DNA from: Alphaproteobacteria bacterium
GTDB taxonomy: Bacteria > Pseudomonadota > Alphaproteobacteria > UBA2966
Reading direction: 5' to 3'
Assembly (NCBI GenBank): GCA_965242505.1
Contig: OZ251449.1
Location: forward strand, 2,803,843 to 2,867,842
Length of the DNA: 64,000 nt
The notes under the pieces: generated by a model
Databases searched by the model: none
The model's input: only the letters and a program-made list of their open reading frames with translations
What the model was told of the DNA's origin: nothing
Made by a program: the position numbers and the translations under genes
Part shown: positions 1 to 64,000 of the stretch, in pieces
How the letters are laid out: each line of letters opens with the position of its first letter
Numbering within the stretch: the stretch's first letter is position 1

Positions 1-2404
1 GGCGCCGCCACAGCTCCTCGGCGATATGGGGCATCATGGGTCCGATCAGCCGGACCAGGGTCTCCAGGGCCTCCCGGAGCGCGGCGGCGGCGTCCGGCCG
101 TTCCTCTCCGTCCGGCGGCGTCCACGAACCCAGGACGTTGACGAACTCGTGGATCCGCGCCACCGCCTTGTTGAAGCGGAACGCCTCGATGTCGGCGCCG
201 ACCGCCGCGATCGTCCGGTGGGCGGCGCGGCGCAGCTCGCCGTCGGGGCCGTCCCCGGCGGCCGCCGGCCGGCCGCTCCCGGCCTCGCCGGCGTGGACGC
301 CCAGTTCCCGCGCCAGCCGCCACACCCGCTGCGTGAAGCGCCAGGCGCCCGCCACCCCGGCGTCCGTCCATTCCAGGTCGCGCTCCGGCGGACTGTCGGA
401 CAGCACGAACCAGCGGGCCGTATCGGCGCCGTACCGGTCGATGATGGAGCCCGGGTCGACGACGTTCTTCCTGGACTTGCTCATCGACTCCGAGCGGCCG
501 ACCTCGACGGGCGCGCCCGACTCCGCGAGCGCCGCCCGGCCGTCCGGGCTCCGCGCCACCTCCTCGGGATAGCGCCAGTTCCCGTCCCCGTCCCGATAGG
601 TCTCGTGGCAGACCATCCCCTGGGTGAACAGCCCCGCGAAGGGCTCGTCGAACCCGAGGTGGCCGCGGTCCTTCATGGCCCGCATGAAGAACCGGGAATA
701 CAGCAGGTGGAGGATGGCGTGCTCGATCCCGCCGACGTACTGGTCCACCGGCATCCAGTAGCGGATCGCGTCCCGGTCGACGGGGGCGTCGGCGCGCGGG
801 CAGCAGAAGCGGGCGAAGTACCACGACGAGTCCACGAAGGTGTCGAGGGTGTCCGTTTCGCGCAGGGCCGGCTTCCCGCACGCCGGACAGTCCACCCGCC
901 GCCAGGCCATGTGGTCGTCGAGGGGGTTTCCGGGCCTGTCGAAGGTGACGTCCTCCGGCAGGGCGACGGGCAGGTCCTGCTCGGGGACCGGCACGACGCC
1001 GCAGCCGTCGCAGTGGATCATGGGGATCGGGCAGCCCCAGTACCGCTGCCGGGACACTCCCCAGTCGCGGAGGCGGTAGTTGACCGCGCGCCGCCCCCTG
1101 CCCGCCCGTTCGAGCCTTTCGGCGACCGCCTCCTTCGCCGCGTCCACGGAGAGGCCGTCGAGGAACCGGGAATTGGCGAGGACGGCGCCGTCGGTCTCGA
1201 GGAAGGCCTCGCCGCCGACCCGGAACCGGGCGGCGTCCGCATCCTTGGGGACGACGACCGGCAGCACGGGAAGCCCGTACGCGCGCGCGAAGTCCAGGTC
1301 CCGCTGGTCGTGCGCGGGACAGCCGAAGACGGCCCCCGAGCCGTACTCCATCAGCACGAAGTTGGCGATGTAGACGGGCAGCTCCCTGCCTTCGTCGAAG
1401 GGGTGGCGGACCCGGAGGCCGGTGTCGCAGCCCTTCTTCTCGGCGGTCTCGACGGCTTCCTCGCTGGTTCCCATGCGGCGGCACTCGGCGACGAACGCCG
1501 CCGCCTCGGGGTCGCGCTCCGCCGCCTCGGAGGCGAGCGGGTGGTCGGCCGACAGGGCCATGAAGCTGGCGCCGAAGATGGTGTCGTGCCGCGTCGTGTA
1601 GACGTCGAGGACGTCGTCCCGCCCGACGATCTCGAAGGACATGGCGAGGCCCTCGGAACGGCCGATCCAGTTCCGCTGCATGGTCCGCACCCGGGGCGGC
1701 CAGCGGTCGAGCGCGTCGAGGGCCTCCAGGAGCTCGTCGGCGAACGCGGTGATCCTGAAGAACCACTGGCTCAGCCTGCGCTTCTCGACGGGAGCGCCGG
1801 ACCGCCAGCCGCGGCCGTCGATCACCTGCTCGTTCGCCAGCACCGTGCGGTCCGCCGGGTCCCAGTTGACCCACGATTCGCCCCGGTACGCGAGGCCGGC
1901 CTCGTACATGTCGAGGAACAGCTTCTGCTGGTGGGCGTAGTATCCGGGATGGCAGGTGGCCAGCTCCCGCGACCAGTCGAGCGACAGCCCCATCGCCTTG
2001 AGCTCGTCGCGCATGGTGGCGATGTTGCCGTAGGTCCACGCCGCCGGATGGACGTTCTGCTCCCGCGCCGCGTTCTCGGCGGGCAGGCCGAAGGCGTCCC
2101 AGCCCATGGGGTGCAGGACGCTGAACCCCATGGCCCGCTTGTGCCGCGCGACCACGTCCCCCAGCGTGTAGTTGCGGACGTGTCCCATGTGGATGCGCCC
2201 GGAGGGGTACGGAAACATCTCGAGGACGTAGTACTTCGGCTTGCCGGGGTCTTCGCGGGCCTCGAACGTGCGGCGCTCGGCCCAGATCCGTTGCCACTTC
2301 GCCTCCGTCCGCCGGGCGTCGTACCGGTCGCCGCGGGGGGCGGGCGGGTCCGCGGCGCCGGTCGGCGGGGCGTCGGCGGCCGCGGTCTCGGGGAGCGCCG
2401 TCAC
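1..2404 (-). CDS. leuS: Leucyl-tRNA synthetase, N-terminal about 800 aa; gene continues beyond the left window edge
   Basis: Reverse-strand translation gives [56 protein letters not shown] and the (E)SMSKS(R)KN motif, all class I LeuS signatures. It is absent from the ORF track because no stop falls in the window. The GTG start near 2404 gives [28 protein letters not shown]. The 1029-aa plus-strand ORF at 26..3115 is its antisense shadow. Confidence 0.9.
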
Positions 2405-2460
2405 GGGGAGGAGCGTTCCGCGGGCGCCGTCACGCCGGCGTCCTCCGCTCCGCCGTCCGC

Positions 2461-2523
2461 CTCCGGCGAAACCTCCGCCGTTCGCCTCCGGCGAAACCTC
2501 CGCCGTTCGCCTCCGGCGAAACC
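2461..2523. repeat. 25-bp direct tandem repeat (2.5 copies), ctccggcgaaacctccgccgttcgc, between the leuS start and the downstream small gene
   Basis: Read directly in sequence at 2461-2485, 2486-2510 and a partial copy at 2511-2523. Confidence 0.6.
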
Positions 2524-2526
2524 CGT

Positions 2527-2925
2527 TCACGCCGCGTCCTTCCGGCCGGTCACGGCGTCGCGCAGGCCGTCGATCAGGCCTTCGAGCCGGGCCATGCGCT
2601 GCTCGACGCCACCCATGCGCTGTTCGAGGCCGCCCATCCGTTGTTCGAGGCCATCCATGCGCCGCTCGAGACCGTCCATGCGCTGTTCGAGGCCGTCCAT
2701 GCGCCGCTCGAGGCCGTCGATGCGCTGGCCGAGGCCGTCGATGCGTTGCTCAAGGCCGTCGATGCGCTGGCCGAGGCGCTGTTCGAGACCGCCCATGCGC
2801 TGCTCGACGCCGTCGATGCGCTGGCCGAGGCGCTGCTCGATCTTGCCCACGTCCGCCCGCAGCCAGGCGAAGACGGCGACGATCAGGGTCGCCAGACCGA
2901 GGAGGCCGCCCAGTTCCGGGGTCAT
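2527..2925 (-). CDS. Small membrane-anchored protein (132 aa): N-terminal TM helix followed by about 12 degenerate octad repeats (Q/R)R(M/I)DGLEQ
   Basis: ORF starts [22 protein letters not shown] (hydrophobic helix) then runs ([11 protein letters not shown] / LEQRMDG) repeats. GGAG sits about 12 nt upstream of the ATG. An underlying 24-nt DNA periodicity is visible at 2590-2860. It follows the lipoprotein gene on the same strand. Confidence 0.5.
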
Positions 2926-2934
2926 GGCGGTTCC

Positions 2935-3486
2935 CTACTCCGGCGGAACGGCGTTCGCGCGCAGCTCGCGCGCGCGGGTGAGGATCGCGTTCTCCAGGTC
3001 CGTCGCCGTTCCGTCGCCCACGCCGCCGTCGACCCAGCGGTCGCCCGCCGCGAGCCGCTGCCGGAACACCGACACCTTCACGCCGTCCGCGCGCAGCTGG
3101 CGGTCGAGGATGTAGACCGTCATCTTGAAGCGTTCCGAGGGCGTCTCGGGAGGCGAGTACCAGTCGGTGATGATCACGCCGCCGAAGGGGTCGGCGGACG
3201 AGAGCGGCATGAACGAGACGGTGTCGAGCGAGGCCCGCCAGAGGAACGCGTTGACGCCGATGCCCCCGCCGTCCGACGACCGGGCGTCCGGGCCCCCGAA
3301 GAGGGGGATCCCGCCGCCGAACAGCCCGCCACCGTCGTCACCCTCGAACCGGGCCTTCCTGGGATCGTTGTCGACGTCGCCGACCTCCTCGATCGTCGGG
3401 TTCCCGCATCCGGCGGCGAGCAGCAGGACGCCGCCGAGAACGCCGGCCAGCAGGGGCCGCCCGCGCCGGGGTCCGAACGTCTTCAT
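2935..3486 (-). CDS. DUF3576-like lipoprotein (183 aa) with lipobox LAAGC
   Basis: Internal start MKTFGPRRGRPLLAGVLGGVLLLAAGCGNPT is a SPII signal with a Cys lipobox. GGGAGAcgccc-ATG is the RBS. The C-terminal GIGVNAFLWRASLDTVSFMPLSSADPFGGVIITDWY matches the DUF3576 family as I remember it. The longer N-terminal extension of the track ORF is Arg-rich and unlikely to be translated. Confidence 0.7.
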   Translation of the reverse strand: MKTFGPRRGRPLLAGVLGGVLLLAAGCGNPTIEEVGDVDNDPRKARFEGDDGGGLFGGGIPLFGGPDARSSDGGGIGVNAFLWRASLDTVSFMPLSSADPFGGVIITDWYSPPETPSERFKMTVYILDRQLRADGVKVSVFRQRLAAGDRWVDGGVGDGTATDLENAILTRARELRANAVPPE

Positions 3487-3737
3487 GGGCGTCTCCCGTC
3501 CCTGGGGTTCCGAATCCGTATCCGTCCACGGACGGCCTGCGGCGGCCGGAGCGCGCCGACGGCCAGGCCGGCGTCGGCGCGTTCTTCCCCGCGGGGCCCG
3601 ATTGTGCGACGGCCGGCCCCGGCGCGCAACCGGCTTGTCCTCGTTCAGGACATTCGCATCGTTCCCGCCCGACCCCCGCCCCCGACGCGACCCCCCCTTC
3701 CGTAGCGCGCGCGGCCGGCGGGGGGATGGGGCGCGGG

Positions 3738-4199
3738 TCAACCGGCGGCGGGGAGCAGCAGCTTGAGCAGGCCGAAGGTCAAGCCGGCGTTGGCGAGCAC
3801 GATCCCGACGGCGATGCCGACGAAGCGGACCGTCAACCGCGTTTCGAGGTTGGCCACGTCGGTCTTGAGTTCGGCCTTCGCTTCAGCGAGCTCGGCCTTC
3901 ACTTCGGCGAGCTCGGCCTTCGTCGCCATCCTGTTCTCGACGCGGGCGATGTCGGCTTTGACGGCGGCGAGTCCATTGTCCAGGTCGGTCCTGAGCGCGG
4001 TGAGGCCGGTATCGAGGTCCACCTTGGCGGCGGCGAGTCCCTTGTCGAGGTCGTCCTTGGTGGCGACGCCTTCCGCCACGGCGTCGCGGACGGCCTCGGC
4101 GTGCGCTTCGGCCTGGGCCTCGTCCACGCCGGCCGCCTTGAGGCGACGCGCGTAGGACAGCGTGTCGAAGCCGGTGGCGTGCGTGATCTTCATGGCCAT
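3738..4199 (-). CDS. DUF1640-family coiled-coil protein with C-terminal TM anchor (paralog 1, about 153 aa)
   Basis: MAMKITHATGFDTLSYARRLKAAGVDEAQAEAHAEAVRDAV... followed by K/E-rich coiled coil and the C-terminal hydrophobic RFVGIAVGIVLANAGLTFGLLKLL. The start was set at the MAMK motif shared with the paralog. Confidence 0.7.
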   Translation of the reverse strand: MAMKITHATGFDTLSYARRLKAAGVDEAQAEAHAEAVRDAVAEGVATKDDLDKGLAAAKVDLDTGLTALRTDLDNGLAAVKADIARVENRMATKAELAEVKAELAEAKAELKTDVANLETRLTVRFVGIAVGIVLANAGLTFGLLKLLLPAAG

Positions 4200-4615
4200 G
4201 GGGCCGAGGCTACACCGTCGCGGGGCCGTCCGCAAGCGCGCGTCCATGCGGACCCCCCTCCCCCCTCGTGTTTCTCCCTCCCCCCTGCCAGGGGGGAGGA
4301 GTGTGGATGGTCAGGGGGGAGGAGTGCGCGGGGCGAGGGTCGTTCGGCGGGTTCGGCTGGCGGTCCGGGCCTCGCGCGCCGCCATGGCCTCCTCCTGGCG
4401 GCGGAGCCTCTCCTCCTCGTAGCGGCGTTCGTCTCGGCCTCGCGTTTCCGCCTCATGTCTTCGTTGAAGCGGTCCATCCCGCGGAGGTCACGGCAGATGC
4501 CGATGATGATGATGACGTAGACGGCGACGGCGGCGGCCGCGATCCAGACGCCGGCGGTCGAGATCCAGTGGATCGTGTGTTGCGCGGTGAGGATGGCCTG
4601 TTCGGGCTCGGTCAT
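4190..4615 (-). CDS. Small membrane protein (the first 70 aa or so are convincing); the C-terminal tail is read-through of the REP element
   Basis: AAGGGAGAcgccc-ATG RBS. MTEPEQAILTAQHTIHWISTAGVWIAAAAVAVYVIIIIGICRDL is a TM helix. Downstream residues (PPDHPHSSPLAGG) are a typical REP translation, so the true stop and extent are uncertain. Confidence 0.4.
   Translation of the reverse strand: MTEPEQAILTAQHTIHWISTAGVWIAAAAVAVYVIIIIGICRDLRGMDRFNEDMRRKREAETNAATRRRGSAARRRPWRRARPGPPAEPAERPSPRALLPPDHPHSSPLAGGREKHEGGGGSAWTRACGRPRDGVASAPWP
4255..4340. repeat. REP-like palindromic elements (type A core CTCCCCCCTG(C/T)CAGGGGGGAG), 2 copies
   Basis: ctcccccctgccaggggggaggagtgtggatggtcaggggggaggagtgcgcgggg. 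The same family recurs across the window. Confidence 0.7.
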
Positions 4616-4654
4616 GGGCGTCTCCCTTCAGGCCAGGATGCTGCCGGATTGCCG

Positions 4655-4712
4655 CGAAGGCGGGAACCCCCCTCCCGGCCTCCCCCGCCAGGGGGGAGGG
4701 GCGCGTCGGGGC
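4655..4712. repeat. REP-like element (type A) immediately 3' of DUF1640 paralog 2
   Basis: cccctcccggcctcccccgccaggggggaggggcgcgtcggggcgcggg. Confidence 0.65.
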
Positions 4713-4717
4713 GCGGG

Positions 4718-5218
4718 TCAACCGGCGGCGGGGGGCAGCAGCTTGAGCAGGCCGAACGCCAAGCCGGCGTTGGCGAGCACGATCCCGACGGCGATGCCGA
4801 CGAAGCGGACCGTCAACCGCGTTTCGAGATTGGCCACGTCGGTCTTCGTCGCCATCTTGTCCTCGATGCGTTCGACCCTGCCTTCGAGGCGGGCGACGTC
4901 GGCCTTGAGCTCGGCCTTCACTTCGGCGAGCTCGGCCTTCGTCGCCATCCTGTCCTCGACGCGGGCGATATCGGCCCTGGTGGCGGCGAGTCCATTGTCC
5001 AGGTCGGTCCTGAGCGCGGTGAGGCCGGTATCGAGGTCCACCTTGGCGGCGGCGAGTCCCTTGTCGAGGTCGTCCTTGGTGGCGACGCCTTCCGTCACGG
5101 CGTCGCGGACGGCCTCGGCGTGCGCTTCGGCCTGGGCCTCGTCCACGCCGGCCGCCTTGAGGCGGCGCGCGTAGGTCAGCGTATCGAAGCCGGGAACGGG
5201 CGCGATCTTCATGGCCAT
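4718..5218 (-). CDS. DUF1640-family coiled-coil protein with C-terminal TM anchor (paralog 2, about 166 aa)
   Basis: MAMKIAPVPGFDTLTYARRLKAAGVDEAQAEAHAEAVRDAVTEGV... The N-terminal 70 aa and C-terminal 40 aa are almost identical to paralog 1 at both DNA and protein level, and the central coiled coil carries an extra repeat. The upstream part of the track ORF reads into the IS. Confidence 0.7.
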   Translation of the reverse strand: MAMKIAPVPGFDTLTYARRLKAAGVDEAQAEAHAEAVRDAVTEGVATKDDLDKGLAAAKVDLDTGLTALRTDLDNGLAATRADIARVEDRMATKAELAEVKAELKADVARLEGRVERIEDKMATKTDVANLETRLTVRFVGIAVGIVLANAGLAFGLLKLLPPAAG

Positions 5219-5271
5219 GGGGGCGAAGCTACACCGTCGCGGGGCTGTCCGCAAGCGCGCATCCATTGAGC

Positions 5272-6128
5272 AACCGGATAGATGGGTAACACTATAGACC
5301 GGATACATGGGTAACAGTGTTCCCGGTCTGTCCCGCTTCCGTGCGGCCCGGCCGGGCCGCACGGAAGCGGTGTAGCTTCTTCGACCTCCGATCGATGATC
5401 CCGAGGTCGACATCCGCGAAGCGGACGATCCAGTCGCCCCCGTCAGTCTCGGCCACGCCCACAGGCTCACCCCTCAGCGTCTCGCTGACGAAGACCAAGT
5501 CGCCGCCCCACTTGATGGAGCCATCGGTGCGGACCCGGCGCATCGCGTGCTCGGCATCGTACCAGGGCTCCTCCAGGCGCTCGGGATGACGCCGCGACGA
5601 CGACCGGTAGAACGCCGCAGGCGGCCTCTGCCCCAAGGCCTCATGCGGACGATGGACGTTGAAGTCCTGGCGGAAGCGGTCGAAGCGGGCCTGTTGCGCG
5701 TCCGCCGTCGCCGCCGGCGGCGTCGCGGTCTCGGCCTTCAACGTCCGATGCATCCGCTCATGCCTCCCGTTCTGCTGCGGCTGACCCCGCGCAATCCGCT
5801 CCACCGCGATCCCGGCCTTGATCCATTCCACCGACAGACGCGACAGACCCCCAGCCCCCGGACCGGCGAACGGCGCCCCGTTGTCCGAACGGATGGCCTC
5901 GGGAACCCCGTAGCGCCGGAACACCCGCCCCACCGCCGCCCCCACCGCAGCGGTCTGCGGCGGGACGATGACGCACGCCAACAGAAAGCGGCTGTAGGCG
6001 TCGGTGATCGTCAGCGGATCGCAGCGGACGCCGTCGCGGGTGCGAAACCACCCCTTGAAGTCGATGCACCACACGTCGTTGGGAGCCGCCACAGAGCGGA
6101 ACGGACGACACGTGCGTGGCCGAAACAT
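5272..6128 (-). mobile_element. 5'-truncated IS481-family IS copy (one terminal IR plus the C-terminal 278 aa of the transposase), inverted relative to the intact copy at about 14424-15748
   Basis: The ORF 5292..6128(-) product is 95% or more identical to residues about 134-411 of the transposase at 14491..15726 (CIDFKGWFRTRDGVRCDPLTITDAYSRF... DDE/rve domain). The terminal sequence gagcaaccggatagatgggtaacactatagaccggatacatgggtaacag at 5272-5320 is the reverse complement of the intact copy's right end. The N-terminal HTH part is missing. Confidence 0.85.
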
Positions 6129-6849
6129 GGGGCGGGGCCAGTTTCGGAAAATCCAGAACTGGATCGGCGCCCCGGGCTCCCCGATAGGAAAGGCCGATTT
6201 CGTCCCGCCGGCCCCGGAGACCCTGATGCCCGAACTGGATGCGTGGGAGAAGTACTATCACGCGGAATCCCCCGACGGACTCGTCCAAATGGCCGTGGTC
6301 CACGCTCAGTTCGAAATCATCCATCCCTTCCTGGACGGCAACGGGCGTATCGGACGCATTCTGATACCGCTGTTTCTCGCGGAGAAGAAACTCCTTTCGC
6401 GCCCGATGTTCTATCTATCGTCGTACCTTGAACGACACAGGGACGAATACGTCTCGGGGCTGCGCGCCCTCAGCCGACGGAACGATGGCTGGAACCTCTG
6501 GATAGGCTTCTTTCTGCGCGCGGTCGAGGAGGAAGCGCGAGCGAACGCCGACAAGGCGAAAGCGATCATCGACCTCTACGCGGACCTGAAGGAGAGGGTG
6601 CTGGCTCTCACGCACTCACAATACGCCATCCCGCTCCTCGACCAGATGTTCGAGCGCCCGTTGTTCCGGAGCGCGATGCTTCGGTTTCCCGACGGTCTCG
6701 CGCCGAGTCGGCAGGCCGTGTCCCATCTGCTTCGTCAGTTGCGCAGCAGCGGCATCCTGAAGGTCCTGCGAGAAGGTCGGGGAAGACGCGCCCAAATCCT
6801 GGTCCTGGCCGAGCTCGTCAACATCTGCGAGGGCGAGGAGATCGTTTAG
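6129..6849 (+). pseudogene. Fic/DOC family protein (AMPylase-type), 5'-truncated at the junction with the IS fragment
   Basis: Canonical Fic motif HPFLDGNGRIGR in ...AVVHAQFEIIHPFLDGNGRIGRILIPLFL. The homologous reading frame begins abruptly at about 6128 (..QNWIGAPGSPIGKADFVPP..) with no N-terminal about 100 aa and no own start. Upstream residues of the track ORF are antisense IS sequence. Confidence 0.7.
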
Positions 6850-6892
6850 GCCGCATTTCTCATACCGGCAGGGATCGGAGATTGCGCGGCGT

Positions 6893-6960
6893 TGCGGGGC
6901 CGCGGACCCCCCTCCCGACCTCCCCCCTGCCAGGGGGGAGGAGTGCGCGGGGCGGGGGTC
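6893..6960. repeat. REP-like element (type A)
   Basis: cccccctcccgacctcccccctgccaggggggaggagtgcgcggggcggggg. Confidence 0.7.
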
Positions 6961-7010
6961 GTTCGGCGGCGGGGGAGCAGCAGCTTGAGCAGGCCGAACG
7001 CCAAGCCGCC
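6961..7010 (-). pseudogene. About 45-bp remnant of a DUF1640 gene 3' end (third, fragmentary copy)
   Basis: ggcggcgggggagcagcagcttgagcaggccgaacgccaagccg nearly matches the 3' ends of the paralogs at 3738-3790 and 4718-4770 (encoding ..GLAFGLLKLLPPAAG). As with those paralogs, it sits right beside a REP. Confidence 0.55.
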
Positions 7011-7191
7011 TGCGCCGGGTGTGGCGAAAAAGCCACATTCCGTGTCGTTCTCGCCCGCGGCGCGCGGTTCCGCCGCCGAACCCGCGGATTCCCGTTGATT
7101 CGGCGGAACGGCGCGTGCTTACGTTGAAGGGCGCAAAGACGCGTCGTATGGTTTTTGGCCAAACAACCCTGTTGGTTACGGAGGATCACGA

Positions 7192-8289
7192 ATGAAAACG
7201 CACAAGAGCAGGCTTCTCGCCACCAGCGCTCTGGCGGGCGCCGGGATGGCGCTTCCGGGCGTCGCGGCGGCCGAGATGATGAAGCCGGCCCTCTCGGTGG
7301 GCGGCTACCTCTGGCACGACACCCACTTCGCCAGCCAGGACATGGACGAGAACAAGAGCTCCGTCCTGCACCATGTCGACTCCGAGGTCCACTTCAAGCT
7401 GGCCGGCGAGCTCGACAACGGCCTCAAGATCGGCGGGCGCATCGAGCTCGAGAGCCAGACCGGCGGCGACCAGATCGACGAGACCTGGCTCGACCTTTCG
7501 GGCGCGTGGGGGATGCTCAGGTTCGGGAACAAGAACTCCGGGCGCTACGTCCACAGCTGGTCGGCGACGGGCCCGAACGTGTCCCACGGCGTCACCTCGG
7601 GCGTGACGACGGAATGGCTGGTTCTCCCTGAGGGTGTCGGCGCTGGCCTCTTCTTCCGCAAGCCGCTCGGCTCGGCCCACCCCGACGTCTCGAACGACGA
7701 CCCGGCCCTCACCTACTTCACGCCGCGCTTCAACGGCTTCCAGATCTCGGTGACCCACCGCCCCGAAATCCAGAACACGGGCGGCAAGAACATCGGGACG
7801 AGCGGGTCGGACGACACGGCGAACTACACCAACGCGCTCGACGGCTCGGTCCAGTACTCCGGCGACGTGGGCGGCATGAAGGTCGCCCTCGTGCTCGGCG
7901 CGGGCTCGGCCGGCGGTCCGGACGGCGCGGAGGACTACCAGGTCGTCAACGGCGGCGCCAAGGTCACCGCCAGCGGCTTCAGCTTCGGCGGCCACATGGC
8001 CGACGTGGAAGACGACATGAACAACGCCACCGGCACGGCGTACAGCGTCGGCGCGAGCTACGGGCAGGGCCCGTGGGCGGTGAGCGCGACGTTCCACGAT
8101 GGCGAGGTCGACGGCACCGTCGCCGACCCCGACAGCAGCGAGTTGTCGGTGTGGGCCCTGGGCACGAAATACACCCTCGGTCCGGGCGTGCGCCTCCTGG
8201 CGTCGTACCAGAACGCGGAGGTGACCTCGGAGCTCGGCGGCAGCAACGAGGGTTCGGCATTCACCGCGGGCGTCGCGGTCAACTTCTGA
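7192..8289 (+). CDS. Outer-membrane porin (alphaproteobacterial general porin type), 365 aa
   Basis: GGAGG RBS 7 nt upstream. Signal peptide MKTHKSRLLATSALAGAGMALPGVAAA. Gly/Ser/Thr-rich amphipathic beta-strand composition and a C-terminal ...AGVAVNF ending in Phe. The strong hairpin terminator follows. Confidence 0.8.
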   Translation: MKTHKSRLLATSALAGAGMALPGVAAAEMMKPALSVGGYLWHDTHFASQDMDENKSSVLHHVDSEVHFKLAGELDNGLKIGGRIELESQTGGDQIDETWLDLSGAWGMLRFGNKNSGRYVHSWSATGPNVSHGVTSGVTTEWLVLPEGVGAGLFFRKPLGSAHPDVSNDDPALTYFTPRFNGFQISVTHRPEIQNTGGKNIGTSGSDDTANYTNALDGSVQYSGDVGGMKVALVLGAGSAGGPDGAEDYQVVNGGAKVTASGFSFGGHMADVEDDMNNATGTAYSVGASYGQGPWAVSATFHDGEVDGTVADPDSSELSVWALGTKYTLGPGVRLLASYQNAEVTSELGGSNEGSAFTAGVAVNF

Positions 8290-8291
8290 CC

Positions 8292-8347
8292 CGGCTTCCG
8301 GCGGAAGCCGCCAGGGGCGGGGGGCCATCCCCCGCCCCTTTTCTTTG
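8292..8347 (+). terminator. Rho-independent terminator of the porin gene
   Basis: Hairpin cggcttccg-g-cggaagccg, then ggggcgggggg-ccat-cccccgcccc followed by ttttctttg. Confidence 0.65.
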
Positions 8348-8496
8348 CCGCGCCGGCGCGGGCCGCCGTCCGGTCCACCGGCGGGCGCGACCGAATGGCA
8401 CCGTCGTATCCGCGGGGCTTGGCGCGGCGCGCGGGCCGCGGTAGTCTCCGGACCGGTGGAGATGGGCGAGACCTGCATTTCCCGGAAGAGTCCCTG

Positions 8497-8760
8497 ATGC
8501 CGACATATCTCATCGCCTTGAATGCGCCGGATTCCGCGGTGTGGAAACGAGTCGAGTCGGTTTGGCCCGACGACCATTTCCTTCTCACGGATTGCCTGGC
8601 ATTCGTGTCCGAGGATGATCCCAACCTTCTTACGCAGGACATCGCCGAAAACCTGGGGATGACCGCGGAGGGGAACGTTCTCGGCCTGGTGACGGAGGTG
8701 AAAGGCCTGGCGGGACGCAACTCCACGTCGTTTGCCGAGTGGTTGAGTAAACGCTCATGA
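8497..8760 (+). CDS. Small acidic hypothetical protein (87 aa); first gene of a low-GC two-gene cassette
   Basis: MPTYLIALNAPDSAVWKRVESVWPDDHFLL... GGAAGAG lies upstream. Local GC is about 55-58% against about 70% for the flanks. The stop overlaps the next start (ATGA). Confidence 0.5.
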   Translation: MPTYLIALNAPDSAVWKRVESVWPDDHFLLTDCLAFVSEDDPNLLTQDIAENLGMTAEGNVLGLVTEVKGLAGRNSTSFAEWLSKRS

Positions 8761-9071
8761 GCGACCGCAGCGAAAACGTGGTGGATCTGGAAAAGAATCC
8801 CAGGAATCTCCAAGGGTCAGGCAGTGGCGGCGGGAACGGAAACCTCACACGGCACAGGCTGAACGACCTGGAACGCCGCATGGAGAAGCTGGAAAGCAAG
8901 GTGGATGATCTGATCGGTCTTTGCGCCAGGATCGACGAGAAACTGAATGAAGTCGCGAGCAAGAGTTACGTCTTGCGGATCCTGTGCGTAACCGTAGTGG
9001 TAACCATAGGGGGTTCACTCGCGACCGTCATCGTCCATGCCATCATGAGAACCTTGGTCCCTGTTTCCTGA
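8757..9071 (+). CDS. Tail-anchored coiled-coil membrane protein (104 aa; N-terminal coiled coil and C-terminal TM, XhlA/holin-accessory-like architecture)
   Basis: ..LTRHRLNDLERRMEKLESKVDDLIGLCARIDEKLNEVASKSYVLRILCVTVVVTIGGSLATVIVHAIM. Same low-GC islet, translationally coupled to the upstream gene. The family assignment is architectural only. Confidence 0.45.
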   Translation: MSDRSENVVDLEKNPRNLQGSGSGGGNGNLTRHRLNDLERRMEKLESKVDDLIGLCARIDEKLNEVASKSYVLRILCVTVVVTIGGSLATVIVHAIMRTLVPVS

Positions 9072-9258
9072 ACCCGTTCATCCATGAAAGCCCGCCGGGG
9101 TGGAGGATTTTCGCGGCGCTCCCGACCGGAACGTCATGGCGGCGGTTCCCCGGCCGGCGTCGGCGTCGGCGGGCGCGATCATGGTGCCGGCGCGGGCCGA
9201 AACGGCTTCCCGTTCGCGCGGAAATCCGGTAGCGTCCCGGCCTGAAGGGAGAGCCGCC

Positions 9259-9630
9259 ATGGACGAATACCAGGCCGCCACGCTTGCGATCCGGACCTAC
9301 GCCCTCTGGGCCGCCTACGGACAGGTCGCCGCCACCCTCGTGATCGGCAGCGGCCAGATCGCCGTCGTCTTGTACGGCATCCGCGCCATGATCCGCGCCA
9401 ACAGGGAACGCGCCGTCATCCTCGACCAACAGCATCAGGCCGACGACAAGCGCCACGAGGAGGCCATGGCCGAGGGGGCCCGCCGCCACGAGGAGGCCAT
9501 GGCGGCGCTCGCCGAACTGGTCCGGGACGGCCGGCGCCAGACCGCCGCCCTCGACGAATCGATCCGGGCCAGCCAACGCCAGACCGCGGCCCTCGACGAA
9601 CTGCTCCGCCGCTCCGCGCCCGCCGAGTGA
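9259..9630 (+). CDS. Small membrane protein (123 aa): N-terminal TM helix plus a cytoplasmic coiled coil with internal duplications (HEEAMA x2, RQTAALDE x2)
   Basis: AAGGGAGAgccgcc-ATG RBS. MDEYQAATLAIRTYALWAAYGQVAATLVIGSGQIAVVLYGIRAMI... The upstream part of the track ORF has no RBS. Confidence 0.5.
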   Translation: MDEYQAATLAIRTYALWAAYGQVAATLVIGSGQIAVVLYGIRAMIRANRERAVILDQQHQADDKRHEEAMAEGARRHEEAMAALAELVRDGRRQTAALDESIRASQRQTAALDELLRRSAPAE

Positions 9631-9654
9631 CGCTCCGAAGCGAAGGCGGGGGCG

Positions 9655-9720
9655 GTCCGCCCCCCTCCCGACCTCCCCCCTGTTAGGGGGAGGAGTATTG
9701 GGTGGTCAGGGGGGAGAGGC
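9655..9720. repeat. REP-like element (type A variant, ctcccccctgttagggggaggag)
   Basis: cccccctcccgacctcccccctgttagggggaggagtattgggtggtcaggggggagagg. Confidence 0.6.
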
Positions 9721-9746
9721 GTCGGGGAGGAGAGCGCGGGGGGCGT

Positions 9747-11003
9747 TCAGGTGTTCATCGAGTCGAAGAAGTCGGAGTTGTTCTTCGTCTGCTTGAGCTT
9801 GTCGAGCAGGAACTCCATGGCGTCCGTAATTCCCATCGGCATCAGGATGCGCCGCAACACCCACATCTTCGAGAGCGCCGCCTTGTCGACGAGCAGCTCC
9901 TCCTTGCGGGTGCCGGACTTGGTGACGTCCATCGCCGGCCACGTCCGCTTGTCGGAGAGCTTGCGGTCCAGGATGATCTCGGAATTCCCCGTCCCCTTGA
10001 ACTCCTCGAAGATGACCTCGTCCATCCGGCTGCCGGTGTCGACCAGCGCGGTGGCGACGATGGTCAGCGAGCCGCCCTGCTCGATGTTGCGGGCCGCGCC
10101 GAAGAACCGCTTCGGCCGTTGCAGGGCGTTGGCGTCCACGCCGCCGGTCAACACCTTGCCCGACGAGGGAACGACCGTGTTGTAGGCGCGGGCCAGACGG
10201 GTGATCGAATCCAGCAGGATCACCACGTCCCGCTTGTGCTCGACCAGACGCTTGGCCTTGGAGATCACCATCTCCGTGACCTGCACGTGCCGGGACGCCG
10301 GCTCGTCGAAGGTCGAGCTGATCACCTCGCCGTCGACCGACCGCTGCATGTCGGTCACCTCCTCGGGCCGCTCGTCTATCAGGAGGACGATGAGATAGAC
10401 CTCCGGATGGTTGGCGGTGATCGAGTGGGCGATGTTCTGCAACATCATCGTCTTGCCCGTCCGGGGCGGCGCCACGATGAGCGCCCGCTGCCCCTTCCCC
10501 AGCGGCGCGATCAGGTCGATCACCCGCGAGCTCATGTCCTGGCCCGCGGGATCTCCGGTCTCCAGGTTGACCTTCTCCTCCGGATACAGCGGCGTGAGAT
10601 TGTCGAAGTTGACCTTCTGCCGACCCTTCTCCGGGGCCTCGAAGTTGACGTCGTTGACCTTCAGCAGCGCGAAGTAACGCTCGCCGTCCTTCGGAGCCCT
10701 GATGGGCCCCGCCACCGTGTCTCCCGTCCGCAGGGCGAAACGCCGGATCTGGCTGGGCGAGACGTAGATGTCGTCGGGGCCGGGAAGGTAGTTGGCCTCC
10801 GGCGACCGGAGGAACCCGAAACCGTCCTGCAGGATCTCGAGCACCCCGCCTCCCGAGATCTCCTCGTCCTTGTCCGCGAGCTGCTTGAGGATCGCGAACA
10901 TCATGTCCTGCGTCCGCATCGCGCTCGCGTTCTCGACCTCGAGCTCCTCCGCGAACGCGAGGAGATCGGTGGGCGACTTCTTCTTCAGTTCCTGTAGATG
11001 CAT
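9747..11003 (-). CDS. rho: Transcription termination factor Rho (418 aa)
   Basis: [41 protein letters not shown] (N-terminal domain), Walker [13 protein letters not shown], and the C-terminus ...DFFDSMNT. Start was taken at MHLQ; the first 68 aa of the track ORF are upstream read-through. Confidence 0.95.
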
Positions 11004-11239
11004 GGCCAGCCTATTCGGACTCGACGGTCGCGCGCGAGGCCTCGGGTTCGATGACAGGATACGCGTCGATCGATGCCGGGACGGGCGGATGTCTGAGAGA
11101 TTCGGGGCGGGAGCGGATTGCCCAGCCATCCCGCCGAAGATCGGCCCGACAGGGTTAACCGAAGACGACGCGGGAGTCAAAAGGAAAATTCGGCCCGCGT
11201 TTTTCATGTCGGCGCTGGCGGAGAATCGAGGAGCGCGGC

Positions 11240-11440
11240 GTTGCGGGACCCCCCTCCCGACCTCCCCCCTGCCAGGGGGGAGGAGTATCAGTGGGGCTCC
11301 CCCCTGTCATGGGGGAGGAGTATGAATGGCCAGGGGGAGGAGCGCCGACGGCTCCTCCCGTCCTCCTCGTTCTCCCTCTCCCTGGCAGGGGGAGGGTCGG
11401 GGTGGGGGTCGCGCCAGGGGGGAGGAGCATGGATGGCTCC
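11240..11440. repeat. Cluster of REP-like elements (type A x3 and type B ccctccccctgccagggggaggg) in the rho upstream / hemJ downstream spacer
   Basis: ctcccccctgccaggggggaggagtatcagtggggctcccccctgtcatgggggaggagtatgaatggccagggggagg... ccctggcagggggagggtcggggtgggggtcgcgccaggggggagg. Confidence 0.7.
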
Positions 11441-11441
11441 G

Positions 11442-11888
11442 TCACCACGGTTTGACGACGACGACGACGACGGTCGCGATCAGGAGCAGCGTGGGGACCT
11501 CGTTCGCCGCGCGGTAGAAGTTCCGCGAACGGCGGTTGGCGTCGTCCGCGAAGCGCCTCCGCCACCGGGCGAAAAGCCCGTGGACGGCCGTCATGGCGGC
11601 GATCAGCGCCGCCTTCGCCCAGGGCCACGCGTCCGACCAGTCGACGACCCCCGGAGTCACGGCCAGCGCGCCGCCGAACAGGAAAGCGCAGAGCATCGCC
11701 GGGTTCATGACGCCCCGCAGCAGCCTGCGCTCCATCGTCTTGAAGGTCTCCGACTGCGCGGACCCCGCCTCCGCGTCGCAGTGATAGACGTAGAGGCGCG
11801 GCAGGTAGAGCATGCCCGCCATCCACGCGATCACCGAAACGACGTGGAGGGCCTTGATCCACAGGTAGGCGCCGGCGAGCCAGGTCAC
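11442..11888 (-). CDS. hemJ: Protoporphyrinogen IX oxidase HemJ (148 aa)
   Basis: ..AYLWIKALHVVSVIAWMAGMLYLPRLYVYH.. is the HemJ signature. The GTG start overlaps the hemH stop (GTGA). It is the third gene of the hemE-hemH-hemJ unit. Confidence 0.8.
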   Translation of the reverse strand: MTWLAGAYLWIKALHVVSVIAWMAGMLYLPRLYVYHCDAEAGSAQSETFKTMERRLLRGVMNPAMLCAFLFGGALAVTPGVVDWSDAWPWAKAALIAAMTAVHGLFARWRRRFADDANRRSRNFYRAANEVPTLLLIATVVVVVVKPW

Positions 11889-12964
11889 GCGCCGCCCCCC
11901 TCGCCGGCCGCGGCCATGGCGCAGCGGACGAAGGCCCCGGGGCACGTCCGGCCGCCGGTCGCCGACCGGATCCGGCGGACCGGACCGGCCGCGCCGGCGC
12001 CGTCCTCCGGCGGGCCGGCGGCCAGCGCGGCCAGCCCCTCCATGAACTTCGGGTGGGTCCGGACCGCGGCCGCCCGTTCGTAGGCCGGCGCGCCGGCCGA
12101 TTCGGCCAGCCGCCGATACTGGATATCGAGCTCCACGAGAGTCTCCGAATGTTCGGAGACGAACGAGACGGGGACGACGACGATCGGCAGGCCCTCCGCC
12201 CCGGCGCGCTCGGTCTCCGCCGCCGTGTCCGGTCCGATCCATCGCAGCGGACCCACGCGGCTCTGGTAGCACACGACCCAGGACCCCGCCGCGACGTTCG
12301 CCTTCCCGGCCACCGCCGCCGCCGTCCGCTCGACCTGCCACCGGTACGGGTCGCCGCCGGCGACGACCCGCCGCGGCAGGCCGTGCGCCGAGAACAGGAC
12401 GCGCGGTTCCCGCCCGCCGCTCGCCAGGGCGCACCGCGACATCGCTTCCGCAAGGGTCTCCGCCTGGGCCGAGACGAAGCCCTCGTCGGTCGGGTAGCAG
12501 CACACGGCCGTCGTGGGCGCGTCGATCCCCGCGGCCCGCGCGGCCCGCCGCCACGCCTCCAGCGCCGACGCCGTCGTCGTCGTCGAGAACTGCGGGTAGA
12601 GGGGCAGCAGGCGCACCCGGTCGGGCGCGTAGCGGGCCACGTCGCGCGCCGCCTCCTCGCTGAAGGGACGCCAGTGGCGCATCGCGACGAAGACGCGGTA
12701 CTCCCCGCGCCCGTCCAGAACGCCCTGCAACGCCTGCGCCTGCGCCCGGGTCTCCTTGAGGATCGGCGACGCGCCGCCCAGCTCGGCGTAGATCCGGGCC
12801 GCCTCGGGCGCCCTGCGCCTCGCGATCCACCGCGCGAGCGGAACCCGCAGGGGACCCGGCATCCGCAGGATCGCGGGATCCGCGAAGAGGTTGGCCAGGA
12901 AGGGGCGCACGGCCGCAGGACCGTCCGGCCCGCCCAGATTGAACAGGACCACCGCCGTCTTCAA
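11885..12964 (-). CDS. hemH: Ferrochelatase (359 aa)
   Basis: (M)KTAVVLFNLGGPDGPAAVRPFLANLFADPAIL..., ...YQSRVGPLRWIGPDT... The probable TTG start overlaps the hemE stop (TTGA), and there is no in-frame ATG or GTG nearby. Confidence 0.85.
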   Translation of the reverse strand: MKTAVVLFNLGGPDGPAAVRPFLANLFADPAILRMPGPLRVPLARWIARRRAPEAARIYAELGGASPILKETRAQAQALQGVLDGRGEYRVFVAMRHWRPFSEEAARDVARYAPDRVRLLPLYPQFSTTTTASALEAWRRAARAAGIDAPTTAVCCYPTDEGFVSAQAETLAEAMSRCALASGGREPRVLFSAHGLPRRVVAGGDPYRWQVERTAAAVAGKANVAAGSWVVCYQSRVGPLRWIGPDTAAETERAGAEGLPIVVVPVSFVSEHSETLVELDIQYRRLAESAGAPAYERAAAVRTHPKFMEGLAALAAGPPEDGAGAAGPVRRIRSATGGRTCPGAFVRCAMAAAGEGGGA

Positions 12965-14025
12965 GACGCGCGCACCGCCGCCACCAGGTCCGCGACGTGC
13001 CCGGGCGGCGTCGTCTTGAGCACGCCATGCCCCAGGTTGAAGACGAACGGCCCCCGGCCGAGAACGGACACGATCTCCCGGGCGCGCGCGGCCATCGCCT
13101 CCCCGCCCTCCAGCAGCGCAACGGGATCGAGGTTCCCCTGCACGGCGCAGACGCCCTGAAGGACGTCCGCCGCCCAGCACAACGGAACCGAGCCGTCGAT
13201 GCCGACCGCGTCGACGCCCGTCGCCCTGGCATAGGCCTCGTATCCCGTCCCGGCGCCGCGCGGGAACCCGATGACGGGAACTCCGGGGCATCGCCGGCGC
13301 ACGCGCGAAACGATCTCCGCGACCGGCTCCACGCACCAGCGGACGAACTGCGCCGGCGGCAGGACCCCCGCCCAGGTGTCGAATATCTGGAGGACGTCGG
13401 CCCCGGCGTCGGCCTGGGCGGCGAGGTGCTCGGCGGTCGCGTCGACGAGGACGTCGACGAGCTCGCCGAACCCCCCTTCGTCAGAGAAGGCCCAGCCCTT
13501 CACGGCGGCGAAGTCGCGGCTGCTTCCCCCTTCCACCATGTAGGTCGCGACGGTCCACGGAGCGCCGGCGAACCCGATCAACGGGACCGCGTCCGGCAAC
13601 ACGAGGGACACCCGCTCCAGAACGGCGTACACGAACGACAGGCGCTCGCCGAGGCCGTCCCGGTCGAGACTCTTCAACCGTTCGCGCGAGCGGATGGCGT
13701 CCAGGACCGGGCCTCTCTCCTCCTCGAACCTCACGCCCTGCCCCAGGGCGTGGGGGACGACCAGGATGTCGGAGAAGACGATCGCGGCGTCCAGCCCGAA
13801 CCGCCGGACGGGCTGGAGCGTCGCCTCGGTCGCGAGCTCCGGCGAGCGGCACAGCGCGAGAAAGCCGCCGGCCGCCTTCCTGAGCTCCCGGTATTCGGGC
13901 AGATACCGGCCGGCCTGCCGCATCAGCCAGATGGGCGGCGGCGAGACGGCCTCGCCGCCGAGCGCCCTCAGGAGCGGCCCGCCGCGGTTCCCGGCGCGCG
14001 CGTTCGAACGAGCAGGCGTGTTCAT
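12961..14025 (-). CDS. hemE: Uroporphyrinogen decarboxylase (354 aa)
   Basis: MNTPARS...PPIWLMRQAGRYLPEYRELR... Upstream residues of the 836-aa track ORF are REP read-through and antisense IS. Confidence 0.9.
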   Translation of the reverse strand: MNTPARSNARAGNRGGPLLRALGGEAVSPPPIWLMRQAGRYLPEYRELRKAAGGFLALCRSPELATEATLQPVRRFGLDAAIVFSDILVVPHALGQGVRFEEERGPVLDAIRSRERLKSLDRDGLGERLSFVYAVLERVSLVLPDAVPLIGFAGAPWTVATYMVEGGSSRDFAAVKGWAFSDEGGFGELVDVLVDATAEHLAAQADAGADVLQIFDTWAGVLPPAQFVRWCVEPVAEIVSRVRRRCPGVPVIGFPRGAGTGYEAYARATGVDAVGIDGSVPLCWAADVLQGVCAVQGNLDPVALLEGGEAMAARAREIVSVLGRGPFVFNLGHGVLKTTPPGHVADLVAAVRAS

Positions 14026-14039
14026 CCATCGCAGGGTAA

Positions 14040-14410
14040 CGGTCGCGCGCCTGCTCCTCCAGCGGCTTCGTTCGCGCCCCGCTCCGCCGCCGCGACCCCC
14101 ACCCCGACCCTCCCCCTGCAAGGGGGAGGGAAAACGATCAGGGAAGGGAGGGGGAGGAGCCGTTGACGATGACGCCTCTCCCCCCCTGACCATTGATACT
14201 CCTCCCCCCTGACAGGGGGGTCCGCGCGGCCCCGCGACGCCGTTCGCGCTTCGCTCCACCGCCGTGACCCCCACCCCGACCCTCCCCCTGCAAGGGGGAG
14301 GGAGAACGATTGGGGAGGGAAAAGGGAAGGGGCCGTTGACGATGACGCCTCGCCCCCCCCCCTGACCATTCATACTCCTCCCCCCTGACAGGGGGGAGGT
14401 CGGGAGGGGG
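14040..14410. repeat. Cluster of 6 or more REP-like elements (types A and B alternating) between hemE and the IS
   Basis: gacccccaccccgaccctccccctgcaagggggagggaaaacg..., ctcccccctgacaggggggtccgcg..., repeated twice with about 170-bp periodicity. Confidence 0.75.
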
Positions 14411-14423
14411 GTCCGCGGGGTAC

Positions 14424-15748
14424 AGACCGGATAGAAAGGTAACAGTTCAGACCGGATACATGGGTAACAGGTTAGAGGGTTGGTCGGGAGGTGCGGGAGG
14501 TGCGGCCGATGCCTTGGAAGGAGACCTGTCCGATGGACGAGAAGCTGGTTTTCGTTGCCGATTATCTGCGTGGCGAGTGGTCGATGACGGCGCTGTGCGA
14601 GCACTACGGCATCAGTCGCAAGACCGGGTACAAGTGGCTTGGACGGTATCGCGGCGACGGCCCGGAGGGTCTGGTCGAGCGGTCGCGTGCGCCGCGTCGC
14701 CATGGTCGGTCGATGGCGCCGTCGGTGGCCGAGGCGATCGTCGCCTTGCGCCGCACGCGTCCGCACTGGGGTCCGCGCAAGCTGCGGGCGGTGTTGGTGA
14801 GTCAGCGCCCCGAGGTGGCGTGGCCGGCGGCCAGCACGATGGGCGACCTGCTGCGCGCGGAGGGTCTGGTGGCGCGCCGTCGCCGGCGCCGTCGGATGGC
14901 GGCTCCGTGTCGTCCGTTCCGCCCTGTGGCGGCCCCTAACGACGTGTGGTGTATCGACTTCAAGGGGTGGTTTCGCACCCGCGACGGCGTCCGCTGCGAT
15001 CCGCTGACGATCACCGACGCCTACAGCCGCTTTCTGCTGGCGTGCGTCATCGTCCCGCCGCAGACCGCAGCAGTGGGGGCGGCGGTGGGGCGGGTGTTCC
15101 GGCGCTACGGGGTTCCCGAGGCCATCCGTTCGGACAACGGGGCGCCGTTCGCCGGTCCGGGGGCTGGGGGTCTGTCGCGTCTGTCGGTGGAATGGATCAA
15201 GGCCGGGATCGCGGTGGAGCGGATTGCGCGGGGTCAGCCGCAGCAGAACGGGAGGCATGAGCGGATGCATCGGACGTTGAAGGCCGAGACCGCGACGCCG
15301 CCGGCGGCGACGGCGGACGCGCAACAGGCCCGCTTCGACCGCTTCCGCCAGGACTTCAACGCCCATCGTCCGCATGAGGCCTTGGGGCAGAAGCCGCCTG
15401 CGGCGTTCTACCGGTCGTCGGAGCGGCGTCATCCCGAGCGCCTGGAGGAGCCTTGGTACGATGCCGAGCACGCGATGCGCCGGGTCCGCACCGATGGCTC
15501 CATCAAGTGGGGCGGCGACTTGGTCTTCGTCAGCGAGACGCTGAGGGGCGAGCCGGTGGGCGTGGCCGAGACTGACGGGGGCGACTGGATCGTCCGCTTC
15601 GCGGATGTCGACCTCGGGATCATCGATCGGAGGTCGAAGAAGCTACACCGCTTCCGTGCGGCCCGGCCGGGCCGCACGGAAGCGGGACAGACCGGGAACA
15701 CTGTTACCCATGTATCCGGTCTATAGTGTTACCCATCTATCCGGTTGC
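14424..15748 (+). mobile_element. Intact IS481-family insertion sequence (about 1.3 kb) with terminal inverted repeats of about 45-50 bp
   Basis: IRL about 14426-14472 (cagaccggatagaaaggtaacagttcagaccggatacatgggtaacag) and IRR about 15700-15746 (its near-perfect reverse complement). A single transposase ORF lies between them. Confidence 0.85.
14491..15726 (+). CDS. IS481-family transposase (N-terminal HTH plus DDE/rve integrase core), 411 aa
   Basis: ..LCEHYGISRKTGYKWLGRYR (HTH), ..VWCIDFKGWFRTRDGVRCDPLTITDAYSRF..SDNGAPF..MHRTLK (rve). A second start at M7 is possible. Confidence 0.9.
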   Translation: MREVRPMPWKETCPMDEKLVFVADYLRGEWSMTALCEHYGISRKTGYKWLGRYRGDGPEGLVERSRAPRRHGRSMAPSVAEAIVALRRTRPHWGPRKLRAVLVSQRPEVAWPAASTMGDLLRAEGLVARRRRRRRMAAPCRPFRPVAAPNDVWCIDFKGWFRTRDGVRCDPLTITDAYSRFLLACVIVPPQTAAVGAAVGRVFRRYGVPEAIRSDNGAPFAGPGAGGLSRLSVEWIKAGIAVERIARGQPQQNGRHERMHRTLKAETATPPAATADAQQARFDRFRQDFNAHRPHEALGQKPPAAFYRSSERRHPERLEEPWYDAEHAMRRVRTDGSIKWGGDLVFVSETLRGEPVGVAETDGGDWIVRFADVDLGIIDRRSKKLHRFRAARPGRTEAGQTGNTVTHVSGL

Positions 15749-16172
15749 TCACGGCCTCGCGACGCCGTTTGCGCTCCGCTCCTCCGGCATGACCAAAACA
15801 GAATCAGATAGAATAAAAGAGATAGTGGCTGTAGATGCGCGGTGATCCATGGGGATTCTTTTCGGTTCGGGACTTGTCCAGCGGCCGGTCGGGACGCGGT
15901 TCGGGGCGGCGGGCTCCGCGGGAGTCCGCGTGGATATCTTCCGGGAGCCGCGGAACGGGAGGCGGGAGCGGGCGCGTGAAATCCGGTGACAACGTGAACG
16001 CGGTTCGCGGCCCGGCGGGTCGTTCACGTATTCGGATGCGTACGGGACGTTCCGTCCACAGCTTGACGGACCGGGGAGAGGATTCGCGCGTCCGGGGATC
16101 GATTCGCCGGCGGCCCGGCCCGGCGGAGTTGTCCCGATCTTCCGGGCCGGTTGTCCACGGCCCGCGTCTCCC

Positions 16173-17009
16173 ATGCCGAACGGGGCCCGCGCCGCGGTGA
16201 CGACGTTCCATCTGCATCTGGTGTCCGACGCGACCGGCGAGACGCTCATCGGCCTCGCCCAGGCCGTGGTCGCGCAGTTCGACGGCGCGCGGCCGGCGCA
16301 GCACCTGTCGACGCTGGTGCGGAGCGCCGAGCAGGTCGACAAGGTGCTGGCGGAGGTGGACGCCAATCCGGGGATCGTCCTGTTCACCCTGGTCGACGCC
16401 GGGATGCGGGACGCCCTGATCGAGGGCTGCCGGAAGCTCCAGGCGCCGTGCGTCCCGGTCCTGGAGCCGCTGTTCGCGGCGTTCAGCCAGTTTCTCGGCC
16501 AGCAGCCCCGGCACCTGCCGGGCCTTCAGCACGCGCTCGACTCGACCTACTTCGACCGCATCGCGGCGATGGGGTTCTGTCTCGCGCACGACGACGGACA
16601 GTCGCTCGAGACGTTGCGGGAGGCGGACATCGTCCTGGTGGGCGTTTCCCGGACCTCCAAGACGCCCACGTCGGTCTATCTGGCCAACCGGGGCCTGAAG
16701 GTCGCCAACGTTCCCCTGGTTCCCGGCATCCCGGAGCCGCCGGAGCTCGCGGCGCTCGACGGACCCGCCGTCATCGGCCTGACGACCAACCCCGACCGTC
16801 TGGTCCAGCTGCGCCTGAACCGGCTCTCGGTGCTCAACCGCGACGAGGAGACGGACTACGTCGCGCTGGATTCGGTCCGGGAGGAGGTGTCCCGGGCGCG
16901 GAGGATCTTCGCCCGCCACGGCTGGCCGGTCATCGACGTGACGCGGCGGTCCATCGAGGAGACGGCGGCCACGGTCCTGAACATCCACAACGAACGGCGG
17001 CCGGCGTGA
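16173..17009 (+). CDS. ppsR: Pyruvate,phosphate dikinase / PEP synthetase regulatory protein (bifunctional kinase/phosphotransferase, DUF299), 278 aa
   Basis: FHLHLVSDATGETL..., ..VGVSRTSKTPTSVYLANRGLKVANVPLVPG.. (P-loop). Confidence 0.85.
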   Translation: MPNGARAAVTTFHLHLVSDATGETLIGLAQAVVAQFDGARPAQHLSTLVRSAEQVDKVLAEVDANPGIVLFTLVDAGMRDALIEGCRKLQAPCVPVLEPLFAAFSQFLGQQPRHLPGLQHALDSTYFDRIAAMGFCLAHDDGQSLETLREADIVLVGVSRTSKTPTSVYLANRGLKVANVPLVPGIPEPPELAALDGPAVIGLTTNPDRLVQLRLNRLSVLNRDEETDYVALDSVREEVSRARRIFARHGWPVIDVTRRSIEETAATVLNIHNERRPA

Positions 17010-17605
17010 GCGCGCGCCGCGCTCTCGTGCTCGCCAGCGCGAGCGCCGTCAGGCGCCGCCTCCTCGGGAACGCGGGCCTCGCCTTCGAGGTCGACCCCGC
17101 CGGGATCGACGAGTCCGGGATCAAGGCGGAACGCCGCGCCGCGGCCGCGCCGGAGGTCGCGAAGGCGCTCGCCGAAGCCAAGGCGCTGGCCGTGTCGCGC
17201 CGCCGGCCCGAGGCCTGGGTGATCGGCGCCGACCAGGTCCTGGCGTTCCAGGGTGCCTTCCTCGACAAGCCCCGGGACATGGCGGAGGCCGCGTCCCGCC
17301 TGCGCCGCTTCCGGGGCCGGTCCCACGATCTCGTAAGCGCGGTCTGCGTGGCGTCCGGAGGGCGGCCGCGGTGGCTGTATTCGGAGGCCGCCACGCTGCA
17401 CGTCCGGGACTTCTCGGACGCCTTCCTCGATGCGCACATCGCCGACGCCGGCGAGGGCGTCCTCGCCTCGGTCGGCGCCTACCGGCTGGAGGGGCCGGGC
17501 GCGCAGCTGTTCTCCAGGATCGACGGGGACTACTTCACCGTGCTGGGGCTCCCGCTGCTGCCGCTCCTCGGCTTCCTGCGCGGGGCGGGGGCGGTCGCGG
17601 CATGA
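17006..17605 (+). CDS. maf: Maf-like nucleoside-triphosphate pyrophosphatase (199 aa)
   Basis: GTG start overlaps the ppsR stop (GTGA). LVLASASAVRRRLLGNAGLAFEVDPAGIDES..., ..VIGADQVLAF..KP... It is the C-terminal portion of a 484-aa composite track ORF. Confidence 0.8.
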   Translation: MSARRALVLASASAVRRRLLGNAGLAFEVDPAGIDESGIKAERRAAAAPEVAKALAEAKALAVSRRRPEAWVIGADQVLAFQGAFLDKPRDMAEAASRLRRFRGRSHDLVSAVCVASGGRPRWLYSEAATLHVRDFSDAFLDAHIADAGEGVLASVGAYRLEGPGAQLFSRIDGDYFTVLGLPLLPLLGFLRGAGAVAA

Positions 17606-18471
17606 GGAACTCCGCCGCGGGACGGATCGCCGGCATCTTCGGCTGGCCCGTCGCGCACTCGCGCTCGCCGGTCCTTCACGGGTTCTGGCTGGACCTGCAC
17701 GGAATCGACGGCGCCTACGTGCCGCTCGCCGTCGCGCCGGAGCACTTCGAGCAGGCGCTCCGCGTCCTGCCGAAGCTGGGGTTTGCCGGCGCCAACGTCA
17801 CCGTCCCGCACAAGGAAGCGGCCCTGGCGGCGGTGGACGAGGCGGACGAGGCGGCCCGGAGGATCGGCGCCGTCAACACCGTCGTGGTCCGCGGGGACGG
17901 CAGCCTCCGCGGATCGAACACCGACGGCTTCGGGTTCCTCGAGAACCTGCGCGAGTCGGCGCCGGAGTGGACGCCGGCCGGCGGCCCCGCGGTCGTCGTC
18001 GGCGCCGGCGGCGCGGCGCGGGCCATCGCGTTCGCGCTCGCCGACGGCGGCGCGCCCGAGGTCAGGATCGTCAACCGGTCGGCGGCGCGGGCCGACGCCC
18101 TGGCCGGCGAACTGGGACCCGCGGCGCGGGCGTGGCCGTGGGCCGACCGCGCCGGGGCGCTGAACGAAGCCGGGCTGCTGGCCAACGCCACGAAGCTCGG
18201 CATGAAGGGCGAAGCGCCCCTCGACCTGCCGCTCGACGCTCTGCCGCGGGAGGCCGTCGTCACCGACGCCGTCTACGTCCCCCTGCATACCGCTCTTCTC
18301 GCCGGGGCGGCGGCGCGCGGCAACCGCGTCGTCGACGGGCTGGGGATGTTGCTGCACCAGGCGCGGCCGGGATTCGAGGCCTGGTTCGGGGTGGCGCCCG
18401 CGGTCACCGGCGAACTGCGCGCCCGCGTCGAGGCCGACCTGGCCCGCGTTTCTCATGCTCCTTCCCTCTGA
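17602..18471 (+). CDS. aroE: Shikimate dehydrogenase (289 aa)
   Basis: The ATG overlaps the maf stop (ATGA). ..IFGWPVAHSRSPVLHGFW..., ..NVTVPHKEAA.., VVVGAGGAARAIAFAL.. Confidence 0.9.
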   Translation: MRNSAAGRIAGIFGWPVAHSRSPVLHGFWLDLHGIDGAYVPLAVAPEHFEQALRVLPKLGFAGANVTVPHKEAALAAVDEADEAARRIGAVNTVVVRGDGSLRGSNTDGFGFLENLRESAPEWTPAGGPAVVVGAGGAARAIAFALADGGAPEVRIVNRSAARADALAGELGPAARAWPWADRAGALNEAGLLANATKLGMKGEAPLDLPLDALPREAVVTDAVYVPLHTALLAGAAARGNRVVDGLGMLLHQARPGFEAWFGVAPAVTGELRARVEADLARVSHAPSL

Positions 18472-18477
18472 CGCCGC

Positions 18478-18545
18478 GACCCCCACCCCGACCCTCCCCC
18501 TGCAAGGGGGAGGGAGAACGTATGGGAGAGGTCGGGAGGGGGGTG
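18478..18545. repeat. REP-like element (type B)
   Basis: gacccccaccccgaccctccccctgcaagggggagggagaacg. Confidence 0.7.
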
Positions 18546-18582
18546 GGCCGCGGCCGCGCGGCGCCGCGCGATCGTCGATCCC

Positions 18583-19215
18583 GTGATCGTGCTCGGCCTC
18601 ACCGGCTCGATCGGCATGGGCAAGACCGCCGCCGCCGCCGCCTTCCGCCAGGTCGGGGCGCCCGTGTTCGACGCGGACGCGGAGGTCCATCGCCTGCTGG
18701 CCGGGGGCGGCGCCGCGGCGGAGGTGGCGGCCGCGTTCCCGGGCGTCGTTCGCGGCGGCGCCGTCGATCGCGAGGCGCTGGGACGGCGGGTGTTCGGCGA
18801 TGCGGAGGCCCTCGCGAGGCTCGAGGGCATCGTCCATCCGAAGGTCCGCGCGGCGCGGGCCCGGTTCGTCCGTCTGGCCGGGTCCCGCGGCGAACGCCTG
18901 GTCGTGCTCGACGTCCCGTTGCTGTTCGAGACCGGCGGGGAGGCGGAGTGCGACTTCGTCTGCGTGGTGAGCGCCCCGCGGTTCGTGCAGGCGGGCCGCG
19001 TGCTGCGGCGTCCCGGCATGACGCCCGAGAAGTTCGCGGGCGTCCTGGCGCGCCAGACGCCGGACGCCGAGAAGCGGCGGCGCGCCGACTTCGTCGTTCC
19101 GACCGGGAACGGAAAGCGCCACGCCTTGCGGCGGATCGGATCCATCGCCACACTGCTGCGGCGGCGCGCCGGAGCCGGACGCGCGCGGCCGCCGATGCGG
19201 CACCGCCTGGCCTGA
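18583..19215 (+). CDS. coaE: Dephospho-CoA kinase (210 aa)
   Basis: GTG start. (M)[14 protein letters not shown]... is the P-loop. Confidence 0.85.
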
Positions 19216-19219
19216 ACGA

Positions 19220-19885
19220 ATGCGTGAGATCGTCGTCGACACCGAAACCACGGGGCTGAACCCCGAGGCCGGGCACCGGGTCATCGAGATCGGGTGCATC
19301 GAGCTCGTCAACCACGTGCCCACGGGCGCGGTGTTCCACGAGTACCTGAACCCGGAACGGGACGTGCCGGAAGAGGTCGTGCGGATCCACGGCCTCACGG
19401 GCGAGTTCCTGGCCGGGAAGCCGCCGTTCGAGTCGGTCGCCGACGCCTTTCTGGACTTCGTGGGCGACTCCCGGCTGGTCATCCACAACGCCGAGTTCGA
19501 CCTCGGTTTCCTGAACGCCGAGCTGGCGCGCGCGGGCCGGGACGCCCTGCGGAACGGCGTGGTCGACACCGTCGCCCTGGCGCGCAGGAAGTATCCCGGC
19601 GCGCCGGCCAACCTGGACGCGCTGTGCCGGCGGTTCGACGTCGACAACTCGGAACGGGTCCAGCACGGCGCCCTGCTGGACGCCGAGCTGCTGGCGGAAG
19701 TGTATCTGGAGCTGATCGGCGGGCGGCAGCCGGGCCTGACGTTCGGAACCCGCGCGGCCGCCGCGGCGGCCGGCCGCGGCGCCGCGGCGGCGTGGACGCC
19801 GCGCCGCCACGAGCCGACGGCGGCGGAGGCCGAGGCTCACGAGGCGTTCCTGGACACGCTGCCGAACCCGATCTGGCGCCGGTAG
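19220..19885 (+). CDS. dnaQ: DNA polymerase III epsilon subunit (3'-5' exonuclease), 221 aa
   Basis: [15 protein letters not shown] (Exo I), ..[13 protein letters not shown].. (Exo II), ..[14 protein letters not shown] (Exo III). Confidence 0.9.
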
Positions 19886-19904
19886 CCCGCGCGCTCCCCC
19901 CGGC

Positions 19905-20290
19905 GGCGCGACCCCCGCCCCGGTTCTCCCCCTGACGCGATCCACGCTCCTCCCCCTGGCCGTCCATACTCCTCCCCCCTGACAGGGGGGAGGTCGGGAG
20001 GGGGGTCCGCGGCCCCGCGACGCCGTTCGCGCTCGGCTCCACCGGCGTGACCCCCACCCCGACCCTCCCCCTGCAAGGGGGAGGGAGAAGAGAGGGGCGC
20101 CGGAGAGTCCGTCGGCGTTCCTTCCCGCTGACCGTTCATACTCCTCCCCCCTGACAGGGGGGAGGTCGGGAGGGGGGTCCGCGGCCCCGCGACGCCGTTC
20201 GTGATCGGCTCCACCGGCGTGACCCCCACCCCGACCCTCCCCCTGCAAGGGGGAGGGAGAAGAAAGGGGAGGGGGAAGGGGGACGGAGGG
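19905..20290. repeat. Cluster of about 6 REP-like elements (types A and B alternating, 2 composite units)
   Basis: ctcccccctgacaggggggaggtcgggagggggg...gacccccaccccgaccctccccctgcaagggggagggagaag... repeated. Confidence 0.75.
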
Positions 20291-20477
20291 GGGTGGACCG
20301 CGGCGTTCGGCGCGATTCCCGATTCTCCGGATCCGGGGGGTGCGGGAAGCGGAAAACCCGCATAGAGTAGGGCGCTCGATCGGAGCGGTCGGCCATCCGC
20401 CGGAACGACGGCGGGCCGGCGACGTTCATCAACTTACGCCCGGAGTCGTCCGGAGCGCATGGAGGGGAGGAGTACGG

Positions 20478-21647
20478 ATGTCGAAGTTCGAAGGTCTCCG
20501 CAAGGAGAAGAGAAAGGCCGCGGGCGCGGGCGGGGATCGCCGCCGCTTTCTGAAGGGCGGCGCGGCGGCCGCCGCGGCGGCGACCGCGGTCGCGGCGTTC
20601 CCGCAGGTCTCCAGGGCCCAGACGGCGACCCTGAAGATGCAGACGTCGTGGGGCGCGACCAGTCCGTTCCAGGAAATGGCCAAGCAGTACGTCGACCGCG
20701 TCGAGGCGATGGCCGGCGGCCGGCTGAAGATCGACCTGTTGCCGGCGGGCTCCGTCGTCAAGGCGTTCCAGGTGCAGGACGCCTGCCACAGCGGCGTGCT
20801 CGACGCCACCCACACGGTGACGGCCTACTGGTACTCGAAGAACAAGGCCGCGTCCCTGTTCGGCACCGGCCCCGTGTTCGGCGCCAACGCCGCGCAGATC
20901 CTGGCCTGGATCCACTACGGCGGCGGCAAGGAGCTGCTGACGGAGCTGCAACGGGACATCCTCAAGCTCGACATCCTCAGCTTCTTCGCCATGCCCATGC
21001 CGACGCAGCCGCTGGGCTGGTTCAAGGAGCACATCGAGAGCGTCGAGCAGCTCAAGGGCCTCAAGTACCGCACGGTGGGCCTCGCCACCGACATCATGCA
21101 GGGCATGGGCCTCAAGGTGACCCAGCTCCCCGGCGGCGAGATCATGCCGGCCCTGGAGAAGGGCGTGATCGAGGCGTTCGAGTTCAACAACCCGACGGCC
21201 GACAGCCGCTTCGGAGCGCAGGACGTCTCCAAGCACTACCACATGGGCAGCTACCATCAGGCGGCGGAGTTCTTCGAGCTCATCTTCAACAAGACGAAGT
21301 TCGACTCGCTGCCGAAGGAGCACCAGGCGATCCTCGAGTACGGCGCCGAGGCCGCGAACACGGCCAACTACGGCTGGGCCATGGACCAGTACTCCAAGGA
21401 CCTCCAGTGGCTCATGGCCGACCCGCAGAACGTCAACGTCTATCGCACCGACCAGTCGATCATGAACGCCCAGCTCGACTCCTGGGACAAGGTGCTCGGC
21501 AAGCTCATGGAGCAGGACCCCTTCTTCAAGAAGGTGGTCGAGAGCCAGAGGGCGTGGTCGGAACGGGTGGCGTTCTACGACCTCGTGAACTCGGCCGACT
21601 ACAAGCTCGCCTACGAACACTACTTCCCGGGCAAGCTGCCCTTCTAG
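20478..21647 (+). CDS. TRAP transporter solute-binding protein (DctP family) with a Tat-type signal
   Basis: GGAGGAG RBS. MSKFEGL...GGDRRRFLKGGAAAAAAATAVAAFPQVSRA is a twin-arginine signal. ..LKMQTSWGATSPFQEMAKQYVDRVE.. places it in the DctP family. Confidence 0.9.
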   Translation: MSKFEGLRKEKRKAAGAGGDRRRFLKGGAAAAAAATAVAAFPQVSRAQTATLKMQTSWGATSPFQEMAKQYVDRVEAMAGGRLKIDLLPAGSVVKAFQVQDACHSGVLDATHTVTAYWYSKNKAASLFGTGPVFGANAAQILAWIHYGGGKELLTELQRDILKLDILSFFAMPMPTQPLGWFKEHIESVEQLKGLKYRTVGLATDIMQGMGLKVTQLPGGEIMPALEKGVIEAFEFNNPTADSRFGAQDVSKHYHMGSYHQAAEFFELIFNKTKFDSLPKEHQAILEYGAEAANTANYGWAMDQYSKDLQWLMADPQNVNVYRTDQSIMNAQLDSWDKVLGKLMEQDPFFKKVVESQRAWSERVAFYDLVNSADYKLAYEHYFPGKLPF

Positions 21648-21674
21648 GCGGGGGATCGAGGAGCGCGCGGCGGC

Positions 21675-21790
21675 GCGGGACCGCGTTCGCCCCCCTCCCG
21701 GCCTCCCCCCTGTTCAGGGGGGAGGAGCGCGGACGCTCCCTCCCCCTTGCGGGGGAGGGCCGGGGCGGGGGCCGCCGCCCGCCGCGACGG
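21675..21790. repeat. REP-like elements (type A variant and type B variant)
   Basis: cccccctcccggcctcccccctgttcaggggggaggagcgcggacgctccctcccccttgcgggggagggccgggg. Confidence 0.65.
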
Positions 21791-21809
21791 GCGTCTCCGG
21801 GGCTTCGGC

Positions 21810-22418
21810 ATGGACCGGTTCATCCTCTTCGTGGACGGCTTCACCGCCTGGGTGGGCAAGGCCTTCGCCTGGTGCATCCTCATCCTGACGTTCGGCGTCG
21901 CCTACGAGGTCTTCGTGCGCTACGCGCTGCGCGACCCGACGTCGTGGGCGTTCGACCTCAGCTACATGATGTACGGCACCCTGTTCATGATCGGCGGCGC
22001 CTACACGCTGGCGCGCGACGGCCACGTGCGCGGCGACGTCCTGTTCCGGCTGTGGAAGCCGAAGGTCCAGGCGGCCATCGAGCTCGTCCTCTACTTCCTG
22101 TTCTTCTTCCCCGGCATCCTCGCGTTCATCGTCGCCGGCGCCGACTACGCGGCCGAGTCCTGGTCCTACAACTACGGAAGGGGCGAGGTCAGCATCAACA
22201 GCCCGGCCAACGTGCCGATCTCGCAGTTCAAGACGATCATTCCCGTCGCCGGCGCGCTGCTGCTCCTTCAGGGCGTCGCCCAGGTGCTCCGCTGCGTCGT
22301 CTGCCTGCGCACGGGGGCGTGGCCGACCCACCTCGAGGACGTCGAGGAGCTGGAGAAGGTGCTGCGGGAGCGGCGCGAGGAGGAGCTGCGCGAAGCGGCC
22401 GACGGAGGCGCCCGATGA
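21810..22418 (+). CDS. TRAP transporter small permease (DctQ family), 202 aa
   Basis: MDRFILFVDGFTAWVGKAFAWCILILTFGVAYEVFVRY... with 4 predicted TM helices. The stop overlaps the large-permease start (ATGA). Confidence 0.85.
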   Translation: MDRFILFVDGFTAWVGKAFAWCILILTFGVAYEVFVRYALRDPTSWAFDLSYMMYGTLFMIGGAYTLARDGHVRGDVLFRLWKPKVQAAIELVLYFLFFFPGILAFIVAGADYAAESWSYNYGRGEVSINSPANVPISQFKTIIPVAGALLLLQGVAQVLRCVVCLRTGAWPTHLEDVEELEKVLRERREEELREAADGGAR

Positions 22419-24256
22419 GCAATCCCGAAATCGCGGTGGTCATGCTCGGCATCTTCATCCTGACCATCATGCTGGGGTTCCCGATCTGCTTCACCCTGAT
22501 GGCGATGGGCATCTTCTTCGGCTACTACGCCTACTACGATCCGGAACGGATGCAGAGCGTCTTCGACAACCGGGTCTTCGACCTGCTCGTCAACCAGACC
22601 TACTCGGTGATGGCCAACGACGTGCTCGTGGCCGTGCCCCTGTTCCTGTTCATGGGCTACATCGTCGAGCGGGCGAACCTCGTCGACCGCCTGTTCTTCA
22701 CCCTTCAGATCGCCGCCCGCCACATGCCGGGGTCCATGGCGATCGCGGCGCTCGTCACCTGCACGCTGTTCGCCACGGCCTCGGGCATCATCGGCGCGGT
22801 GGTGACGCTGATGGGCCTGCTGGCCTTCCCGGCGATGCTGAAGGCGCGGTACGACACCGGCTTCTCCTCCGGCGTGATCTGCGCCGGCGGCTGCCTCGGC
22901 ATCCTCATCCCGCCGTCGATCATGCTGATCGTCTACGCCGCGGCCGCCAGCATGTCGGTCGTGCGGCTCTACGCGGGCGCCATCCTGCCGGGCCTGCTGC
23001 TGGCCGGACTCTACGTCCTCTACGTCTCGGGCCGGGCCATGCTGAACCCGAAGATCGCCCCGCCGCCGCGCCCGGAGGACGTCGAGGCCATGCGCACCGG
23101 CAACATCGTCGTCATGATGATGACCTCGTTCTTCCCGCTGGCCTTCCTCATCCTCTCGGTGCTCGGCGCCATCCTGTTCGGGCTGGCGACGCCGACCGAG
23201 GCCGCCTCGATGGGGGCGGCCGGCGGGCTGGTCCTGGCGGCCGGATACCGCATCGCCGAGATCCGCGCGGGGAAGGCCAGACCCGAGTGGGTGGACGCCG
23301 ACGGCGCCGCGCGGCCCGAAGACCCGTGGCGCTACGCCATCGGCGCCGGCGGGGTCCTGACCGTCGCCCTGTACGCGGCCTATTTCCTGATCCGGTTCCT
23401 GGCCAACTGGGCCTTCGACGCGCCGCTGCCGGCGGAGCGCACGCTGCCCTTCGCGCCCGGCGTCGCCGTGGGCATCGCCCTCGCCCTCGCCGCGGCGATC
23501 CGCCTCGGCGGCGGGCGCTGGCCCCTGATCGCGGTCCTGCACCCCCGGGTCCCGGCGCTGAAGCCCCTCTACGCCTACGGCGGCGAGGGCGCCCTGTTCG
23601 GCCTCGCGGTGGGCGCGGTCTACCTGTTGATGTTCCCGGTCCTGGGGCTGAACGAGGCCTTCGCCGAGCACGAGCACAGCCATTGGGCCCTGGACGTGGG
23701 CTTCTTCACGGCCCTGCTCGGCCACATGGCCTGGCGCGGCATCGACAAGGAGGCGCTCAAGGAGTCCGTCTACCTGACGGTCCGCACGTCGGCCATGGTG
23801 TGCTGGCTGTTCGTGGGCTCCTGGACCTTCTCCTCGGTGTTCTCGTACCTCGGCGGGCACGCGCTGATCGAGGAGTTCGTGCTCGGGCTGAACCTGTCCC
23901 CGATCACGTTCCTGATCCTCGCCCAGGTCATCATCTTCCTGCTCGGCTGGCCGCTCGAGTGGTCGGAGATCATCATCATCTTCGTGCCCATCTTCCTGCC
24001 CCTGCTGCCCCACTTCGGCATCGACCCGCTGTTCTTCGGCATTCTGGTGGCGCTCAACCTGCAAACGTCGTTCCTGACGCCGCCCATGGCGATGGCGGCG
24101 TACTACCTCAAGGGGGTGGCGCCGCCGCACGTCCAGTTGATCCAGATATTCAAGGGTTGTATGCCGTTCCTGTCGATGGTCTTCCTGGCGATGATCATCC
24201 TCTACGCGTTTCCGGAGATCGCCCTGTGGCTGCCCGAGATCGTCTACGGCAGGTGA
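22415..24256 (+). CDS. TRAP transporter large permease (DctM family), unusually long at 613 aa with a central insertion of about 180 aa
   Basis: MSNPEIAVVMLGIFILTIMLGFPICFTLMAMG..., ..ILIPPSIMLIVYA.. are DctM hallmarks. Residues about 270-450 (..EIRAGKARPEWVDADGAARPEDPWRY.. and extra helices) have no counterpart in canonical DctM of about 430 aa. Confidence 0.85.
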   Translation: MSNPEIAVVMLGIFILTIMLGFPICFTLMAMGIFFGYYAYYDPERMQSVFDNRVFDLLVNQTYSVMANDVLVAVPLFLFMGYIVERANLVDRLFFTLQIAARHMPGSMAIAALVTCTLFATASGIIGAVVTLMGLLAFPAMLKARYDTGFSSGVICAGGCLGILIPPSIMLIVYAAAASMSVVRLYAGAILPGLLLAGLYVLYVSGRAMLNPKIAPPPRPEDVEAMRTGNIVVMMMTSFFPLAFLILSVLGAILFGLATPTEAASMGAAGGLVLAAGYRIAEIRAGKARPEWVDADGAARPEDPWRYAIGAGGVLTVALYAAYFLIRFLANWAFDAPLPAERTLPFAPGVAVGIALALAAAIRLGGGRWPLIAVLHPRVPALKPLYAYGGEGALFGLAVGAVYLLMFPVLGLNEAFAEHEHSHWALDVGFFTALLGHMAWRGIDKEALKESVYLTVRTSAMVCWLFVGSWTFSSVFSYLGGHALIEEFVLGLNLSPITFLILAQVIIFLLGWPLEWSEIIIIFVPIFLPLLPHFGIDPLFFGILVALNLQTSFLTPPMAMAAYYLKGVAPPHVQLIQIFKGCMPFLSMVFLAMIILYAFPEIALWLPEIVYGR

Positions 24257-24305
24257 CCGGAAGGAGCGCCCGGCGGGCCTCGCCGCCGGCGTCGGCGCGG
24301 CCGGC

Positions 24306-25643
24306 GTGAGCCTCGCGGACCTCGCCGCCGAAGAGGCCGCCGCCGGCGCCGCGGCCGGCGCGTTCGGCGCCGTCGAGCTCGTCGAGGCCTGCCTCGAGCG
24401 GGTGGCGGAGCGCGACGGCGACGTCGGGGCGTGGGCGCACCTCGACCCGGACTACGCCCTCGCGCAGGCGCGCGAGCGCGATGCCGACCGCGCCGCCGGC
24501 CGGGCCCTGGGGCCGCTCCACGGGGTTCCCGTCGGCGTCAAGGACGTCGTCGACACCCGCGATCTGCCGACGGAGAACGGCACCGTCCTCGACGCCGGGC
24601 GCCGCCCGCCGCGCGACGCCCGCGTCGTCGCCCTGCTCAGGGAGGCCGGCGCCGTGATCATGGGCAAGACCGTGACCACCGAGCTCGCCGCCCTGGCGCC
24701 GGGCAAGACCCGCAACCCCCACGACCGGGAGCGCACGCCGGGCGGCTCGTCCAGCGGCTCGGCGGCGGCGGTGGCCGCCGGCATGGTCCCGCTCGCCGTC
24801 GGCACGCAGACGAACGGCTCCATCGTCCGTCCGTCCGCCTATTGCGGCGTCGTCGGGTTCAAGCCCACCCACGGGACGATATCCCGCCGCGGCGTGCTGG
24901 CCCAGTCGCGCCCGCTCGACACCGTCGGCGTCATGGCGCGCACGGTGGCGGACGCGGCGCTCATCGCCGACGCGCTCGCGGTCTACGACGACGGCGACCC
25001 CGACATGACCGTCCGCGCGCGTCCGCGGCTGGCCGGGACGGCCGCCGCGGACCCGCCGCTGCCGCCCACGTTCGCCTTCGTCCGCACCCCCGTCTGGGAC
25101 GAGGCCGACGAGGAGACCCGCGCCGCCTTCGAGGAGCTCGCCGCGTTCCTGGGAGAGGCCTGCGACGAGGCGCCCCTGCCCGAGCCGTTCGACCGCGCCG
25201 TCGGCTGGCATCGCGCGGTGATGTGCGCGGACCAGGCGAAGAACTACGCCGCCTACTACGAACGCGGCAAGGCGGAGTTGAGCGGCGTCCTGCGCGGCAT
25301 GATCGAGGAGGGGCGGGAGACGACGGCGGTCGACTACAACCGCGCCGTCGAATGGCGCGACGTGCTGAACGCGGGCCTCGACAGGATCTTCGACCGCTAC
25401 GACGCGATCCTGACGCCGGCCGCGACCGGCGTCGCGCCCGCCGGCCTCGACTCGACGGGAAGCCCCGTCTTCTGCACGCTCTGGACCTTCTGCGGCGCGC
25501 CGGCGGTCTCGCTGCCGCTCCTCGAGGGGCGCGACGGGCTGCCGCTCGGCGTCCAGCTCGCGGGACGCCGCGGCGACGACGCCAGGCTGTTGCGGACTGC
25601 CCGCTGGCTGGCCGATCGAGTCGCCGGGGAGGCGGACGGATGA
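24306..25643 (+). CDS. Amidase-signature family amidase (445 aa)
   Basis: GTG start. ..GGSSSGSAAAVAAGMVPLAVGTQTNGSIVRPSAYCGVVGFKPT.. is the AS signature with the Ser-cisSer-Lys triad context. Confidence 0.85.
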   Translation: MSLADLAAEEAAAGAAAGAFGAVELVEACLERVAERDGDVGAWAHLDPDYALAQARERDADRAAGRALGPLHGVPVGVKDVVDTRDLPTENGTVLDAGRRPPRDARVVALLREAGAVIMGKTVTTELAALAPGKTRNPHDRERTPGGSSSGSAAAVAAGMVPLAVGTQTNGSIVRPSAYCGVVGFKPTHGTISRRGVLAQSRPLDTVGVMARTVADAALIADALAVYDDGDPDMTVRARPRLAGTAAADPPLPPTFAFVRTPVWDEADEETRAAFEELAAFLGEACDEAPLPEPFDRAVGWHRAVMCADQAKNYAAYYERGKAELSGVLRGMIEEGRETTAVDYNRAVEWRDVLNAGLDRIFDRYDAILTPAATGVAPAGLDSTGSPVFCTLWTFCGAPAVSLPLLEGRDGLPLGVQLAGRRGDDARLLRTARWLADRVAGEADG

Positions 25644-25673
25644 GGAGTCTCGCGGACGGCGACGGAGGCTGAC

Positions 25674-25874
25674 GTGCTGGACAGGATATTCGCCGCGGCC
25701 GGGATGCTGGGCCTCGCCGCCTTCATGGGCATCGTCGCCGTCTACGTGATGGAGCCGGCCCTCTGGCTCGTCGTCTTCGTCGGGGTGTCCATCGCCGTCT
25801 TCTTCGTCTGGCGCGACGCCGCGGCGGCGGGGAACGGACCCGGCGGGCCGCGCGGGGACGGGGACGGCGCATGA
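25674..25874 (+). CDS. Small two-TM membrane protein (66 aa)
   Basis: GGAGG-N5-GTG. (M)LDRIFAAAGMLGLAAFMGIVAVYVMEPALWLVVFVGVSIAVFFVW. The stop overlaps the next ATG (ATGA). Confidence 0.5.
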   Translation: MLDRIFAAAGMLGLAAFMGIVAVYVMEPALWLVVFVGVSIAVFFVWRDAAAAGNGPGGPRGDGDGA

Positions 25875-26809
25875 GCGTCGGAATCGGAGTCGGCCTGAGC
25901 GAGTTTCCGTTCGAGACGGCGCGGGGGTTCTGGCGCTGGATCGAGGCGTGCGAGGACTCGGCCGTCGATTCGGTCTGGCAGACCGACCGGCTGATCACCG
26001 ACGCCCCGATGCTGGAGAGCCTGACCACGATGGCCGCCGTCGCCGGCGCGACCAGGCGCCTCAAGTTCGGCATGAACGTCGTCGCGCTCGGCTGGCGCGA
26101 CCCGCTGGTCGTCGCCAAGCAGTGCGCCTCGATCGACTTCCTCAGCGGGGGCCGCCTGTTGCCCGCCTTCGGGATCGGCGCCTCCCGCGGCGAGGAGTGG
26201 CGGGCGACGGGCCGCGACGCCGGGAGGCGCGGCGCGCGGACCGACGAGGCGCTCGACGTCATCGCCCGCCTGTGGGCCGGGGAGAGCGTGGATCACGACG
26301 GCGAGCACTTCCGCTACTGCGGGGTCCGGATCTCGCCGTTGCCGGTCCAGAAGCGCCTGCCGCTGTGGATCGGCGGCGGCAGCAAGGCCGCCGTCCGCCG
26401 CGCCGCCCGCGTCGGCACCGGCTGGCTGGGCGGCTTCCAGTCCCCGGACGAGGCGGCGCCGGTGGTGGCCGCCATCAAGGCCGCCGCCAGGGAGGCGGGA
26501 CGGCGCATCCCCGACGACCATTACGGCGCCGGCTTCCACTTCCGCTTCGGCTCCTGGGACGACGCTCCCGTGGCGCCGCGGGCGGAGGCCGTCGCCAGGC
26601 GCAACGCGCGGAAACCCGAGGACTGCATGGTCGTCGGCGGGGCCGCCGACGTGGTGGAGAGGCTCCGGCGGTTCATCGCCGGCGGGGTCTCGAAGTTCGT
26701 GCTCCAGCCGATCGCGGCCGGCGACGAGGACACCCTCGACCAGACCCGACGCCTGATCGGCGAAGTGCTGCCCGAGACGCCGAGCCTCGACGAACTGGCG
26801 CGGGGCTGA
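25871..26809 (+). CDS. LLM-class (luciferase-like) flavin-dependent oxidoreductase, 312 aa
   Basis: MSVGIGVGLSEFPFETARGFWRWIEACEDSAVDSVWQTDRL..., ..LWIGGGSKAAVRRAARVGTGW.. is the TIM-barrel LLM pattern. Confidence 0.8.
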   Translation: MSVGIGVGLSEFPFETARGFWRWIEACEDSAVDSVWQTDRLITDAPMLESLTTMAAVAGATRRLKFGMNVVALGWRDPLVVAKQCASIDFLSGGRLLPAFGIGASRGEEWRATGRDAGRRGARTDEALDVIARLWAGESVDHDGEHFRYCGVRISPLPVQKRLPLWIGGGSKAAVRRAARVGTGWLGGFQSPDEAAPVVAAIKAAAREAGRRIPDDHYGAGFHFRFGSWDDAPVAPRAEAVARRNARKPEDCMVVGGAADVVERLRRFIAGGVSKFVLQPIAAGDEDTLDQTRRLIGEVLPETPSLDELARG

Positions 26810-26849
26810 CCGCGGTGCCGGAGCGTCGGCGCGGCGTTGCGGGACCGCG

Positions 26850-26925
26850 GTCCGCCCCCCTCTTCTCCCTCTCCCTTGCAGGGGGAGGGTCGGGGTGGGG
26901 GTCGCGTCGAGGGGAAGGAGCATGA
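26850..26925. repeat. REP-like element (type B variant) between the LLM gene and tRNA-Gly
   Basis: cccctcttctccctctcccttgcagggggagggtcggggtgggggtcgcg. Confidence 0.65.
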
Positions 26926-26947
26926 ACGGGGCCGGCTGTCCCGTCGC

Positions 26948-27022
26948 TGGAGCGGGCGAAGGGATTCGAACCCTCGACTTCGACCTTGGCAAGGTCGCGC
27001 TCTACCCCTGAGCTACGCCCGC
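26948..27022 (-). tRNA. tRNA-Gly (anticodon GCC), 75 nt including the encoded CCA
   Basis: Reverse complement is GCGGGCGTAGCTCAGGGGTAGAGCGCGACCTTGCCAAGGTCGAAGTCGAGGGTTCGAATCCCTTCGCCCGCTCCA. The cloverleaf is complete, the anticodon loop is TTGCCAA, and the T-loop is TTCGAAT. Confidence 0.9.
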
Positions 27023-27299
27023 GTTCCGGCGACGACGGCCGCCATGGCGTCGGCGGCGCGCGACCGCAACCATACCCGGGCGCGGCGCAAGCGGCAAGGG
27101 ACGCGGGTGGTGTCTCAATCTGAAAGCCTCGTTCCTGCGGTAGCGGCGGGAGTGCGCGCCGGCCCCGGCCGCCACCCGGGAAGAGGCGGCGTTGACGGCG
27201 ACGGTCGTTTTCGACTATGGGTCAAGGGGTTCGGGCGCACGGCGAGAGGAAGCGGCGCGCCCCGGCCCGGACGCGCACTCACCCGGAGGACTCGAGCCC

Positions 27300-27779
27300 G
27301 TGAACGCGCGCGACTTGATGGCGGCCGCCTGCGCCTTGGCCGAATCCGGCCGCGGGAACCCTTCGCAGGCGCGGCTCCGCCGCGCCGTCAGCACCGTCTA
27401 CTACGCGATGTTCCACTGCCTGGCGGCGACGGCGGCCGACCTGTTGATCGGCCCGGCGCGCGGCCCGGCATGGCATCGGGTGTACCGCGCATTGGAGCAC
27501 GGCAGGGCCAGGGGCGCGTGTCGGCAAGGACAGACGATGCGGGAGTTTCCGGCGGAGGTCCGCAACTTCGCCGAGACGTTCGTCGTGTTGCAGAAGGTGC
27601 GGCAGCAGGCCGACTATGCGCTGGACGTGGAGGCTTACCGGACGTCCGACGTTCTGGAATACATTGCCTCCGCAGAGCGCGCCATCGACCGGTTCGAGCA
27701 GGTGGACGCCGCGGCCAGGCGCGCCTTCGCCGCTCATGCGCTGTTCAGGCAACGATCGCCCCAGGAGATTCCGGGATGA
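27300..27779 (+). CDS. Hypothetical all-alpha protein (about 159 aa), first gene of a tRNA-adjacent two-gene module
   Basis: GGAGG-N10-GTG. (M)NARDLMAAACALAESGRGNPSQARLRRAVSTVYYAMFHCLAATAADLL... Conserved-looking R..x..YYAxFH and RN..E motifs faintly resemble HEPN-type toxin folds. No confident family assignment. Confidence 0.5.
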   Translation: MNARDLMAAACALAESGRGNPSQARLRRAVSTVYYAMFHCLAATAADLLIGPARGPAWHRVYRALEHGRARGACRQGQTMREFPAEVRNFAETFVVLQKVRQQADYALDVEAYRTSDVLEYIASAERAIDRFEQVDAAARRAFAAHALFRQRSPQEIPG

Positions 27780-28075
27780 ACGAGCAGCAGGTTCGCGAGA
27801 TCGCGGAGGCGGCCTTCAAGGCCCGCTTCGCCGACATCCCCATCGTCAGCGTCGACGTCGAGCCCGGCTTCGACCACTACGACGACCCCATGCTGGACGT
27901 GAAGATCGTCTACGACGGCGAGGTCGAGCAGTTGATCGGCCGAGGGCGCTCGATGGAGGTGCGCTCGGAGATCATCGAGAAGGTGTGGTGGAAAGCCGAG
28001 GATTCCCCTGTCTGGCCGTTTGTCCACTTCATCGCCAGATCCGACCTCGAGCAACCCGACCCGGCCGCCGCCTGA
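27777..28075 (+). CDS. Hypothetical protein (99 aa), second gene of the module, with ATGA overlap onto the upstream gene
   Basis: MNEQQVREIAEAAFKARFADIPIVSVDVEPGFDHYDDPMLDVKIVYDGEVEQLIGRGRSMEVRSEIIEKVWWKAEDSPVWPFVHFIARSDLEQPDPAAA. It is the C-terminal part of a composite 412-aa track ORF. Confidence 0.5.
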
Positions 28076-28206
28076 TCCCCATCCCTGCGGAGGCGGGCGC
28101 CGCGCGCCTGCGCCGCCGTTACCGGGACGCGACTCGCGACGCTTGGCCGCCCCCTCCGCGTCGGCTATCGTCGCGCCTGCACCGGCCGCCTGCCGACGAT
28201 GGGACC

Positions 28207-28719
28207 ATGCCCGCGACCGAGCGCGACCTGTACGACCGCCTTGCGGAACTCGACATCGCATGCGCGACGCGCCGCCATCCCGCGTTGCGGACGGTCGAGG
28301 AGAGCAGGCGTCTGCGCGGCGACCTGCCCGGCGGTCACTGCAAGAGCCTGTTCCTGAAGGACAAGAAGGGCGCGGCGTACCTCCTGGTCGCCCTGGAGGA
28401 CCGCGGGATCGACCTGAAGCGTCTGCGCCGGGCGATCGGAGCGGCGCCGCTTTCGTTCGGACGGCCCGAACTGCTGATGGAGCTCCTCGGCGTGATCCCC
28501 GGAGCGGTCACGCCGTTCGGGCTGATCAACGACGCGGACGCCCGGGTGCGCGTGGTTCTCGACAGGGAGATGCTGGAACGGGACCCGCTCAACTACCACC
28601 CGTTGACCAACGAGGCGACGACGGCCATCGCGCCGGGCGACCTGTTGAAGTTCATCCGCGCCTGCGGCCACGAGCCGCGAATACTGGATTTCGGGACGCT
28701 GGACGACTCCGGCGGCTGA
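28207..28719 (+). CDS. YbaK/ProX-type aminoacyl-tRNA deacylase (prolyl-tRNA synthetase-associated editing domain protein), 170 aa
   Basis: ..GGHCKSLFLKDKKGAAYLLVALEDRGIDLKRL...PGAVTPFGLINDADARVRVVLD.. is the ProX/PrdX family pattern. Confidence 0.8.
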   Translation: MPATERDLYDRLAELDIACATRRHPALRTVEESRRLRGDLPGGHCKSLFLKDKKGAAYLLVALEDRGIDLKRLRRAIGAAPLSFGRPELLMELLGVIPGAVTPFGLINDADARVRVVLDREMLERDPLNYHPLTNEATTAIAPGDLLKFIRACGHEPRILDFGTLDDSGG

Positions 28720-28810
28720 GATTCCGACTCCGCCCGCGCCGGGCGTGCTATCATGCCCGGCGAGCCGCGGCTTCGGGGGCCGCGCGCCGACGACGAGCCG
28801 AAGGGACATC

Positions 28811-29728
28811 ATGGAACAGATCATCGGGGGCGAAGGACCGCCCGGTCCGGGCGGCAACGGGTCGCTGGTCAAGGACGGCGACGCCGCGTCCTTCGGCGAG
28901 GACGTCATCCAGGCCTCAATGGCGGCGCCCGTCGTCGTCGACTTCTGGGCGCCCTGGTGCGGCCCCTGCAAGCAGCTCGGGCCGGCGATCGAAAAGGTGG
29001 TGAAGGCCGCCGCGGGCGCCGTGAAGCTCGTCAAGATCAACGTCGACGAGAACCAGCAACTCGCCGCGCAACTGCGCGTGCAGTCCATTCCGGCGGTGTT
29101 CGCCTTCAAGGACGGAAGGCCGGTCGACGGCTTCGTCGGCGCCCTGCCCGAGAGCCAGATCAAGGCGTTCGTCGAGCGCCTCGCCGGCAAGATCGGCCCG
29201 TCCCCCGTGGAAGAGGCGATCGCCCAGGCGCGGGCGCTTCTCGAGGGCGGCGATGCCGCGTCCGCGGCGGGGCTGTTCGGCGAGGCGCTGAAGGCCGAAC
29301 CCGGAAATCCCGACGCGGCGGCCGGACTGGCCAGGTGCCATCTGGAGAACGGCGACCCCGAACGGGCGCGCCAGACCCTGTCGGTGGTGGCGCCGGAGCA
29401 TCGCAACCATGCCGAGGTCCGCGGCGTCGAGGCGGCGCTGAAACTGGCGGAGAACGCCGGGGATACGGGTGACGTCCAGGATCTGCGCGCCCGGCTCGCC
29501 GCCGACCCGGCGGACCATCGGGCGCGCTTCGAGCTGTCGGAGGCGCTGATCGCGGCGGGGCGGCGCGAAGAGGCGGTGAACGAACTCCTCGAGATCGTTC
29601 GCCGGGACCGCAACTGGAACGACGAGGCGGCCAGGAAGCAGCTCGTCACGCTCTTCGAGGCCTTCGGGCCGACGGACGAGCTCACCGTCGGCGGTCGCCG
29701 CCGGCTGTCGTCCCTCCTGTTCTCGTGA
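28811..29728 (+). CDS. Thioredoxin-domain protein with C-terminal TPR repeats (YbbN/CnoX-like chaperedoxin), 305 aa
   Basis: GAAGGGA RBS. MEQIIGGEG..VVVDFWAPWCGPCKQLGPAIE.. is the CGPC thioredoxin motif, followed by a TPR-like helical C-terminus. Confidence 0.85.
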   Translation: MEQIIGGEGPPGPGGNGSLVKDGDAASFGEDVIQASMAAPVVVDFWAPWCGPCKQLGPAIEKVVKAAAGAVKLVKINVDENQQLAAQLRVQSIPAVFAFKDGRPVDGFVGALPESQIKAFVERLAGKIGPSPVEEAIAQARALLEGGDAASAAGLFGEALKAEPGNPDAAAGLARCHLENGDPERARQTLSVVAPEHRNHAEVRGVEAALKLAENAGDTGDVQDLRARLAADPADHRARFELSEALIAAGRREEAVNELLEIVRRDRNWNDEAARKQLVTLFEAFGPTDELTVGGRRRLSSLLFS

Positions 29729-30387
29729 ACACGCCGCCGGCGACCGCGCCGGACACGCTGTCACCCACCATCCCGGTGTTTCCGTTGCCCGGCGCGCTGC
29801 TGTTGCCGCGCGGCGAGCTCCCCCTCCACATCTTCGAGCAACGCTATCGCGACATGGTGCGTGACAGCGCCTCCAGCCACGGCCTCATCGGCATGATCCA
29901 GCCGACGCGGCCCGAATCGACGGCGGACCGCTCCGACCTCTACGGGACCGGCTGCGTGGGCCGCATGTCCGGCCTGCGCCGAACGGACGACGGCCGGTAC
30001 TACCTGACGCTGGTCGGGCTGTGCCGGTACGACGTCGCGGAAGAGCTTCCGATGACGCACGCCTATCGCGAGGTCGTCGCGGACTATCGGCGATATCTCT
30101 CCGACATCGACCCGGCCGAGCCGGCCGCGACGGACCGCGAGAGGCTTCTGTCCGCCCTGCGGAGCTACCTCGACGCGCGGGACATGGAAACGGACTGGGA
30201 CCGGTTGCACCGGGTCGACGAGGAAACGCTCGTCAATGCGCTGGCCATGATGTGCCCGTTCGATCCCCGCGAGAAGCAGGCGCTTCTGGAGGCGGCGGAC
30301 GTCCGCGAGCGTTCCGAGATCCTGACGTCCCTGTTCACGATGGGCGGTCTCGCCGCGCGCGGAACGGCGCCGTCCTCCATGCAGTAA
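29725..30387 (+). CDS. LON N-terminal (substrate-binding) domain protein, 220 aa
   Basis: GTG overlaps the upstream stop (GTGA). ..[30 protein letters not shown].. is the LON N-domain signature. Pairing with the Trx-TPR gene is conserved in alphaproteobacteria. Confidence 0.8.
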
Positions 30388-30439
30388 CCCGCGTCGGGAC
30401 GCATGGCCGAGCCACGCCCGCGGGACGCCGGAGCGCGCG

Positions 30440-30661
30440 ATGGACGATAGCGAAGGCGCGATCGACCCCAAGCTCCTGGAGATCCTGGTCTGTCCGCTGA
30501 CCAAGGGGCCCCTGCGTTACGACCACGCGGCGCAGGAGCTCGTCAGCGAGCAGGCGGGGCTGGCCTATCCCGTTCGCGACGGCATTCCCATCATGCTCGT
30601 CGACGAGGCCCGGCGGCTCGACGACGGGGAGGACGTCCGAAACCCGTCCCGCGAACGATGA
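30440..30661 (+). CDS. Trm112-family (UPF0434) small protein, 73 aa
   Basis: ..[47 protein letters not shown]. Confidence 0.8.
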
Positions 30662-31032
30662 GCGAGCGGTCGAGGCCGGTTCCGAGACCCACCGAGGTCC
30701 GGCTCAGGAAGGAGGAGAAGGCGCTCGAGATCGATTTCGACGACGGGAGTTCGTTCCGCTATCCGGCGGAGTTCCTTCGCGTCGAAAGCCCGTCGGCGGA
30801 AGTCCAGGGGCATGGCCCCGACGGGAAGGTCGTCGTCTCCGGCCGCCGGAAGGTGGGGATACTCGAGCTGGAGCCGGTCGGCCGCTACGCGCTGAGAATA
30901 AGGTTCGACGACCTCCACGATACCGGCATCTATTCGTGGGAATACCTCTACGGCCTGGGCCGCGACCGGGACGAGATCTGGCGGCGTTACCTGGACGCCC
31001 TGGAATCCCGGGGCCTCGACCGCGACCCGTGA
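30658..31032 (+). CDS. DUF971 (gamma-butyrobetaine hydroxylase-like N-terminal domain) protein, 124 aa
   Basis: ATGA overlap. ..[21 protein letters not shown]...[24 protein letters not shown]. Confidence 0.75.
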
Positions 31033-31060
31033 ACCGGGGATCCGGTCCCGCGAAGGGGTC

Positions 31061-32296
31061 TCACGGCGCCGCCCCGCGCAGCATCCGCGGCAGCTTGCCC
31101 ACCGTGCCCCGCGCGTGGCGCATGAAGAACCTCTTCAGCGGCGGCATCCGGTTCACGGCGGCCAGGCCCGCGTCCCGCGCCATCCTGACGGCGCCGACGT
31201 CGTTGGAGAACAGGCGGTTGAGTCCGTCGGTGACGGCGAGGAGCGTCATGGAGTCGAACCGCCGCCAGGCCTCGTAACGGGAGAGGACGTCCGGGCCGCC
31301 GACGTCGAGGCCGAGACGCGCGGCGTCGACGACGACTTCCGCCAGCGCCGCGACGTCGCGAAACCCGAGATTGAGGCCCTGTCCGGCAATGGGGTGCATC
31401 GCGTGCGCGGCGTCTCCGACGAGCGCCAATCGTCGGCCGCGGTACGTTTCGGCGTTGTGCAGCGCGAGCGGATAGCTCCAGCGCGGGCCGACGCTCGCGA
31501 CGCGTCCGAGGAAGTCTCCGAACCTGTCCCGCATCTCGTCGTCGAAGGCGGGCTTGTCCAGCCCGAGCAGTCGGGCGGCCGCGGCCGGGGGTTCGGTCCA
31601 CACGAGCGACGAACGGTTGCCGGCCAGGGGCAGGATGGCGAACGGCCCGGCGGGGAAGAACCGTTCGTGGGCGATGCCGCGGTGGGGACGTTCGTGGGCC
31701 ACCGTGCAGACGATCCCGGACTGCGCGTAGGACCAGCCATGGACGCGGATGCCCGCCGCCTGGCGGAGCGGCGAGGCGCGGCCGTCGGCCGCGGCCGCCA
31801 GACGGCCGCGCAGGACCTCGCCGCCGGCGAGGCGGGCGACCGCGGTCGTCCCGGACCGGTCCAGGGCGCTCAGTTCGACGGGCGCGAACAGCTCGACGTT
31901 CGCGGTCGCCGATATCGCGGCGCCCAGTCCCCGCCGCAGGTGGCGGTTCTCCAGCATGAACCCCAGGGGGCCATCGCCCAGCTCGCGGTGGTCGTAATGC
32001 AGGAACAGGGGCGAGTCGCCCTCGCTGACCCGAATGCCGAGAATGGGTTGCGCGTCGTCCGCCAGATGCTTCCAGACTCCGATCGCGTCCAGGGCGCGGC
32101 GGCTCGCATGGGAAACGGCCGATGCCCGCCCGTCGAACGGCTCGTCGGCCATGGCGGACGGATCCAGCCGGTCCATCAGCGCCACGCGGAGCCCGGCCCC
32201 GCCCAGCGCCACGGCGAGCGTGGACCCGATCAACCCGCTCCCGACGATGACGACGTCGAAGTCCCGTTCGATCGCGTTGCGCTTCGCCGCGGCCAT
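31061..32296 (-). CDS. UbiH/UbiF/VisC/COQ6-family FAD-dependent ubiquinone-biosynthesis hydroxylase, 411 aa
   Basis: MAAAKRNAIERDFDVVIVGSGLIGSTLAVAL (FAD GxGxxG), ..LALVGDAAHAMHPIAGQGLNLGFRDVAAL.. (conserved DAAH/GxGxN motif). Confidence 0.85.
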   Translation of the reverse strand: MAAAKRNAIERDFDVVIVGSGLIGSTLAVALGGAGLRVALMDRLDPSAMADEPFDGRASAVSHASRRALDAIGVWKHLADDAQPILGIRVSEGDSPLFLHYDHRELGDGPLGFMLENRHLRRGLGAAISATANVELFAPVELSALDRSGTTAVARLAGGEVLRGRLAAAADGRASPLRQAAGIRVHGWSYAQSGIVCTVAHERPHRGIAHERFFPAGPFAILPLAGNRSSLVWTEPPAAAARLLGLDKPAFDDEMRDRFGDFLGRVASVGPRWSYPLALHNAETYRGRRLALVGDAAHAMHPIAGQGLNLGFRDVAALAEVVVDAARLGLDVGGPDVLSRYEAWRRFDSMTLLAVTDGLNRLFSNDVGAVRMARDAGLAAVNRMPPLKRFFMRHARGTVGKLPRMLRGAAP

Positions 32297-32339
32297 GGAC
32301 CCAACGTCGCGCTTCCGGCGCGCGGTGTCCAGCCCGGAC

Positions 32340-32515
32340 GAGTCGCGCGCGCCCCCCTCCCGACCTCCCCCCTGTCAGGGGGGAGGAGCGTGGATGACTC
32401 CCTCCGGGACAGGGGGGGGGGAGCGCGCGGGGCAGCGCGTCCCCCTCGTTCTCCCTCCCCCTTGCAGGGGGAGGGTCGGGGTGGGGGTCGCGCCAGGGGG
32501 GGGGATATGAGAAAC
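32340..32515. repeat. Cluster of REP-like elements (type A x2, type B x1)
   Basis: ctcccccctgtcaggggggaggagcgtggatgactccctccgggacagggggggggag...ccctcccccttgcagggggagggtcggggtgggggtcgcg. Confidence 0.7.
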
Positions 32516-32556
32516 GCGGGTCGATCTGCAAGGATGATCCGCGGGCCGGGGAACGG

Positions 32557-33342
32557 ATGCCGTCCCGTGGAGCCCGTCGGAGCGACATGCAGGATCCACC
32601 CGTTGCCGGCTTCGCGCGGCATCCCGGAATCGCGGCGGAAGACGAGGCGCTGCTGGCCGGCGTTCCGCTGTTCTCGGGGATCCCGCGCGACTCCCTGCGG
32701 GCGCTGCTCGCCGACGCCCGGGTCTGCCGCCGTCCGCGCCACGCCGTGCTGTTCCTGCAAGGGGAGCCCGCCGGGCGCTTCTACGTCGTGCTGGACGGGT
32801 GGGTGAAGTTGTTCCGCTCGACGCCGGACGGACAGGAGACGGTCATCGCCGCGATCGCGCGCGGCGAATCCTTCGCCGAAGCCGCGAGTTTCGCCGAAGG
32901 GGTCTTCCCCGTCGGGGCGCAGGTCGCCGAGGCGGCGCGCCTGCTGGTCGTTCCCGCGCTCTCGTTCACCGACCAGTTGAAGCGAAACCCGGCGTTGGCG
33001 ATCAACATGCTGGCCGGGATGTCCCGCCATCTGCGCGGCCTGGTGGAGGAAATCGAACAGCGGACCGTCAAGTCCGCCGCGCAGCGGCTCGGCGCGTTCC
33101 TGCTGAAACGGTGCCCCGACGGACGCGAGGCGGCCGTGATCGACCTTCCCACCGACAAGAGTCTGGTCGCGGCGCGTCTGGGAATGCGTCCGGAAACGCT
33201 CTCGCGCGCGCTCGGGAAACTCCGGGCGGTCGGAGTGTCCACCCGCGACCGCCGGGTCGCGGTCTCCGACGTCGGCGCGCTGCGCCGCTACGCCGAAGAC
33301 GGGCCCGACGGCGCCGACCGACCGCGCTCCCTCCCGTCTTGA
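32557..33342 (+). CDS. Crp/Fnr-family transcriptional regulator (NnrR/Dnr-like; cNMP-binding fold plus C-terminal HTH), about 250-261 aa
   Basis: ..LFLQGEPAGRFYVVLDGWVKLFRSTPDGQETVIAAIARGESFAEAA.. is the effector domain. ..LPTDKSLVAARLGMRPETLSRALGKLRAVGV.. is the HTH. It sits directly upstream of the NO reductase. An alternative start is at M11. Confidence 0.8.
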   Translation: MPSRGARRSDMQDPPVAGFARHPGIAAEDEALLAGVPLFSGIPRDSLRALLADARVCRRPRHAVLFLQGEPAGRFYVVLDGWVKLFRSTPDGQETVIAAIARGESFAEAASFAEGVFPVGAQVAEAARLLVVPALSFTDQLKRNPALAINMLAGMSRHLRGLVEEIEQRTVKSAAQRLGAFLLKRCPDGREAAVIDLPTDKSLVAARLGMRPETLSRALGKLRAVGVSTRDRRVAVSDVGALRRYAEDGPDGADRPRSLPS

Positions 33343-33352
33343 CCACGATCAA
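33339..33352 (+). promoter_or_regulatory. FNR/NnrR-type box TTGAC-N4-ATCAA upstream of the NO reductase gene
   Basis: ttgaccacgatcaa is a near-perfect dyad matching the FNR/Dnr/NnrR consensus TTGAT-N4-ATCAA. It lies about 55-70 bp upstream of the norZ ATG and overlaps the regulator's stop codon. Confidence 0.6.
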
Positions 33353-33407
33353 GGCGAGGACGCGACCGCGGGTCTACGAAACCGGGACGGACCCAGGGAG
33401 GCGCGTC

Positions 33408-35699
33408 ATGACCTACCGCGAAGTCTTCACGCTCAAGAGGCTCTGGATTTCGTTCGGCGCCTTGCTCGCCGTGACGTTCGGAGTCCTGCTGCTGGTCGGC
33501 GGACGAGCGTTCCAGGAAGCGCCGCCCCTGCCGGCGACGGTGGCGGTGGTGGACGGCGGGACGTCCTCCACGCTGTTCGACGCCGACGACATCCACGACG
33601 GGCGCGACGTCTGGCGCCGCCTGGGCGGCATGCAGCTGGGGTCGGTGTGGGGGCACGGAGGCTATCTGGCGCCCGACTGGACGGCCGACGCGCTGCATCG
33701 CGAAGCGCTGGCCATGCTCGACGCGGACGGCGACTTCGCCGCGCTCTCTCCCCCGGACCGGGCGGCGCGGATCGCGGCCCTCGCCGCGCGCATCCGCGTC
33801 AACACCTACGACGCCGAGAGCGGGCGGATCGCGATCTCGCCGGATCGCGCGCGGGCCATCGAAGCGGTCGTGGCCCATTACACGGCGTTGTTCGGCGGAA
33901 CCGGCGACGGCCCCGAGGCGGCGGCCCTGCGCGAGGCCTACGCGATTCCGGAACGGCCGCTCGGCCCCCGGCCCGACGCCGAGATTCGCAAGCTCGTCGC
34001 CTGGTGGTGGTGGACGGCCTGGGCGGCGGTGACGCTGCGTCCCGACGACGGCGTCACCTACACCAACAACTGGCCGCACGAGCCGCTGGTCGGCAACCGG
34101 CCGAGCGCCGCGACGTTCGTCTGGACGTTCGTGTCGGTGGTCCTGCTGATCGCCGCGACGGGCGCGCTGTGCTGGTTCTTCCTGCGCGAACGCGACGAAT
34201 GGCGAAAGGACACCGAGCCTCCGGCGGGCTATCCGGAGGCCAACCCGATCGACGCGGCGCGCCCCACCGCTTCGATGCGGGGCGTGATCAAGTACATCTG
34301 GATCGTCGCCGTTCTGCTCACCCTCCAGATCGCCTGCGGAGCGGCGACCGCGCACTTCGCCGTCGAAGGCCAGGACTTCTACGGCCTGCCGTTGTCCGAG
34401 ATCGCCCCCTACGCGCTGACCCGCACGTGGCACGTGCAGCTCGCGGTGCTGTGGATCGCGACCGCGTGGCTCGGCGCGGGGCTCTATCTCGCGCCGATGA
34501 TCGCGGGGTTCGAACCGCGCTGGCAGCGGCTCGGCGTGGACGCGCTGTGGGCGGCGCTCGTCATCGCCGTTCTGGGCTCCCTGTCCGGCGAGTGGCTCGT
34601 CCTGACCGGACGCATGACCGATCCGACGCTGGTCTACTGGTTCGGGCATCAGGGCTACGAGTTCCTCGACATGGGACGCTTCTGGCAGGCGCTGATCTTC
34701 GTCGGCCTGCTCTTCTGGCTGGTCCTGATGACGCGCTGCCTCGCGCCCGCCATCCGCAAGGCGGGCGAGGATCGGCACCTGCTCATCCTGCTTCTGCTTT
34801 CCTCGGCCGGCATCGCCGTGCTGTTCGGAGCCGGGTTCCTCTACGAAAGGGACACCCACCTCACGATCGCCGAATACTGGCGGTGGTGGGTCGTGCATCT
34901 GTGGGTGGAGGGCGTGTTCGAGGTGTTCGCGACCGCGTGGGTGGCGTGGGCCTTCGTGCACATGCGGCTGCTGCGGCCCTCGGCGGCCGCGGTCTACACC
35001 ATGTTCTCGGCGATGATCTTCCTCGGCGGCGGAGTTCTCGGAACCTTCCACCACCTGTATTTCGCCGGAATGCCGGAATCGGTGCTGGCGCTCGGCGCGG
35101 TGTTTTCGGCCCTCGAGGTCGTGCCGCTGGCGCTGATCGCCTTCGAGGCTCACGACCATTGGCGGGCGGAACGAAAGGCGCCCTGGACGCGCCGCTACCA
35201 CATGCCGCTGATGTTCTTCCTGGCGGTCGCGTTCTGGAACCTGGTCGGCGCGGGGGTGCTCGGTTTCCTGATCAACCCGCCGTTGTCGCTCTACTACCTG
35301 CAGGGGCTGCTGACCACCCCGGCGCACGGCCATGCGGCGCTGTTCGGGGTGTACGGCATGCTCGGCATCGGCCTCCTCCTGCTGTGCCGCCGCGACCTGC
35401 CGCAGGCCGCGGGGGCATGGTCCGACCGGACCCTGCGGTGGGTGTTCTGGCTGTTCAACGGCGGGCTCGCCCTGATGGTCTTCGGTTCGCTGCTGCCGCA
35501 GGGCATCATCCAGGCGCTGGTCTCGTTCGACCGGGGTTACTGGCACGCGCGCGCGCCCGACCTCCTGCATTCGCCGCTCATGGAGACGCTGGTCTGGCTG
35601 CGCGTGCCGGGCGACGTCGTGTTCGCGCTCGGAGCGCTGCTGCTGCTCGTCTTCCTGGCGCGGATCGAGTTCGGGCCGCGCGCGGCGCGCGACTCCTGA
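33408..35699 (+). CDS. norZ: Nitric-oxide reductase, quinol-dependent single-subunit type (qNOR large subunit with N-terminal extension), 763 aa
   Basis: AGGGAGG RBS. ..GSVWGHGGYLAPDWTAD.. is the N-terminal periplasmic extension typical of qNOR. 12 or more TM helices with conserved His ligands (..WVVHLWVEGVFEVFA.., ..GTFHHLYFAG.., ..HGHAALFGVYG..). The symbol follows common usage for qNOR genes (norZ/norB). Confidence 0.9.
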   Translation: MTYREVFTLKRLWISFGALLAVTFGVLLLVGGRAFQEAPPLPATVAVVDGGTSSTLFDADDIHDGRDVWRRLGGMQLGSVWGHGGYLAPDWTADALHREALAMLDADGDFAALSPPDRAARIAALAARIRVNTYDAESGRIAISPDRARAIEAVVAHYTALFGGTGDGPEAAALREAYAIPERPLGPRPDAEIRKLVAWWWWTAWAAVTLRPDDGVTYTNNWPHEPLVGNRPSAATFVWTFVSVVLLIAATGALCWFFLRERDEWRKDTEPPAGYPEANPIDAARPTASMRGVIKYIWIVAVLLTLQIACGAATAHFAVEGQDFYGLPLSEIAPYALTRTWHVQLAVLWIATAWLGAGLYLAPMIAGFEPRWQRLGVDALWAALVIAVLGSLSGEWLVLTGRMTDPTLVYWFGHQGYEFLDMGRFWQALIFVGLLFWLVLMTRCLAPAIRKAGEDRHLLILLLLSSAGIAVLFGAGFLYERDTHLTIAEYWRWWVVHLWVEGVFEVFATAWVAWAFVHMRLLRPSAAAVYTMFSAMIFLGGGVLGTFHHLYFAGMPESVLALGAVFSALEVVPLALIAFEAHDHWRAERKAPWTRRYHMPLMFFLAVAFWNLVGAGVLGFLINPPLSLYYLQGLLTTPAHGHAALFGVYGMLGIGLLLLCRRDLPQAAGAWSDRTLRWVFWLFNGGLALMVFGSLLPQGIIQALVSFDRGYWHARAPDLLHSPLMETLVWLRVPGDVVFALGALLLLVFLARIEFGPRAARDS

Positions 35700-35787
35700 G
35701 GGTCGTCCGCGCGACGCGGACGCCGGGGCCGGACCGCAGGGGCGCGCCGTTGTCGGCGCCGGGCCGGCCGGGTACGCTCGCGGCGTT

Positions 35788-37146
35788 ATGAGCGCATGGC
35801 GCGAAATGACCGCCCTGGAACTGGGGGCCGGTATCGCGGACGGCGGGATCGACGCGGTCGAACTCGCCGAGCACTTCCTCGACAGGATCGAGCGGGAGGA
35901 CGCGGACCGCGACGTCTACATCCGGGCGACCCGCGAGCGGGCGGTCGCGGAGGCGACCGCGGCCCGGAGCCGCGCGAGGGCCGGGCTGCGCCGGGGTCCG
36001 CTCGACGGGGTCCCCATGTCCTGGAAGGACCTGGTCGCCATGGCGGGCGAACCCACGACCGGCGGATCGCCCCTGTTCGCGCAACGGCCGCCGGCGGCCC
36101 GGGACGCGCCGCTCCTGGCGCGCGCCGCCCGCGCGGGGATGGTGTGCCTGGGGCGGACCAACCTGCCCGAGTTCGCGTTCTCCGCCATGGGAATCAACCC
36201 CCATTTCGGAACGCCCCCGAACCCCTTCGATCCGGATATTCCCCGCCTGCCCGGCGGTTCGTCTTCCGGCGCGGCCGTCTCGGTCTCGCGCGGGTTGGCG
36301 CCGGCCGCGATCGGGTCCGACACCGGCGGTTCGGTGCGCGTTCCCGCCGCCTGGAACGGTCTGGTCGGCCTCAAGACGACCGCCGGCGTCCTGCCGAACG
36401 ACGGCGTGTTGCCGCTGGTCCGACATCTCGACACCGTCGGCCCCCTGACTAGGGACGTCGCCGACGCCGCGGCGATCTTCGCGGTTCTCGCGGCGGAGGA
36501 TCCGGTCGATCTTCGGGGCGCCTCCGTCCGGAACGCGCGCTTTCTGCTCCCGGAGATGCTGTGGCGCGACGTCGCCGACGACGTCGCCGGGGTCATGGCG
36601 CGGGCGCTCGAGCGCCTCGAGGCCGCCGGCGCCCGGATCGTCCGCGAGGAAGTCCCGGAGCTCGACGAGGCGACGGAGATATTCCTCTCTTTCGGCGACC
36701 TGTTCAGCGCGAGCGCCTACGCCGAGCTCCGGGAGGAGGTCGATGCCCGGCCCGATCTGGTCTACGAACAGATACTCCGGCGCCTCCGTCTGTCCGCCGG
36801 CGCGGCGGCCGTCGACGTCCTTCACGCCTGGTCGGAGATCGACCGCCTCGCCGCGGCGTATCACGCCCGGACGGCCCCCTACACCGCGGCGCTGTGCCCG
36901 ACCAGCGCGATCTCTCCGCCGGCCATCTCCGAGGTGGAGAACGACGCCGAGGCCTACGCCGACGCGCAGCGGCGGATCCCCGTCAACACCAGAATCGGAA
37001 ACCTGCTGCGGCTGTGCGCGGTGACGACGCCGGCCGGCCTCGCGAACGGCCTCCCCGCGGGCCTGATGATCTACGGCCCGCCCAACCGGGACCGCTACGT
37101 CCTGCGGGTGGCGAAGGGGGTGGAAGAGGCGCTTCGCGCCGCCTGA
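35788..37146 (+). CDS. Amidase-signature family amidase (second paralog), 452 aa
   Basis: ..GGSSSGAAVSVSRGLAPAAIGSDTGGSVRVPAAWNGLVGLKTT.. Confidence 0.85.
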   Translation: MSAWREMTALELGAGIADGGIDAVELAEHFLDRIEREDADRDVYIRATRERAVAEATAARSRARAGLRRGPLDGVPMSWKDLVAMAGEPTTGGSPLFAQRPPAARDAPLLARAARAGMVCLGRTNLPEFAFSAMGINPHFGTPPNPFDPDIPRLPGGSSSGAAVSVSRGLAPAAIGSDTGGSVRVPAAWNGLVGLKTTAGVLPNDGVLPLVRHLDTVGPLTRDVADAAAIFAVLAAEDPVDLRGASVRNARFLLPEMLWRDVADDVAGVMARALERLEAAGARIVREEVPELDEATEIFLSFGDLFSASAYAELREEVDARPDLVYEQILRRLRLSAGAAAVDVLHAWSEIDRLAAAYHARTAPYTAALCPTSAISPPAISEVENDAEAYADAQRRIPVNTRIGNLLRLCAVTTPAGLANGLPAGLMIYGPPNRDRYVLRVAKGVEEALRAA

Positions 37147-37209
37147 CTTTTGGGCGATTTCCCCGCATTTCCCATGCTGGCGGGGATCGAGGAGCGCGCG
37201 GCGTCGTGG

Positions 37210-37335
37210 GGCCGCGGCCCACCCCCCTCCCGACCTCCCCCCTGTCAGGGGGGAGGAGTGTGGATGGCGCCCTCCGTCCTCCTCGTTCTCCCTCTCCCTT
37301 GCAGGGGGAGGGTCGGGGTGGGGGTCGCGCCAGGG
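37210..37335. repeat. REP-like elements (type A and type B)
   Basis: cccccctcccgacctcccccctgtcaggggggaggagtgtggatgg...ccctctcccttgcagggggagggtcggggtgggggtcgcgccagggggg. Confidence 0.7.
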
Positions 37336-37391
37336 GGGATACGAGACGCGCGGTCCATGTCTCCCTTTTCGAGGGCCGACGCGCGGCTTGA

Positions 37392-37814
<423 letters not shown>

Positions 37815-37823
37815 GAGCCGGAC

Positions 37824-39113
37824 ATGACAAGACTCGTACGAAGCGTTTCCACCTTGGCGGCCGCTGTCGGCGCGGCGGCGACGGCCGGTCCGGCATTCGC
37901 CCAGGACGACGGGCTCAGCTCGGGCGATACGGCCTGGATGCTGACGTCGACGGTCATCGTCCTGATGATGACCATTCCCGGCGTCGCCCTTTTCTACGGC
38001 GGCATGGTGCGCAAGAAGAACGTGCTCGGCACCGTGATGCACAGCTTCGCGGCGGCCTGCCTGATCACGGTGGTGTGGATGATCGCCGGATACAGCCTCG
38101 CGTTCGCGGAGGGCGCCGCCTACGTCGGAGGGCTGGGCAGACTGTTCCTTCACGGCATGGCCGTGGACTCCATGAACGGCTCGATCCCGGAATCGGTCTT
38201 CATGACCTTTCAGATGACCTTCGCGATCATCACGGCGGCATTGATCGCGGGCGCGGTCGCCGAACGGATGAAGTTCTCGGCCCTGCTGTTGTTCCTCGGC
38301 CTGTGGTCGATTCTCGTCTACTCGCCCATCTGCTATTGGGTGTGGGGCGGCGGATTTCTGGGCGACGCGGGCGTCCTGGATTTCGCGGGCGGCACCGTCG
38401 TGCACATCAACTCCGGCGTCGCGGCGTTGGTCGCCGCCATCGTGCTGGGCAAACGGGTGGGCTACGGCCGCGAGAATCTCGCTCCGCACAACGTCGTGCT
38501 GACGGTGGTCGGCGCATCGTTCCTGTGGGTCGGATGGTTCGGATTCAACGGCGGTTCGGCCGTCGCCGCGAACGGCGCGGCCGGCATGGCGATGGCGGTC
38601 ACGCAGATCGCGGCGGCGGCGGCGGCGCTCGCCTGGATGTCCGCCGAATGGTTGACGCGCGGAAAGCCGAGCGTCCTCGGGATCGCGTCCGGCGCCGTCG
38701 CGGGCCTCGTCGCGATCACGCCGGCCTCGGGATTCGTCGGACCCGGCGGCGCCCTCGCGATCGGCCTGGTCGCGGGCGTGGCGTGTTTCTGGGGCGCGAC
38801 GTGGCTGAAACGCAGGATCGGCTACGACGATTCCCTCGACGTCTTCGCCGTTCACGGCCTCGGCGGCATCGTCGGGGCGATCCTGACGGGCGTCTTCGCC
38901 GTCGAGGCGATCGGCGGCGCAGCGGGAGCGCTCGAAGGCAACGTCGCGCAGATCGGCGCGCAGATATATGGAATCGCCGTGACGATCGTCTATTGCGCCG
39001 TGGTCTCCTTGGTCCTGCTCAAGGTCATCGACGCGACGATCGGTCTCCGCGTCAACGAGGAACAGGAACGGGAGGGCCTGGATATCGCCCTCCACGGCGA
39101 AAGCGTCTCGTAA
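37824..39113 (+). CDS. amtB: Ammonium transporter AmtB (429 aa) with signal peptide
   Basis: ..DTAWMLTSTVIVLMMTIPGVALFYGGMVRKKNVL.., ..FAGGTVVHINSGVAALV.., ..FAVHGLGGIVGAILTGVFA.. are Amt/MEP signatures. Confidence 0.95.
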   Translation: MTRLVRSVSTLAAAVGAAATAGPAFAQDDGLSSGDTAWMLTSTVIVLMMTIPGVALFYGGMVRKKNVLGTVMHSFAAACLITVVWMIAGYSLAFAEGAAYVGGLGRLFLHGMAVDSMNGSIPESVFMTFQMTFAIITAALIAGAVAERMKFSALLLFLGLWSILVYSPICYWVWGGGFLGDAGVLDFAGGTVVHINSGVAALVAAIVLGKRVGYGRENLAPHNVVLTVVGASFLWVGWFGFNGGSAVAANGAAGMAMAVTQIAAAAAALAWMSAEWLTRGKPSVLGIASGAVAGLVAITPASGFVGPGGALAIGLVAGVACFWGATWLKRRIGYDDSLDVFAVHGLGGIVGAILTGVFAVEAIGGAAGALEGNVAQIGAQIYGIAVTIVYCAVVSLVLLKVIDATIGLRVNEEQEREGLDIALHGESVS

Positions 39114-39417
39114 GGTCCGGGTTTTTCCGAGCCTTCCCCGCGCCCGGGGCGGCCTCGCGCCGCCTCGGGCGCGTTCTCGTTCGACCGCCCCGGCGGCCGG
39201 GGCCGCGCTCTCCGAATTTCTCCGGGAATGGATCGGCCCGGGCTATTGCGCCTGTAATCTCGTTTCAATATCCTGTAGGTTCAGGAGAATTCGGAACCAG
39301 ACCTTGCGCCCGCGCGCCTCCGATCCGTCATGACGCGCCAACGCGTGCGCCTGTCGGAGACCATGACCGAAACATCCGGGCGCGTCGTCGATGCCCGGTC
39401 GCCGACGTGATTCGACC

Positions 39418-41811
39418 ATGACGCAGACATCCAACGTCCACGGCAAGGCCCCGATCCTGCCTCGGGGGTTGGCCGACGTCGTCTGGCGGCGCGCCGTGGA
39501 GGCCGCCGGCCTGGGCCTGTTGATCGTCGCCGTCGGCTTCGCGTTGTCGTTGCTTTCCTATGCGCCCGAAGACCCGAACTTCAACCACGCGACGGCGAGG
39601 CCCCCCGAGAACCTTCTCGGTCTTCCCGGCGCCCACGTGGCCGACTTCTCGTTGCAGACGCTCGGCGTCATGGGCGGATTGGCGGCGCTCGTCCTCGCCT
39701 GCTGGTCGTGGCGCCTCGTTTCCGATCACCGGGTTCCCCGGTTCTGGTTGCGTCTGACCTTGCTGCCCGTCGTGCTGGTCTTTTCCGCGATCGCGGCCGC
39801 CAACGTCGAGCCGCCCGGCGCCTGGCCGCTCTCGACCGGTCTGGGCGGAGTGATCGGAGAGGAAATCGACAGCCGGATCGCGGAGGCCGGACGCGCGTAT
39901 CTTCCGGCCCTGCCGTCGGGTTTCCATGCGATCGCGTTCGGGCTTCTGGCGCTGTTCTCGCTCGTCTTCGTCATGGGTCTGACCGTCGCCGAGTGGCGCG
40001 CGATGTGGCGTCGGGGGGCGCTCGTCGCGATGGGCGCGCTGCGGGCGGTCGGCGCCCTCGGACGCGCCGGAGAGTGGCTGAGCTTCCGGCGCCGGTCGCG
40101 CGGGGCGCGGAACGACCCGCTCGAACGAAGCGAGCCGGCCTTGGAGCGCGGGGCCGCGGACGCCGCGGACGATACGCGGTCCGGAGACGGCGATCGGGAA
40201 GACGACGACGCCGCAGCGCCGCAGCGCGTGCGCAAGCGGATGGCCAAACCCAGGCAAGGCAAGCGCACCGGCGCCGAACGCCAGCCGACGCTGGATCTGG
40301 TCCCGACGAACGAATATCAGTTGCCCGCCCTGTCGCTGCTGTCCTCGCCGCCGGCGGGCGGGTCTTCCCGCGCCGTGAGTGACGAGGCGCTCGAACAGAA
40401 CGCGCGCCTGCTCGAGTCCGTTCTGGAGGAATTCGGGGTCAAGGGACAGATCAGCGAGGTTCGGCCGGGGCCGGTCGTGACGCTTTACGAGCTCGAGCCG
40501 GCGCCGGGCACGAAGACCTCGCGCGTCATCGGCCTCGCCGACGACATTGCGCGATCCATGAGCGCCGTGTCGGCCCGGATCGCCGTGGTCCAGGGCAAGA
40601 ACGCCATCGGGATCGAGCTCCCGAACAGCGACCGGGAGACCGTTCACCTTCGCGAGCTTCTCTCCTCGGCGGCCTACGAGAGCACGGCGGCGCACCTGAC
40701 CCTCGCCCTGGGAAAGGACATCGCCGGCGCCCCGGTGACCGTCGATCTGGCGCGCATGCCGCACCTGCTGGTCGCCGGCACGACCGGGTCCGGCAAATCG
40801 GTCGGGATCAACTCGATGATCCTGTCGTTGCTGTATCGCCTCCCTCCGGACCGGTGCAAGCTGATCCTGATCGATCCGAAGATGCTCGAGCTCTCCGTTT
40901 ACGACGACATCCCGCATCTGCTGACGCCCGTCGTCACGGAACCCGGAAAGGCCGTCGTCGCCCTGAAGTGGGCCGTGCGCGAGATGGAGAACCGCTACCG
41001 CGCCATGTCCCAGCTCGGGGTCCGGAACATCACGGGATACAACCAGCGCATGACGGAGATCCTCGCCAAGGGCGACGGGCTCAAGCGCACCGTGCAGACC
41101 GGTTTCGACACCGAGAGCGGCGAGCCGGTGTTCGAGGACCAGGAACTCGACCTCCAGCCGTTCCCCTACGTCGTGGTCGTGGTCGACGAGATGGCCGATC
41201 TCATGCTGGTGGCGGGGAAGGAGATCGAAGGAGCGATCCGCCGTCTGGCGCAGATGGCGCGCGCCGCGGGAATCCACCTGATCATGGCCACGCAGCGGCC
41301 ATCGGTGGACGTCATCACCGGAACGATCAAGGCGAACTTCCCCTCGCGGATCAGTTTCCAGGTCACCTCGAAGATCGACAGCCGGACGATTCTCGACGAG
41401 CAGGGCGCCGAGCAACTGCTGGGCGCCGGCGACATGCTCTACCAGGCGAGCGGCGGCCGCGTGCAACGGGTGCACGGACCTTTCGTTTCCGACGGAGAGG
41501 TCGAGAACATCGCCGCGGCGTTGAAAAAACAAGGCAGTCCCGAGTACCTCGACGCCGTGACGGAGGACGTCGAGGCGGGCTTCGAGTCGCAGGAAGGCGA
41601 CGCGAACGGCGACGAGCTCTACGACCAGGCCGTGGCGCTCGTGAAGCGGGAACACCGCGCCTCCACCAGCTTCATCCAGCGCCATTTGCAGATCGGCTAC
41701 AACCGGGCGGCGCGCATCATCGAACAGATGGAGGCGCAAGGCGTCGTGTCGCCGGCGGACCGCGTGGGCAAACGCGAGGTTCTGACGCCCGACGGCGGCG
41801 GCTTCGAATAG
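39418..41811 (+). CDS. ftsK: DNA translocase FtsK (about 797 aa; the alternative upstream start at 39391 gives 806 aa)
   Basis: N-terminal 4-TM domain. ..LLVAGTTGSGKSVGINSMILSLLYRL.. is the Walker A. The C-terminal gamma domain is ..SFIQRHLQIGYNRAARIIEQMEAQGVVSPADRVGKREVL. Confidence 0.9.
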   Translation: MTQTSNVHGKAPILPRGLADVVWRRAVEAAGLGLLIVAVGFALSLLSYAPEDPNFNHATARPPENLLGLPGAHVADFSLQTLGVMGGLAALVLACWSWRLVSDHRVPRFWLRLTLLPVVLVFSAIAAANVEPPGAWPLSTGLGGVIGEEIDSRIAEAGRAYLPALPSGFHAIAFGLLALFSLVFVMGLTVAEWRAMWRRGALVAMGALRAVGALGRAGEWLSFRRRSRGARNDPLERSEPALERGAADAADDTRSGDGDREDDDAAAPQRVRKRMAKPRQGKRTGAERQPTLDLVPTNEYQLPALSLLSSPPAGGSSRAVSDEALEQNARLLESVLEEFGVKGQISEVRPGPVVTLYELEPAPGTKTSRVIGLADDIARSMSAVSARIAVVQGKNAIGIELPNSDRETVHLRELLSSAAYESTAAHLTLALGKDIAGAPVTVDLARMPHLLVAGTTGSGKSVGINSMILSLLYRLPPDRCKLILIDPKMLELSVYDDIPHLLTPVVTEPGKAVVALKWAVREMENRYRAMSQLGVRNITGYNQRMTEILAKGDGLKRTVQTGFDTESGEPVFEDQELDLQPFPYVVVVVDEMADLMLVAGKEIEGAIRRLAQMARAAGIHLIMATQRPSVDVITGTIKANFPSRISFQVTSKIDSRTILDEQGAEQLLGAGDMLYQASGGRVQRVHGPFVSDGEVENIAAALKKQGSPEYLDAVTEDVEAGFESQEGDANGDELYDQAVALVKREHRASTSFIQRHLQIGYNRAARIIEQMEAQGVVSPADRVGKREVLTPDGGGFE

Positions 41812-41855
41812 CCCCGGGTCCCCCGGCGAACCGCCCCTCCGTCGCCCGGAACCCG

Positions 41856-42491
41856 ATGGCCGCAGGACTCCGCTTGCCCCTCGCGGTTGCCGTACTGGCC
41901 GCCGCCGTTTGCGCGCGCGACGCCGGGGCGGCGGAGCTCTCGTCCCAGGACCGGCGGGACATCCGCCGGATCGAGGCGCACCTCAACGACATTCGCACGC
42001 TCTCCGCCGACTTCATCCAGATCGCTCCGGACGGTTCCATCGCCCGCGGGCGCTTCTATCTCAAGCGCCCCGGCCGTCTGCGTTTCGAATACGAGCCGCC
42101 TGCGCCCGTCCTGGTCGTCGCCGACGGAACCTACGTGAACTACTTCGACGCCGAACTGGGCCAACTCAGCCAGATCGGGGTCTATTCCACCCCGCTCGGC
42201 GCGGTCGTCGCCCGGGAAGTCCGGTTGAGCGGCAGGATCGCGGTCACCTCGGTCGAACGCGGGTCCGCAGTCGTCTCGCTGCGGACCATCGACACCGAGG
42301 AACCGGACCGCGGAACGCTGACCCTGATATTCGGCGAACGTCCTCTCGAACTCAGGAAATGGGAGGTGACCGACTCCCAGGGACTGACGACCACGATCGC
42401 CCTCGACGACCTGTTGATCAATCCCGACCTCGATCCGGAACTGTTCGTCTTCCGGCAACCCGGCGTCGAGGACGGCTTGGGCGGCGATTGA
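41856..42491 (+). CDS. lolA: Outer-membrane lipoprotein carrier protein LolA (211 aa)
   Basis: Signal MAAGLRLPLAVAVLAAAVCARDAGA. ..LNDIRTLSADFIQ...GRFYLKRPGRLRFEYEPP.. are LolA family motifs. The ftsK-lolA pairing is conserved. Confidence 0.8.
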   Translation: MAAGLRLPLAVAVLAAAVCARDAGAAELSSQDRRDIRRIEAHLNDIRTLSADFIQIAPDGSIARGRFYLKRPGRLRFEYEPPAPVLVVADGTYVNYFDAELGQLSQIGVYSTPLGAVVAREVRLSGRIAVTSVERGSAVVSLRTIDTEEPDRGTLTLIFGERPLELRKWEVTDSQGLTTTIALDDLLINPDLDPELFVFRQPGVEDGLGGD

Positions 42492-42623
42492 GCGTCGGCC
42501 CGGAGCGCGTCGCCTCGCGATCGAACTGGACGGGAGCGAACGGCGCGTCTAAACAACGTGTCGTCGATCGCCGGCGTCCGGGAGATTCGGGGGCCGGAGA
42601 GGCAAGGCGAGGCATAGCGACGG

Positions 42624-43388
42624 ATGGCGCGAAAGAGCCGGCCCGCGGTCGTGGGCATTCCCGCGAGCGTCAGGCGCGTGAACGGAAACGAGTTTCACGC
42701 GGTCGCGACCCGCTATATCGAGACGGTCGCCCGCACTACGGGGGCGGAACCGGTCCTCGTTCCCGCCATCGGGGACCGTCTCGACTTCACGGATCTGACG
42801 CGGCGGGTCGACGGCCTCCTCTTCACCGGGTGTCCGTCCAACGTCGAGCCCCGTCACTACGACGAACCCGTCAACCTCACTCCCGACAAGCGCGACCCCG
42901 ACCGCGACGCCACGACCCTGCCGTTGATCCGGGCTGCGCTCGCCGACGCGGTCCCCCTGTTCGCCATCTGCCGGGGCTTCCAGGAGTTGAACGTCGCGCT
43001 CGGCGGCAGCCTCCACCAGCTTCTGCACGAGGTTCCCGGGAAATGGGACCACCGGGGCGGCGGCGACAAGCCGCTGGCCGAGCGGTTCGCCCCCCGGCAT
43101 CACGTTTCCCTGACTCCGGGGGGCCGGCTCGCCGACCTCGCGGGGTCGTCGCGGATCGTGGTGAACTCGCTCCACGGTCAAGGCGTCGATCGCCTGGGAT
43201 GCGGTCTGCGCGTCGAGGCCATCGCCGACGACGGCACCGTCGAGGGGTTCCGGGTGGACGGGGCGGAAGCGTTCGCGCTGGGCGTCCAGTGGCATCCGGA
43301 GTGGCGCACGGAAGAAACGCCCCACTACGGTGCCCTGTTCGGCGCCTTCGGCGCCGCCGTCAGGGAACGGGCCCTCGCCCGTCGATGA
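42624..43388 (+). CDS. Class I glutamine amidotransferase-like hydrolase (gamma-glutamyl-GABA hydrolase PuuD / peptidase C26 family), 254 aa
   Basis: ..LLFTGCPSNVEPRHY.., ..LFAICRGFQELNVALGGSL.. has the catalytic Cys in the CRG context, and ..GVQWHPEW.. provides the His. Confidence 0.8.
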   Translation: MARKSRPAVVGIPASVRRVNGNEFHAVATRYIETVARTTGAEPVLVPAIGDRLDFTDLTRRVDGLLFTGCPSNVEPRHYDEPVNLTPDKRDPDRDATTLPLIRAALADAVPLFAICRGFQELNVALGGSLHQLLHEVPGKWDHRGGGDKPLAERFAPRHHVSLTPGGRLADLAGSSRIVVNSLHGQGVDRLGCGLRVEAIADDGTVEGFRVDGAEAFALGVQWHPEWRTEETPHYGALFGAFGAAVRERALARR

Positions 43389-43984
43389 GCGCCGCCGTCA
43401 GGGACCTTGGCGACCTCGGGTCTTCGCACCCCGACGACTTTCCCACGCTTCGGGCGGTGGCGCGGTTCGCGCGAGCGGCGCCGCACGTGTCCTGGTTCCT
43501 GCGCCTCGGCGAGCCGTTGACGGAAGAGGTCCGCCGGACCGGCGATTCCTACGTCCACGCCCTGGGATTTCCCAGTTGCGCGGTCGCCGCCATCGGCGAC
43601 TGGGAAGAGGCCGCGGCCGCGGCCGAGGATTCCGGCTTCGACGAGCCCTCGTGGGACGCCGAGGAGCAGCTCACCGCGGGGCTCATGGACGAAGCCCTCG
43701 CCGTCGTCGAGCGGGAGGAGCTGGCGGCCGCGCTGGCGCACGTCTCGGCGGCCGCGGGCGTCGCCGCGAAGCTGGCGATAGAGGAGGCGGCCGCGCGCGC
43801 CGGGCATTCCGACCCCGCGCTTCTCGACGCGGCTGCGGGCGCCGCGACGAAAGCCTGTTATCAGGCGGCCCTGCTGCTGGCCGGCGGCGGAGACGAGGAT
43901 CACGCCGTGGCTTTCAAGTACCGGCTGTTCGAGAGCGGCCGCTGGCCCCTCGGCGTCATCGGCGGCACCTTCAACATATTCTGA
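43385..43984 (+). CDS. Hypothetical protein (199 aa), translationally coupled (ATGA) to the upstream GATase gene
   Basis: MSAAVRDLGDLGSSHPDDFPTLRAVARFARAAPHVSWFLRLGEPL.. No motif recognised. Codon usage is consistent with its neighbours. Confidence 0.5.
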   Translation: MSAAVRDLGDLGSSHPDDFPTLRAVARFARAAPHVSWFLRLGEPLTEEVRRTGDSYVHALGFPSCAVAAIGDWEEAAAAAEDSGFDEPSWDAEEQLTAGLMDEALAVVEREELAAALAHVSAAAGVAAKLAIEEAAARAGHSDPALLDAAAGAATKACYQAALLLAGGGDEDHAVAFKYRLFESGRWPLGVIGGTFNIF

Positions 43985-44031
43985 TTCCGGGCCGCCCTCT
44001 CCGGGCGCTTGGTGGAGAGAGGCCCAGGGGC

Positions 44032-44478
44032 TCAGGAACCGAGCGTCCGGGTCAACTGGCCGGTCGTCCTCTCGAGGCGGGTCGCGAGCTCGCGCATGAT
44101 TTCGACCGCCATCCGCGGGAATTCCTCCACCATGCGGAAGAACAGTTCCTTGGAAATCTTCAGGACCTCGACGTCCCGGTCCGCGACCACCGTGGCCGTC
44201 CGCGGGACGTCGCAGAGAATGGCGATCTCGCCCACGATGTCGTTCTCCCGCGCCTCGGCGACCCTCGCGTCGCCGTTGGGCGTCGAGACCATGATCCCGA
44301 CGGAACCCTCGATGATGATGTAGGCGGAATCGCCCACGTCGCCCTGGCGGCAAAGCTCGGCGCCCTTCCTGAAGGTCAGGCGTTCGCTCGCGAAAGCCAG
44401 GAGCTTGAGCTTCGACGGCTCGATGTTCGAGAACAGCGGAATCCGCCGCAGAAGATCGACCTCCTCGTTCAGGCTCAT
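44032..44478 (-). CDS. Stand-alone cyclic-nucleotide-binding domain protein (148 aa)
   Basis: ..IPLFSNIEPSKLKLLAFASERLTFRKGAELCRQGDVGDSAYIIIEGSVGI.. is the cNMP-binding beta-roll with the GE..FGEIAIL-type phosphate-binding cassette (..VGEIAILCDVPRTATVVA..). It is 17 bp downstream of, and co-oriented with, the ABC gene. Confidence 0.75.
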   Translation of the reverse strand: MSLNEEVDLLRRIPLFSNIEPSKLKLLAFASERLTFRKGAELCRQGDVGDSAYIIIEGSVGIMVSTPNGDARVAEARENDIVGEIAILCDVPRTATVVADRDVEVLKISKELFFRMVEEFPRMAVEIMRELATRLERTTGQLTRTLGS

Positions 44479-44495
44479 CGTTTCCGTCCCGTCGG

Positions 44496-47153
44496 CTATC
44501 GAGCGCTGTCGAGCAGCCGCCTGAAATGCGACCCGTCCCGGTCGAGCTCCTCGAACGCGCCCTCCTCCACGATCCTTCCCGACCGCATCACGAGCACGCG
44601 ATCGAACCCCTTCGCCAGATCCGCCTTGTGCAGCGCCCAGATCAACCCGCGACCGGCGAACTCTTCAAGCAGGTTGCCCATTATCAGCCCCTGACTCGCG
44701 GTGTCCAGCGCGGCCGTCGCCTCCGCGAGGAACAGTATGTCGGGCCGCTTCAGAACGCTGCGCGCGATCGCGAGTTTCTGCCGCTGTCCCGATGACAGCC
44801 GCGAACCGGATACGCCGACGTCATACCCCAATCCGACCTCGACGATCGTGTTCCTGAGGCCGAGTTCCGAGATGACCTCCGTGATCAGCGCGCCGACGCG
44901 GTCCGCGGCCTCGGGCCGTCCGTAGGCGATCTTCCCGAAAAGGATGTTGTCCTGAATGCTCGCCGTGCTCGCGTAGGCGTCGGGGTCCAGGAATTCGACG
45001 GAGGTTCCGATTTCCTCGGGAAGGTTCCTGGCGAACGCCTCGCGGGCGTCCAGCAGCCTGGCCTGAACGTCGTCGTCGATCATGCCCAGGCGGTGCCGCG
45101 CGGGAACGAGCTTGAACGGCAGCGACATGATCGGGGCGCGCTCCTCGACCGACAGGTCCTCCAGCCTCTCTCGGTCGACTCGCGTGAGCCACTGCTGGAG
45201 CTCGCCCAGCTCCTCCGCCGATACGAAGCTGTACCGCTGGAACAGTTCGTGGTCGGGTGGCACGTCGGCGAAAATTTCGACCATGGTGGCGGCCGTGTCG
45301 TACCCGATCCGCAGGATGGCCTCCGTCAGGCCGACCCTTTTCAGAATTTCCAGGACGTACGGATCCTCGCCGAGCCGGTTCATGTCGAAGGCGTCTCCGA
45401 CGACGTTGCCGAACAGAAGGTTCTCCCCGACGGTCGCGTTGGCGTTGTAGGCGGACCGGTCGAACGCTTCGACCAGGTCCGCCATGCCCTCCTCGTCGAC
45501 CAGGCGTTCACGGAATGCCGCGCGGGCGCGAAGAATCGCGTCCGCCGTGTCGCCGTGCGTCTCGGGATCGATGGTTCCCCGGAGTCCCAGCCGGTACACC
45601 TCGTCGTCCAGACCCACCATTTCGAGGACGCGAAGCCCCTGCGCCCGGAGGGCTTCGGGCGTGTCGGCGCCGGCGGACTCCATGTCCATCCAGTCCGCCT
45701 TGACGTCGAGGGTCGTGTTGCCGGCGGCCCGCGCCTCGTTCTCGTGCCAGCGGCGTTGGCGCATGGCGTCGTCGTCGTACTCGAACTCGCGCACGGGACG
45801 GTGCTTCAGGCCGTAGAACAGGTTGGAGCCCAGAGAACCGGCGAAGACGTACCCCTGCTGGCCTACGTAGGCGAGCCGACGCCCCGTGATCGCCTCCGGC
45901 AGACCCGCGAGCTCCAGTCCGCCGATCGAGACGCCTCCTCGCGTCGGATACAGGAGCCGGCTCAGCAGCTGCGCCAGATCGGTCGCGCCGCTTCCGGACT
46001 CGCCGACGACGGCGACTCGCGACGGCATCGACAGCCTCAGCGAAACACGGTCGACGACGTTCTCCCCGACTTCGTCGGTCAGCGTCAGGTTGGCGGTCGC
46101 CAGGTCGCCGGTCAGCGGATCGATGGACTCCGGTTCCTCCGTCTGCACGCTCTCGTCCGGCATCCCGACCGGGTCGAACTGACTGACGACCTGTTCGTAC
46201 TTGATCTTCGCGTCCTCCCGCCTCTGGTAGAACGCGAGGAGTTCCTTCCAGGGCGCCCCCAGGTCCTTGTGCGCCGCGATCGCGGCGACCAGCGTCCCCA
46301 TTTCCAGAGATCCGACGATGACGAGGTAACCGCCCAACGAATAGAAGAAGAACGGTCCGAGCTGCTGGATGAAGTTGTTGATGAACTTGATGACGAACTT
46401 CTGGCGGTAGATGCGATACCGCACATGGAAGATTCGTCCCAGCCGATCGGAGAAATCGGCCAGCGCGAACCGCGACGTGTCGTGGATGTGGACCTCGGGA
46501 GCTCCCTGGACCGTCTCGCCGATACGGTCCGACAGGCGGCGCACCAGACGCACCCTTTCCTTGCCCAAGGCGTTCACGCGCTTTTGCATGCGCGGGATCA
46601 GGTACAGCTGGATGGGGTAGAGCGCGACGGCCGCCGCCGCCATGATCCAGTTCTGGTAGAACAGGAACGCCAGGATGACGATGAGCGTGCCTCCCTGGAA
46701 CACCGGCAGCGCGAAGGCCTCGCCGATGAATCCGCCCAGAGGCTCCACCTCCGAGGTGATCATCGGAATGATCTCGCCCTGGGACACGTTCCTGAAGGTC
46801 GGCTGCGGGAAGCGGAGCACCCGGCCGAACAGTTGATACCGCAGCCGACGCAGCATCCGCTCGCCGGTCAGGCCCTGGTAGACGTTGATGTAGTATTTGA
46901 ATGCCTGGTTTATCAGGACGAGGATCAGAAAGACCGCGCACAGGAGGAACAGGTAGCCGGTCCGGTCGAACTCGACCCCCAGAAGGCCGACGGGGAAGTC
47001 TTCCGGGTTCCCCTGGATCGCGCCGTTTATGATGCGCTTCGGCAGCTCGTAGAAGGCGTACAGGAAGGGGAACGACAGGGCGGCGAGGGCGGTGAGCCAG
47101 ACCTGTTGCCGCAGACTGTGGCGAATCAGGTATCTGTAGACGGTTTTTTCCAT
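44496..47153 (-). CDS. ABC-type protein with N-terminal 6-TM permease domain and a long, non-canonical nucleotide-binding domain (885 aa)
   Basis: TMD about residues 1-330. The Walker A-like VAVVGESGSGATDL lacks the invariant Lys (GSGAT rather than GKS/T). The signature LSSGQRQKLAIARSV is present. The Walker B-like ILFLAEATAALD has Asp replaced by Ala. About 400 aa are inserted between Walker A and the signature motif. The start was taken at MEKTVYRYLIRH; the first 40 aa of the track ORF are Arg-rich. Confidence 0.75.
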   Translation of the reverse strand: MEKTVYRYLIRHSLRQQVWLTALAALSFPFLYAFYELPKRIINGAIQGNPEDFPVGLLGVEFDRTGYLFLLCAVFLILVLINQAFKYYINVYQGLTGERMLRRLRYQLFGRVLRFPQPTFRNVSQGEIIPMITSEVEPLGGFIGEAFALPVFQGGTLIVILAFLFYQNWIMAAAAVALYPIQLYLIPRMQKRVNALGKERVRLVRRLSDRIGETVQGAPEVHIHDTSRFALADFSDRLGRIFHVRYRIYRQKFVIKFINNFIQQLGPFFFYSLGGYLVIVGSLEMGTLVAAIAAHKDLGAPWKELLAFYQRREDAKIKYEQVVSQFDPVGMPDESVQTEEPESIDPLTGDLATANLTLTDEVGENVVDRVSLRLSMPSRVAVVGESGSGATDLAQLLSRLLYPTRGGVSIGGLELAGLPEAITGRRLAYVGQQGYVFAGSLGSNLFYGLKHRPVREFEYDDDAMRQRRWHENEARAAGNTTLDVKADWMDMESAGADTPEALRAQGLRVLEMVGLDDEVYRLGLRGTIDPETHGDTADAILRARAAFRERLVDEEGMADLVEAFDRSAYNANATVGENLLFGNVVGDAFDMNRLGEDPYVLEILKRVGLTEAILRIGYDTAATMVEIFADVPPDHELFQRYSFVSAEELGELQQWLTRVDRERLEDLSVEERAPIMSLPFKLVPARHRLGMIDDDVQARLLDAREAFARNLPEEIGTSVEFLDPDAYASTASIQDNILFGKIAYGRPEAADRVGALITEVISELGLRNTIVEVGLGYDVGVSGSRLSSGQRQKLAIARSVLKRPDILFLAEATAALDTASQGLIMGNLLEEFAGRGLIWALHKADLAKGFDRVLVMRSGRIVEEGAFEELDRDGSHFRRLLDSAR

Positions 47154-47341
47154 GTGACCCGCACGTCGCCGGATAGCGAACCGGAGGACGATCCCGGACG
47201 CCGGAATCGCCGGCCCGGGAGTTTTCGGCGCTCCCCGCCTTCGACCGTGCCGGAAAACGCGGGGCCAAGGCAACCCGGAAAGTTGGCGCGCGGCGCAATC
47301 CGCGCTTTCTCGCCGGCGATCCGTATGCGAGAGTCGCCGCC

Positions 47342-48604
47342 ATGTCGCGGGGAACCCACGATCCCGTGATGGCTTCGCGAGCCGGTCGTGGCGCCCGGGT
47401 GTTGATTTACAGCCACGACACCTTCGGGCTGGGCCATCTACGCCGCTGTCGGACGATCGCCCACTCGCTGGTCGAGACCCGCGAGGATCTGTCCGTACTG
47501 ATATTGTCCGGTTCGCCCATCCTCGGCAGTTTCGATTTCCGGCGCCGCGTGGATTTCGTTCGCGTGCCGGGCGTCATCAAGCTGCGCAACGGAGAATACA
47601 CGTCGCTCAATCTCCAGTTGCAACTGGAGGAGACCCTCTCGATGCGGTCCTCCATCATCAAGCACACCGCCGACATTTTCGATCCCGACGTGCTCATCGT
47701 GGACAAGGAGCCGTTGGGGCTGCGCGGAGAGATGCAGGGCGCCCTGGAAATGCTGCGCGCCCGAGGGAAGCGCCTCGTGCTCGGATTGCGGGACGTGCTT
47801 GACGACCCGGACACCCTGTCCGTCGAGTGGGAACGCAAGAACGCCCTTCCCGCGCTCGAGGAGTTCTACGACGAGATCTGGGTCTACGGCTTGCCGCAGA
47901 TGTGCGAGCCCCTGGAGGGTCTGCCGCTGACCGAGGACATGCGGCGCAAGGTCACCTATACGGGCTACCTGCCGATCGTCGTTCCCGAGACCGCGTTCCC
48001 CGCCGAGGTCCCGGAGATCACCAACCGTCCGTTCCTGCTGGTCACGACGGGCGGCGGCGGAGACGGAGACGTCCTGATCGAGTGGGTGTTGCGCGCCTAC
48101 GAGTCGGAACGGATGCTGCCCTATCCGGCGCTGCTCGTCCTGGGACCGTTCCTTCAGCCGGAAAAGCAATTGCAGTTCATGGCGCGCGCCGCCAGGCTCG
48201 ATGCCGTCGAGGCGATCGTCTTCAACCCGTGTATCGAGCGGCTCGAAGAAAATGCGGCGGGGATCGTCGCCATGGGAGGATACAACACCTTCTGCGAGAT
48301 CCTGTCGCTCGACAAGCGGGCGGTCGTCGTTCCCCGGACGGCGCCGCGTCGGGAACAGTCGATCCGAACGTCCCGGGCGCAGGAACTCGGCCTCGTGCGC
48401 ATGCTCGAGGACGACGGTCGCATGGACCCGGAGGAGATGGCCCAAGCGTTGCGGGACCTGCCGCGCCAGCCGAAGCCTTCGGAAACGATCGTGCCCGGTT
48501 TGCTGGAAGGACTGATCAACGTGAACCGGTTGATCGGTCCCTGGCTCGATCGCCGGCCGACGCCCGAAATGGGGAATATCGTTACGGCGCTTCGCCCCAC
48601 CTGA
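47342..48604 (+). CDS. Glycosyltransferase (GT-B fold, MGT/UDP-glycosyltransferase-like), 420 aa, divergent from the ABC gene
   Basis: ..RVLIYSHDTFGLGHLRRCRTIAHSL.. (N-terminal GT-B domain), ..LLVTTGGGGDGDVL.., ..VAMGGYNTFCEILSLDKRAVVVPR.. (nucleotide-sugar binding C-domain). Confidence 0.75.
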   Translation: MSRGTHDPVMASRAGRGARVLIYSHDTFGLGHLRRCRTIAHSLVETREDLSVLILSGSPILGSFDFRRRVDFVRVPGVIKLRNGEYTSLNLQLQLEETLSMRSSIIKHTADIFDPDVLIVDKEPLGLRGEMQGALEMLRARGKRLVLGLRDVLDDPDTLSVEWERKNALPALEEFYDEIWVYGLPQMCEPLEGLPLTEDMRRKVTYTGYLPIVVPETAFPAEVPEITNRPFLLVTTGGGGDGDVLIEWVLRAYESERMLPYPALLVLGPFLQPEKQLQFMARAARLDAVEAIVFNPCIERLEENAAGIVAMGGYNTFCEILSLDKRAVVVPRTAPRREQSIRTSRAQELGLVRMLEDDGRMDPEEMAQALRDLPRQPKPSETIVPGLLEGLINVNRLIGPWLDRRPTPEMGNIVTALRPT

Positions 48605-48664
48605 GCCAGACCCGTTCCCGCTTGTCCGCAGGACTCGTCCAGAGACGGGGGCGCCGCAGGGTCC

Positions 48665-48730
48665 GTTCGCGCTCCTCTCCCCTGGCCCGGCCCCCACCCC
48701 GACCCTCCCCCTGCCAGGGGGAGGGAGAAC
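48665..48730. repeat. REP-like element (type B variant)
   Basis: cccccaccccgaccctccccctgccagggggagggagaacgtaggggg. Confidence 0.65.
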
Positions 48731-49019
48731 GTAGGGGGACGGCTAACCCTGCCGCGCCTTGAATCGCCGGTTCGTCTTGTTGATCACGTACACGCGGCCG
48801 CGGCGGCGCACCACCCGGCAGTTGCGGTGCCGCTTCTTCGCGGTCTTCAGCGACTTGAGAACCTTCATGCGCTCACGGGGTCCCGGCGGCGTCCAAGTGG
48901 GCGCGATACATAGGCCGGGACGGCGGGGCCTGTCAAGTTCACGTCCTCGTTCGATACGTCATGAGGCGCCGCGCGCCCCGAGGGGAACGCGGCGGACCAT
49001 TCCGCCCGGACGGGCGGCT

Positions 49020-51602
49020 TCAGTTCGACGGCGCCGTCACGCGGCACTCCTCCGCCTGGCAGGCGCCGAAGCTGCCGAACGCGGCCACACGCCGGTTCTG
49101 GTGGGTGGAGTCCGTCTCGATGCGCCACCAGCCGGCGGTTTCGAGCTTGTCCGCGGGACCGTAGAGGGCGCCGCCGTACTCGCCCTTGTTCCACGACGTA
49201 TCCCACGGGTCCGCATGGCCCGTGTAGCTGCCGTCGGCTGCGATGTCGCCCTCCGCCAACAGGATCGCGAACCCTTCATGGGAATGGCCATCCCCTCCGT
49301 TTCTGAGGAACTGGTTCTTCTGCCAGATGCCGTTTTCGAGCGCTTGCAGGTTGGCGACGTTACCCATGATCTTGTTGGCGCCGGTGGGAATGCCTTCGCC
49401 CGTGCAGGCGCCGGCGCCGATGCAGGCGTTGAGGGTCACGTCGCCCCGCAGGCGGGCGAAGTGGAGGACGTGCGGCGCGCTTTCGCTGCCCACCGAATTG
49501 CTCCTGGGATGCAGGATCATCCCCATGGTCCTGCCCCGGAACGTGGCCTCGATCGAGGTCGCGCGGTCGGTCGTCTTCGCGTCGTCCGCGTCGCGGAAGG
49601 CGTCGTAGCCGAAGTGGAAGCCCTGCAAGAGGCCCGGCCGGGGATACTCGTCGATGTAGTCGGTGTACATGAACAGGCCGTAGGCCGCATAGGACAGGTA
49701 ACGGTCGGCGTCGTCGCCCGCATCGTCCGCATCCGCGCCCGCGTCGAGGCCGCCATGGTTCGACAGCCAGACCCGGAGGTCGCCCAGCGCGCCATGGGCG
49801 GCGAGGCGGCGGCCGTCGCTGTCTTCGGGGTCGGGCTGGGGCTGGTTTCCGCTCAACCCGTAGCGCGAGGCCCAGTAGTAGTTGGGTTCGCCGTCGGGGT
49901 CGGCGTAGGGCGCGCCCCAGGAGATCTCCGCGTCGCTGCGGTTGAAGTCGTAGCAATACGCCGGATAGGCCCCGCTGCAATCGTCCGACATCACGTTGTT
50001 CCCGGAGTCCTGCGTCCCCCAGGCGCCCGGCGAGTTGATCCCGTCCCGGCCCCGGCTCGACGACCTGTCGAGGTCGTGCTTGAAGAGGCTCATGACGGCG
50101 CCTTCCCCGCCGGTCCTGAAGACCATGCCGTCGGGCGTGAAGCGGACCGAGCTGGTCACCGGATTCAGGTAATGGCGTTGGTAGCTACCCGACGGGGTGA
50201 TGGCGTTGCCGTCGGTGTCGGTCGTCGCGCCCTGGACGACCGGGATCTTCGGCGTGGCGCCGCCTTCGTCGTCGGTGGCGCCTTCGGGGCTGGGCCTGAT
50301 GTCGCCGCGCATGGAGACCGCCCGCAGCGGGAAGTGATCGCTCTCGCCCGTCGCGGCGGGCGAGAGCACCGTCTTGCCGGCGGCCCAGGCGACCGCCTCC
50401 GTCTGGATGTCCAGTCCGTTCGGGTTCGGGCAGGGCATGTTCACGGTGCAGTCGGCGAACGCCGCCTCCCTGGGCGTGAGCGTGACCCGCGCGGTGAAGG
50501 GCGCGCCCCCCGTCTGTCCGGGGGGGACCTGGTTCAGGATCGAGGGAGGGGCCGCCAACCCGGGGTCGGCGGCGATGCGGGTGGCGGCCCAGGCGCGCGT
50601 CGCGGTCTCGGCCGCCATCGCCGCCGCCGCCCCTGCGTCGGCCTCCGTCCGCTGGTCGTCCGTGGCCGCCGCGGCCAGAGCCGAGGCGGCAGCCGTTGCG
50701 AGCGCCGCCGCGGCCGTCCTCTCCGCCTCGCGCGCATTCACGAAGGCCGTCTGCGCGGCCGCCAGCGCCGTCTGCGCCGCCTGTCTCCGCGTCTGGGCGG
50801 CCTCGCGGTCCGCCGTTTTCCGTTCGTCCGTGGTGTCGCCGTCCCAGGCCGCGGCGGTCGCCTGGAAGTCCGCCTCCGCCTTCTCCAGGGCCGCCTGGGC
50901 CGCCGCCAGCGCCGTCCCGGCCTGCCCGGTCGCGGCCTGCGCCGCCGTCAAACCGGTCTGCGCCGAACGCAACGCCTCCTCCTCCGCTGTCGGAGTCGGC
51001 GGCTCCGGCGCCGCCGGCGGTCGCGCTCGCGCTTCGGCCAGTTCCTCGCGCAGCAGCGGCACCAGGGAGACTTGAGCGGTGGTCAGCAAGCCCTGGGCCT
51101 GCAACAGCACGGTTTCGACCGCGTCGGTGGGGTTGGCCTCCAGCGCCGCGGTTATCTGGGTCTGGGCGGCGTCCAGCGCCGCCTGCGCCTGGTCCAGCGA
51201 CGTGTGCGCGCTGTCGAAGGAAACGGTCCCCCCCGACCCGAACGCCGTATTGGTCGTATCCAGGGCCGCGATGACCGCCCCCAAGGCGTTGTCGACCACC
51301 ATCAGCACCGTGCGGACATTCTCCGGCAGCTGCGGCAGATTATCCCGGAGATTATCCCGGCCCTCGTTCAGCTTCTCGCGGGCTTCCGGGCGCCGTTCGG
51401 GGTTGGTGGCCGCCGCCAGCGAGTCGCGAAGGTCCGCCAGCGCGGTTTCGGCGGCTGCCGTCTTCTGCCTCTCGGCCTCGAGGGTGTCCTCGCCGATGCG
51501 CACCGTCCTGGTTTCGGTGCAGGCGCCCAGCGCCAGAGCCATGCCGCAAATCAACACCGCCGTAAGTCTGGAGATCGTCATCGAACGGGAACCCCCCCTC
51601 AT
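49020..51602 (-). CDS. Large surface-type lipoprotein (about 853-860 aa): signal/lipobox, Ala-rich coiled-coil N-terminal half, C-terminal TbpB/fHbp-like beta-barrel domain
   Basis: (MRGGSRS)MTISRLTAVLICGMALALGAC has the lipobox LGAC. Residues about 30-330 are Ala/Gln/Thr-rich helical repeats. The C-terminal about 250 aa (..GFAILLAEGDIAADGSYTGHADPW..YGGALYGPADKLETAGWWRIE..AAFGSFGA) resemble the 8-strand barrel or handle of TbpB/HpuA/fHbp-type surface lipoproteins (family recalled from memory). A 958-aa antisense shadow ORF lies opposite. Confidence 0.7.
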   Translation of the reverse strand: MRGGSRSMTISRLTAVLICGMALALGACTETRTVRIGEDTLEAERQKTAAAETALADLRDSLAAATNPERRPEAREKLNEGRDNLRDNLPQLPENVRTVLMVVDNALGAVIAALDTTNTAFGSGGTVSFDSAHTSLDQAQAALDAAQTQITAALEANPTDAVETVLLQAQGLLTTAQVSLVPLLREELAEARARPPAAPEPPTPTAEEEALRSAQTGLTAAQAATGQAGTALAAAQAALEKAEADFQATAAAWDGDTTDERKTADREAAQTRRQAAQTALAAAQTAFVNAREAERTAAAALATAAASALAAAATDDQRTEADAGAAAAMAAETATRAWAATRIAADPGLAAPPSILNQVPPGQTGGAPFTARVTLTPREAAFADCTVNMPCPNPNGLDIQTEAVAWAAGKTVLSPAATGESDHFPLRAVSMRGDIRPSPEGATDDEGGATPKIPVVQGATTDTDGNAITPSGSYQRHYLNPVTSSVRFTPDGMVFRTGGEGAVMSLFKHDLDRSSSRGRDGINSPGAWGTQDSGNNVMSDDCSGAYPAYCYDFNRSDAEISWGAPYADPDGEPNYYWASRYGLSGNQPQPDPEDSDGRRLAAHGALGDLRVWLSNHGGLDAGADADDAGDDADRYLSYAAYGLFMYTDYIDEYPRPGLLQGFHFGYDAFRDADDAKTTDRATSIEATFRGRTMGMILHPRSNSVGSESAPHVLHFARLRGDVTLNACIGAGACTGEGIPTGANKIMGNVANLQALENGIWQKNQFLRNGGDGHSHEGFAILLAEGDIAADGSYTGHADPWDTSWNKGEYGGALYGPADKLETAGWWRIETDSTHQNRRVAAFGSFGACQAEECRVTAPSN

Positions 51603-51605
51603 TAC

Positions 51606-51886
51606 GTGAAGAGGCCCCGTGAAGAGGCCCCGTGAAGAGGCCCCGTGAAGAGGCCCCGTGAAGAGGCCCCGTGAAGAGGCCCCGTGAAGAGGCCCCGTGA
51701 AGAGGCCCCGTGAAGAGGCCCCGTGAAGAGGCCCCGTGAAGAGGCCCCGTGAAGAGGCCCCGTGAAGAGGCCCCGTGAAGAGGCCCCGTGAAGAGGCCCC
51801 GTGAAGAGGCCCCGTGAAGAGGCCCCGTGAAGAGGCCCCGTGAGGCCCCGTGAAGAGAGGCCCCGTGAAGAGGCCCCGTGAAGAGT
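51606..51886. repeat. 13-bp perfect tandem repeat gtgaagaggcccc, about 18 perfect copies plus about 3 degenerate copies, immediately 5' of the lipoprotein gene start
   Basis: Read directly in sequence. Perfect copies run from 51606 to about 51842, then the variants gtgaggcccc / gtgaagagaggcccc / gtgaagaggcccc / gtgaagag. The unit length is not a multiple of 3. Confidence 0.95.
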
Positions 51887-52029
51887 ATGACCCTATCCTA
51901 TCACGAACGACGCCGCAAGGTCAAGATTCGTCCCGGTTCAATACATAAACATACGAACATATGAGACGCCGCGCAGGCCGCATTGTCTCATGCCGGGGGT
52001 GGGCCGAGGATCGCGCGGCGTTGCGGGGC

Positions 52030-52100
52030 GACGGAGACCCCCCTCCCGACCTCCCCCCTGTCAGGGGGGAGGAGTGTGGATGGTCAGGGGGGAGGAACGC
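52030..52100. repeat. REP-like element (type A)
   Basis: cccccctcccgacctcccccctgtcaggggggaggagtgtggatggtcaggggggagg. Confidence 0.7.
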
Positions 52101-52169
52101 CGCTGGACCCCCGCGGGCCGGTCCGGCATTATCGACCGCGAACGGACTGCGCAGGGAGGACTGGCGGCC

Positions 52170-52943
52170 ATGGCGAGGCTGGACGGAAAGGTCGCGCTGA
52201 TCACCGGCGCGGGGGCGGGCATCGCGCGCGAGGCGTGCCGCCTCTTCGCGAACGAGGGCGCCGGGGTCGGCGTCGTCGAGATCGACCCGGAGACGGGCGG
52301 ACGGACCGCCGACGCGATCAGGGCGGACGGCGGCAGGGCGGTGGCCATCCAGGCCGACGTCACCCTGCCCGACGACGTCGAGCGCGCCGTCGCGCGGACC
52401 GTCGAGGCCTTCGGCAGGCTCGACGTCCTCTACAACTGCGCCGGCGGCTCCGCGCCCCCCGACGACTCCGTGACCGAGATGCCGATCGAGGCCTGGGACC
52501 GCAGCATCAGGCTGGACCTCTACGGCACGTTCCTCGGCTGCCGCTTCGGCATCCCGGAACTGAGGAAGGTCGGCGGCGGCTCGATCATCAACATGAGCTC
52601 GGTGATGAACTTCCTCGGCGAGATGCGCGGCTTCCCGCCGCGGCATTCCTATTCCGCCGCCAAGGGCGGCGTTTCGGCGCTCACCCGCTGCGTCGCGGCC
52701 GAGTACGCCAGGGACAACATCCGCTGCAACGCCATCGCGCCCTGTTTCGTGGAGACCGACCGCAACGTCGCGGTGAAGGCGGGCTGGACCAACGAGACGA
52801 CCGCCACCGTTCTCCGCCAGCACCCCCTGGGCGCCGGCCGGCCGATCGACATCGCCAACGCGGCGCTGTACCTGGCCTCCGACGAGTCGCGTCTGGTCAA
52901 CGGCGTCATCCTTTCCGTCGACGGCGGCATGGTGGTGACCTGA
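52170..52943 (+). CDS. SDR-family oxidoreductase (257 aa)
   Basis: GGGAGG RBS. MARLDGKVALITGAGAGIAREA.. is the TGxxxGxG motif. ..NCAG.. and ..YSAAKGGV.. form the YxxxK catalytic pair. ..PCFVETD.. Confidence 0.85.
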   Translation: MARLDGKVALITGAGAGIAREACRLFANEGAGVGVVEIDPETGGRTADAIRADGGRAVAIQADVTLPDDVERAVARTVEAFGRLDVLYNCAGGSAPPDDSVTEMPIEAWDRSIRLDLYGTFLGCRFGIPELRKVGGGSIINMSSVMNFLGEMRGFPPRHSYSAAKGGVSALTRCVAAEYARDNIRCNAIAPCFVETDRNVAVKAGWTNETTATVLRQHPLGAGRPIDIANAALYLASDESRLVNGVILSVDGGMVVT

Positions 52944-53006
52944 AACGTTCCCGTCGGGACCGACGGTCCAAAGGGTGAGGTCGTGAAACGCCTCGCCGCC
53001 GCCGCA

Positions 53007-53639
53007 TCACCGTGAAACAGCCTCCCGCACGGGCCGGAACGAACGCCGGTGGTGAGGGGTCGGCCCGAGGGCGTCGAGCGCCCGGGCGTGTTCCGGCGCG
53101 CCGTAGCCGGCGTTGCGTTCCCAGCCGTAGCCGGGATACAGCCGCGCCAGCCGCCGCATGATCCGGTCGCGGGTCTCCTTGGCGACGATCGACGCCGCCG
53201 CGATGGAGAGCGAGCGTGAATCGCCGCCGACGACCGCCCGGGCGGGGCAGGCGAGAACCGGCAGGCGGTTGCCGTCCACCAGGGCGTAGGAGGGCGGCGT
53301 CGCGAGCGCCTCGACGGCCCGCCGCATGGCCAGCATCGTGGCCTGGAGGACGTTCAGGGAGTCGATCTCGCCGACGCTGGCCTCGCCGACGCCGACGGTC
53401 GCCGACGCCCGGATTCGCTCGCACAACTCGGCCCGGCGTTCGCGCGACAGGCGTTTGGAATCGTCGATCCCGTCCGGCGCGCGGTCCGCGGGAAGGATCA
53501 CGGCGGCGGCGACGACCGGTCCGGCCCAGGGGCCCCGTCCGGCCTCGTCGATGCCGGCGACGGGCGGCGGCAGGGAAGCCTCCAGGGAGAGATCGGGCGC
53601 GGCGCGCGGCGGGGGCGCATCCACCGTCGCCGTGACCAT
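53007..53639 (-). CDS. rnhB: Ribonuclease HII (about 210 aa)
   Basis: ..[35 protein letters not shown]...[18 protein letters not shown]... are RNase HII catalytic DEDD-context motifs. The start was taken at MVTATV; the ORF is continuous in frame with the upstream domain. Confidence 0.8.
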
Positions 53640-54194
53640 CGCCGCCGCGTCCGGGGCGCGCGCCGCGATGGCCACCGTCGCCGTCACCGCTCCGGGCGCG
53701 GCGTCCGTCACCGTCATCGTCTCCATCGCCGGGGCCGGGGCCGCGAGAGGCCCCCGCTCCGCCTCGCCGCGGAACCTCCGGGCCGCAGCCGGGAACATGT
53801 CCGCCGCAGCGGCCTCCGGAGCCGGGGTCGGCGCCGGAGGCCGGTAGTTGTCGCGGTAGCGTTCCGGGCGGTGGGCCTTGAGCAGGAACATGGCCAGGGC
53901 GTCCGAATAGTGGCGCGTCGTCCCCACCTGCTCCCCCTTATGCCAGACCGGCTTCTCCACCCCCTCGAAGGCGCGGCGGTGGAGCATGGCCTCCAGCAGG
54001 TCGATGCCGTCGTCGAGGGCGTCGTTCCACCTGCGGGCGAAGTCGGGGTCGGCGTCGCGCCAGTCGTAGACGGTGCGTCTGGGGACGCCGGCGTCGCGGC
54101 AGGCGGCGGCGACGTTGACGGTGTCGGCGAGGGCGTGGAGGAAGGCGCGTTTGCGGCGCGGGCGTTTGTCGGCGGCGGCGGTGTCGTCGTGCAT
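53640..54194 (-). CDS. Terminase-small-subunit-like HTH domain protein, in frame with rnhB (no intervening stop) through a Pro/Ala-rich linker
   Basis: The RBS GGGAGAcgacccc-ATG is the motif shared by other genes here. [91 protein letters not shown].. resembles phage small-terminase / homeodomain-like HTH proteins. It is not clear whether this is a real fusion or an independent gene. Confidence 0.4.
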
Positions 54195-54299
54195 GGGGTC
54201 GTCTCCCGTTCCGGTGTGGAAACAATATGGGAACATACGCGATGCGAGTCAAGAGGAAAATTCCGATATGGAGAAAAAATCTCTACGGCCGTGATTCGT

Positions 54300-54770
54300 C
54301 TCCGTTGGGGGGCGGGTTCGGCGCGCCGATCCGCACACTTCGCACACCTTCCGGGACCTCGTTCTCCCTCTCCTGTTCTCCCTCTCCCTTCCAATCCGCA
54401 CACCTCGCACACCGGCAGGGACCCCCCTCCCGACCTCCCCCCTGCCAGGGGGGAGGAGTTTGAAAGGGGATCCGCACACTCCGCACACCCTCCCGTCCTT
54501 TTTATTTCTCCCTCTCCCTTGCAGGGGGAGGGTCGGGGTGGGGGTCACCGGCGTTGCGGCGGGGCGCGTCCATCCGGACCCCCCTCCCGACCTCCCCCCT
54601 GTCAGGGGGGAGGAGTATGGATGGGCAGGGGGAGAAGTGTGGATGGGCAGGGGGGAGGAGTTTGAAAGGGGATCCGCACACTCCGCACACCCTCCCGTCC
54701 CTTTTATTTCTCCCTCCCCCTGGCAGGGGGAGGGTCGGGGTGGGGGTCGCGCCGATCCGCACACTCCGCA
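54300..54770. repeat. Cluster of 7 or more REP-like elements (types A and B), including a duplicated block of about 170 bp
   Basis: tctccctctcccttcc..., cccctcccgacctcccccctgccaggggggaggagtttgaaaggggatccgcacactccgcacaccctcccgtcc...ccctctcccttgcagggggagggtcggggtgggggtc; the block at 54400-54560 recurs at 54590-54760. Confidence 0.75.
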
Positions 54771-54854
54771 CACCGTCGGGGCGCCTCGCGGATTGCGGCG
54801 CGTCCCGGGTCCGTGGTATACGTCGCGGACGACGCCATCAAGGAGGAAGAGGAC

Positions 54855-55259
54855 ATGCCGTTCGTCAGAGTCGACGTTCCCGAGGGCCTGAGCCGGGAGA
54901 GCAAGGCGCGGATCCGCGAGGGTCTCCACGACGCCATCGCCAGGAGCTGGTTCAAGGAACACATCTGGATCGCCATCCGCGACATGTACGCCGAACCCGG
55001 CGACAAGACCGTGCTGCTGTCCTGCGGCGTGCGTCCCGGGCGCGGCCAGGAGGCCGAACGGACCAAGGCCCTCTTCGACTACGCCCACAAGGTCATGGAG
55101 AAGGAGATCGGCACCTCGCCCGAGGAAATGATCTGCATGACGCACGAGTTCGAGCAGCACATGTGCATCTCCGGCGGCGGCCAGCTGCCGCCGCTCGGCG
55201 AAGGAACGCCGGCGCTCGAAAGAGCCTCCGAACCCGAAAGGGTCCTCGAACCCGCGTGA
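54855..55259 (+). CDS. Tautomerase-superfamily protein (4-oxalocrotonate tautomerase-like, N-terminal Pro1), 134 aa
   Basis: GGAGGAAGAGGAC-ATG. MPFVRVDVPEGLSRESKARIREGLHDAIARSW.. gives Pro1 after Met removal and the beta-alpha-beta tautomerase fold pattern. Confidence 0.7.
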   Translation: MPFVRVDVPEGLSRESKARIREGLHDAIARSWFKEHIWIAIRDMYAEPGDKTVLLSCGVRPGRGQEAERTKALFDYAHKVMEKEIGTSPEEMICMTHEFEQHMCISGGGQLPPLGEGTPALERASEPERVLEPA

Positions 55260-55309
55260 CCGCGAGGCGCGGCGCCGCCGCCCGCGCGAAGGCGGAAGGG
55301 GCGCCCGCT

Positions 55310-56167
55310 TCAGGCGGCGGCGACGACCGCGTCCCCGGTCACCTGGGTCCGGTGCATCGTCCGGCGCGACTCCGCGGGAAAGGCGTTGCGGCGGTGCATG
55401 ACGCAGCGGTTGTCCCAGACGATCAGGTCGCCGACCCGCCATTCGTGGGTCCACACGTACTTCCGCTGGGTGGCGTGCGCCCACAGCGCGTCGAGCAGCG
55501 CCTCGCCGTCCTCCTCGTCCATGCCGACGACGTACTGCCCGGGCCGGCGCCCCAGATAGAGCACCGGCCGGCCCGCGCCGGGGTGAAGGCGCATCAGCGG
55601 GTGCCGCGCGTGCGGCGGCTCCGTCCGCGCGCCCGCCACTTCCACCGCGCGCTGAGGGGCGCCGGCGCTGTCGCAGGAGCCGTCGTGGTGCGCCCACGCG
55701 CCCGCGACCGCCGAGCGCAGGCGCGCGGGCAGGTCCGCCGTGGCCGCGTGCATGTTGCAGAATTCGGTCTCGCCGCCCTCCGACGATACCTCCAGGGCAT
55801 GGAGGATGCTGGCCTTGGGCGGCGTCGGGTGGTTGGACATGTCCGTGTGCCAGCGCAGCTCGCCGTCGCCCAGGCTGCCCAGCGGCTCGCCGTCGACGAC
55901 GACGTTGGAAACGACGACGAGTTCCGGGTGCTCCGCCGAATACTGCTTCCCCGTCGCGTTGGGAGGGCAGAGGTCGAGATCGCCGAAATGGCGGCTGAAC
56001 GCGATCAGTTCCGGATCGGAGACTGACTGGCCGCGAAAGAGCAGAACGAGATGCTCGGACCAGGCGTCCAGCATCGCCCCGACGTCCGCCGGGTCGAGCG
56101 CCCGCGAGAGGTCCGCGCCGCGAATCTCGGCCCCCAGCGCCTTGCCGGTGGGAACGACTTCGATCAT
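55310..56167 (-). CDS. TauD/TfdA-family Fe(II)/2-oxoglutarate-dependent dioxygenase (285 aa)
   Basis: ..LRWHTDMSNHPTPPKASILHALEV.. holds the HxD iron ligands, and ..VWDNRCVMHRR.. holds the distal His/Arg. This is the TauD family. Confidence 0.85.
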   Translation of the reverse strand: MIEVVPTGKALGAEIRGADLSRALDPADVGAMLDAWSEHLVLLFRGQSVSDPELIAFSRHFGDLDLCPPNATGKQYSAEHPELVVVSNVVVDGEPLGSLGDGELRWHTDMSNHPTPPKASILHALEVSSEGGETEFCNMHAATADLPARLRSAVAGAWAHHDGSCDSAGAPQRAVEVAGARTEPPHARHPLMRLHPGAGRPVLYLGRRPGQYVVGMDEEDGEALLDALWAHATQRKYVWTHEWRVGDLIVWDNRCVMHRRNAFPAESRRTMHRTQVTGDAVVAAA

Positions 56168-56284
56168 GACCCTGCCCCGTGACGGTCGCGGCGGCCGGCG
56201 CGCGACGCTCGACCCGCACCCTACCCGAACCCGGCGGTCGGGGGAAGGGATCGCGCGCCGGAGCGGCGGACGGCGCCCTCAGTC

Positions 56285-56440
56285 GTCCAGGGTCCGTTCG
56301 CGCTCCTCTCCCCCGGCGCGACCCCCACCCCGACCCTCCCCCTGCAAGGGGGAGGGAGAACGAGGGGGACGGGGGGCCGTTGACGCTCCTCCCCCCTGAC
56401 AGGGGGGAGGTCGGGACGGGGGTGGATCGCGATCCCGCAA
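56285..56440. repeat. REP-like elements (type B, type A)
   Basis: gacccccaccccgaccctccccctgcaagggggagggagaacgagggggacgg...cctcccccctgacaggggggaggtcgggacggggg. Confidence 0.7.
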
Positions 56441-56482
56441 CACCGCGCAATCCTCGATCCCTGCCGGCATGAGAAATGCGGG

Positions 56483-58009
56483 TCAGTCGTCCAAGGTCCG
56501 CGCGACGCGGAACCCGAAGTTGTCGTTGCGGTACTCCAGCGGGAACCGGACCCGCTTGGCGGAGCGGACGTCCTTCGGATGGCTCCTCCAGGAACCGCCG
56601 CGCATGACGCGATGCCCGCAGTTTCCGCTCAACCTCGGCGATCCGTCGGCGGGCGCGCCCCGGTAGCTGTCGTTCCAGCAGTCCTCGACCCACTCCCAGG
56701 CGTTTCCGTGAACGTCGTGCAGTCCGAAGGCGTTCGGCGGGAACCCGCCGACGGGCAGCGTCCGCTTCCGGTACGCGCCCGTCCCGCCCTCTCCATACGA
56801 CGACGTCCCGTTGTAGTTCGCCTGGTCCGGCGTGATCGTCGAACCCGTGTGGAACGGCGATCGACCGCCCGCCCGGGCGGCGTATTCCCATTCCGCTTCG
56901 CTGGGCAGGCGATAGGCCCGGCCCGTCTTCTCGCCGAGCCACGCGGCGTAGGCCCGCGCCGTGTTCCAGTCGACGCAGACGGCGGGATCGTCCTCGCCCT
57001 GCGGATATCCGGGATCGCGCCAGCTCTTCGAGGAGTCCCGGCGTCCGCCCGAGCCGGTTCGCACGTAGCAGGAATCTCCCGCGTCGTGCCCCGTCTCCTC
57101 GACGAAGGCCGTGAACTCCCTTCGCGTCACCTCGAACCGGCCGATGGCGAACGCGGCCACGGCGACCTCGCGCGCCGGTCCCTCCGCGGCGTCGCGGGCC
57201 GATTCGCCCGGCGGCGAACCCATGACGAACGCGCCGCCCGGCGCCGTCACCATCTCCGGACACGTCTCGCAGTCCCTGAACGCCGCGCCCGGCGGCCGGT
57301 CCGGCAACGACAGCATCAGGAAGGCCGCGAGGCCGCCGAGGGCCAGGAGCGACGCGCCCGACCATGCGAGCCGCCACCCGGGGATACGGACGGGTCCCGC
57401 GGCCAGGGGGACGAGGTCCCGCGCGCCGGCGGCCGGGACGGCCGCGGGCTCCAGCCCCACGTGGCGCAGGACCTCGTTGGCGTCGCGGACGCCCAGGACC
57501 TCGCCGATGCCGGACGCGCCGTGATCGGCGGCGTCTTCCAGGTTCGCCGCGGGAACGACCAGCGTCACGGGAGCGGAGCCTTCCGCGGCGCGGCCGGCGA
57601 AACGCTCCCGCGTCGCGCGGAGCTTCTCCCCGACGAAATCCACCTCCCCCACCCGCAGATCGACGTCGACGGTCCCCGTGGCCCACAGGACCGCGTCCGC
57701 GCTTTCGCCGGGCCCCGCCAGGCGCCCCGCCCGGTCCAGCGCGTGCGCGACCAGTACGGACAGCTGCCAGGAGTGGCCGTCGCCGATCTCGCCGGAGGCG
57801 TCCAGCCGGAAGCCGCCGGGCCCGAAGGGGCCCAGGGCCCGCTCGATCACGCCCGAGGGCTGGCGCACGAACGCGTCGTAGTCGGCGCTGATGGGCAGGA
57901 CCGACGTCGTCCGGCCCAGGCAGATCTGCGAGACGGGCGCCGCCTCGCGCGTGATCCGCTCGATCTGAACGGGTCCCCTGGTGGTCGCGGCGAAGACGTG
58001 GACCTTCAT
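56483..58009 (-). CDS. Membrane protein: cytoplasmic N-terminal domain of unknown type (about 250 aa), single TM helix, and a periplasmic FGE-sulfatase (SUMF1/EgtB/PvdO-type) domain; 508 aa; third gene of an uncharacterized operon
   Basis: MKVHVFAATTRGPVQIERIT..GDGHSWQLSVLVAHAL.. is the N-domain, with no family recognised. WSGASLLALGGLAAFLMLSL is the TM helix. ..FVMGSPPGE...FAIGRFEVTRREFTAFV..AVCVDWNTARAYAAWL..YRLPSEAEWEYAARAG..GNAWEWVEDCW..RVMRGGSW.. is the FGE-sulfatase fold. The ATG overlaps the upstream stop (ATGA). Confidence 0.7.
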   Translation of the reverse strand: MKVHVFAATTRGPVQIERITREAAPVSQICLGRTTSVLPISADYDAFVRQPSGVIERALGPFGPGGFRLDASGEIGDGHSWQLSVLVAHALDRAGRLAGPGESADAVLWATGTVDVDLRVGEVDFVGEKLRATRERFAGRAAEGSAPVTLVVPAANLEDAADHGASGIGEVLGVRDANEVLRHVGLEPAAVPAAGARDLVPLAAGPVRIPGWRLAWSGASLLALGGLAAFLMLSLPDRPPGAAFRDCETCPEMVTAPGGAFVMGSPPGESARDAAEGPAREVAVAAFAIGRFEVTRREFTAFVEETGHDAGDSCYVRTGSGGRRDSSKSWRDPGYPQGEDDPAVCVDWNTARAYAAWLGEKTGRAYRLPSEAEWEYAARAGGRSPFHTGSTITPDQANYNGTSSYGEGGTGAYRKRTLPVGGFPPNAFGLHDVHGNAWEWVEDCWNDSYRGAPADGSPRLSGNCGHRVMRGGSWRSHPKDVRSAKRVRFPLEYRNDNFGFRVARTLDD

Positions 58010-58557
58010 CCGTCGATGAATATCTCGCTTCCGGGGTCGCGAAGCGCCGCCAGCACGTCCGACCCGTTCTCGACGAGGATCTGGATCGTTCCGGCATGGG
58101 GCTCCGGCAGCGCGATCCGGCGGCACGTGTCGTCGCCGACGAACACCGCCAGCCATCTCGGATGACGGCCCGGCTCGTCCAGGGAGATGACGACGTAGGT
58201 CTGCGCCGGTTCGGCGCGCGACTGCTCGAAGCGGATGCGGCAGCCGGGGGCGGCGCGGCGCGCGACGGTCCCCGCCGCCGCCGCCGCGAGCTCGGGGATG
58301 CGATAGCCGGCGATCTTTCCGGTGAGGCGCCGCAGTTCGGCGCGAAGCGCGGGACTCTCGCGCAGCGCGGCCTCGAGGCCCGGGTCTTCGGCGCGCGCGC
58401 CGGTGACGTAGAGGTACAGGCGCCGCGGGGTGACGCGCCCGCCGGGCGCCGCGCCGGCGGCGGGGCTGCCCAGCGACGCTTCCGCCACGAGCGCGTCGAA
58501 CACGCGTTCCGCGACCGCGAGGGCGTCGTCTCCGGGCGTCTCGATCCGTTCGTTCAT
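58006..58557 (-). CDS. Hypothetical protein (183 aa), middle gene of the operon
   Basis: MNERIETPGDDALAVAERVFDALVAEASLG..RLYLYVTGARAEDPGLEAALRESPALRAELRRLTG..YVVISLDEPGRHPRWLAVFVGDDTCRRIALPEPHAGTIQILVENGSDVLAALRDPGSEIFIDG. It is the C-terminal part of a 690-aa, otherwise Arg-rich, track ORF. ATGA overlaps at both ends. Confidence 0.5.
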   Translation of the reverse strand: MNERIETPGDDALAVAERVFDALVAEASLGSPAAGAAPGGRVTPRRLYLYVTGARAEDPGLEAALRESPALRAELRRLTGKIAGYRIPELAAAAAGTVARRAAPGCRIRFEQSRAEPAQTYVVISLDEPGRHPRWLAVFVGDDTCRRIALPEPHAGTIQILVENGSDVLAALRDPGSEIFIDG

Positions 58558-60065
58558 CGCGCGACTCCGTAGATGCGGGCGAACTGTTCGCTGAACACGC
58601 CGCGGTCGCGGGCGAACCGGCCGTCGAGACCGGCCTCGTCCTCCTCCGCCCGTTCGGATACCCGCAGGAATGCGCGGATCTGGTCGCTGATCGTCGCCAG
58701 CGCCCCGGCGCCGGCCTCGTACAGGGCGTCCGATCCGGGCCGGCCCACGACCGTGTTCTCGAATCCCTTGCGCGAGAGTCCCGCGAAGGCGCGCTTCGCG
58801 AGGTCGCGCGCGACCCGCGACCGCTCGTCCCCGGGAACCCGTTCCGCGTCCTCGTCCGCCCGCAGCGCCACGTGCAGCGCCGCGCGCAGCGCGTCGTTGA
58901 CGCGCGCGTCCAGCGCGGCGAGCCGCTGGCGCCATTCCCGGTACGTCTCGGCGCCGGCGCAGGCGACGAGCTCGTTCAGGGCGTCGCCGGCGTCCCGCCG
59001 CCTCGCGGCCTGCGACAGCCGGGCCTGGACGTCTCCGAAGACCTCGGCGCGCATCAGGGACCACGGCAGCCGGCGCGCCCGCGGGCCGTGCTCCATCAGA
59101 CGGTCCAGGGCGGCCAGGTCCACCTTGTTCAGGAACCGGACGCCATCGAGAGGCTGCTCCCGCAGGAGCGAAAGCGGGGACGCCCACGCGGCGGTCGTCT
59201 CCGCGTCGTCCAGGAGCCGGGCGACGTCGACCTCGCCCGCCTCGCGGTCGGGGCCGACCGGACGGGCGCGTTCGACGGCCTCGCGGTCCATCGCGACGTC
59301 GAGGGCCGAAAGGAACGCCATGTAGGCGTCGAACACGCTTCGGAACAGACGGAAGTTCCTCGCCTCGTCGTCCACGGACTTCTCCCGCCAGAACGCCAGG
59401 ACCGTGGCGTCCTCGACGACCAGCGTCGCCGCCCCGGACCTCGCGTAGTCGAGCAGCTCCCGGAACTTGCCCTGCGTCTGGATGCTCGGCAGGTGCTCCC
59501 TCAGGTACGCGTACAGGCGCCGTTCGATCCCGTTCGCCGCGTCCCGGACACCGCTGCCCGTCACCGGCGGCTTCAGCATGGCCTGGAACTCGTCGTCGAC
59601 GGCGGCGTAGCCGACGGCGCCGCAGAGGAACTCGAACAGGGCGGCGAGGACCGGCATCCCGGAGAAGCCGACGTTGAAGACGCCGTCGTCGTAGCGCGCG
59701 GCGACCCCCTCCGCCGTCAGCTCGCATCCGGGACGCCGCCAGCCCGAGGCGGCCACGGCGTTCTCTATCCAGCCCCGGAACCCGGGACCGGTGGCGCGTT
59801 CCGGCCCCAGCAGCAGATGTTCGTAGGAACCGCGGCGCGGCGCGCACGAGTCGGCCACGTTGACCAGGTGGCACAGTTGCAGGACGGGCGCGGCGTAGGA
59901 CCGGCAGACGATCAGCCGGTTGAGGCGGCGGCACGCCCTGGCGGAATAATGGGCGGCGCCGTCCGGGGTCGTGGAGTCCGCCACCGCGCGGAGGGCGGCG
60001 CGCAACTCGCCGCTCTGTCCCGCCTCCAGGACGAGGCTCGCCGCGCGTTTCACTTCGAGCGACAT
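58554..60065 (-). CDS. Hypothetical protein (503 aa), first gene of the operon
   Basis: MSLEVKRAASLVLEAGQSGELRAALRAV... Composition and codon usage are normal (not an Arg/Pro shadow). No Walker or other motif was recognised. The stop overlaps the next ATG. Confidence 0.6.
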   Translation of the reverse strand: MSLEVKRAASLVLEAGQSGELRAALRAVADSTTPDGAAHYSARACRRLNRLIVCRSYAAPVLQLCHLVNVADSCAPRRGSYEHLLLGPERATGPGFRGWIENAVAASGWRRPGCELTAEGVAARYDDGVFNVGFSGMPVLAALFEFLCGAVGYAAVDDEFQAMLKPPVTGSGVRDAANGIERRLYAYLREHLPSIQTQGKFRELLDYARSGAATLVVEDATVLAFWREKSVDDEARNFRLFRSVFDAYMAFLSALDVAMDREAVERARPVGPDREAGEVDVARLLDDAETTAAWASPLSLLREQPLDGVRFLNKVDLAALDRLMEHGPRARRLPWSLMRAEVFGDVQARLSQAARRRDAGDALNELVACAGAETYREWRQRLAALDARVNDALRAALHVALRADEDAERVPGDERSRVARDLAKRAFAGLSRKGFENTVVGRPGSDALYEAGAGALATISDQIRAFLRVSERAEEDEAGLDGRFARDRGVFSEQFARIYGVAR

Positions 60066-60249
60066 GTCCGCGTTTCACCTCGGCGCTCTCGATACCGACG
60101 GGACCGCAGAGTACAGGAACCGGGCGGACGTGTGGCGTCGAAGATCGGAAACCCGCGCGCCTGGCGCGACCGCCGCCGGTGGGTTAACTTCGGCGCCCGG
60201 GGCGCGGCCCGCGCCGCGTCCGGGCCGGAAGGCCCCGGAGGGAGCATCC

Positions 60250-60498
60250 ATGCCGTTCTACAAACCGGACCTCGGCGCCAACCCCGACGACCCGTTCGCC
60301 CGCGACGCCGACGGCAGGCTGGTCAGGCGGACGTTCTGGCTCGACATGAGCGACCGCTCCCTGGCGCTCGCCATGACCCGGGGGGTCGGCGCCGCTCTGA
60401 CCGCGGCGGAGAAGCGCGCCCATCTCGAGGACGTCGGCCGTTCCCACCTGATCGACGAGGTCTGCGCGCCGGAGATCCTGCCGCCCGAGCGCGGCTGA
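60250..60498 (+). CDS. Small hypothetical protein (82 aa), divergent from the operon
   Basis: GGAGGGAGCATCC-ATG. MPFYKPDLGANPDDPFARDADGRLVRRTFWLDMSDRSLALAMTRGVGAALTAAEKRAHLEDVGRSHLIDEVCAPEILPPERG. Confidence 0.45.
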   Translation: MPFYKPDLGANPDDPFARDADGRLVRRTFWLDMSDRSLALAMTRGVGAALTAAEKRAHLEDVGRSHLIDEVCAPEILPPERG

Positions 60499-60519
60499 CG
60501 CGGCGCGGCGGGCCGGGGC

Positions 60520-61660
60520 CGTATGCGCTCCTCTCCCCTGCCGTGACCCCCACCCCGACCCTCCCCCTGCAAGGGAGAGGGAGAACAAGAGGGGACGGGA
60601 AAGGGCCATTGACGCTCCTCCCCCCCTGACCATCCATACTCCTCCCCCCTGACAGGGGGGAGGTCGGGAGGGGGGTCCGCGGCCCCGCAACGCCGTTCGC
60701 GCTCCGCTCCCCTGGCGTGACCCCCACCCCGACCCTCCCCCTGCAAGGGGGAGGGAGAAGAAGGGGGGACGCGGAGGGAGCCGTCGACGCTCCTCCCCCC
60801 TGACAGGGGGGAGGTCGGGAGGGGGGTCCGCGGCCCCGCAACGCCGTTCGCGCTCCGCTCCCCTGGCGCGACCCCCACCCCGACCCTCCCCCTGCAAGGG
60901 GGAGGGAGAACGTAAGGGGACGCGGAGGGAGCCGTCGACGCTCCTCCCCCCTGACCATCCATGCTCCATCCCCCCCTGCCCCCCTGACCATCCATACTCC
61001 TCCCCCCTGACAGGGGGGAGGTCGGGAGGGGGGTCCGCGGCCCCGCAACGCCGCCGTTCGCGCTCCGCTCCTCTGGCGTGACCCCCACCCCGACCCTCCC
61101 CCTGCAAGGGAGAGGGAGAACAAGAGGGGACGGGAAAGGGCCATTGACGCTCCTCCCCCCTGACCATCCATGCTCCATCCCCCCTGACCATCCATACTCC
61201 TCCCCCCTGACAGGGGGGAGGTCGGGAGGGGGGTCCGCGGCCCCGCAACGCCGCCGTTCGCGCTCCGCTCCCCTGGCGCGACCCCCACCCCGACCCTCCC
61301 CCTGCAAGGGAGAGGGAGAACAAGAGGGGACGGGAGGAGGGCGGACCGCGGCCCCGCAACGCCGTTCGCGCTCCGCTCCCCTGGCGGGACCCCCACCCCG
61401 GCCCTCCCCCTGCAAGGGAGAGGGAGAACAAGAGGGGACGGGAGGGGGGTGGACGCGGCCCGCAACGCCGTTCGCGCTCCGCTCCTCTGGCGTGACCCCC
61501 ACCCCGGCCCTCCCCCTGCAAGGGAGAGGGAGAAGAAGGGGGGAGGTCGGGAGGGGGGTGGACGCGATCCTGCAACGCCGTTCGCGCTCCGCTCCCCTGG
61601 CGTGACCCCCACCCCGACCCTCCCCCTGCAAGGGGGAGGGAGAACGTAAGGGGATGGAGG
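60520..61660. repeat. About 1.1-kb tandem array of 7 or more composite REP/BIME-like units (each about 110-210 bp, holding one type B and one type A palindrome plus a conserved linker ccgcggccccgcaacgccgttcgcgctccgctcccctggcg)
   Basis: The units start at about 60523, 60675, 60826, 61039, 61237, 61348, 61448 and 61570. Some carry an extra insert, ctgaccatccatgctccatcccccctgaccatccatactcc. No unique spacers are present. Confidence 0.85.
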
Positions 61661-61694
61661 GGTGGACCGCGGTTCTGCGACGCCGCGCGGTCGC

Positions 61695-64000
61695 CTACCG
61701 CGCGGCGGCGAGCAGGATGCCGGTGGCTTCCGCGGTGGCGATGGTGATGGAGCGCAGGTCCTCGGGCTCGATGTTGTGGACGTTCGTCTTGCCGGCGCAG
61801 CGCGCCATCATCGAGCACTCGCTGTTGGACGCCTTGAGGTAGTTGGCGGCGCCCGCGCGCAGCTCCTCGCGCGTCAGGTCGGGCGGGAAGACGATGGCCT
61901 GGCGGTTTCCCGACGGCGCGATCTCGCCGCCGAGCGCGAGCCCCATCGAGACGCCGACGATGCCGACGCGGCAGCCGAGCCCGAGCAGCTTGGCGAGGTC
62001 GGTCCCCGACCGGATGCCGCCGAAACAGGCGATCTCGATGTCGCCCTCGCGCTTCAGGGCGCGCAGCCTGCGCACCGTGTCGCGCACCGCCGACAGGTCG
62101 GGAGCGCCTTCGAGCTCGGGCCACTCGCTCTCGATTCCGATCGTCGAGTCGACGACCAGAAGATCGAAGCCGTTGTCGAGGGCGAACGGGACCGCCGCGT
62201 CGACGTTGGATGCGCGGACCACGAGCCCGAGGGCCTGTCCCTCCCGCGCCCGCACCGCCGGCGGCGGGCGGAAGGCCTCGCCGGTCACGTGGACGACGGC
62301 GGCGGCGTCCGGGTCCGGCGCGCTCTCGCCGGGCGCGGCGAGCTGCAACCAGGGGACGTCCCGATGCAGGCGGCGGAAGCCCACGTAGGCGACGCCGGAG
62401 TCCACCATGCCGGCGGCCAGTCCCTCGCGGACCTCGTCGGGGGCGCCGTCGAAGCCGGTCGCCATCAGGGGGTACTTCATCGTCAGGGACCCGCCCGCGA
62501 CGCCGGTTTCCGTGACGCACGAGTCGCGGTAGGGGTCGATCACGAGGCGCGACAGGTTGGCCGAGAGGAACACCAGGTCGTCGATCGTCGGCGGGCGGTC
62601 CTCCGGGAACGGGTTCTCGCGGTTCTGCATGCGCTTGAACAGCATGGCCCGCTGTCCGGCCTCGTCGGACGGCTCCATGCGCGCCATGGCGAAGATGTCC
62701 TCGCGGTTCCACACCGTGTAGTCGGCCGAGCCGTTCTCCGCGTCGCAGCGGTAGCAGCGCGCCGCCTCGTCGCGCGCCGTCCGGGCGTCGTAGCGCGACT
62801 CGATCTCCGGGAACGCCGCCGGGTTCTCGCCGAGGCCGTGGAACTCCTGCTCCTGGCGCGGAAAGAGCTCCCACTTGGGATCCTGGGCGACGGGCGCGCG
62901 CCGCGTGCGATAGGGGGTGCGGTAGGGCGCGGGGTTCTCGTCGCCTTCCAGATACGCCTTGACGTAGTAGGCCGCGCGATGGCCGTGGTTCATGGCCATG
63001 ACGATGGTCGAGCCCCCGAAGGCGCCGTCCCCGGCCGCGAAGACGCCGGCGTCCGCCGTGCGCATCGAATCGAAGTCGGCGCGGACGCGGTCCCGGTCCA
63101 TGAGGCCGAGGCGGTCGAGGTGGCCGCTCTCCGCCTGCTGGCCGACCGCGGAGATCACCATGCCGCAGGGGATGTCGCGCTCCGTCCCCGCCACGGGGAT
63201 GGCCCGGCGGCGGCCGTCCTCCTCCGGGTCTCCCATCCTGGTGATGACGCACCGCAGCGCGATCTCGTTGCCGCTTTTCACCACGGCGACCTGCTGGGTG
63301 TTGTAGACGAACTCGACGCCTTCCTTGACGGCGCCGTGGAGCTCGTCCTTGCGGGCGGGGATCTGCTCCGGTCCCCGGCGATAGACGACCTTGACGCGCT
63401 TGCAGCCGGGCAGGCGCCTGGCCACGCGGCAGGCGTCCATGGCGACGTCGCCGCCGCCGACGACCACGACGGTCTCGGGCAGCTCCGGCCGCTCGCCCCC
63501 GTTGACGCGCCGCAGGAAGGACACGCCGTCGACGACGCGCGGGTCGTCGTCGCCGGGCACGCCCATGGTCTTGCCCCACCAGGAGCCGATGCAGAGCAGC
63601 ACCGCGTCGTGCCGTTCCTTGAGCTGGTCGAGGGTCACGTCGCGTCCGAGCGCGGCGCCGAGGTGGACCTTGACCCCTGGACAGCGGTCGAGGATCCGGT
63701 CCATGTCCTCCTGGATGATCCCCGCCGGAAGCCGGAAGGCCGGGATGCCCCAGACCATCATGCCGCCGAGGCGGTCGGTCATCTCGTAGAGGTGGACTTC
63801 GTAGCCCGCCTCGGCCAGGTCCTGCGCGGCGGTCATGCCGGCCGGTCCCGAACCGACGATGCCCACGGTCTCGTCCCTGGTGACGGCGACGGGGGGCTGG
63901 CGGCGGTCCCTTCCGAGCTGGTCCATGACGAAACGCTTGAGGTTGCGGATGGCCAGGGGGCCGTCGGAGTCGGCGCGGCGGCAGGCCGGCTCGCACGGGG
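61695..64000 (-). CDS. Fused GltD-like (Fe-S/FAD/NAD(P)H) oxidoreductase plus glutamate-synthase FMN-domain-like protein; the N-terminus continues beyond the right window edge
   Basis: ..VGIVGSGPAGMTAAQDLAEAGYEVHLYE.. (FAD), ..VVVVGGGDVAMDACRVA.. (NAD(P)H), and the C-terminal ..GFDLLVVDSTIGIESEW...IACFGGIRSGTDLAKLLGLGCRVGIVG.. (glutamate-synthase FMN/TIM-barrel family). The in-frame sequence upstream of the listed Met (..PCEPACRRADSDGPLAIRNLKRFV) has no stop and Cys spacing typical of an Fe-S region, so the real start is off-window. Confidence 0.8.
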   Translation of the reverse strand, partial: PCEPACRRADSDGPLAIRNLKRFVMDQLGRDRRQPPVAVTRDETVGIVGSGPAGMTAAQDLAEAGYEVHLYEMTDRLGGMMVWGIPAFRLPAGIIQEDMDRILDRCPGVKVHLGAALGRDVTLDQLKERHDAVLLCIGSWWGKTMGVPGDDDPRVVDGVSFLRRVNGGERPELPETVVVVGGGDVAMDACRVARRLPGCKRVKVVYRRGPEQIPARKDELHGAVKEGVEFVYNTQQVAVVKSGNEIALRCVITRMGDPEEDGRRRAIPVAGTERDIPCGMVISAVGQQAESGHLDRLGLMDRDRVRADFDSMRTADAGVFAAGDGAFGGSTIVMAMNHGHRAAYYVKAYLEGDENPAPYRTPYRTRRAPVAQDPKWELFPRQEQEFHGLGENPAAFPEIESRYDARTARDEAARCYRCDAENGSADYTVWNREDIFAMARMEPSDEAGQRAMLFKRMQNRENPFPEDRPPTIDDLVFLSANLSRLVIDPYRDSCVTETGVAGGSLTMKYPLMATGFDGAPDEVREGLAAGMVDSGVAYVGFRRLHRDVPWLQLAAPGESAPDPDAAAVVHVTGEAFRPPPAVRAREGQALGLVVRASNVDAAVPFALDNGFDLLVVDSTIGIESEWPELEGAPDLSAVRDTVRRLRALKREGDIEIACFGGIRSGTDLAKLLGLGCRVGIVGVSMGLALGGEIAPSGNRQAIVFPPDLTREELRAGAANYLKASNSECSMMARCAGKTNVHNIEPEDLRSITIATAEATGILLAAAR

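Follow-up and report, generated by a model that had tools for sequence, protein, structure and literature searches.

A strain-specific islet beside a tRNA-Gly gene carries a mobile gene pair, a HEPN-like protein and a small acidic partner, that may form a toxin-antitoxin module

A 1043-bp islet between a tRNA-Gly gene and a proX-type gene carries two small overlapping genes, A and B, that behave as a mobile unit and move together. On balance, we read the islet as a two-gene module of the toxin-antitoxin (TA) type, probably made up of a HEPN toxin (A) and a protein antitoxin (B). The window referred to below is the whole 64-kb stretch of DNA that was analyzed, and it belongs to a genome with a GC content of 70%. 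The features of the locus, with strand where one applies, are as follows.

26948-27022, minus strand: tRNA-Gly(GCC) (ARAGORN; Rfam tRNA, 70 bits), a neighbor of the islet outside the mobile unit
27023-27097, no strand: left border of the insertion, the conserved flank upstream of the tRNA (blastn and alignment against strain loci L082, L084, L085 and L086, 95-97% identity)
27098-28140, plus strand: strain-specific islet, 1043 bp (comparison with strains)
27098-27266, plus strand: islet leader, not common to other A-B loci (inter-locus homology begins only at 27267-27300)
27267-28080, plus strand: conserved mobile core, consisting of ribosome-binding site, gene A and gene B (blastn against 81 loci; dS 0.15-0.90)
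27285-27289, plus strand: GGAGG, ribosome-binding site of gene A (sequence)
27300-27779, plus strand: gene A, 159 aa, putative toxin, GTG at 27300 to TGA ending at 27779 (sequence, model, profiles)
27776-27779, plus strand: ATGA overlap, start of gene B over the stop of gene A (sequence)
27776-28075, plus strand: gene B, 99 aa, putative antitoxin, ATG at 27776 to TGA ending at 28075 (sequence, model)
28096-28140, no strand: right-hand end of the islet (alignment; blastn matches to L084 that overlap)

The initial annotation had described a tRNA-Gly(GCC) followed, some 280 bp away, by a GGAGG-preceded gene of 159 codons and an overlapping partner, and this layout holds. The tRNA is the only one that ARAGORN found in the window, gene A starts 277 nt from its 5' end with the GGAGG 10 nt ahead of the start, and the ATGA overlap is of the kind that couples the translation of B to that of A, to judge by the sequence. 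Nucleotide homology between loci starts at about 27267-27300 and stops at 28075-28080, in favor of the GTG at 27300 as the start of gene A rather than the TTG at 27192. The two genes are not chance open reading frames, since each has hundreds of homologs and the dN/dS values against eight other copies are 0.19-0.46 for gene A and 0.20-0.68 for gene B. A promoter scan found no sigma-70-like site in the islet leader and no operator upstream of gene A, and the scan of the islet for promoters and terminators gave nothing useful. The surroundings also proved to be as initially annotated, with a REP-like element of 33 nt at 26869-26901, present 21 times in the window where 0 copies are expected, and, downstream, genes for a tRNA_edit/YbaK-ProX protein and for a thioredoxin-TPR protein (identified by Pfam in relatives with 96% identity).

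Comparison with related strains shows that the A-B pair is a strain-specific islet. In L085 and L086 the site is empty and the tRNA-Gly flank is joined almost directly to position 28141 and proX, the arrangement anticipated in the initial annotation, while in L082 and L087 other cassettes fill the same slot. An 81-bp duplication in L082 and a 19-nt filler in L089 give first hints of how cassettes may be exchanged here. In the compared strains where the islet is absent or replaced the flanks are 96% identical. At the right end, 28096-28140 repeats the left target flank (27052-27097) in direct orientation and degenerate form over 45 nt (blastn against L084 and alignment), a similarity of uncertain significance; all other repeats near the islet are short and weak, which is usual for GC-rich DNA. 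The proposal that the tRNA served as integration site is not supported. The near end of the islet lies 75 nt upstream of the tRNA 5' end and not at its 3' end, the window holds no second copy of the tRNA 3' end that could represent an att repeat, the 1043 bp contain genes A and B alone with no integrase, and a tRNA lies within 1 kb of the pair at only one of 60 other loci.

The pair behaves as a mobile unit well beyond this site. At least 544 loci occur in many phyla, with several copies per genome, some in tandem arrays and some frameshifted, and with an orphan B beside a truncated A. Nucleotide identity of the core to copies in other classes and phyla is 72-90% (blastn against 81 loci), with 80-90% between copies from different phyla, and the copies in Nitrospirales and Pseudomonadales show a dS of only 0.34-0.90. 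A paralog of A that is 94% identical (P0001) lies elsewhere on the same 3.67-Mb contig, and the window itself holds no second A-B copy. Relatives of A occur in 29 plasmid records, 19 of them conjugative, and we have confirmed the pair, in B-A order, on the Rhizobium plasmid pRL23b2. A Rhizobium pair is available under WP_128409084.1 and WP_017958513.1. Strain-variable presence, multiple copies and plasmid carriage are what is expected of a mobile type II TA module. No match to A was found by tblastn in 50,697 phage genomes, and a pattern-limited, pattern-seeded scan of IMG/VR viral contigs retrieved no relative of A. As to gene surroundings, many copies sit among ordinary metabolic genes, one adjoins a 1442-aa ORF that resembles a helicase-methylase on reading its sequence, and another is near PIN and ResIII genes.

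Within these loci A and B are strictly paired. Of 83 A copies (81 loci), 78 have a B-like gene next to them in the same orientation, in either order (31 A-B and 47 B-A). The two proteins co-diverge (rho 0.69), with B diverging more than A in 76 of 79 pairs, and they differ in conservation (45 columns conserved at 85% or more in A, 3 in B). They are also complementary in charge, A being basic and B acidic (median pI 9.8 vs. 4.6). Two small, co-directional, overlapping and co-inherited genes are the typical arrangement of type II TA systems. The initial suggestion of a mobile TA- or defense-like module thus appears well founded as far as sequences can tell, given this linkage, the multiple copies, the conjugative plasmids and the movement across phyla.

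Profiles and model together place protein A in the HEPN fold, and its residue pattern is of the AF0298-like HEPN-T type. The AlphaFold2 model (mean pLDDT 87) is all-alpha, as had been guessed, with 8 helices that include the four-helix up-and-down HEPN bundle, and the protein is basic (pI 9.5). The faint HEPN likeness noticed initially is recovered by the Pfam HEPN profile (PF05168; 18.1 bits, E 0.003, profile positions 20-114 of 117), with the qualification that none of 11 diverse A members reaches its gathering cut-off of 22 bits and that the best of 10 relatives scores 17.8 bits. In PDB profile comparison A aligns with AF0298 at STAYYAMFH and with 9xbd at RNRSDYDLD. Conserved residues of A are R27, R28, Y34, Y35, F38, H39, W58, R63, H67, R101, D105 and Y106. 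Of the two motifs singled out in the initial annotation, R..YYAxFH is real and nearly invariant (R28, Y34, Y35, F38, H39), but RN (R88-N89) does not fall at a HEPN motif position. That position is taken by R101-Q-Q-A-D105-Y106, which closes the helix 85-106. The canonical Rx4-6H is absent from A and was seen in only 2 of 84 family sequences, among which D105, Y106 and H67 never vary (100%) and R101 is kept in 97%. H67 belongs to the helix 2-3 insert, which is made up of helices 56-64 and 67-79. In the AF0298-like HEPN-T proteins, a clade defined by Anantharaman et al. (2013; PMC3710099), the His of Rx4-6H is missing and often replaced by D, and another conserved His is found in the helix 2-3 insert (PMC3710099). 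Protein A has this very pattern, with the R kept, the H replaced and an alternative His. Since Rx4-6H is absent, RNase activity of A is only what has been predicted in print for its HEPN-T type. No family in Pfam, NCBIfam or PADLOC matches A above threshold and the Pfam HEPN_AbiV profile does not match it, while in PHROGs it matches phrog_5176, a family of unknown function (E 2e-8).

Protein B, on sequence searches, belongs to an unannotated family. It is strongly acidic (pI 4.4, net charge -11; family median pI 4.6), and conserved acidic residues (D33, D37, D47, D90) are found on its surface. The predicted model is confident (pLDDT 92.7) and has the alpha-beta-beta-alpha-alpha-beta topology of type II KH domains. 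Its best structural matches are the KH domains of Era, RbfA, S3 and KhpB (best Foldseek E 0.011), with no Foldseek match at E <=0.001. The resemblance to the Era C-terminal domain, RbfA, the S3 N-domain and KhpB is in topology only. We have rejected B as a genuine KH domain, the GXXG loop not being conserved (21 of 90 sequences), the protein being acidic and the Foldseek matches weak; the Pfam KH profile does not match it either. The B family found no match in Pfam, NCBIfam, PADLOC, PDB sequences or PHROGs. None of 72 B members matches NTP_transf_2, and a loose regular expression for the MNT signature, hG[GS]x9-13Dh[DE]h, is satisfied by 8 of 90. Many type II antitoxins, although not all, carry a DNA-binding domain for autoregulation; no HTH, RHH or AbrB profile matched B. 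Three giant proteins that match the B profile (P0253, P0366 and P0377) are repeat proteins that sum up weak repeats, and not homologs.

A way to place the pair is to compare it with known HEPN systems. With HEPN-T proteins (PF05168; AF0298/UPF0332, PDB 2hsb; TTHA0636, 1wwp) A shares the S-T-A-Y-Y-A-M-F-H helix, identical to that of AF0298. It retains the R without the H of Rx4-6H, followed by D and Y, and has the alternative His in the helix 2-3 insert. With 159 aa and its two-helix insert, it is longer than the closest structural matches (119-139 aa), and its partner is not an MNT nucleotidyltransferase. The type VII HEPN-MNT systems (Shewanella SO_3166/SO_3165, Aphanizomenon HEPN/MNT, Legionella HEPN-MNT; PDB 5yep, 7ae2, 8xdj) are likewise dyads of a HEPN toxin and a small partner that is often upstream, and they are mobile, present in several copies and provided with a Tyr beside the motif (Y106 in A). 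However, their toxins are of the DUF86 type with Rx4HxY, where A has RxxADY, and their antitoxin is an enzyme that AMPylates a Tyr of the toxin, whereas B has no hG[GS]...DxD signature, no NTP_transf_2 match and a different topology. The type II RNase systems RnlA-RnlB and LsoA-LsoB also combine a HEPN toxin with an unrelated small protein that is the presumed direct inhibitor, and share with the A-B pair the overlapping genes, the basic-acidic complementarity and the occurrence of both gene orders in nature; B is nevertheless unrelated in sequence or fold to RnlB, LsoB or Dmd, and A is a single-domain HEPN as opposed to the multi-domain RnlA and LsoA. The 2013 HEPN census (PMC3710099) places AbiV with AF0298-like HEPN-T on the ground that the motif His is missing from both and that both carry another His in the helix 2-3 insert. 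AbiV is two-component as well, but its antitoxin is an RNA (type III; bioRxiv 10.1101/2024.05.05.592566), while here the partner is a conserved protein.

If the pair is indeed a TA module, A would act as a dimeric toxin that cleaves or binds RNA. B, a translationally coupled, fast-evolving and strongly acidic protein in the usual position of the MNT antitoxin, would neutralize A by direct binding in type II style, its conserved acidic surface covering the basic RNA-binding face of A. We infer binding because B has no nucleotidyltransferase motifs, unlike MNT, and because its acidity makes it an improbable ligand of nucleic acids; such neutralization would contrast with the AMPylation of type VII HEPN-MNT systems. 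B may even be an RNA mimic that occupies the RNA-binding face of the toxin.

Whether such a module would serve plasmid or islet maintenance or rather phage defense is where a different interpretation comes in. An abortive-infection or anti-phage pair, in which B holds the effector RNase A inactive until a phage cue frees or activates it, would fit a slot that is a variable hotspot with different small cassettes in sister strains, the copies near the helicase-methylase-like ORF or near PIN and ResIII, and the match to a phage protein family (phrog_5176). We nevertheless consider it rather unlikely: PADLOC-DB 2.0 defense models gave no family for A or B at E values up to 1, many copies have ordinary metabolic surroundings, and the plasmid copies are equally consistent with an addiction role. 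This interpretation overlaps with a TA module and differs from it mainly in biological role. The roles within the pair could also be reversed, with B as toxin and A as antitoxin or immunity protein. A does lie upstream in this branch, the usual antitoxin position, and the original prediction for MNT-HEPN pairs, made before 2013, cast HEPN as the antitoxin (PMC3710099). Yet in 47 of 78 pairs B comes first, it is A that is conserved and enzyme-like and has polar residues that never vary, B evolves faster and has only 3 well-conserved columns, an orphan B adjoins a truncated A, and in other HEPN pairs experiments have identified HEPN as the toxin (PMC3710099). All this makes the reversal highly improbable.

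The KH-like topology of B raises a further option, a non-toxic, two-subunit complex for RNA handling or regulation in which B binds RNA and targets A, or in which A is a catalytically inactive HEPN that binds nucleotides or RNA, comparable to MtlR or to the C-terminal domains of nucleotidyltransferases. The best structural matches of B are indeed type II KH domains that bind RNA, A has no canonical Rx4-6H, and inactive HEPN domains exist (PMC3710099). The net charge of B, its family median pI, the scarcity of GXXG and the weakness of the Foldseek matches point the other way, and the empty sites, the multiple and decayed copies and the transfer across phyla speak against a host housekeeping or regulatory role, so that we regard this option as improbable. 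A core housekeeping function linked to tRNA-Gly and proX, for which the sole argument is the position between the tRNA and a tRNA-editing gene, can practically be dismissed: the absence of the pair from strains with 96% identical flanks refutes it, and in other genomes the surroundings are unrelated and tRNAs are as rare as described above. Conserved synteny with housekeeping genes was not found, and A does resemble toxin and defense folds. We therefore retain a TA-type module of HEPN toxin and protein antitoxin as our reading.

We have found no earlier description of the A-B pair in the literature. Somewhat more tentatively, it could be the first member of an undescribed TA family, in which an AF0298-type HEPN toxin with a non-canonical site would be neutralized by a small acidic KH-like protein and not by an MNT, and whose module of ~0.8 kb would recently have moved between bacterial phyla, apparently within host-associated communities in the sea, and reached conjugative plasmids of Rhizobium. 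Between phyla, copies of this two-gene unit show only modest divergence. The locus is also a clear case in nature of a 1-kb hotspot whose content differs between near-identical strains. The practical gain is modest, two protein families that can be annotated and one candidate TA or defense family added. The plasmids of Rhizobium leguminosarum that carry the pair provide culturable test organisms for the question whether catalysis takes place at the non-canonical HEPN site. AF0298-type HEPN-T proteins are abundant; an RNase function with an alternative active site has only been predicted for them, and to our knowledge they have been described almost exclusively with MNT nucleotidyltransferases as partners. 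Here the same kind of HEPN protein is tied to a wholly different partner from an unannotated family, which implies that there may be a second way of neutralizing these putative toxins.

The pair formed by gene A (coding for a HEPN-fold protein, the putative toxin) and gene B (its acidic partner, the putative antitoxin) is located between a tRNA gene and proX. The relevant features, with the strand where it applies, are these:

26869-26901: REP-like element of 33 nt, with 21 copies in the window vs. 0 expected
26948-27022, minus strand: tRNA-Gly(GCC), the sole tRNA of the 64-kb window (ARAGORN; Rfam 70 bits)
27285-27289, plus strand: GGAGG ribosome-binding site of gene A, read from the sequence
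27300 (GTG) to 27779 (TGA), plus strand: gene A, 159 aa, an ORF on the 5' side of the tRNA
27776 (ATG) to 28075 (TGA), plus strand: gene B, 99 aa, its start overlapping the stop of A (ATGA)
Downstream of the pair: a tRNA_edit (YbaK/ProX) gene and a thioredoxin-TPR gene

The neighborhood described in the initial annotation (REP, YbaK/ProX and thioredoxin-TPR) was confirmed. The REP-like element is a GC-rich palindrome, CTCTCCCTTGCAGGGGGAGGGTCGGGGTGGGGG, found also, for example, at 14096/14268, 20051/20223 and 54512/54714; eight copies, 106-210 nt apart, are clustered near 61 kb (60547-61638).

We have checked the reality of both ORFs because this genome (ca. 70% GC) abounds in long spurious ones. 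Database homologues numbered 663 for A and 132 for B, and 178 relatives of B were retrieved with a profile from 1.84 billion representative proteins. Compared with eight other copies, gene A had a dN/dS of 0.19-0.46 and gene B one of 0.20-0.68. Loci become homologous in nucleotide sequence at about 27267-27300 and cease to be so at 28075-28080, which supports the GTG start of A and delimits the conserved unit as the ribosome-binding site plus the two genes.

Scanning GTDB with one genome per species, we have found at least 544 confirmed A loci, the best 80 of which, plus one more, were analyzed. In these loci a B-like gene (B-family HMM) accompanies A, at a distance of 150 nt or less and in the same strand orientation, in 78 of 83 A copies. 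Among the five unpaired copies one is at a contig edge, two have an upstream ORF that is B-like by eye and below the HMM cut-off (223 nt upstream in one case), and two are degraded, the truncation affecting B in one and the N terminus of A in the other. The order is A-B in 31 cases, the branch nearest to the window copy, and B-A in 47, mostly a more distant branch in which B typically overlaps the start of A. The identities of A and B to the window copies are correlated (Spearman 0.69, p 3e-12), with B diverging faster in 76 of 79 pairs; columns conserved at 85% or more number 45 in A vs. 3 in B. Frameshifted remnants are frequent among the database entries. Genes A and B are one unit. In a low-GC copy (41%) from a Rhodothermales MAG (L068 4412-10204) 223 nt separate B from A, and directly 3' of this copy lies a 1442-aa ORF that, going by its sequence alone, would be of a helicase-methylase restriction type.

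A way to evaluate the mobility of the pair is to examine the same intergenic slot in close relatives, whose contigs are 95-97% identical in nucleotides to the window on both flanks. The initial annotation had proposed looking for relatives without the pair, and in two of them (L085 and L086) it is indeed absent, window position 27097 being joined to 28141 with 2 nt between. With tRNA-Gly and proX adjacent the site is empty, and the junction defines the islet, specific to the strain, as 27098-28140 (1043 bp). A 96%-identical relative carries in the slot (L082 6734-8014, the counterpart of window 26933-28220) two other, unrelated genes, which encode a DUF4325 STAS-like protein (116 aa) and a protein of 154 aa without family; an 81-bp direct repeat, which takes in the first bases of proX, flanks this cassette. 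A third content is found in L087/L088 (1-810), either a called gene of 117 aa or an ORF of 158 aa and lower GC, and in L089 an otherwise empty site has a 19-nt filler (93-111) that at its start is similar to the left end of the islet in the window. This filler, the 81-bp duplication and a degenerate 45-nt similarity between 27052-27097 and 28096-28140 are clues to how cassettes enter. Integrase-borne islands insert at the 3' end of tRNAs. The islet is 75 nt upstream of the 5' end of the tRNA, no integrase is found within its 1043 bp, the window has no further copy of the tRNA 3' end that could mark an att repeat, and a tRNA lies less than 1 kb from the pair in only one of 60 other loci. tRNA-Gly is not the integration target that had been proposed; a better description of the slot is an intergenic hotspot, with tRNA-Gly and proX in divergent orientation on its two sides.

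A second spot that varies among strains lies on the other side of the tRNA. There, between tRNA-Gly and the gene of a luciferase-like monooxygenase, L082 (5694-6567) has a 233-aa minus-strand ORF with a weak N6_N4 DNA-methylase match (E 0.008), present also in L084, L085 and L086, where the window (26826-26932) has only the REP element. The monooxygenase gene itself (window 25871-26809 vs. L082 4739-5677) has a dN/dS of 0.82 (dN 0.026, dS 0.032), noisy because of the low divergence; that of proX is 0.16 in the same two strains.

Beyond this slot, a second A, 94% identical (P0001), is encoded outside the window on the same 3.67-Mb chromosome, and several MAG chromosomes have three to five loci or tandem arrays. 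The alphaproteobacterial MAG OZ251446.1 has two copies in unrelated contexts, one with a 2748-aa gene on one side and adenylosuccinate lyase on the other, the second (L092 4756-5300, ca. 0.49 Mb) decayed, with A truncated to 82 aa and B intact at 99 aa; PIN-domain, ResIII-helicase and alpha/beta-hydrolase genes lie about 0.5-1.7 kb upstream of it. The nearest alphaproteobacterial copy is 90% identical in nucleotides to the window, and for copies assigned to Pseudomonadales, other Gammaproteobacteria and Nitrospirales the figure is 77-84%. Across all of these dS is only 0.15-0.90, which indicates that horizontal transfer has been recent. A relative of A is encoded in 29 plasmid records, of which 27 come from Rhizobium and 19 are conjugative. 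In Rhizobium leguminosarum pRL23b2 (NZ_CP050089.1; L090 2090-2905) the order is B-A, with a B-like gene (WP_017958513.1, HMM E 3e-16) immediately 5' of the A-like WP_128409084.1, both annotated as "hypothetical protein." No A relative appeared in phage genomes by tblastn or in viral contigs by a pattern-seeded scan. Many MAG names, our only indication of habitat, suggest marine, sponge-associated communities as hosts.

The faint HEPN likeness of protein A noted initially was borne out. The match to Pfam HEPN (PF05168, profile positions 20-114 of 117) is sub-threshold (E 0.003, 18.1 bits, cut-off 22), none of 11 diverse members reaches the threshold, so that the family is unannotated in Pfam, and NCBIfam and PADLOC gave no match; PHROG gave phrog_5176, of unknown function (E 2e-8). 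The family profile matches AF0298 in sequence (with STAYYAMFH shared in full) and the recent HEPN entry 9xbd (LRNRSDYDLD vs. ARQEADYALD in A). Among 84 members, down to ca. 42% identity, R27, R28, S31, Y34, Y35, F38, H39, W58, R63, H67, Q98, R101, A104, D105 and Y106 are 96-100% conserved. In place of the canonical Rx4-6H motif, which only 2 of 84 members have there, the segment reads R-x-x-A-D-Y. In the HEPN-T clade typified by AF0298 the motif retains its Arg and lacks its His, often with Asp in that position; an alternative RNase site has been proposed, completed by a second conserved His that the insert between helices 2 and 3 would supply (Anantharaman et al., PMC3710099). The insert helices of A (56-64 and 67-79) bear W58, R63 and the invariant H67, and the residue pattern is the one described for that clade (PMC3710099). 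Protein A belongs with the AF0298-like HEPN-T proteins at the level of fold and motif; it differs in scoring below the Pfam threshold and in its partner, since HEPN-T genes normally adjoin a minimal nucleotidyltransferase (MNT) gene, usually 5' of the HEPN gene (PMC3710099).

Protein B had no match in Pfam, NCBIfam, PADLOC or PHROG, no consistent family emerged among 72 diverse members scanned, and its profile found nothing below E 0.4 among PDB sequences; the family is unannotated. The predicted model is confident (pLDDT 92.7) and shares its topology with type II KH domains: alpha(3-17), beta(23-32), beta(38-46), alpha(50-56), alpha(59-72) and beta(80-87). Only 21 of 90 members have GXXG, the hallmark of KH domains, and the protein is very acidic (pI 4.4, net charge -11), so the likeness is one of topology only, membership in the KH family was rejected and nucleic-acid binding is unlikely. 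An identity as MNT was likewise rejected, the signature appearing in only 8 of 90 members by a loose regex, with no family match. The best conserved polar positions of B are acidic (D33 73%, D37 87%, D47 91%, D90 89%), and the family median pI is 4.6 vs. 9.8 for the basic A. Two proteins (P0328, 215 aa; P0355, 209 aa) contain two tandem B-like domains, suggesting that B may act as a dimer. Three giant repeat proteins (P0253, P0366 and P0377, 1036-3138 aa) were discarded as false positives, because their significant whole-sequence E-values against the B profile arise only from many summed weak repeat matches.

The best reading of the pair, in which we place moderate confidence, is a toxin-antitoxin-type module that by analogy would work like a HEPN toxin-antitoxin pair. 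Protein A would be the toxin, presumably a dimeric RNase with R101, D105 and Y106 acting with H67 and perhaps H39, and B a labile acidic antitoxin that would block the basic face of A by direct binding, following a type II logic in place of the enzymatic (AMPylating) MNT of the type VII HEPN-MNT systems, a family outside which the pair falls. What the analysis shows directly are the folds and motifs, the complementary charges, the linkage in both gene orders, the faster evolution of B, the patterns of decay, the carriage on plasmids and the variation among strains; toxicity, cleavage of RNA, binding of A by B and the biological role are inferred from these. A phage-defense role through abortive infection is a live alternative that overlaps with the toxin-antitoxin reading. 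A and B might also form a non-toxic RNA-handling complex, a view still to be considered but one that the charge of B and the selfish behavior of the pair in populations speak against. The roles of toxin and antitoxin could be reversed, against which stand the much stronger conservation of A and the copies in which B is left as an orphan. A housekeeping role is refuted by the empty sites in relatives.

New candidate toxin-antitoxin families are common. We found no description of this pair in the searchable literature, and it has no match in PADLOC. What makes this toxin-antitoxin candidate worth testing is that it joins the non-canonical HEPN-T type, which is poorly understood, to a partner of a new kind, that its mobility, at strain level and across phyla, is unusually clear, and that it has culturable carriers, the rhizobia with the pair on conjugative plasmids being a ready experimental system.

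Follow-up and report, generated by a model that had tools for sequence, protein, structure and literature searches.

Introduction

ABC exporters are defined by their ATP-powered nucleotide-binding domains (NBDs), and it is well established for ABC ATPases that changing the Walker A Lys to Ala or the Walker B Asp to Asn abolishes hydrolysis. The ABC scaffold has nevertheless been put to other uses: in CFTR and SUR the NBDs gate or regulate, with one competent ATP site kept (and with CFTR placed under cyclic-nucleotide signalling through PKA), and in SbmA/BacA the ABC-exporter membrane fold works without ATP hydrolysis and without any NBD. In bacteria, the two genes of a heterodimeric exporter (e.g., TM287/288, TmrAB, BmrCD or CydDC) stand next to each other, and, to our knowledge, the degenerate ATP sites described so far always adjoin a working one. 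Furthermore, we know of few bacterial cAMP/cGMP effectors that are not transcriptional.

Of the described systems, the homodimeric type IV exporters of the MsbA, HepA and NdvA groups have the same half-transporter architecture (a transmembrane domain, TMD, followed by an NBD) and fold as the protein considered here, with MsbA and HepA exporting lipid-linked or polysaccharide substrates. TM287/288, TmrAB, BmrCD and Rv1273c/72c likewise possess a non-canonical nucleotide site, which is thought to be structural or regulatory (PMC7756269); in those heterodimers, however, a degenerate site is always paired with a consensus one, the genes are adjacent and the Walker A Lys is kept. HetC and other peptidase exporters containing a cyclic-nucleotide-binding (CNB) domain couple an ABC exporter to a domain of the cyclic nucleotide (cNMP)-binding type that is needed for function; HetC itself carries an N-terminal CNB and a C39 peptidase domain and requires a catalytic ATPase residue, and its CNB domain has been reported to bind ppGpp in vitro (PMC10986499).

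The locus described here, located in a 64,000-nt stretch of an Alphaproteobacteria bacterium (UBA2966) genome (OZ251449.1 positions 2,803,843-2,867,842, assembly GCA_965242505.1; hereafter, the window), departs from each of these. Its ABC protein falls far below the MsbA and HepA cut-offs, has a degenerate ATP site and an NBD insertion of ~270 aa, and is accompanied by an obligate CNB partner; unlike in the heterodimers, both sites would be degenerate, as products of a single gene, with frequent loss of Lys, Asp, the A-loop aromatic and the H-loop His; and, in contrast to HetC, the CNB is C-terminal or separate, a peptidase domain is absent and the ATPase has degenerated. The likeness to CFTR/SUR is functional, with no specific sequence relationship, their regulation proceeding through R-domain phosphorylation and not through a bound CNB subunit, whereas SbmA/BacA belong to other Pfam families than the window protein, which combines PF00664 with a full but degenerate NBD. 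The reading that we favour, to which we nonetheless grant slightly less than an even chance, is that of a pseudo-ABC module in the membrane, under cNMP control and connected to a glycoconjugate pathway, its function being something we infer.

Organization of the locus

The module and its surroundings comprise the following features:

44496..47153, minus strand: ABC gene encoding an ABC-exporter fold with a degenerate NBD (885 aa; stop codon included in the coordinates)
46164..47153, minus strand: six-helix TMD, residues 1-330 (from PF00664, the structural model and family conservation)
45981..46004, minus strand: degenerate Walker A GESGSGAT, residues 384-391, Lys replaced by Ala (read from the sequence)
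44964..45779, minus strand: all-helical insertion within the helical subdomain of the NBD, ~270 aa long and covering residues 459-730
44784..44798, minus strand: signature LSSGQ, residues 786-790 (read from the sequence)
44721..44738, minus strand: degenerate Walker B ILFLAE, residues 806-811, Asp replaced by Ala, catalytic Glu kept (read from the sequence)
44479..44495, minus strand: 17-nt spacer, flanked by the TAG that ends the ABC gene and the ATG that starts the CNB gene, reading CCGACGGGACGGAAACG
44032..44478, minus strand: stand-alone CNB gene, 148 aa (PF00027)
47154..47341, no strand: divergent intergenic region of 188 nt between the ABC gene and the glycosyltransferase (GT) gene (aligned with relatives)
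47342..48604, plus strand: probable GT-B glycosyltransferase gene, 420 aa (weak profile matches and sequence reading)

The ABC gene has hundreds of full-length homologues, and dN/dS against three relatives is 0.07-0.16 in all four of its regions (TMD, insertion and the two portions of the NBD), so that the genes can be regarded as real and not as chance open reading frames. This selection indicates that the ABC protein is functional despite its degenerate ATP site. Translation from the ATG (MEKTVY...) was preferred over an alternative upstream TTG because the homologues measure 883-885 aa. The arrangement of three genes, with the CNB gene 17 nt downstream of the ABC gene and the GT gene divergent, had been proposed in a first-pass annotation of this DNA, and both the gene structure and the homologues agree with it. 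The purine-rich ABC/CNB spacer resembles a ribosome-binding site, and a terminator scan found none between both genes; as part of the favoured reading, and with the same restraint, the two could be a co-transcribed pair encoding one membrane module.

An alignment of the ABC/GT intergenic region with four close relatives (L001, L002, L003 and L008) showed some conserved blocks and no recognisable CRP/FNR-type palindrome, and a promoter scan of the region found no consensus sigma-70 promoter. Additional inserted DNA is present in this region in L001 and L008. The chromosomal position of the module, marked by FtsK, LolA and peptidase C26 genes, is conserved in relatives whose identity ranges between 94% and about 48%.

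An exporter fold with a degenerate ATP site

The ABC protein displays the layout of a type IV exporter half-transporter, i.e., a six-helix ABC_membrane domain (PF00664 at residues 40-292, E 1.3e-21, above the gathering score) followed by an ABC ATPase fold (PF00005, E 3.4e-16, likewise above the gathering score), the latter match being split into two parts, of which the first covers residues 368-458 (profile positions 2-80), with the rest aligning from about residue 730. In an AlphaFold2 model (mean pLDDT 81.8), the long TMD helices span residues 5-46, 64-112, 153-176, 179-216, 227-280 and 285-325, in agreement with the six-helix exporter-like N-terminal domain noticed beforehand, and the best Foldseek matches are TmrAB, TM287/288, MsbA and HlyB at 13-16% identity; judging by the model and these matches, the complete exporter architecture is kept, coupling-helix regions included. 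The best NCBIfam scores are those of MsbA (219 bits vs. a cut-off of 602) and HepA (188 bits vs. 725), neither reaching its equivalog cut-off, and the scores against the HetC-type models are below the cut-offs as well (TIGR03797, 144.7 bits vs. 709.4; TIGR03896, 37.1 bits vs. 161). No curated NCBIfam equivalog was found for any gene of the module or of the GT operon, and literature searches on CNB-linked ABC proteins, doubly degenerate ABC proteins and COG4671 returned no prior description of the family, which bears out the earlier impression that the module had not been described.

The motif readings of the first-pass annotation (GESGSGAT, FLAEAT, which overlaps the ILFLAE given here, and LSSGQ) were upheld, and with them both substitutions. 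In Walker A, Ala390 replaces the Lys of the G-x-x-G-x-G-K-S/T consensus; in Walker B, Ala810 replaces the Asp of hhhhD-E, with Glu811 kept; and the adenine-stacking aromatic of the A-loop is absent, the aligned position (assigned by alignment to the canonical pattern and not from structure) being Asp360. LSSGQ at 786, the Q-loop Gln (VGQQ, 430-433), the H-loop His842 and the catalytic Glu811 are all retained, which is odd for a fully dead ATP site.

This degeneracy is by no means a peculiarity of one sequence. Among 75 family representatives, the Walker A Lys is found in 33 (Lys or Arg in 48) and the following Ser/Thr in 20, the Walker B Asp in 19 (with Asn instead in 38), the catalytic Glu in 25, the H-loop His and the Q-loop Gln in 7 each, and the second Gly of the signature in 9, the signature of most family members being LSxAQ or more divergent; the A-loop position is Asp or Glu in 60/75, with an aromatic fraction of 0.01. 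Lys, Ser/Thr, Asp and Glu occur together in just 3/75, and all ATP-site hallmarks together in 0/75. None of the relatives at least 69% identical to the window protein has the Walker A Lys, the farther members mostly show GSGK[E/D] at this site, and in most members of the alphaproteobacterial clade GSGK[E/D] is combined with hhhhSE. The loss of ATP hydrolysis predicted in the first-pass annotation thus appears sensible at the level of the whole family, the NBD being likely to have lost the chemistry for it, and in the window's lineage normal ATP binding has probably been lost as well, since the Walker A Lys, the Walker B Asp and the A-loop aromatic are all absent. In the family at large, many members have Lys or Arg in Walker A (48/75 representatives), and many have an acidic residue just past the Walker B position, and therefore some nucleotide binding, and even slow hydrolysis, may persist.

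It might be argued that the protein does export at the expense of ATP, but with catalytic residues that are unorthodox and with its CNB as regulator in the manner of HetC. The combination of GSGK[E/D] and hhhhSE does look as though the Ser/Thr position of Walker A and the Asp position of Walker B had swapped their roles as Mg ligands, and the residues retained in the window protein (Glu811, the Q-loop Gln, LSSGQ and His842) point the same way; yet the Walker A Lys is missing from this protein and its nearest relatives, hardly any member has the A-loop aromatic and few have the H-loop His, the changes seen include those known to abolish hydrolysis, and the motif residues vary freely by lineage within conserved surroundings, as would be expected under a relaxed constraint on catalysis. 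Even with HetC as a CNB-controlled precedent (PMC10986499), we therefore consider such an exporter quite unlikely.

The other way of reconciling a degenerate site with ATP-driven transport, raised in the first-pass annotation, is for the protein to be the inactive half of a heterodimeric exporter, with the gene of its competent partner at another place in the genome. As a rule, a degenerate site is tolerated only beside a consensus one (PMC7756269), and LSSGQ, retained in the clade of the window, could serve to complete the active site of such a partner. The pattern of degeneracy is, however, unusual for such a half, as typical degenerate sites retain the Walker A Lys, and neither the 64-kb window nor 22 annotated loci yielded a further half-transporter of the PF00664/PF00005 kind, nor does one adjoin the gene in 80 metagenomic loci; with no linked partner in the window or in about 100 loci, the heterodimer has lost most of its appeal and seems to us decidedly improbable.

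The insertion within the NBD

The stretch separating the two NBD parts (residues 459-730) is all helical and lies within the helical subdomain of the NBD; it is ~270 aa long and not ~400 aa as first estimated, 402 aa being the spacing from Walker A to the signature. An N-[IL]-x-[FY]-G motif recurs in it, and 26 of its positions are at least 80% conserved across the 75 representatives, with N578, G582, N736 and G740 among the invariant positions. Searched alone, whole and as two halves, the insertion matched no Pfam family at E<=10. An hhalign comparison suggests a repeat of the helical subdomain, with a probability of 89% for a match of 36 columns and of 58% for one of 47 columns, and three copies of the N-x-x-[FY]-G motif are present, which tentatively points to an internal triplication of the subdomain, weakly supported as this is. 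The insertion defines a large family (586 clusters at 50% identity, with E<=1e-10), and the family is an uncharacterised bacterial one.

The cyclic-nucleotide-binding partner and the source of its ligand

The CNB protein contains PF00027 only (residues 35-119, E 2.9e-22), with no DNA-binding or other domain, and its best PDB sequence matches are the CNB domains of PKG and PKA. Its phosphate-binding cassette, GEIAILCDVPRTAT, is intact, both Gly-Glu and Arg-Ser/Thr being present, and the same residues are retained in 28 of 31 partner or fused CNB domains; on its cassette residues, the protein is thus predicted to be of the ligand-competent type. In the favoured reading the ligand would be cAMP or cGMP; it could also be something other than either of them, ppGpp having been reported as an in vitro ligand of the CNB domain of HetC (PMC10986499). 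A CRP/FNR transcription factor was considered as an identity for the protein and rejected, given its 148 aa, PF00027 only and no helix-turn-helix. The window does encode a true Crp/Fnr regulator, equipped with HTH_Crp_2, at 32557-33342.

The gene lies directly downstream of the ABC gene, on the same strand, in 73/74 informative metagenomic loci, and also in every unfused genome or contig locus looked at. In addition, a C-terminal fusion of the CNB to the ABC protein was seen in all nine long representatives tested and in L007, and 21/75 representatives are of fused length. The idea of a cNMP-binding partner is borne out by this linkage, which holds in other genomes, and by the fusions; the CNB protein is supported as a true partner of the ABC protein, and the two would be expected to be in physical contact.

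As for the origin of the ligand, no cyclase was found among the open reading frames of the window that were scanned. In other loci, a PF00211 cyclase adjoins the module (L014, L019 and L020) or cyclase homologues are present (L041, L044, L062, L079 and L101, of which L062 and L079 have the GT operon too), and in distant branches without any GT, class III cyclases stand beside some family members. Such an arrangement, in which a class III-type cyclase adjoins a membrane protein linked to a CNB, is reminiscent of Pycsar, and an anti-phage system of that kind, in which infection would trigger the cyclase and the CNB-linked protein would damage the membrane, has some matches to its credit: the CNB protein scores 65 bits against the CNB part of the PycTIR models and the cyclases beside distant members 82-92 bits against the PycC models (PADLOC, models without curated cut-offs, and matches at the domain level only), and an Apyc1-like Lactamase_B gene lies near the module in L020. 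The membrane part is, however, a large ABC fold instead of 2-4 helices, the window shows no cyclase among the reading frames scanned, and the conserved housekeeping position, the steady purifying selection and the link to the GT operon are atypical of defence islands, all of which makes this explanation very improbable indeed.

The glycosyltransferase and its operon

The GT protein is a probable GT-B glycosyltransferase, an assignment for which the profile matches stay below the cut-offs (PF04101, E 8e-4, 19.9 bits vs. 22; TIGR00661, 31 bits vs. 195.9); many of its top 120 homologues, which are 67-94% identical, have a precomputed PF04101 match, and the motifs GGGGDG (residue 237) and GGYNTFCE (residue 312) can be read in its sequence. 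The family is very widespread, and sources label it a "predicted glycosyltransferase" and nothing further.

A GT orthologue is divergent and adjacent to the ABC gene in 40/53 informative loci, all of one clade, and at least one gene of the GT operon is present in 46/53. In relatives, GT is the first gene of a larger operon, comprising seven genes in a 94%-identical relative; the window keeps the first gene alone and the missing ones were not found elsewhere in it, so the pathway might lack steps, or its other genes might lie at a different place in the genome. Several branches (L014, L015, L017, L019, L020, L040, L080, L081 and L097) are without the GT link, and the module of the distant branches without any GT lies beside class III cyclases or nothing recognisable. 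Given these branches, the handling of glycans may be neither an ancestral nor a general role of the family. Of the glycoconjugate module suggested in the first-pass annotation, then, the association with the GT stands at the level of a clade and falls short of being universal, with the operon truncated in the window; put in terms of co-occurrence of the three genes, the CNB is linked nearly throughout, and the GT in one clade only.

No polymerase, flippase or initiating phosphoglycosyl transferase is recognisable in the GT operon, and this brings up the possibility that the ABC-fold protein transports nothing at all and serves as a scaffold or receptor relaying cNMP status to glycosyltransferases and, elsewhere, to cyclases or GGDEF domains, much as SUR is a membrane platform in KATP channels. 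The degenerate ATP site would fit, and the flanking cyclases, as well as the GGDEF output domains fused in 2/9 long representatives, resemble signalling architectures. Against it, no other region of the protein is as well conserved as the TMD (mean column conservation of 0.55 vs. 0.42-0.45 elsewhere, with 59 TMD positions at least 80% conserved in the 75 representatives), which goes beyond what a simple anchor would need, and the exporter layout is complete down to the coupling-helix regions. A pure scaffold is, in our estimation, unlikely.

Proposed mode of action and its significance

In the favoured cNMP-regulated membrane module, the first component would be a homodimer of the type IV ABC exporter fold, with an NBD devoid of ATP hydrolysis chemistry that has gained the helical insertion, and the second a small cyclic-nucleotide receptor acting as a subunit of the ABC protein. 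Class III cyclases, which stand beside the module in some lineages, would make the cAMP or cGMP to be bound by the receptor, which might then act on the NBD and its insertion and thereby set the conformation of the conserved membrane domain; the NBD would therefore be a regulatory transducer and not a motor. In the window's alphaproteobacterial clade, the likely output would be the controlled export or flipping, or else the membrane assembly, of the glycoconjugate of the GT operon, where both the identity and the direction of anything crossing the membrane domain are what we infer. It is also conceivable, though unlikely, that the protein is a conduit of the ABC-exporter fold (a channel, a facilitator or a scramblase of lipid-linked glycans) which no longer uses ATP and is gated by a second messenger through the CNB and the insertion: a cyclic nucleotide on the CNB, acting via the possibly triplicated insertion, would in such a conduit replace the ATP-driven closure of the NBDs as the gating event.

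Whichever the output, the family is a large and conserved one in which every ATP-site hallmark has drifted, while the TMD, the insertion and the cyclic-nucleotide sensor stay under selection. If the favoured reading is true, an ABC exporter scaffold is reusable as a ligand-regulated device, cAMP/cGMP signalling in bacteria has a direct membrane target, and a very widespread and uncharacterised alphaproteobacterial GT operon is under second-messenger control. The complete module is present in Ferrovibrio terrae, a named species, at locus L022 of assembly GCA_943371255.1, and the idea is thus directly testable.

Organization of the Locus

Positions 44032-48604 of the window are taken up by three genes, encoding an ABC protein, a cyclic-nucleotide-binding (CNB) protein and a glycosyltransferase (GT), and both neighbors named in the first-pass annotation, i.e., the cNMP-only gene 17 bp downstream and the divergent GT, are indeed there, as judged from gene coordinates and Pfam matches.

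Genes of the locus
44496-47153, minus strand: ABC gene, 885 aa from ATG (MEKTVY...)
Start 17 nt past the ABC stop codon, purine-rich stretch ahead: CNB gene, 148 aa, cNMP-binding domain as the only match
Divergent from the ABC gene, 188-nt spacer: GT gene, 420 aa, GT-B matches under family cut-offs

The ATG start was preferred over an upstream TTG (which would give 925 aa) because the best 120 ABC homologues (874-926 aa, most 883-885) begin with the same residues. The 420-aa product is, by its sequence, probably a GT-B glycosyltransferase. An unannotated 197-aa ORF with no Pfam match (43391-43984, strand opposite to the CNB gene) is found in the window and its closest relatives. The only further cNMP-domain gene in the window, a Crp/Fnr-type regulator (32557-33342, plus strand; cNMP_binding and HTH_Crp_2), is unrelated to the ABC-CNB module and adjoins a quinol-type nitric oxide reductase (32799-35699, plus strand; NorB cytochrome c-like domain and COX1).

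An ABC Exporter Fold with a Degenerate ATP Site

The ABC protein has the fold of an ABC type IV exporter member, with ABC_membrane at residues 40-292 and a split ABC_tran match (Pfam), the first part of which (368-458) ends at profile position 80 of 137, the rest of the nucleotide-binding domain (NBD) being matched by NCBIfam models from approximately residue 730 onward. Its AlphaFold2 model (41 homologues; mean pLDDT 81.8, about 90 in the NBD and insertion) is closest to the type IV exporters TmrAB, TM287/288, MsbA and HlyB, at 13-16% identity, whereas it scores far under the cut-offs of the MsbA and HepA equivalogs. GESGSGAT (384-391), LSSGQ (786-790) and ILFLAE (806-811), the motifs named in the first-pass annotation, are all present, and the protein departs from the Walker A, Walker B and A-loop consensus. 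The NBD insertion, previously put at about 400 aa, is of approximately 270 aa (459-730), 402 aa being the Walker A-to-signature distance.

The N-[IL]-x-[FY]-G motif normally occurs once, after the Q-loop. Three copies are seen in the window protein (residues 444, 578 and 736), and the latter two hold the family-invariant N578, G582, N736 and G740; repeat signals among the three segments are weak in profile-profile comparison, and the insertion is tentatively taken as a probable partial triplication of the helical subdomain.

With the insertion as the sole query, 855 of 1.84 billion cluster representatives were matched at E<=1e-3 (586 of them at E<=1e-10 and 196 at E<=1e-30), and the full-length matches fall into two size classes (approximately 840-930 and 1010-1206 aa). 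Seventy-four full-length representatives and the window protein were aligned (MAFFT with a two-pass guide tree, made quickly, so that in the most divergent sequences a given motif position may be misplaced by one residue).

ATP-site residues in the 75 aligned representatives
Walker A Lys: kept in 33; Arg in 15, Ala in 16
Ser/Thr after the Walker A Lys: kept in 20; Glu in 16, Asp in 15
Walker B Asp: kept in 19; Asn in 38
Catalytic Glu: kept in 25
Q-loop Gln: kept in 7
H-loop His: kept in 7
Second signature Gly: kept in 9
A-loop aromatic: aromatic in about 1%; Asp/Glu in 60

The ATP-site substitutions noticed earlier are thus real and degenerate across the whole family: none of the 75 carries the complete hallmark set, the Lys-Ser/Thr-Asp-Glu combination is found in three, and the Walker A Lys is missing from the window protein and every relative at least 69% identical to it. 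Positions conserved at 80% or more, on the other hand, number 59 in the membrane domain (TMD) and 26 in the insertion, and pairwise dN/dS with three relatives is 0.07-0.16 in the TMD, both NBD parts and the insertion. Because the TMD and insertion are conserved and dN/dS is low while the ATP-site hallmarks are lost, this is read as a functional protein in which the catalytic residues, in particular, escape constraint.

A still-active, unorthodox ATPase would find support in Glu811, His842, the Q-loop and LSSGQ, all retained in the window protein, and in the apparent Lys-acidic/Ser swap of many family members, and seems improbable given the family-wide losses. Most members of the alphaproteobacterial clade read GSGK[E/D] and hhhhSE (residues 390-391 and 810; homologues P0020-P0120), which looks like a hydroxyl/carboxylate exchange of Mg ligands between Walker A and B.

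A Conserved Putative Cyclic Nucleotide Sensor

Linkage of the CNB gene, on which the earlier reading depended, was upheld in other genomes: among 80 metagenomic loci (the best of 509 matches, at 47-82% identity, with closer relatives over-represented), 74 extend far enough downstream, and in 73 of these the ABC gene is followed immediately by the CNB gene in the same orientation (median gap between matches 58 nt), other genes taking its place in L096 only. A C-terminal cNMP-binding domain is present in each of the nine long representatives scanned, two of which have an extra GGDEF domain, and is fused likewise in a gammaproteobacterial locus; 21 of the 75 representatives are of fused length. 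What is conserved is a membrane module of two genes, sometimes of one. Of 31 cNMP-binding domains, partner or fused, 28 have an intact phosphate-binding cassette (Gly-Glu ... Arg-Ser/Thr-Ala), and the sensor has therefore conserved its ligand site, whereas the ABC protein has not conserved its ATP site: ATPase hallmarks are lost family-wide, the cNMP-binding cassette is kept. In 46 of the 67 informative loci among the best 80 of 509 (L023-L102), the next gene after the CNB gene is a small Methyltransf_17 gene, which the window and its closest relatives lack, having the unannotated 197-aa ORF there instead.

Class III nucleotidyl cyclases adjoin the module in three loci (L014, L019 and L020), and, among the 80 best of 509 metagenomic matches, five loci contain cyclase homologues, the GT operon being present too in two of these. 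A Pycsar-like defence effector could be imagined from PADLOC matches, which are domain-level only, but the module lies in a conserved, housekeeping chromosomal context and none of the window ORFs scanned encodes a cyclase, making this reading highly implausible. In L019 (5030-9700), a distant member, the ABC-CNB-cyclase operon runs into genes of phospholipid synthesis (a phosphatidylserine decarboxylase and two CDP-alcohol phosphatidyltransferases), hinting that the role of the module there has to do with lipids rather than glycans.

Glycosyltransferase Association and Possible Mode of Action

The proposed GT association holds in part: of the 53 loci with enough upstream sequence (from the best 80 of 509), 40 have the same GT as divergent neighbor and 46 have some gene of the GT operon, while the more distant branches, in the loci examined, have no GT. 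Where present, the GT is conserved at least as well as the ABC protein (69% vs. 61% identity in relative L011, 64% vs. 53% in L005); its family is very widespread, the sole label being "predicted glycosyltransferase". The gene order in relatives, Ferrovibrio terrae (a named species) included, is GT, two GT4 enzymes, histidine phosphatase, second GT28-like enzyme, deacetylase-like protein and small two-helix membrane protein, and the operon then continues, through overlapping stop and start codons, into a yejF-like importer ATPase with its binding protein. This continuation into a double-NBD ATPase and an SBP_bac_5 binding protein is seen in L011, L012, L016, L021 and L022; the same importer, followed by permease genes, adjoins the module in L020, which belongs to the family but lacks GTs. 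A YejBEF-type transporter is said to import muropeptides in Agrobacterium (10.1101/2022.07.15.499691).

Known degenerate ATP sites occur in heterodimers or full transporters, beside a consensus site (PMC7756269). The heterodimer with a canonical partner suggested initially did not gain ground, no partner transporter being linked to the module in the window or the loci examined, and pairing with an unlinked one is very unlikely. HetC is an example of an ABC exporter controlled by a CNB domain, but by one that is N-terminal and combined with a peptidase, and its ATPase residue is essential (PMC10986499).

The reading we favor, possible though somewhat short of an even chance, is of a cNMP-sensing homodimeric pseudo-ABC protein acting on the GT-operon product. 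From sequence, predicted structure and gene neighborhood, the sensor would be a subunit of the homodimer, cAMP or cGMP binding would be relayed through the NBD and insertion to the conserved TMD, and the output, in this clade, would be passage or assembly of that product; a scaffold that transports nothing would share the lost ATP-site hallmarks, and is rather unlikely. CFTR, SUR and SbmA/BacA are functional analogies only. As claimed at the outset, the module seems new: neither a curated family nor a published description of this ABC family or gene arrangement was found in NCBIfam or the literature.

Synteny Break Downstream of the GT

Homology to the 94%-identical relative L001 (compare L001:1-4258) stops at approximately 48616, just past the GT stop codon, and none of the other GT-operon genes (two GT4, histidine phosphatase, GT28-like, deacetylase-like, 2-TM) is found in the 64-kb window, which has, from 48605-49020 onward, a putative rpmJ, a lipoprotein gene and an SDR gene in their place; this is either a rearrangement in the window genome or an assembly join.

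Features beyond the break
48743-48868, minus strand: putative small rpmJ gene (ribosomal protein bL36), recognized by eye
49020-51602, minus strand: predicted lipoprotein, 860 aa, signal sequence ending LALGAC, long Ala-rich N-terminal region, no Pfam match

For a REP-like palindrome, CTCCCCCTGC[A/C]AGGGGGAGGG, 39 strand matches were counted in the window at <=2 mismatches (0 expected), at about 25 sites (e.g., 48703-48725 and 54712-54734), with at least eight copies approximately 100-200 nt apart in a cluster at 60564-61640; a single copy stands close to the synteny break, shortly after the GT.

Follow-up and report, generated by a model that had tools for sequence, protein, structure and literature searches.

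Introduction

Repeat-driven contingency loci belong to the textbook biology of a few human mucosal pathogens. In the porA/opc type of Neisseria, phase variation is brought about by a homopolymer in the promoter spacer. The vlp genes of Mycoplasma hyorhinis form a lipoprotein multigene family in which a conserved promoter and signal-peptide module is combined with divergent mature regions, and each copy has one hypermutable tract, a poly-A tract in the promoter spacer; to our knowledge, no 13-mer leader array is known for vlp. The Slam-dependent surface lipoproteins include TbpB, LbpB, HpuA, fHbp, and hemophilin. The TAAA repeat of nadA offers a further comparison for phase variation of the promoter type (PMC2791445). 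The action of repeats within a transcribed leader was addressed recently, in 2025, for hmw1A of H. influenzae, whose (ATCTTTC)n repeat is transcribed, forms a 5′-UTR hairpin with a G-rich arm, and is cleaved by RNase III, with expression inversely proportional to repeat number, i.e., a rheostat (PMC12721329). In addition, Beggiatoaceae, Cyanobacteria, and Bacteroidetes have been described as having TAACTGA direct repeats upstream of start codons (PMC4679880).

Here we describe a 13-nt tandem array in front of a TbpB-like lipoprotein gene in a 64,000-nucleotide stretch of alphaproteobacterial DNA (the window), an array which, judging from its sequence and that of related loci, is probably a mutation-driven expression dial. 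The closest precedent is the hmw1A 5′-UTR repeat. As in hmw1A and hmw2A, a unit whose length is not a multiple of three is present in many copies between the promoter (here predicted) and the start codon of a large surface-protein gene, and a pyrimidine-rich repeat of polymorphic copy number, here in a predicted leader, pairs with a G-rich segment (here by prediction). Unlike hmw, where the repeat pairs with one downstream G-rich arm, the 13-nt unit of the window carries its own G-run and is therefore self-complementary, and one and the same unit is used by many paralogs, by unrelated genes, and in several species. The TAACTGA repeats are similar in that one fixed short tandem unit lies upstream of many different genes in several lineages; however, their unit is another one, present mostly in 2–6 copies, and they are not tied to any family of surface proteins. 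The family of the window gene resembles vlp in that its lipoproteins share a conserved promoter and signal-peptide module but differ in their mature regions, and each copy has a hypermutable tract of its own.

Organization of the Array and Its Predicted Promoter

The features of the locus are collected in Table 1. A single array was detected by TRF at 51605–51885, with a period of 13, 21.7 copies, 96% matches, and a score of 523. Exact search on the plus strand identified 19 perfect GTGAAGAGGCCCC units, 18 of them consecutive (51606–51839) and one at 51865–51877. When up to two mismatches were allowed, the window contained 23 GTGAAGAGGCCCC matches against 2.8 expected, a number reached in 0 of 100 shuffles. 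The perfect 13-bp tandem repeat upstream of the lipoprotein gene, as given in the preliminary description, is thus confirmed by TRF, exact search, and shuffles alike, and the count of 18 perfect plus three degenerate copies was near the actual composition, in which 19 units are perfect, two are indel variants, and a stub precedes them. Read on the sense strand from the promoter side, the stub ctcttcac is followed by one perfect unit, then by the two indel variants, a 15-nt GGGGCCTCTCTTCAC and a 10-nt GGGGCCTCAC, and then by 18 perfect units, so that both variants are among the three promoter-proximal units and the 18 gene-proximal units are all perfect. With 19 of 21 units perfect, the array is a long, near-perfect tract of the slippage-prone kind.

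Table 1. Features of the lipoprotein locus, in window coordinates.
Feature	Position	Strand	Remarks
Upstream motifs 'gaaccgggac', 'catatgttcg'	51925..51965	(-)	
Predicted sigma-70-type promoter	51895..51924	(-)	TTGACC-N18-TAGGAT
Tandem array, 21 units of GGGGCCTCTTCAC + 8-nt stub	51606..51885	(-)	Sense-strand reading
Junction and ribosome-binding region gtaatGAGGGGGGGttcccgttcg	51582..51605	(-)	SD GAGGGGGGG inside
Lipoprotein gene, 853 aa + stop	49020..51581	(-)	

The predicted promoter comprises a -35 element (TTGACC, 51924–51919), an 18-nt spacer, and a TG-extended -10 element (TAGGAT, 51900–51895), with a predicted transcription start near 51888. It is the sole promoter-like site within 51300–52400 (shuffle mean 0.0), and reading of the sequence revealed no plausible alternative promoter within the units or the 24 nt past the array. 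The promoter is conserved in most array-bearing loci: a module with the consensus CGAATTTTGACCTTGCGGCGTCGTTCGTGGTAGGGT lies 12–20 nt ahead of the array in L003, L007, L026, L034, L040, L042, L043, and L049, and the same module also precedes a C14/G14 hairpin in L014 and L033. Because this conserved predicted promoter lies wholly upstream of the array, the array is read as transcribed leader and not as promoter spacer, and would form the bulk of a ~307-nt 5′ untranslated leader, between the promoter and the Shine-Dalgarno (SD) sequence, where length could affect expression. Unlike the porA/opc type, then, the window array is located downstream of its predicted promoter and cannot act via -35/-10 spacing. 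The original placement in the promoter or 5′ UTR accordingly narrows to the predicted 5′ UTR by the position and conservation of the predicted promoter, and altered promoter spacing through copy number is excluded for this array.

The motifs upstream of the promoter are a half-site and relatives of the palindrome TGTCCCGaaCCGGGACA, which is found upstream of the CGAATTTTGACCTTGCGGCGTCGTTCGTGGTAGGGT promoter in L043 and L049; they are a possible, though weak, candidate operator. Comparison with known RNA families in Rfam gave nothing above chance-level miRNA noise.

Translation Start and the Encoded Lipoprotein

The longest mechanical ORF (860 aa) starts at ATG 51602, 4 nt from the array. The likely start, however, is ATG 51581: the 853-aa product is identical to database protein P0001, homologs begin likewise (MTI(S/T)RL...) in the alignment, and GAGGGGGGG at 51592–51600 provides its SD sequence. 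With this start, the gap between array and start codon becomes 24 nt instead of 4 nt, and the array does not begin within a few bases of the start codon, as had been assumed for the 860-aa gene. With G-U pairs counted, the SD sequence shows complementarity to the CCUCUUC/GGGG segments of the unit.

The signal peptide, MTISRLTAVLICGMALALGAC, has its lipobox cysteine at residue 21, and residues L18 and C21 are invariant across 40 homologs. Residues ~31–328 form long helices, and residues ~365–842 form a beta-rich, TbpB-like handle-plus-barrel domain with an 8-stranded barrel. The lipobox, the N-terminal stalk (here a helical region), and the TbpB/fHbp-like C-terminal fold (here TbpB/HpuA/fHbp-like) of the preliminary description are thereby borne out. 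No Pfam, NCBIfam, or PDB-profile match, TbpB_B_D and FHBP_C included, was obtained for the window protein or the family profile; a TbpB_B_D match (6e-22) was found solely in the unrelated array-linked lipoprotein of L057. In contrast to the known Slam-dependent lipoproteins, the window protein lacks a Pfam TbpB_B_D match, a helical N-terminal region of ~300 residues replaces the ligand-binding lobe, and no Slam (PF04575) gene is present within the 64-kb window. Slam adjoins family members L022, L030, and L036, and the window lipoprotein is probably exported to the surface by Slam. No conserved neighboring genes were found across the loci other than Slam, in five loci. One homolog sits between cobN and cobO, which makes cobalamin or a metal a conceivable ligand. 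The hosts of the window family are uncultured Alphaproteobacteria, at least partly sponge-associated, and not Neisseria-like pathogens, which also sets the family apart from the known Slam-dependent systems.

Predicted Structure of the Leader

In the leader RNA, adjacent units are predicted to pair through GGGGCCUC with GGGGCCUC, giving 8 bp that include two G-U pairs and enclose the loop UUCAC, at approximately -7.4 kcal/mol per unit. The folding z-score of the leader is -9.4 against shuffles. For the window, folding predicts that the last unit pairs with the SD region (-15.3 kcal/mol), and it does so too for L003, L019, and L021; the other loci are mixed. Double-stranded RNA with a G-rich partner is thus predicted in two forms, as inter-unit helices and as unit-SD pairing.

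Under equilibrium folding, copy number, odd/even parity included, shifts the predicted accessibility of the ribosome-binding site (RBS) weakly: about 0.14 versus 0.19–0.33 in the window and at most 0.17 elsewhere. Such a weak change leaves RNA occlusion unsupported as a sensor of copy number. A parity switch, whereby the SD sequence is occluded when the last unit remains unpaired, was rejected on the same ground, since ensemble RBS accessibility barely changes and the effect fades with added units; minimum-energy structures do alternate with odd and even unit number, and the parity switch may be retained as a minor possibility. An RNA G-quadruplex (G4) is disfavored, with hairpins at -28.8 versus the G4 at -15.4 kcal/mol per four units (ViennaRNA). 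As single-stranded DNA, the array forms weak structures.

Copy Number, Gene Family, and Spread of the Unit

Long-read metagenome-assembled genomes (MAGs) contributed at least 12 further loci with the module of promoter, array, SD, and lipoprotein gene, their arrays having 1–29 units. Exact-unit counts are 19 (the window; 21 with the two variants), 22, 6, 7, 3, 1, 9, 29, 13, 9, 6, 5, and 28. At the strain level, the comparison consists of two syntenic pairs at loci other than that of the window, differing by one and two units. L062 and L007, colinear at 97.8% identity across 5.5 kb, differ in their 400-bp flanks by 4 and 3 mismatches (~99% identical) and have seven and six units, respectively; L066 and L006 have three and one. 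The window locus is represented by a single assembly, and polymorphism is read between strains at homologous loci. Paralogs on OY282368.1 contain 5, 6, 9, 13, and 28 units within flanks that are 83–100% identical. Homopolymer lengths, such as G17 versus G18 on a 3x contig, may reflect sequencing errors and were excluded as evidence of polymorphism. Long arrays are perfect and the short array of L049 bears point mutations, as expected if slippage homogenizes long arrays. The instability attributed to the array at the outset thus agrees with the 1–29 copies present at homologous positions, and the cross-strain comparison of copy number then proposed gave whole-unit differences in both pairs. On these sequence comparisons, variation of the phase or rheostat type appears well supported.

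A simple repeat is present within 900 bp upstream of 38 of the 54 family loci. The density of simple repeats is 0.905/kb upstream of the family versus 0.038/kb elsewhere (24-fold, p = 6e-30). Many loci have a poly-C tract between a TTG-type -35 and a TGnTA extended -10 element, an arrangement, with tracts of 12–40 nt in paralogs, that is like the porA/opc type, in which the target genes likewise encode surface proteins. Near-identical paralogs contain C12, C16, C19, and C25 tracts, L064 contains a C40 tract, and some paralogs have C14/G14 leader hairpins in place of the 13-mer array. Since paralogs bear other simple repeats, the whole family resembles a set of contingency loci, in line with the initial view of the window gene as one of phase-variation type.

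The identical 13-mer unit occurs in several MAG species, always in the sense orientation, and is unchanged among genomes whose proteins share just 30–40% identity. It also stands ahead of unrelated genes for envelope proteins, and two such genes come from a sponge metagenome; array-preceded genes unmatched by the family profile encode the TbpB_B_D lipoprotein with Slam (L057), a lipoprotein (L060), and a DUF4189 protein (L058). The sole variant unit, GGGGCCCCTTCGC in L046, keeps and perfects the self-complementarity. Homology between the window and L003 is confined to a segment from the promoter through ~50 bp past the stop codon, and L063, a 93% ortholog of L006, has a different leader type. 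That the unit does not vary between species could be due to a recent spread of the cassette rather than to selection on the unit. No array was found on viral contigs. In the literature, the 13-mer was found only in two papers, as an unrelated mouse/human primer; searches for Slam lipoproteins of sponge symbionts and for the MAG accessions yielded nothing.

Mechanistic Considerations

We favor, with somewhat better than even confidence, a self-contained cassette of promoter, leader, SD, and gene for a TbpB-like, probably Slam-exported lipoprotein, in which copy number of a hypermutable leader repeat would tune the output. Slipped-strand mispairing would add or remove whole 13-nt units, leaving promoter and frame intact and altering the length and structure of the leader. 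The quasi-self-complementary units (GGGGCCUC) would give the leader a chain-like or rod-like fold of 8-bp helices, and a single unit, being complementary to the G-rich SD region, could occlude the ribosome-binding site. Copy number would then set the amount of lipoprotein in each lineage, heritably and reversibly. Candidate routes are mRNA processing or stability (e.g., RNase III acting on repeat duplexes), elongation through the repeat, and SD occlusion; a graded rheostat, in which expression would fall as the array lengthens, seems at least as likely as a strict ON/OFF switch and in our view likelier. Other family members may reach the same end via promoter-spacer poly-C tracts or C/G hairpin leaders. 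The transcription start, slippage rate, effect on expression, and molecular route are as we infer them from the sequence.

In a broader but rather doubtful version of this proposal, GGGGCCUCUUCAC would be a portable, sequence-specific leader module for many envelope genes across families and species, within a clade of uncultured Alphaproteobacteria that live at least in part with sponges. A dedicated trans-acting factor (RNase III, a repeat-binding protein, or an sRNA) would read the self-complementary, anti-SD units, the number of units that slippage sets would program expression separately for every member of a large Slam-lipoprotein repertoire, and the cassettes would move or recombine. If true, this would amount to a symbiont surface-variation system combining three hypermutable repeat kinds.

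It is unlikely that the unit sequence is itself a functional leader element, common to many envelope-protein genes, whose variation in copy number is incidental. Such an element might stabilize the mRNA, enhance translation or offer a standby site for it (with ~20 SD-like GGGG motifs), or serve as a binding array for a sequence-specific RNA-binding protein or an sRNA. The identity of the unit across species and ahead of unrelated genes, its constant sense orientation, the existence of leaders with a single or few units (L006, L049, and L066), and the conserved heptamer repeats just upstream of Beggiatoaceae start codons, proposed as places at which a post-transcriptional regulator acts (PMC4679880), are compatible with this explanation. 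However, a fixed function needs no range from 1 to 29 copies in near-identical cassettes, and no candidate binding factor was identified. Moreover, classic hypermutable homopolymers occupy equivalent positions in paralogs, an indication that variability is what selection favors.

Action at the DNA level, via G-quadruplexes or R-loops from the non-template G-runs or via protein binding, would produce a length-dependent elongation block or a start for recombination that shuffles lipoprotein cassettes, and is judged quite improbable. A G4 starts recombination at pilE of Neisseria. The recurrence of GGGG at 13-nt intervals along the sense, non-template strand, the poly-G or poly-C tracts of paralogs, and the movement of the cassette between genomic contexts (the window versus L003, and the leader types of L063 versus L006) would fit such action, but loops of 9 nt are long by the standard of stable G4s, and the folding energies favor RNA hairpins over the G4 and assign weak structures to the single-stranded DNA.

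A neutral minisatellite hitch-hiking with a mobile or duplicating cassette, with expression unaffected, could explain why copy number varies freely and why the cassette lies in differing genomic contexts. This is very unlikely, as the array is placed exactly between promoter and SD with invariant orientation at every locus, its unit stays constant despite the 30–40% protein identity and is complementary to the SD sequence, and other repeat types, 24-fold enriched, take equivalent regulatory sites in paralogs. Finally, a translational frameshift switch, with 13-nt changes inside the coding sequence, is effectively refuted: the sense strand of the array is open, with no stop codon in any frame, and the mechanical ORF list starts the gene just 4 nt away, but neither the unit nor the stretch from the predicted transcription start to the array contains ATG, GTG, or TTG, a lipoprotein signal peptide has to be at the N-terminus and this one begins at ATG 51581 with its own SD, and the homologs and P0001 begin there as well. 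Copy number leaves the frame unchanged, as had been surmised from the position of the array.

Concluding Remarks

On the reading preferred here, the contingency logic of pathogens also operates in uncultured Alphaproteobacteria, at least some of which come from sponges. Almost throughout a multigene family of TbpB-fold lipoproteins, hypermutable tracts precede the genes, and one type of tract is a 13-nt unit that is identical across species and unrelated genes. If the proposal is true, stochastic diversification of the surface, much as in pathogens, would extend to symbionts of early-branching animals, and the array would provide a second independent system in which leader-RNA repeats set expression. 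The 13-mer would also serve as a sequence tag for variable surface genes in metagenomes.

Array, Promoter, and Start Codon

The tandem 13-bp array claimed in the preliminary description is real, as TRF, which reported this single array, an exact-unit search, and shuffling agree. There are 19 exact copies of GTGAAGAGGCCCC, 18 of them consecutive, and 23 unit matches with two mismatches or fewer were observed against 2.8 expected, a number attained by none of the shuffles. Because the gene lies on the minus strand, the sense-strand unit is GGGGCCTCTTCAC, and the array opens at the promoter end with an 8-nt stub and a single perfect unit, followed by variants of 15 and 10 nt and then, up to the gene, 18 perfect units. 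The gene start formerly placed at 51602 (860 aa) corresponds only to the longest mechanical ORF; judged from database protein P0001, the SD, and the MTI(S/T)RL...LALGAC signal-peptide start shared with the homologs, the true start is almost certainly ATG 51581, which puts the array end 24 nt upstream of the start codon.

Only one sigma-70-like site is found in 51300-52400, on the minus strand and adjoining the array upstream. The same module (consensus CGAATTTTGACCTTGCGGCGTCGTTCGTGGTAGGGT) recurs 12-20 nt ahead of the first unit in most array-bearing homologous loci, so the window promoter cannot be put down to chance; L019, L021, L058, and L060 have a more diverged version (L numbers denote compared long-read MAG or metagenome loci). 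The predicted transcription start would give a 5′ leader of ~307 nt, 280 nt of which is array, and the array is probably a transcribed leader. A promoter-spacing model is excluded for the window, the predicted promoter lying wholly upstream of the array, as is translational frameshifting, because ATG, GTG, and TTG are absent from the unit and from the short stretch preceding the array, and a lipoprotein signal peptide has to stand at the N-terminus.

In L043 and L049 the conserved promoter is closely preceded by a palindrome, TGTCCCGaaCCGGGACA, a possible operator at which the lipoprotein family might be regulated. L043 also carries a threefold CATATGTCCCGAAC repeat upstream of this promoter.

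Features of the lipoprotein locus and of compared loci
Locus	Feature	Position	Remarks
Window	Lipoprotein gene, favoured start	49020-51581 (minus)	853-aa product, identical to database protein P0001
Window	Shine-Dalgarno (SD) GAGGGGGGG	51592-51600	Well positioned for ATG 51581
Window	Array	51605-51885	Period 13, 21.7 copies, 96% matches
Window	18 consecutive exact units	51606-51839
Window	Predicted transcription start	near 51888
Window	Sigma-70-like promoter (minus)	TTGACC (51924) to TAGGAT (ending 51895)	18-nt spacer, TG-extended -10; directly upstream of array
Window	Half-site gaaccgggac plus catatgttcg only	51925-51965	Just upstream of promoter
Window	G/C-rich REP- or MITE-like elements	48650-48760, 52030-52100, 54361-54661, 19926-20269, 60639-61645	Motifs e.g. 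CCCCCCTGACAGGGGGG, AGGTCGGGAGGGGGG
Window	RNase HII gene	53007-54236 (minus)	N-terminal extension
L014	Two-homopolymer leader hairpin C14-gtagc-G14	2934-2966	~23 bp perfect stem incl. flanking complementary bases
L033	As L014	2724-2756	As L014
L063	Decayed hairpin CCCCTCCCC-gtagc-G10	about 1440-1475	In place of 13-mer
L043	Palindrome	2502-2560 (with the CATATGTCCCGAAC repeat)
L049	Palindrome	about 2745-2770
L066	17-bp duplication (ggttgtggtaagataga x2)	about 560-600	Over -10 region of conserved promoter; array of 3 units
L065	DDE_Tnp_1 transposase insertion	701-1500	Truncates 5′ end of family member
L064	C40	about 1170-1210	Upstream of family member
L012	C35	2835-2869	Upstream of family member
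L020	C22, C21, C18	2379-2400, 5147-5167, 8016-8033	Spacing about 2.8 kb
L001/L005	77%-identical lipoprotein homolog	OZ251509.1, 1661572-1670154	Between cobN and cobO/cobB

The Lipoprotein Family

Relatives of the window protein are rare, only 45 being detectable among 5.8 billion sequences. Species-representative genomes, scanned with a profile built from 40 sequences, yielded 54 loci. Every one lies in a long-read MAG, its label being uncultured Alphaproteobacteria, Paracoccaceae, or "Gammaproteobacteria", and a single genome can hold as many as eight family copies. At the sequence level the window protein matches nothing in Pfam, NCBIfam, or PDB, and the 64-kb window has no Slam (PF04575) gene. 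An AF2 model from the 40-sequence alignment shows long helices (residues about 31-328) followed by a beta-rich domain (about 365-842), and Slam genes adjoin L022, L030, and L036, all strong members of the family (profile E-values 1e-174 to 7e-97). The earlier label of TbpB-like surface lipoprotein is supported by fold and family context and not by sequence-family membership; we infer that the protein is exposed at the cell surface.

The closest relative in the profile scan, L003, shares 90% nucleotide homology with the window from the promoter to ~50 bp past the stop codon, outside which their flanks are unrelated, and homologs occupy quite different genomic neighbourhoods, so the promoter-array-gene unit behaves as a relocatable cassette. 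REP- or MITE-like elements are abundant in the window, some as 150-200 bp tandem blocks, and one copy flanks the cassette on each side. The ~200-residue extension of the RNase HII gene matches an Sf6 small-terminase-like/HTH domain (Pfam), and is either an unusual fusion or an over-extended ORF. The L001/L005 homolog, whose promoter has a C12 tract immediately following TTGA, lies among cobalamin-synthesis genes, a hint that some family members may bind corrinoids or metals.

Copy-Number Variation

Eleven listed homologs have an identical 13-mer upstream, oriented alike and placed as in the window, with the conserved promoter before it and the SD after. Exact units number 29 in L021, 28 in L043, 22 in L003, 13 in L026, 9 each in L019 and L034, 6 each in L007 and L040, 5 in L042, and 1 in L006, while L049 retains one perfect and two point-mutated units. 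Five paralogs in one genome (OY282368.1) have flanks 83-100% identical, yet 5 to 28 units, and L034 and L042 differ (9 vs 5) beside 70/70 identical upstream bases. The cross-strain comparison proposed earlier was run on homologous loci: two strain pairs, syntenic and independently assembled, each show whole-unit differences, namely L062 (ERZ25070167) and L007, colinear at 97.8% over 5.5 kb (7 vs 6 units; 400-bp flanks with 4 and 3 mismatches), and L066 and L006 (3 vs 1). The array is very probably hypervariable. In L065, a family member whose protein is 95% identical to that of L007 has lost promoter, array, and N-terminus to the transposase insertion.

Most other family members carry poly-C or poly-G upstream tracts of 9-40 nt. 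In many loci poly-C separates a TTG-type -35 hexamer from a TGnTA extended -10 (e.g., cTTGTCA-C12-GTGgTAGGGA), the classical promoter-spacer arrangement, and four near-identical paralogs on OY282363.1 have C12, C16, C19, and C25. L014 and L033 retain the TTGACC promoter, with aacgaacata-C14-gtagc-G14-tatgttcg standing in for the array; the hairpin arms reuse the aacgaacata/tatgttcg motif, tatgttcg also being part of the catatgttcg upstream of the window promoter. L063 is a 93% ortholog of L006. Overall, 38/54 family loci have a simple repeat within 900 bp upstream, a density of 0.905 per kb, compared with 0.038 in the remainder of the loci (binomial p = 6e-30). Long reads commonly err in homopolymers, and for this reason homopolymer lengths were not counted as evidence of polymorphism. 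The C40 and C35 tracts exceed what a functional promoter spacer could span, and these copies are presumably locked off; the L020 spacing suggests tandem family members with one tract each.

The Unit before Unrelated Genes and Its Predicted Folding

A metagenome scan for three tandem units gave four contigs, two from the Sarcotragus foetidus sponge metagenome LXNI. In L057, L058, and L060, the array follows an extended -10 and precedes the SD, and the downstream genes, unmatched by the family profile, encode a lipoprotein matching TbpB_B_D/FHBP_C in Pfam, with a Slam gene next in line (L057), a DUF4189 protein with a signal peptide (L058), and a 970-aa lipoprotein (L060). The unit is not restricted to one gene family. 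In these three loci the SD falls inside GGGAGGGAGGC(C/U)CC; in L060, GAGGCCCC exactly complements the unit core GGGGCCUC, with near-complements in the other two.

Adjacent sense-strand units are predicted to pair core with core (8 bp including two G-U, loop UUCAC) at about -7.4 kcal/mol per unit, and the leader fold reaches -168.5 kcal/mol (z = -9.4 vs shuffles). Pairing between the last unit and the SD region is predicted for the window, at -15.3 kcal/mol, and is clear for L003, L019, and L021, with mixed results in other loci. In the only variant unit found (GGGGCCCCTTCGC, two copies in L046), G-U positions of the core become G-C pairs. A fixed, sequence-specific leader function, a less likely rival, would agree with an identical unit across species and before unrelated genes; the 1 to 29 copies in near-identical cassettes are to be set against it. 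One model tested was that unit parity determines whether a leftover unit blocks the SD. Minimum-energy structures alternate with odd and even unit number, but ensemble RBS accessibility in equilibrium folding differs only slightly, less in long arrays, so equilibrium folding leaves copy-number sensing unexplained. A DNA-level role, through G4/R-loop formation or recombination, would draw on the G-runs that recur every 13 nt in the array; in the model a four-run G-quadruplex is less favourable than hairpins (-15.4 vs -28.8 kcal/mol), and both strands fold weakly as single-stranded DNA. The antisense strand cannot form the G-U pairs. A neutral minisatellite would account for hypervariability, and less readily for an identical unit held between promoter and SD.

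Implications

The best precedent is H. influenzae hmw1A, whose transcribed (ATCTTTC)n repeat forms a long 5′-UTR hairpin with a G-rich arm that RNase III cuts, expression dropping with increasing repeat number (PMC12721329). For the present array, we lean towards an effect of copy number on expression; that such an effect would run through the structure or processing of the RNA, and not through DNA structure, is suggested tentatively. Repeat-mediated phase variation and 5′-UTR repeat rheostats are kinds already known, and a literature search found no mention of the 13-nt unit. What is new is a self-complementary, anti-SD unit that is identical across species and unrelated genes, that shares a single Slam-type lipoprotein family with two further repeat types serving in its place, and that occurs in uncultured, at least partly sponge-associated, Alphaproteobacteria. 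On the most likely reading, the array would be a slippage-prone leader repeat serving, after transcription initiation, as a heritable and reversible dial on lipoprotein expression, and the dialled gene would be one member of a variable surface-lipoprotein repertoire.
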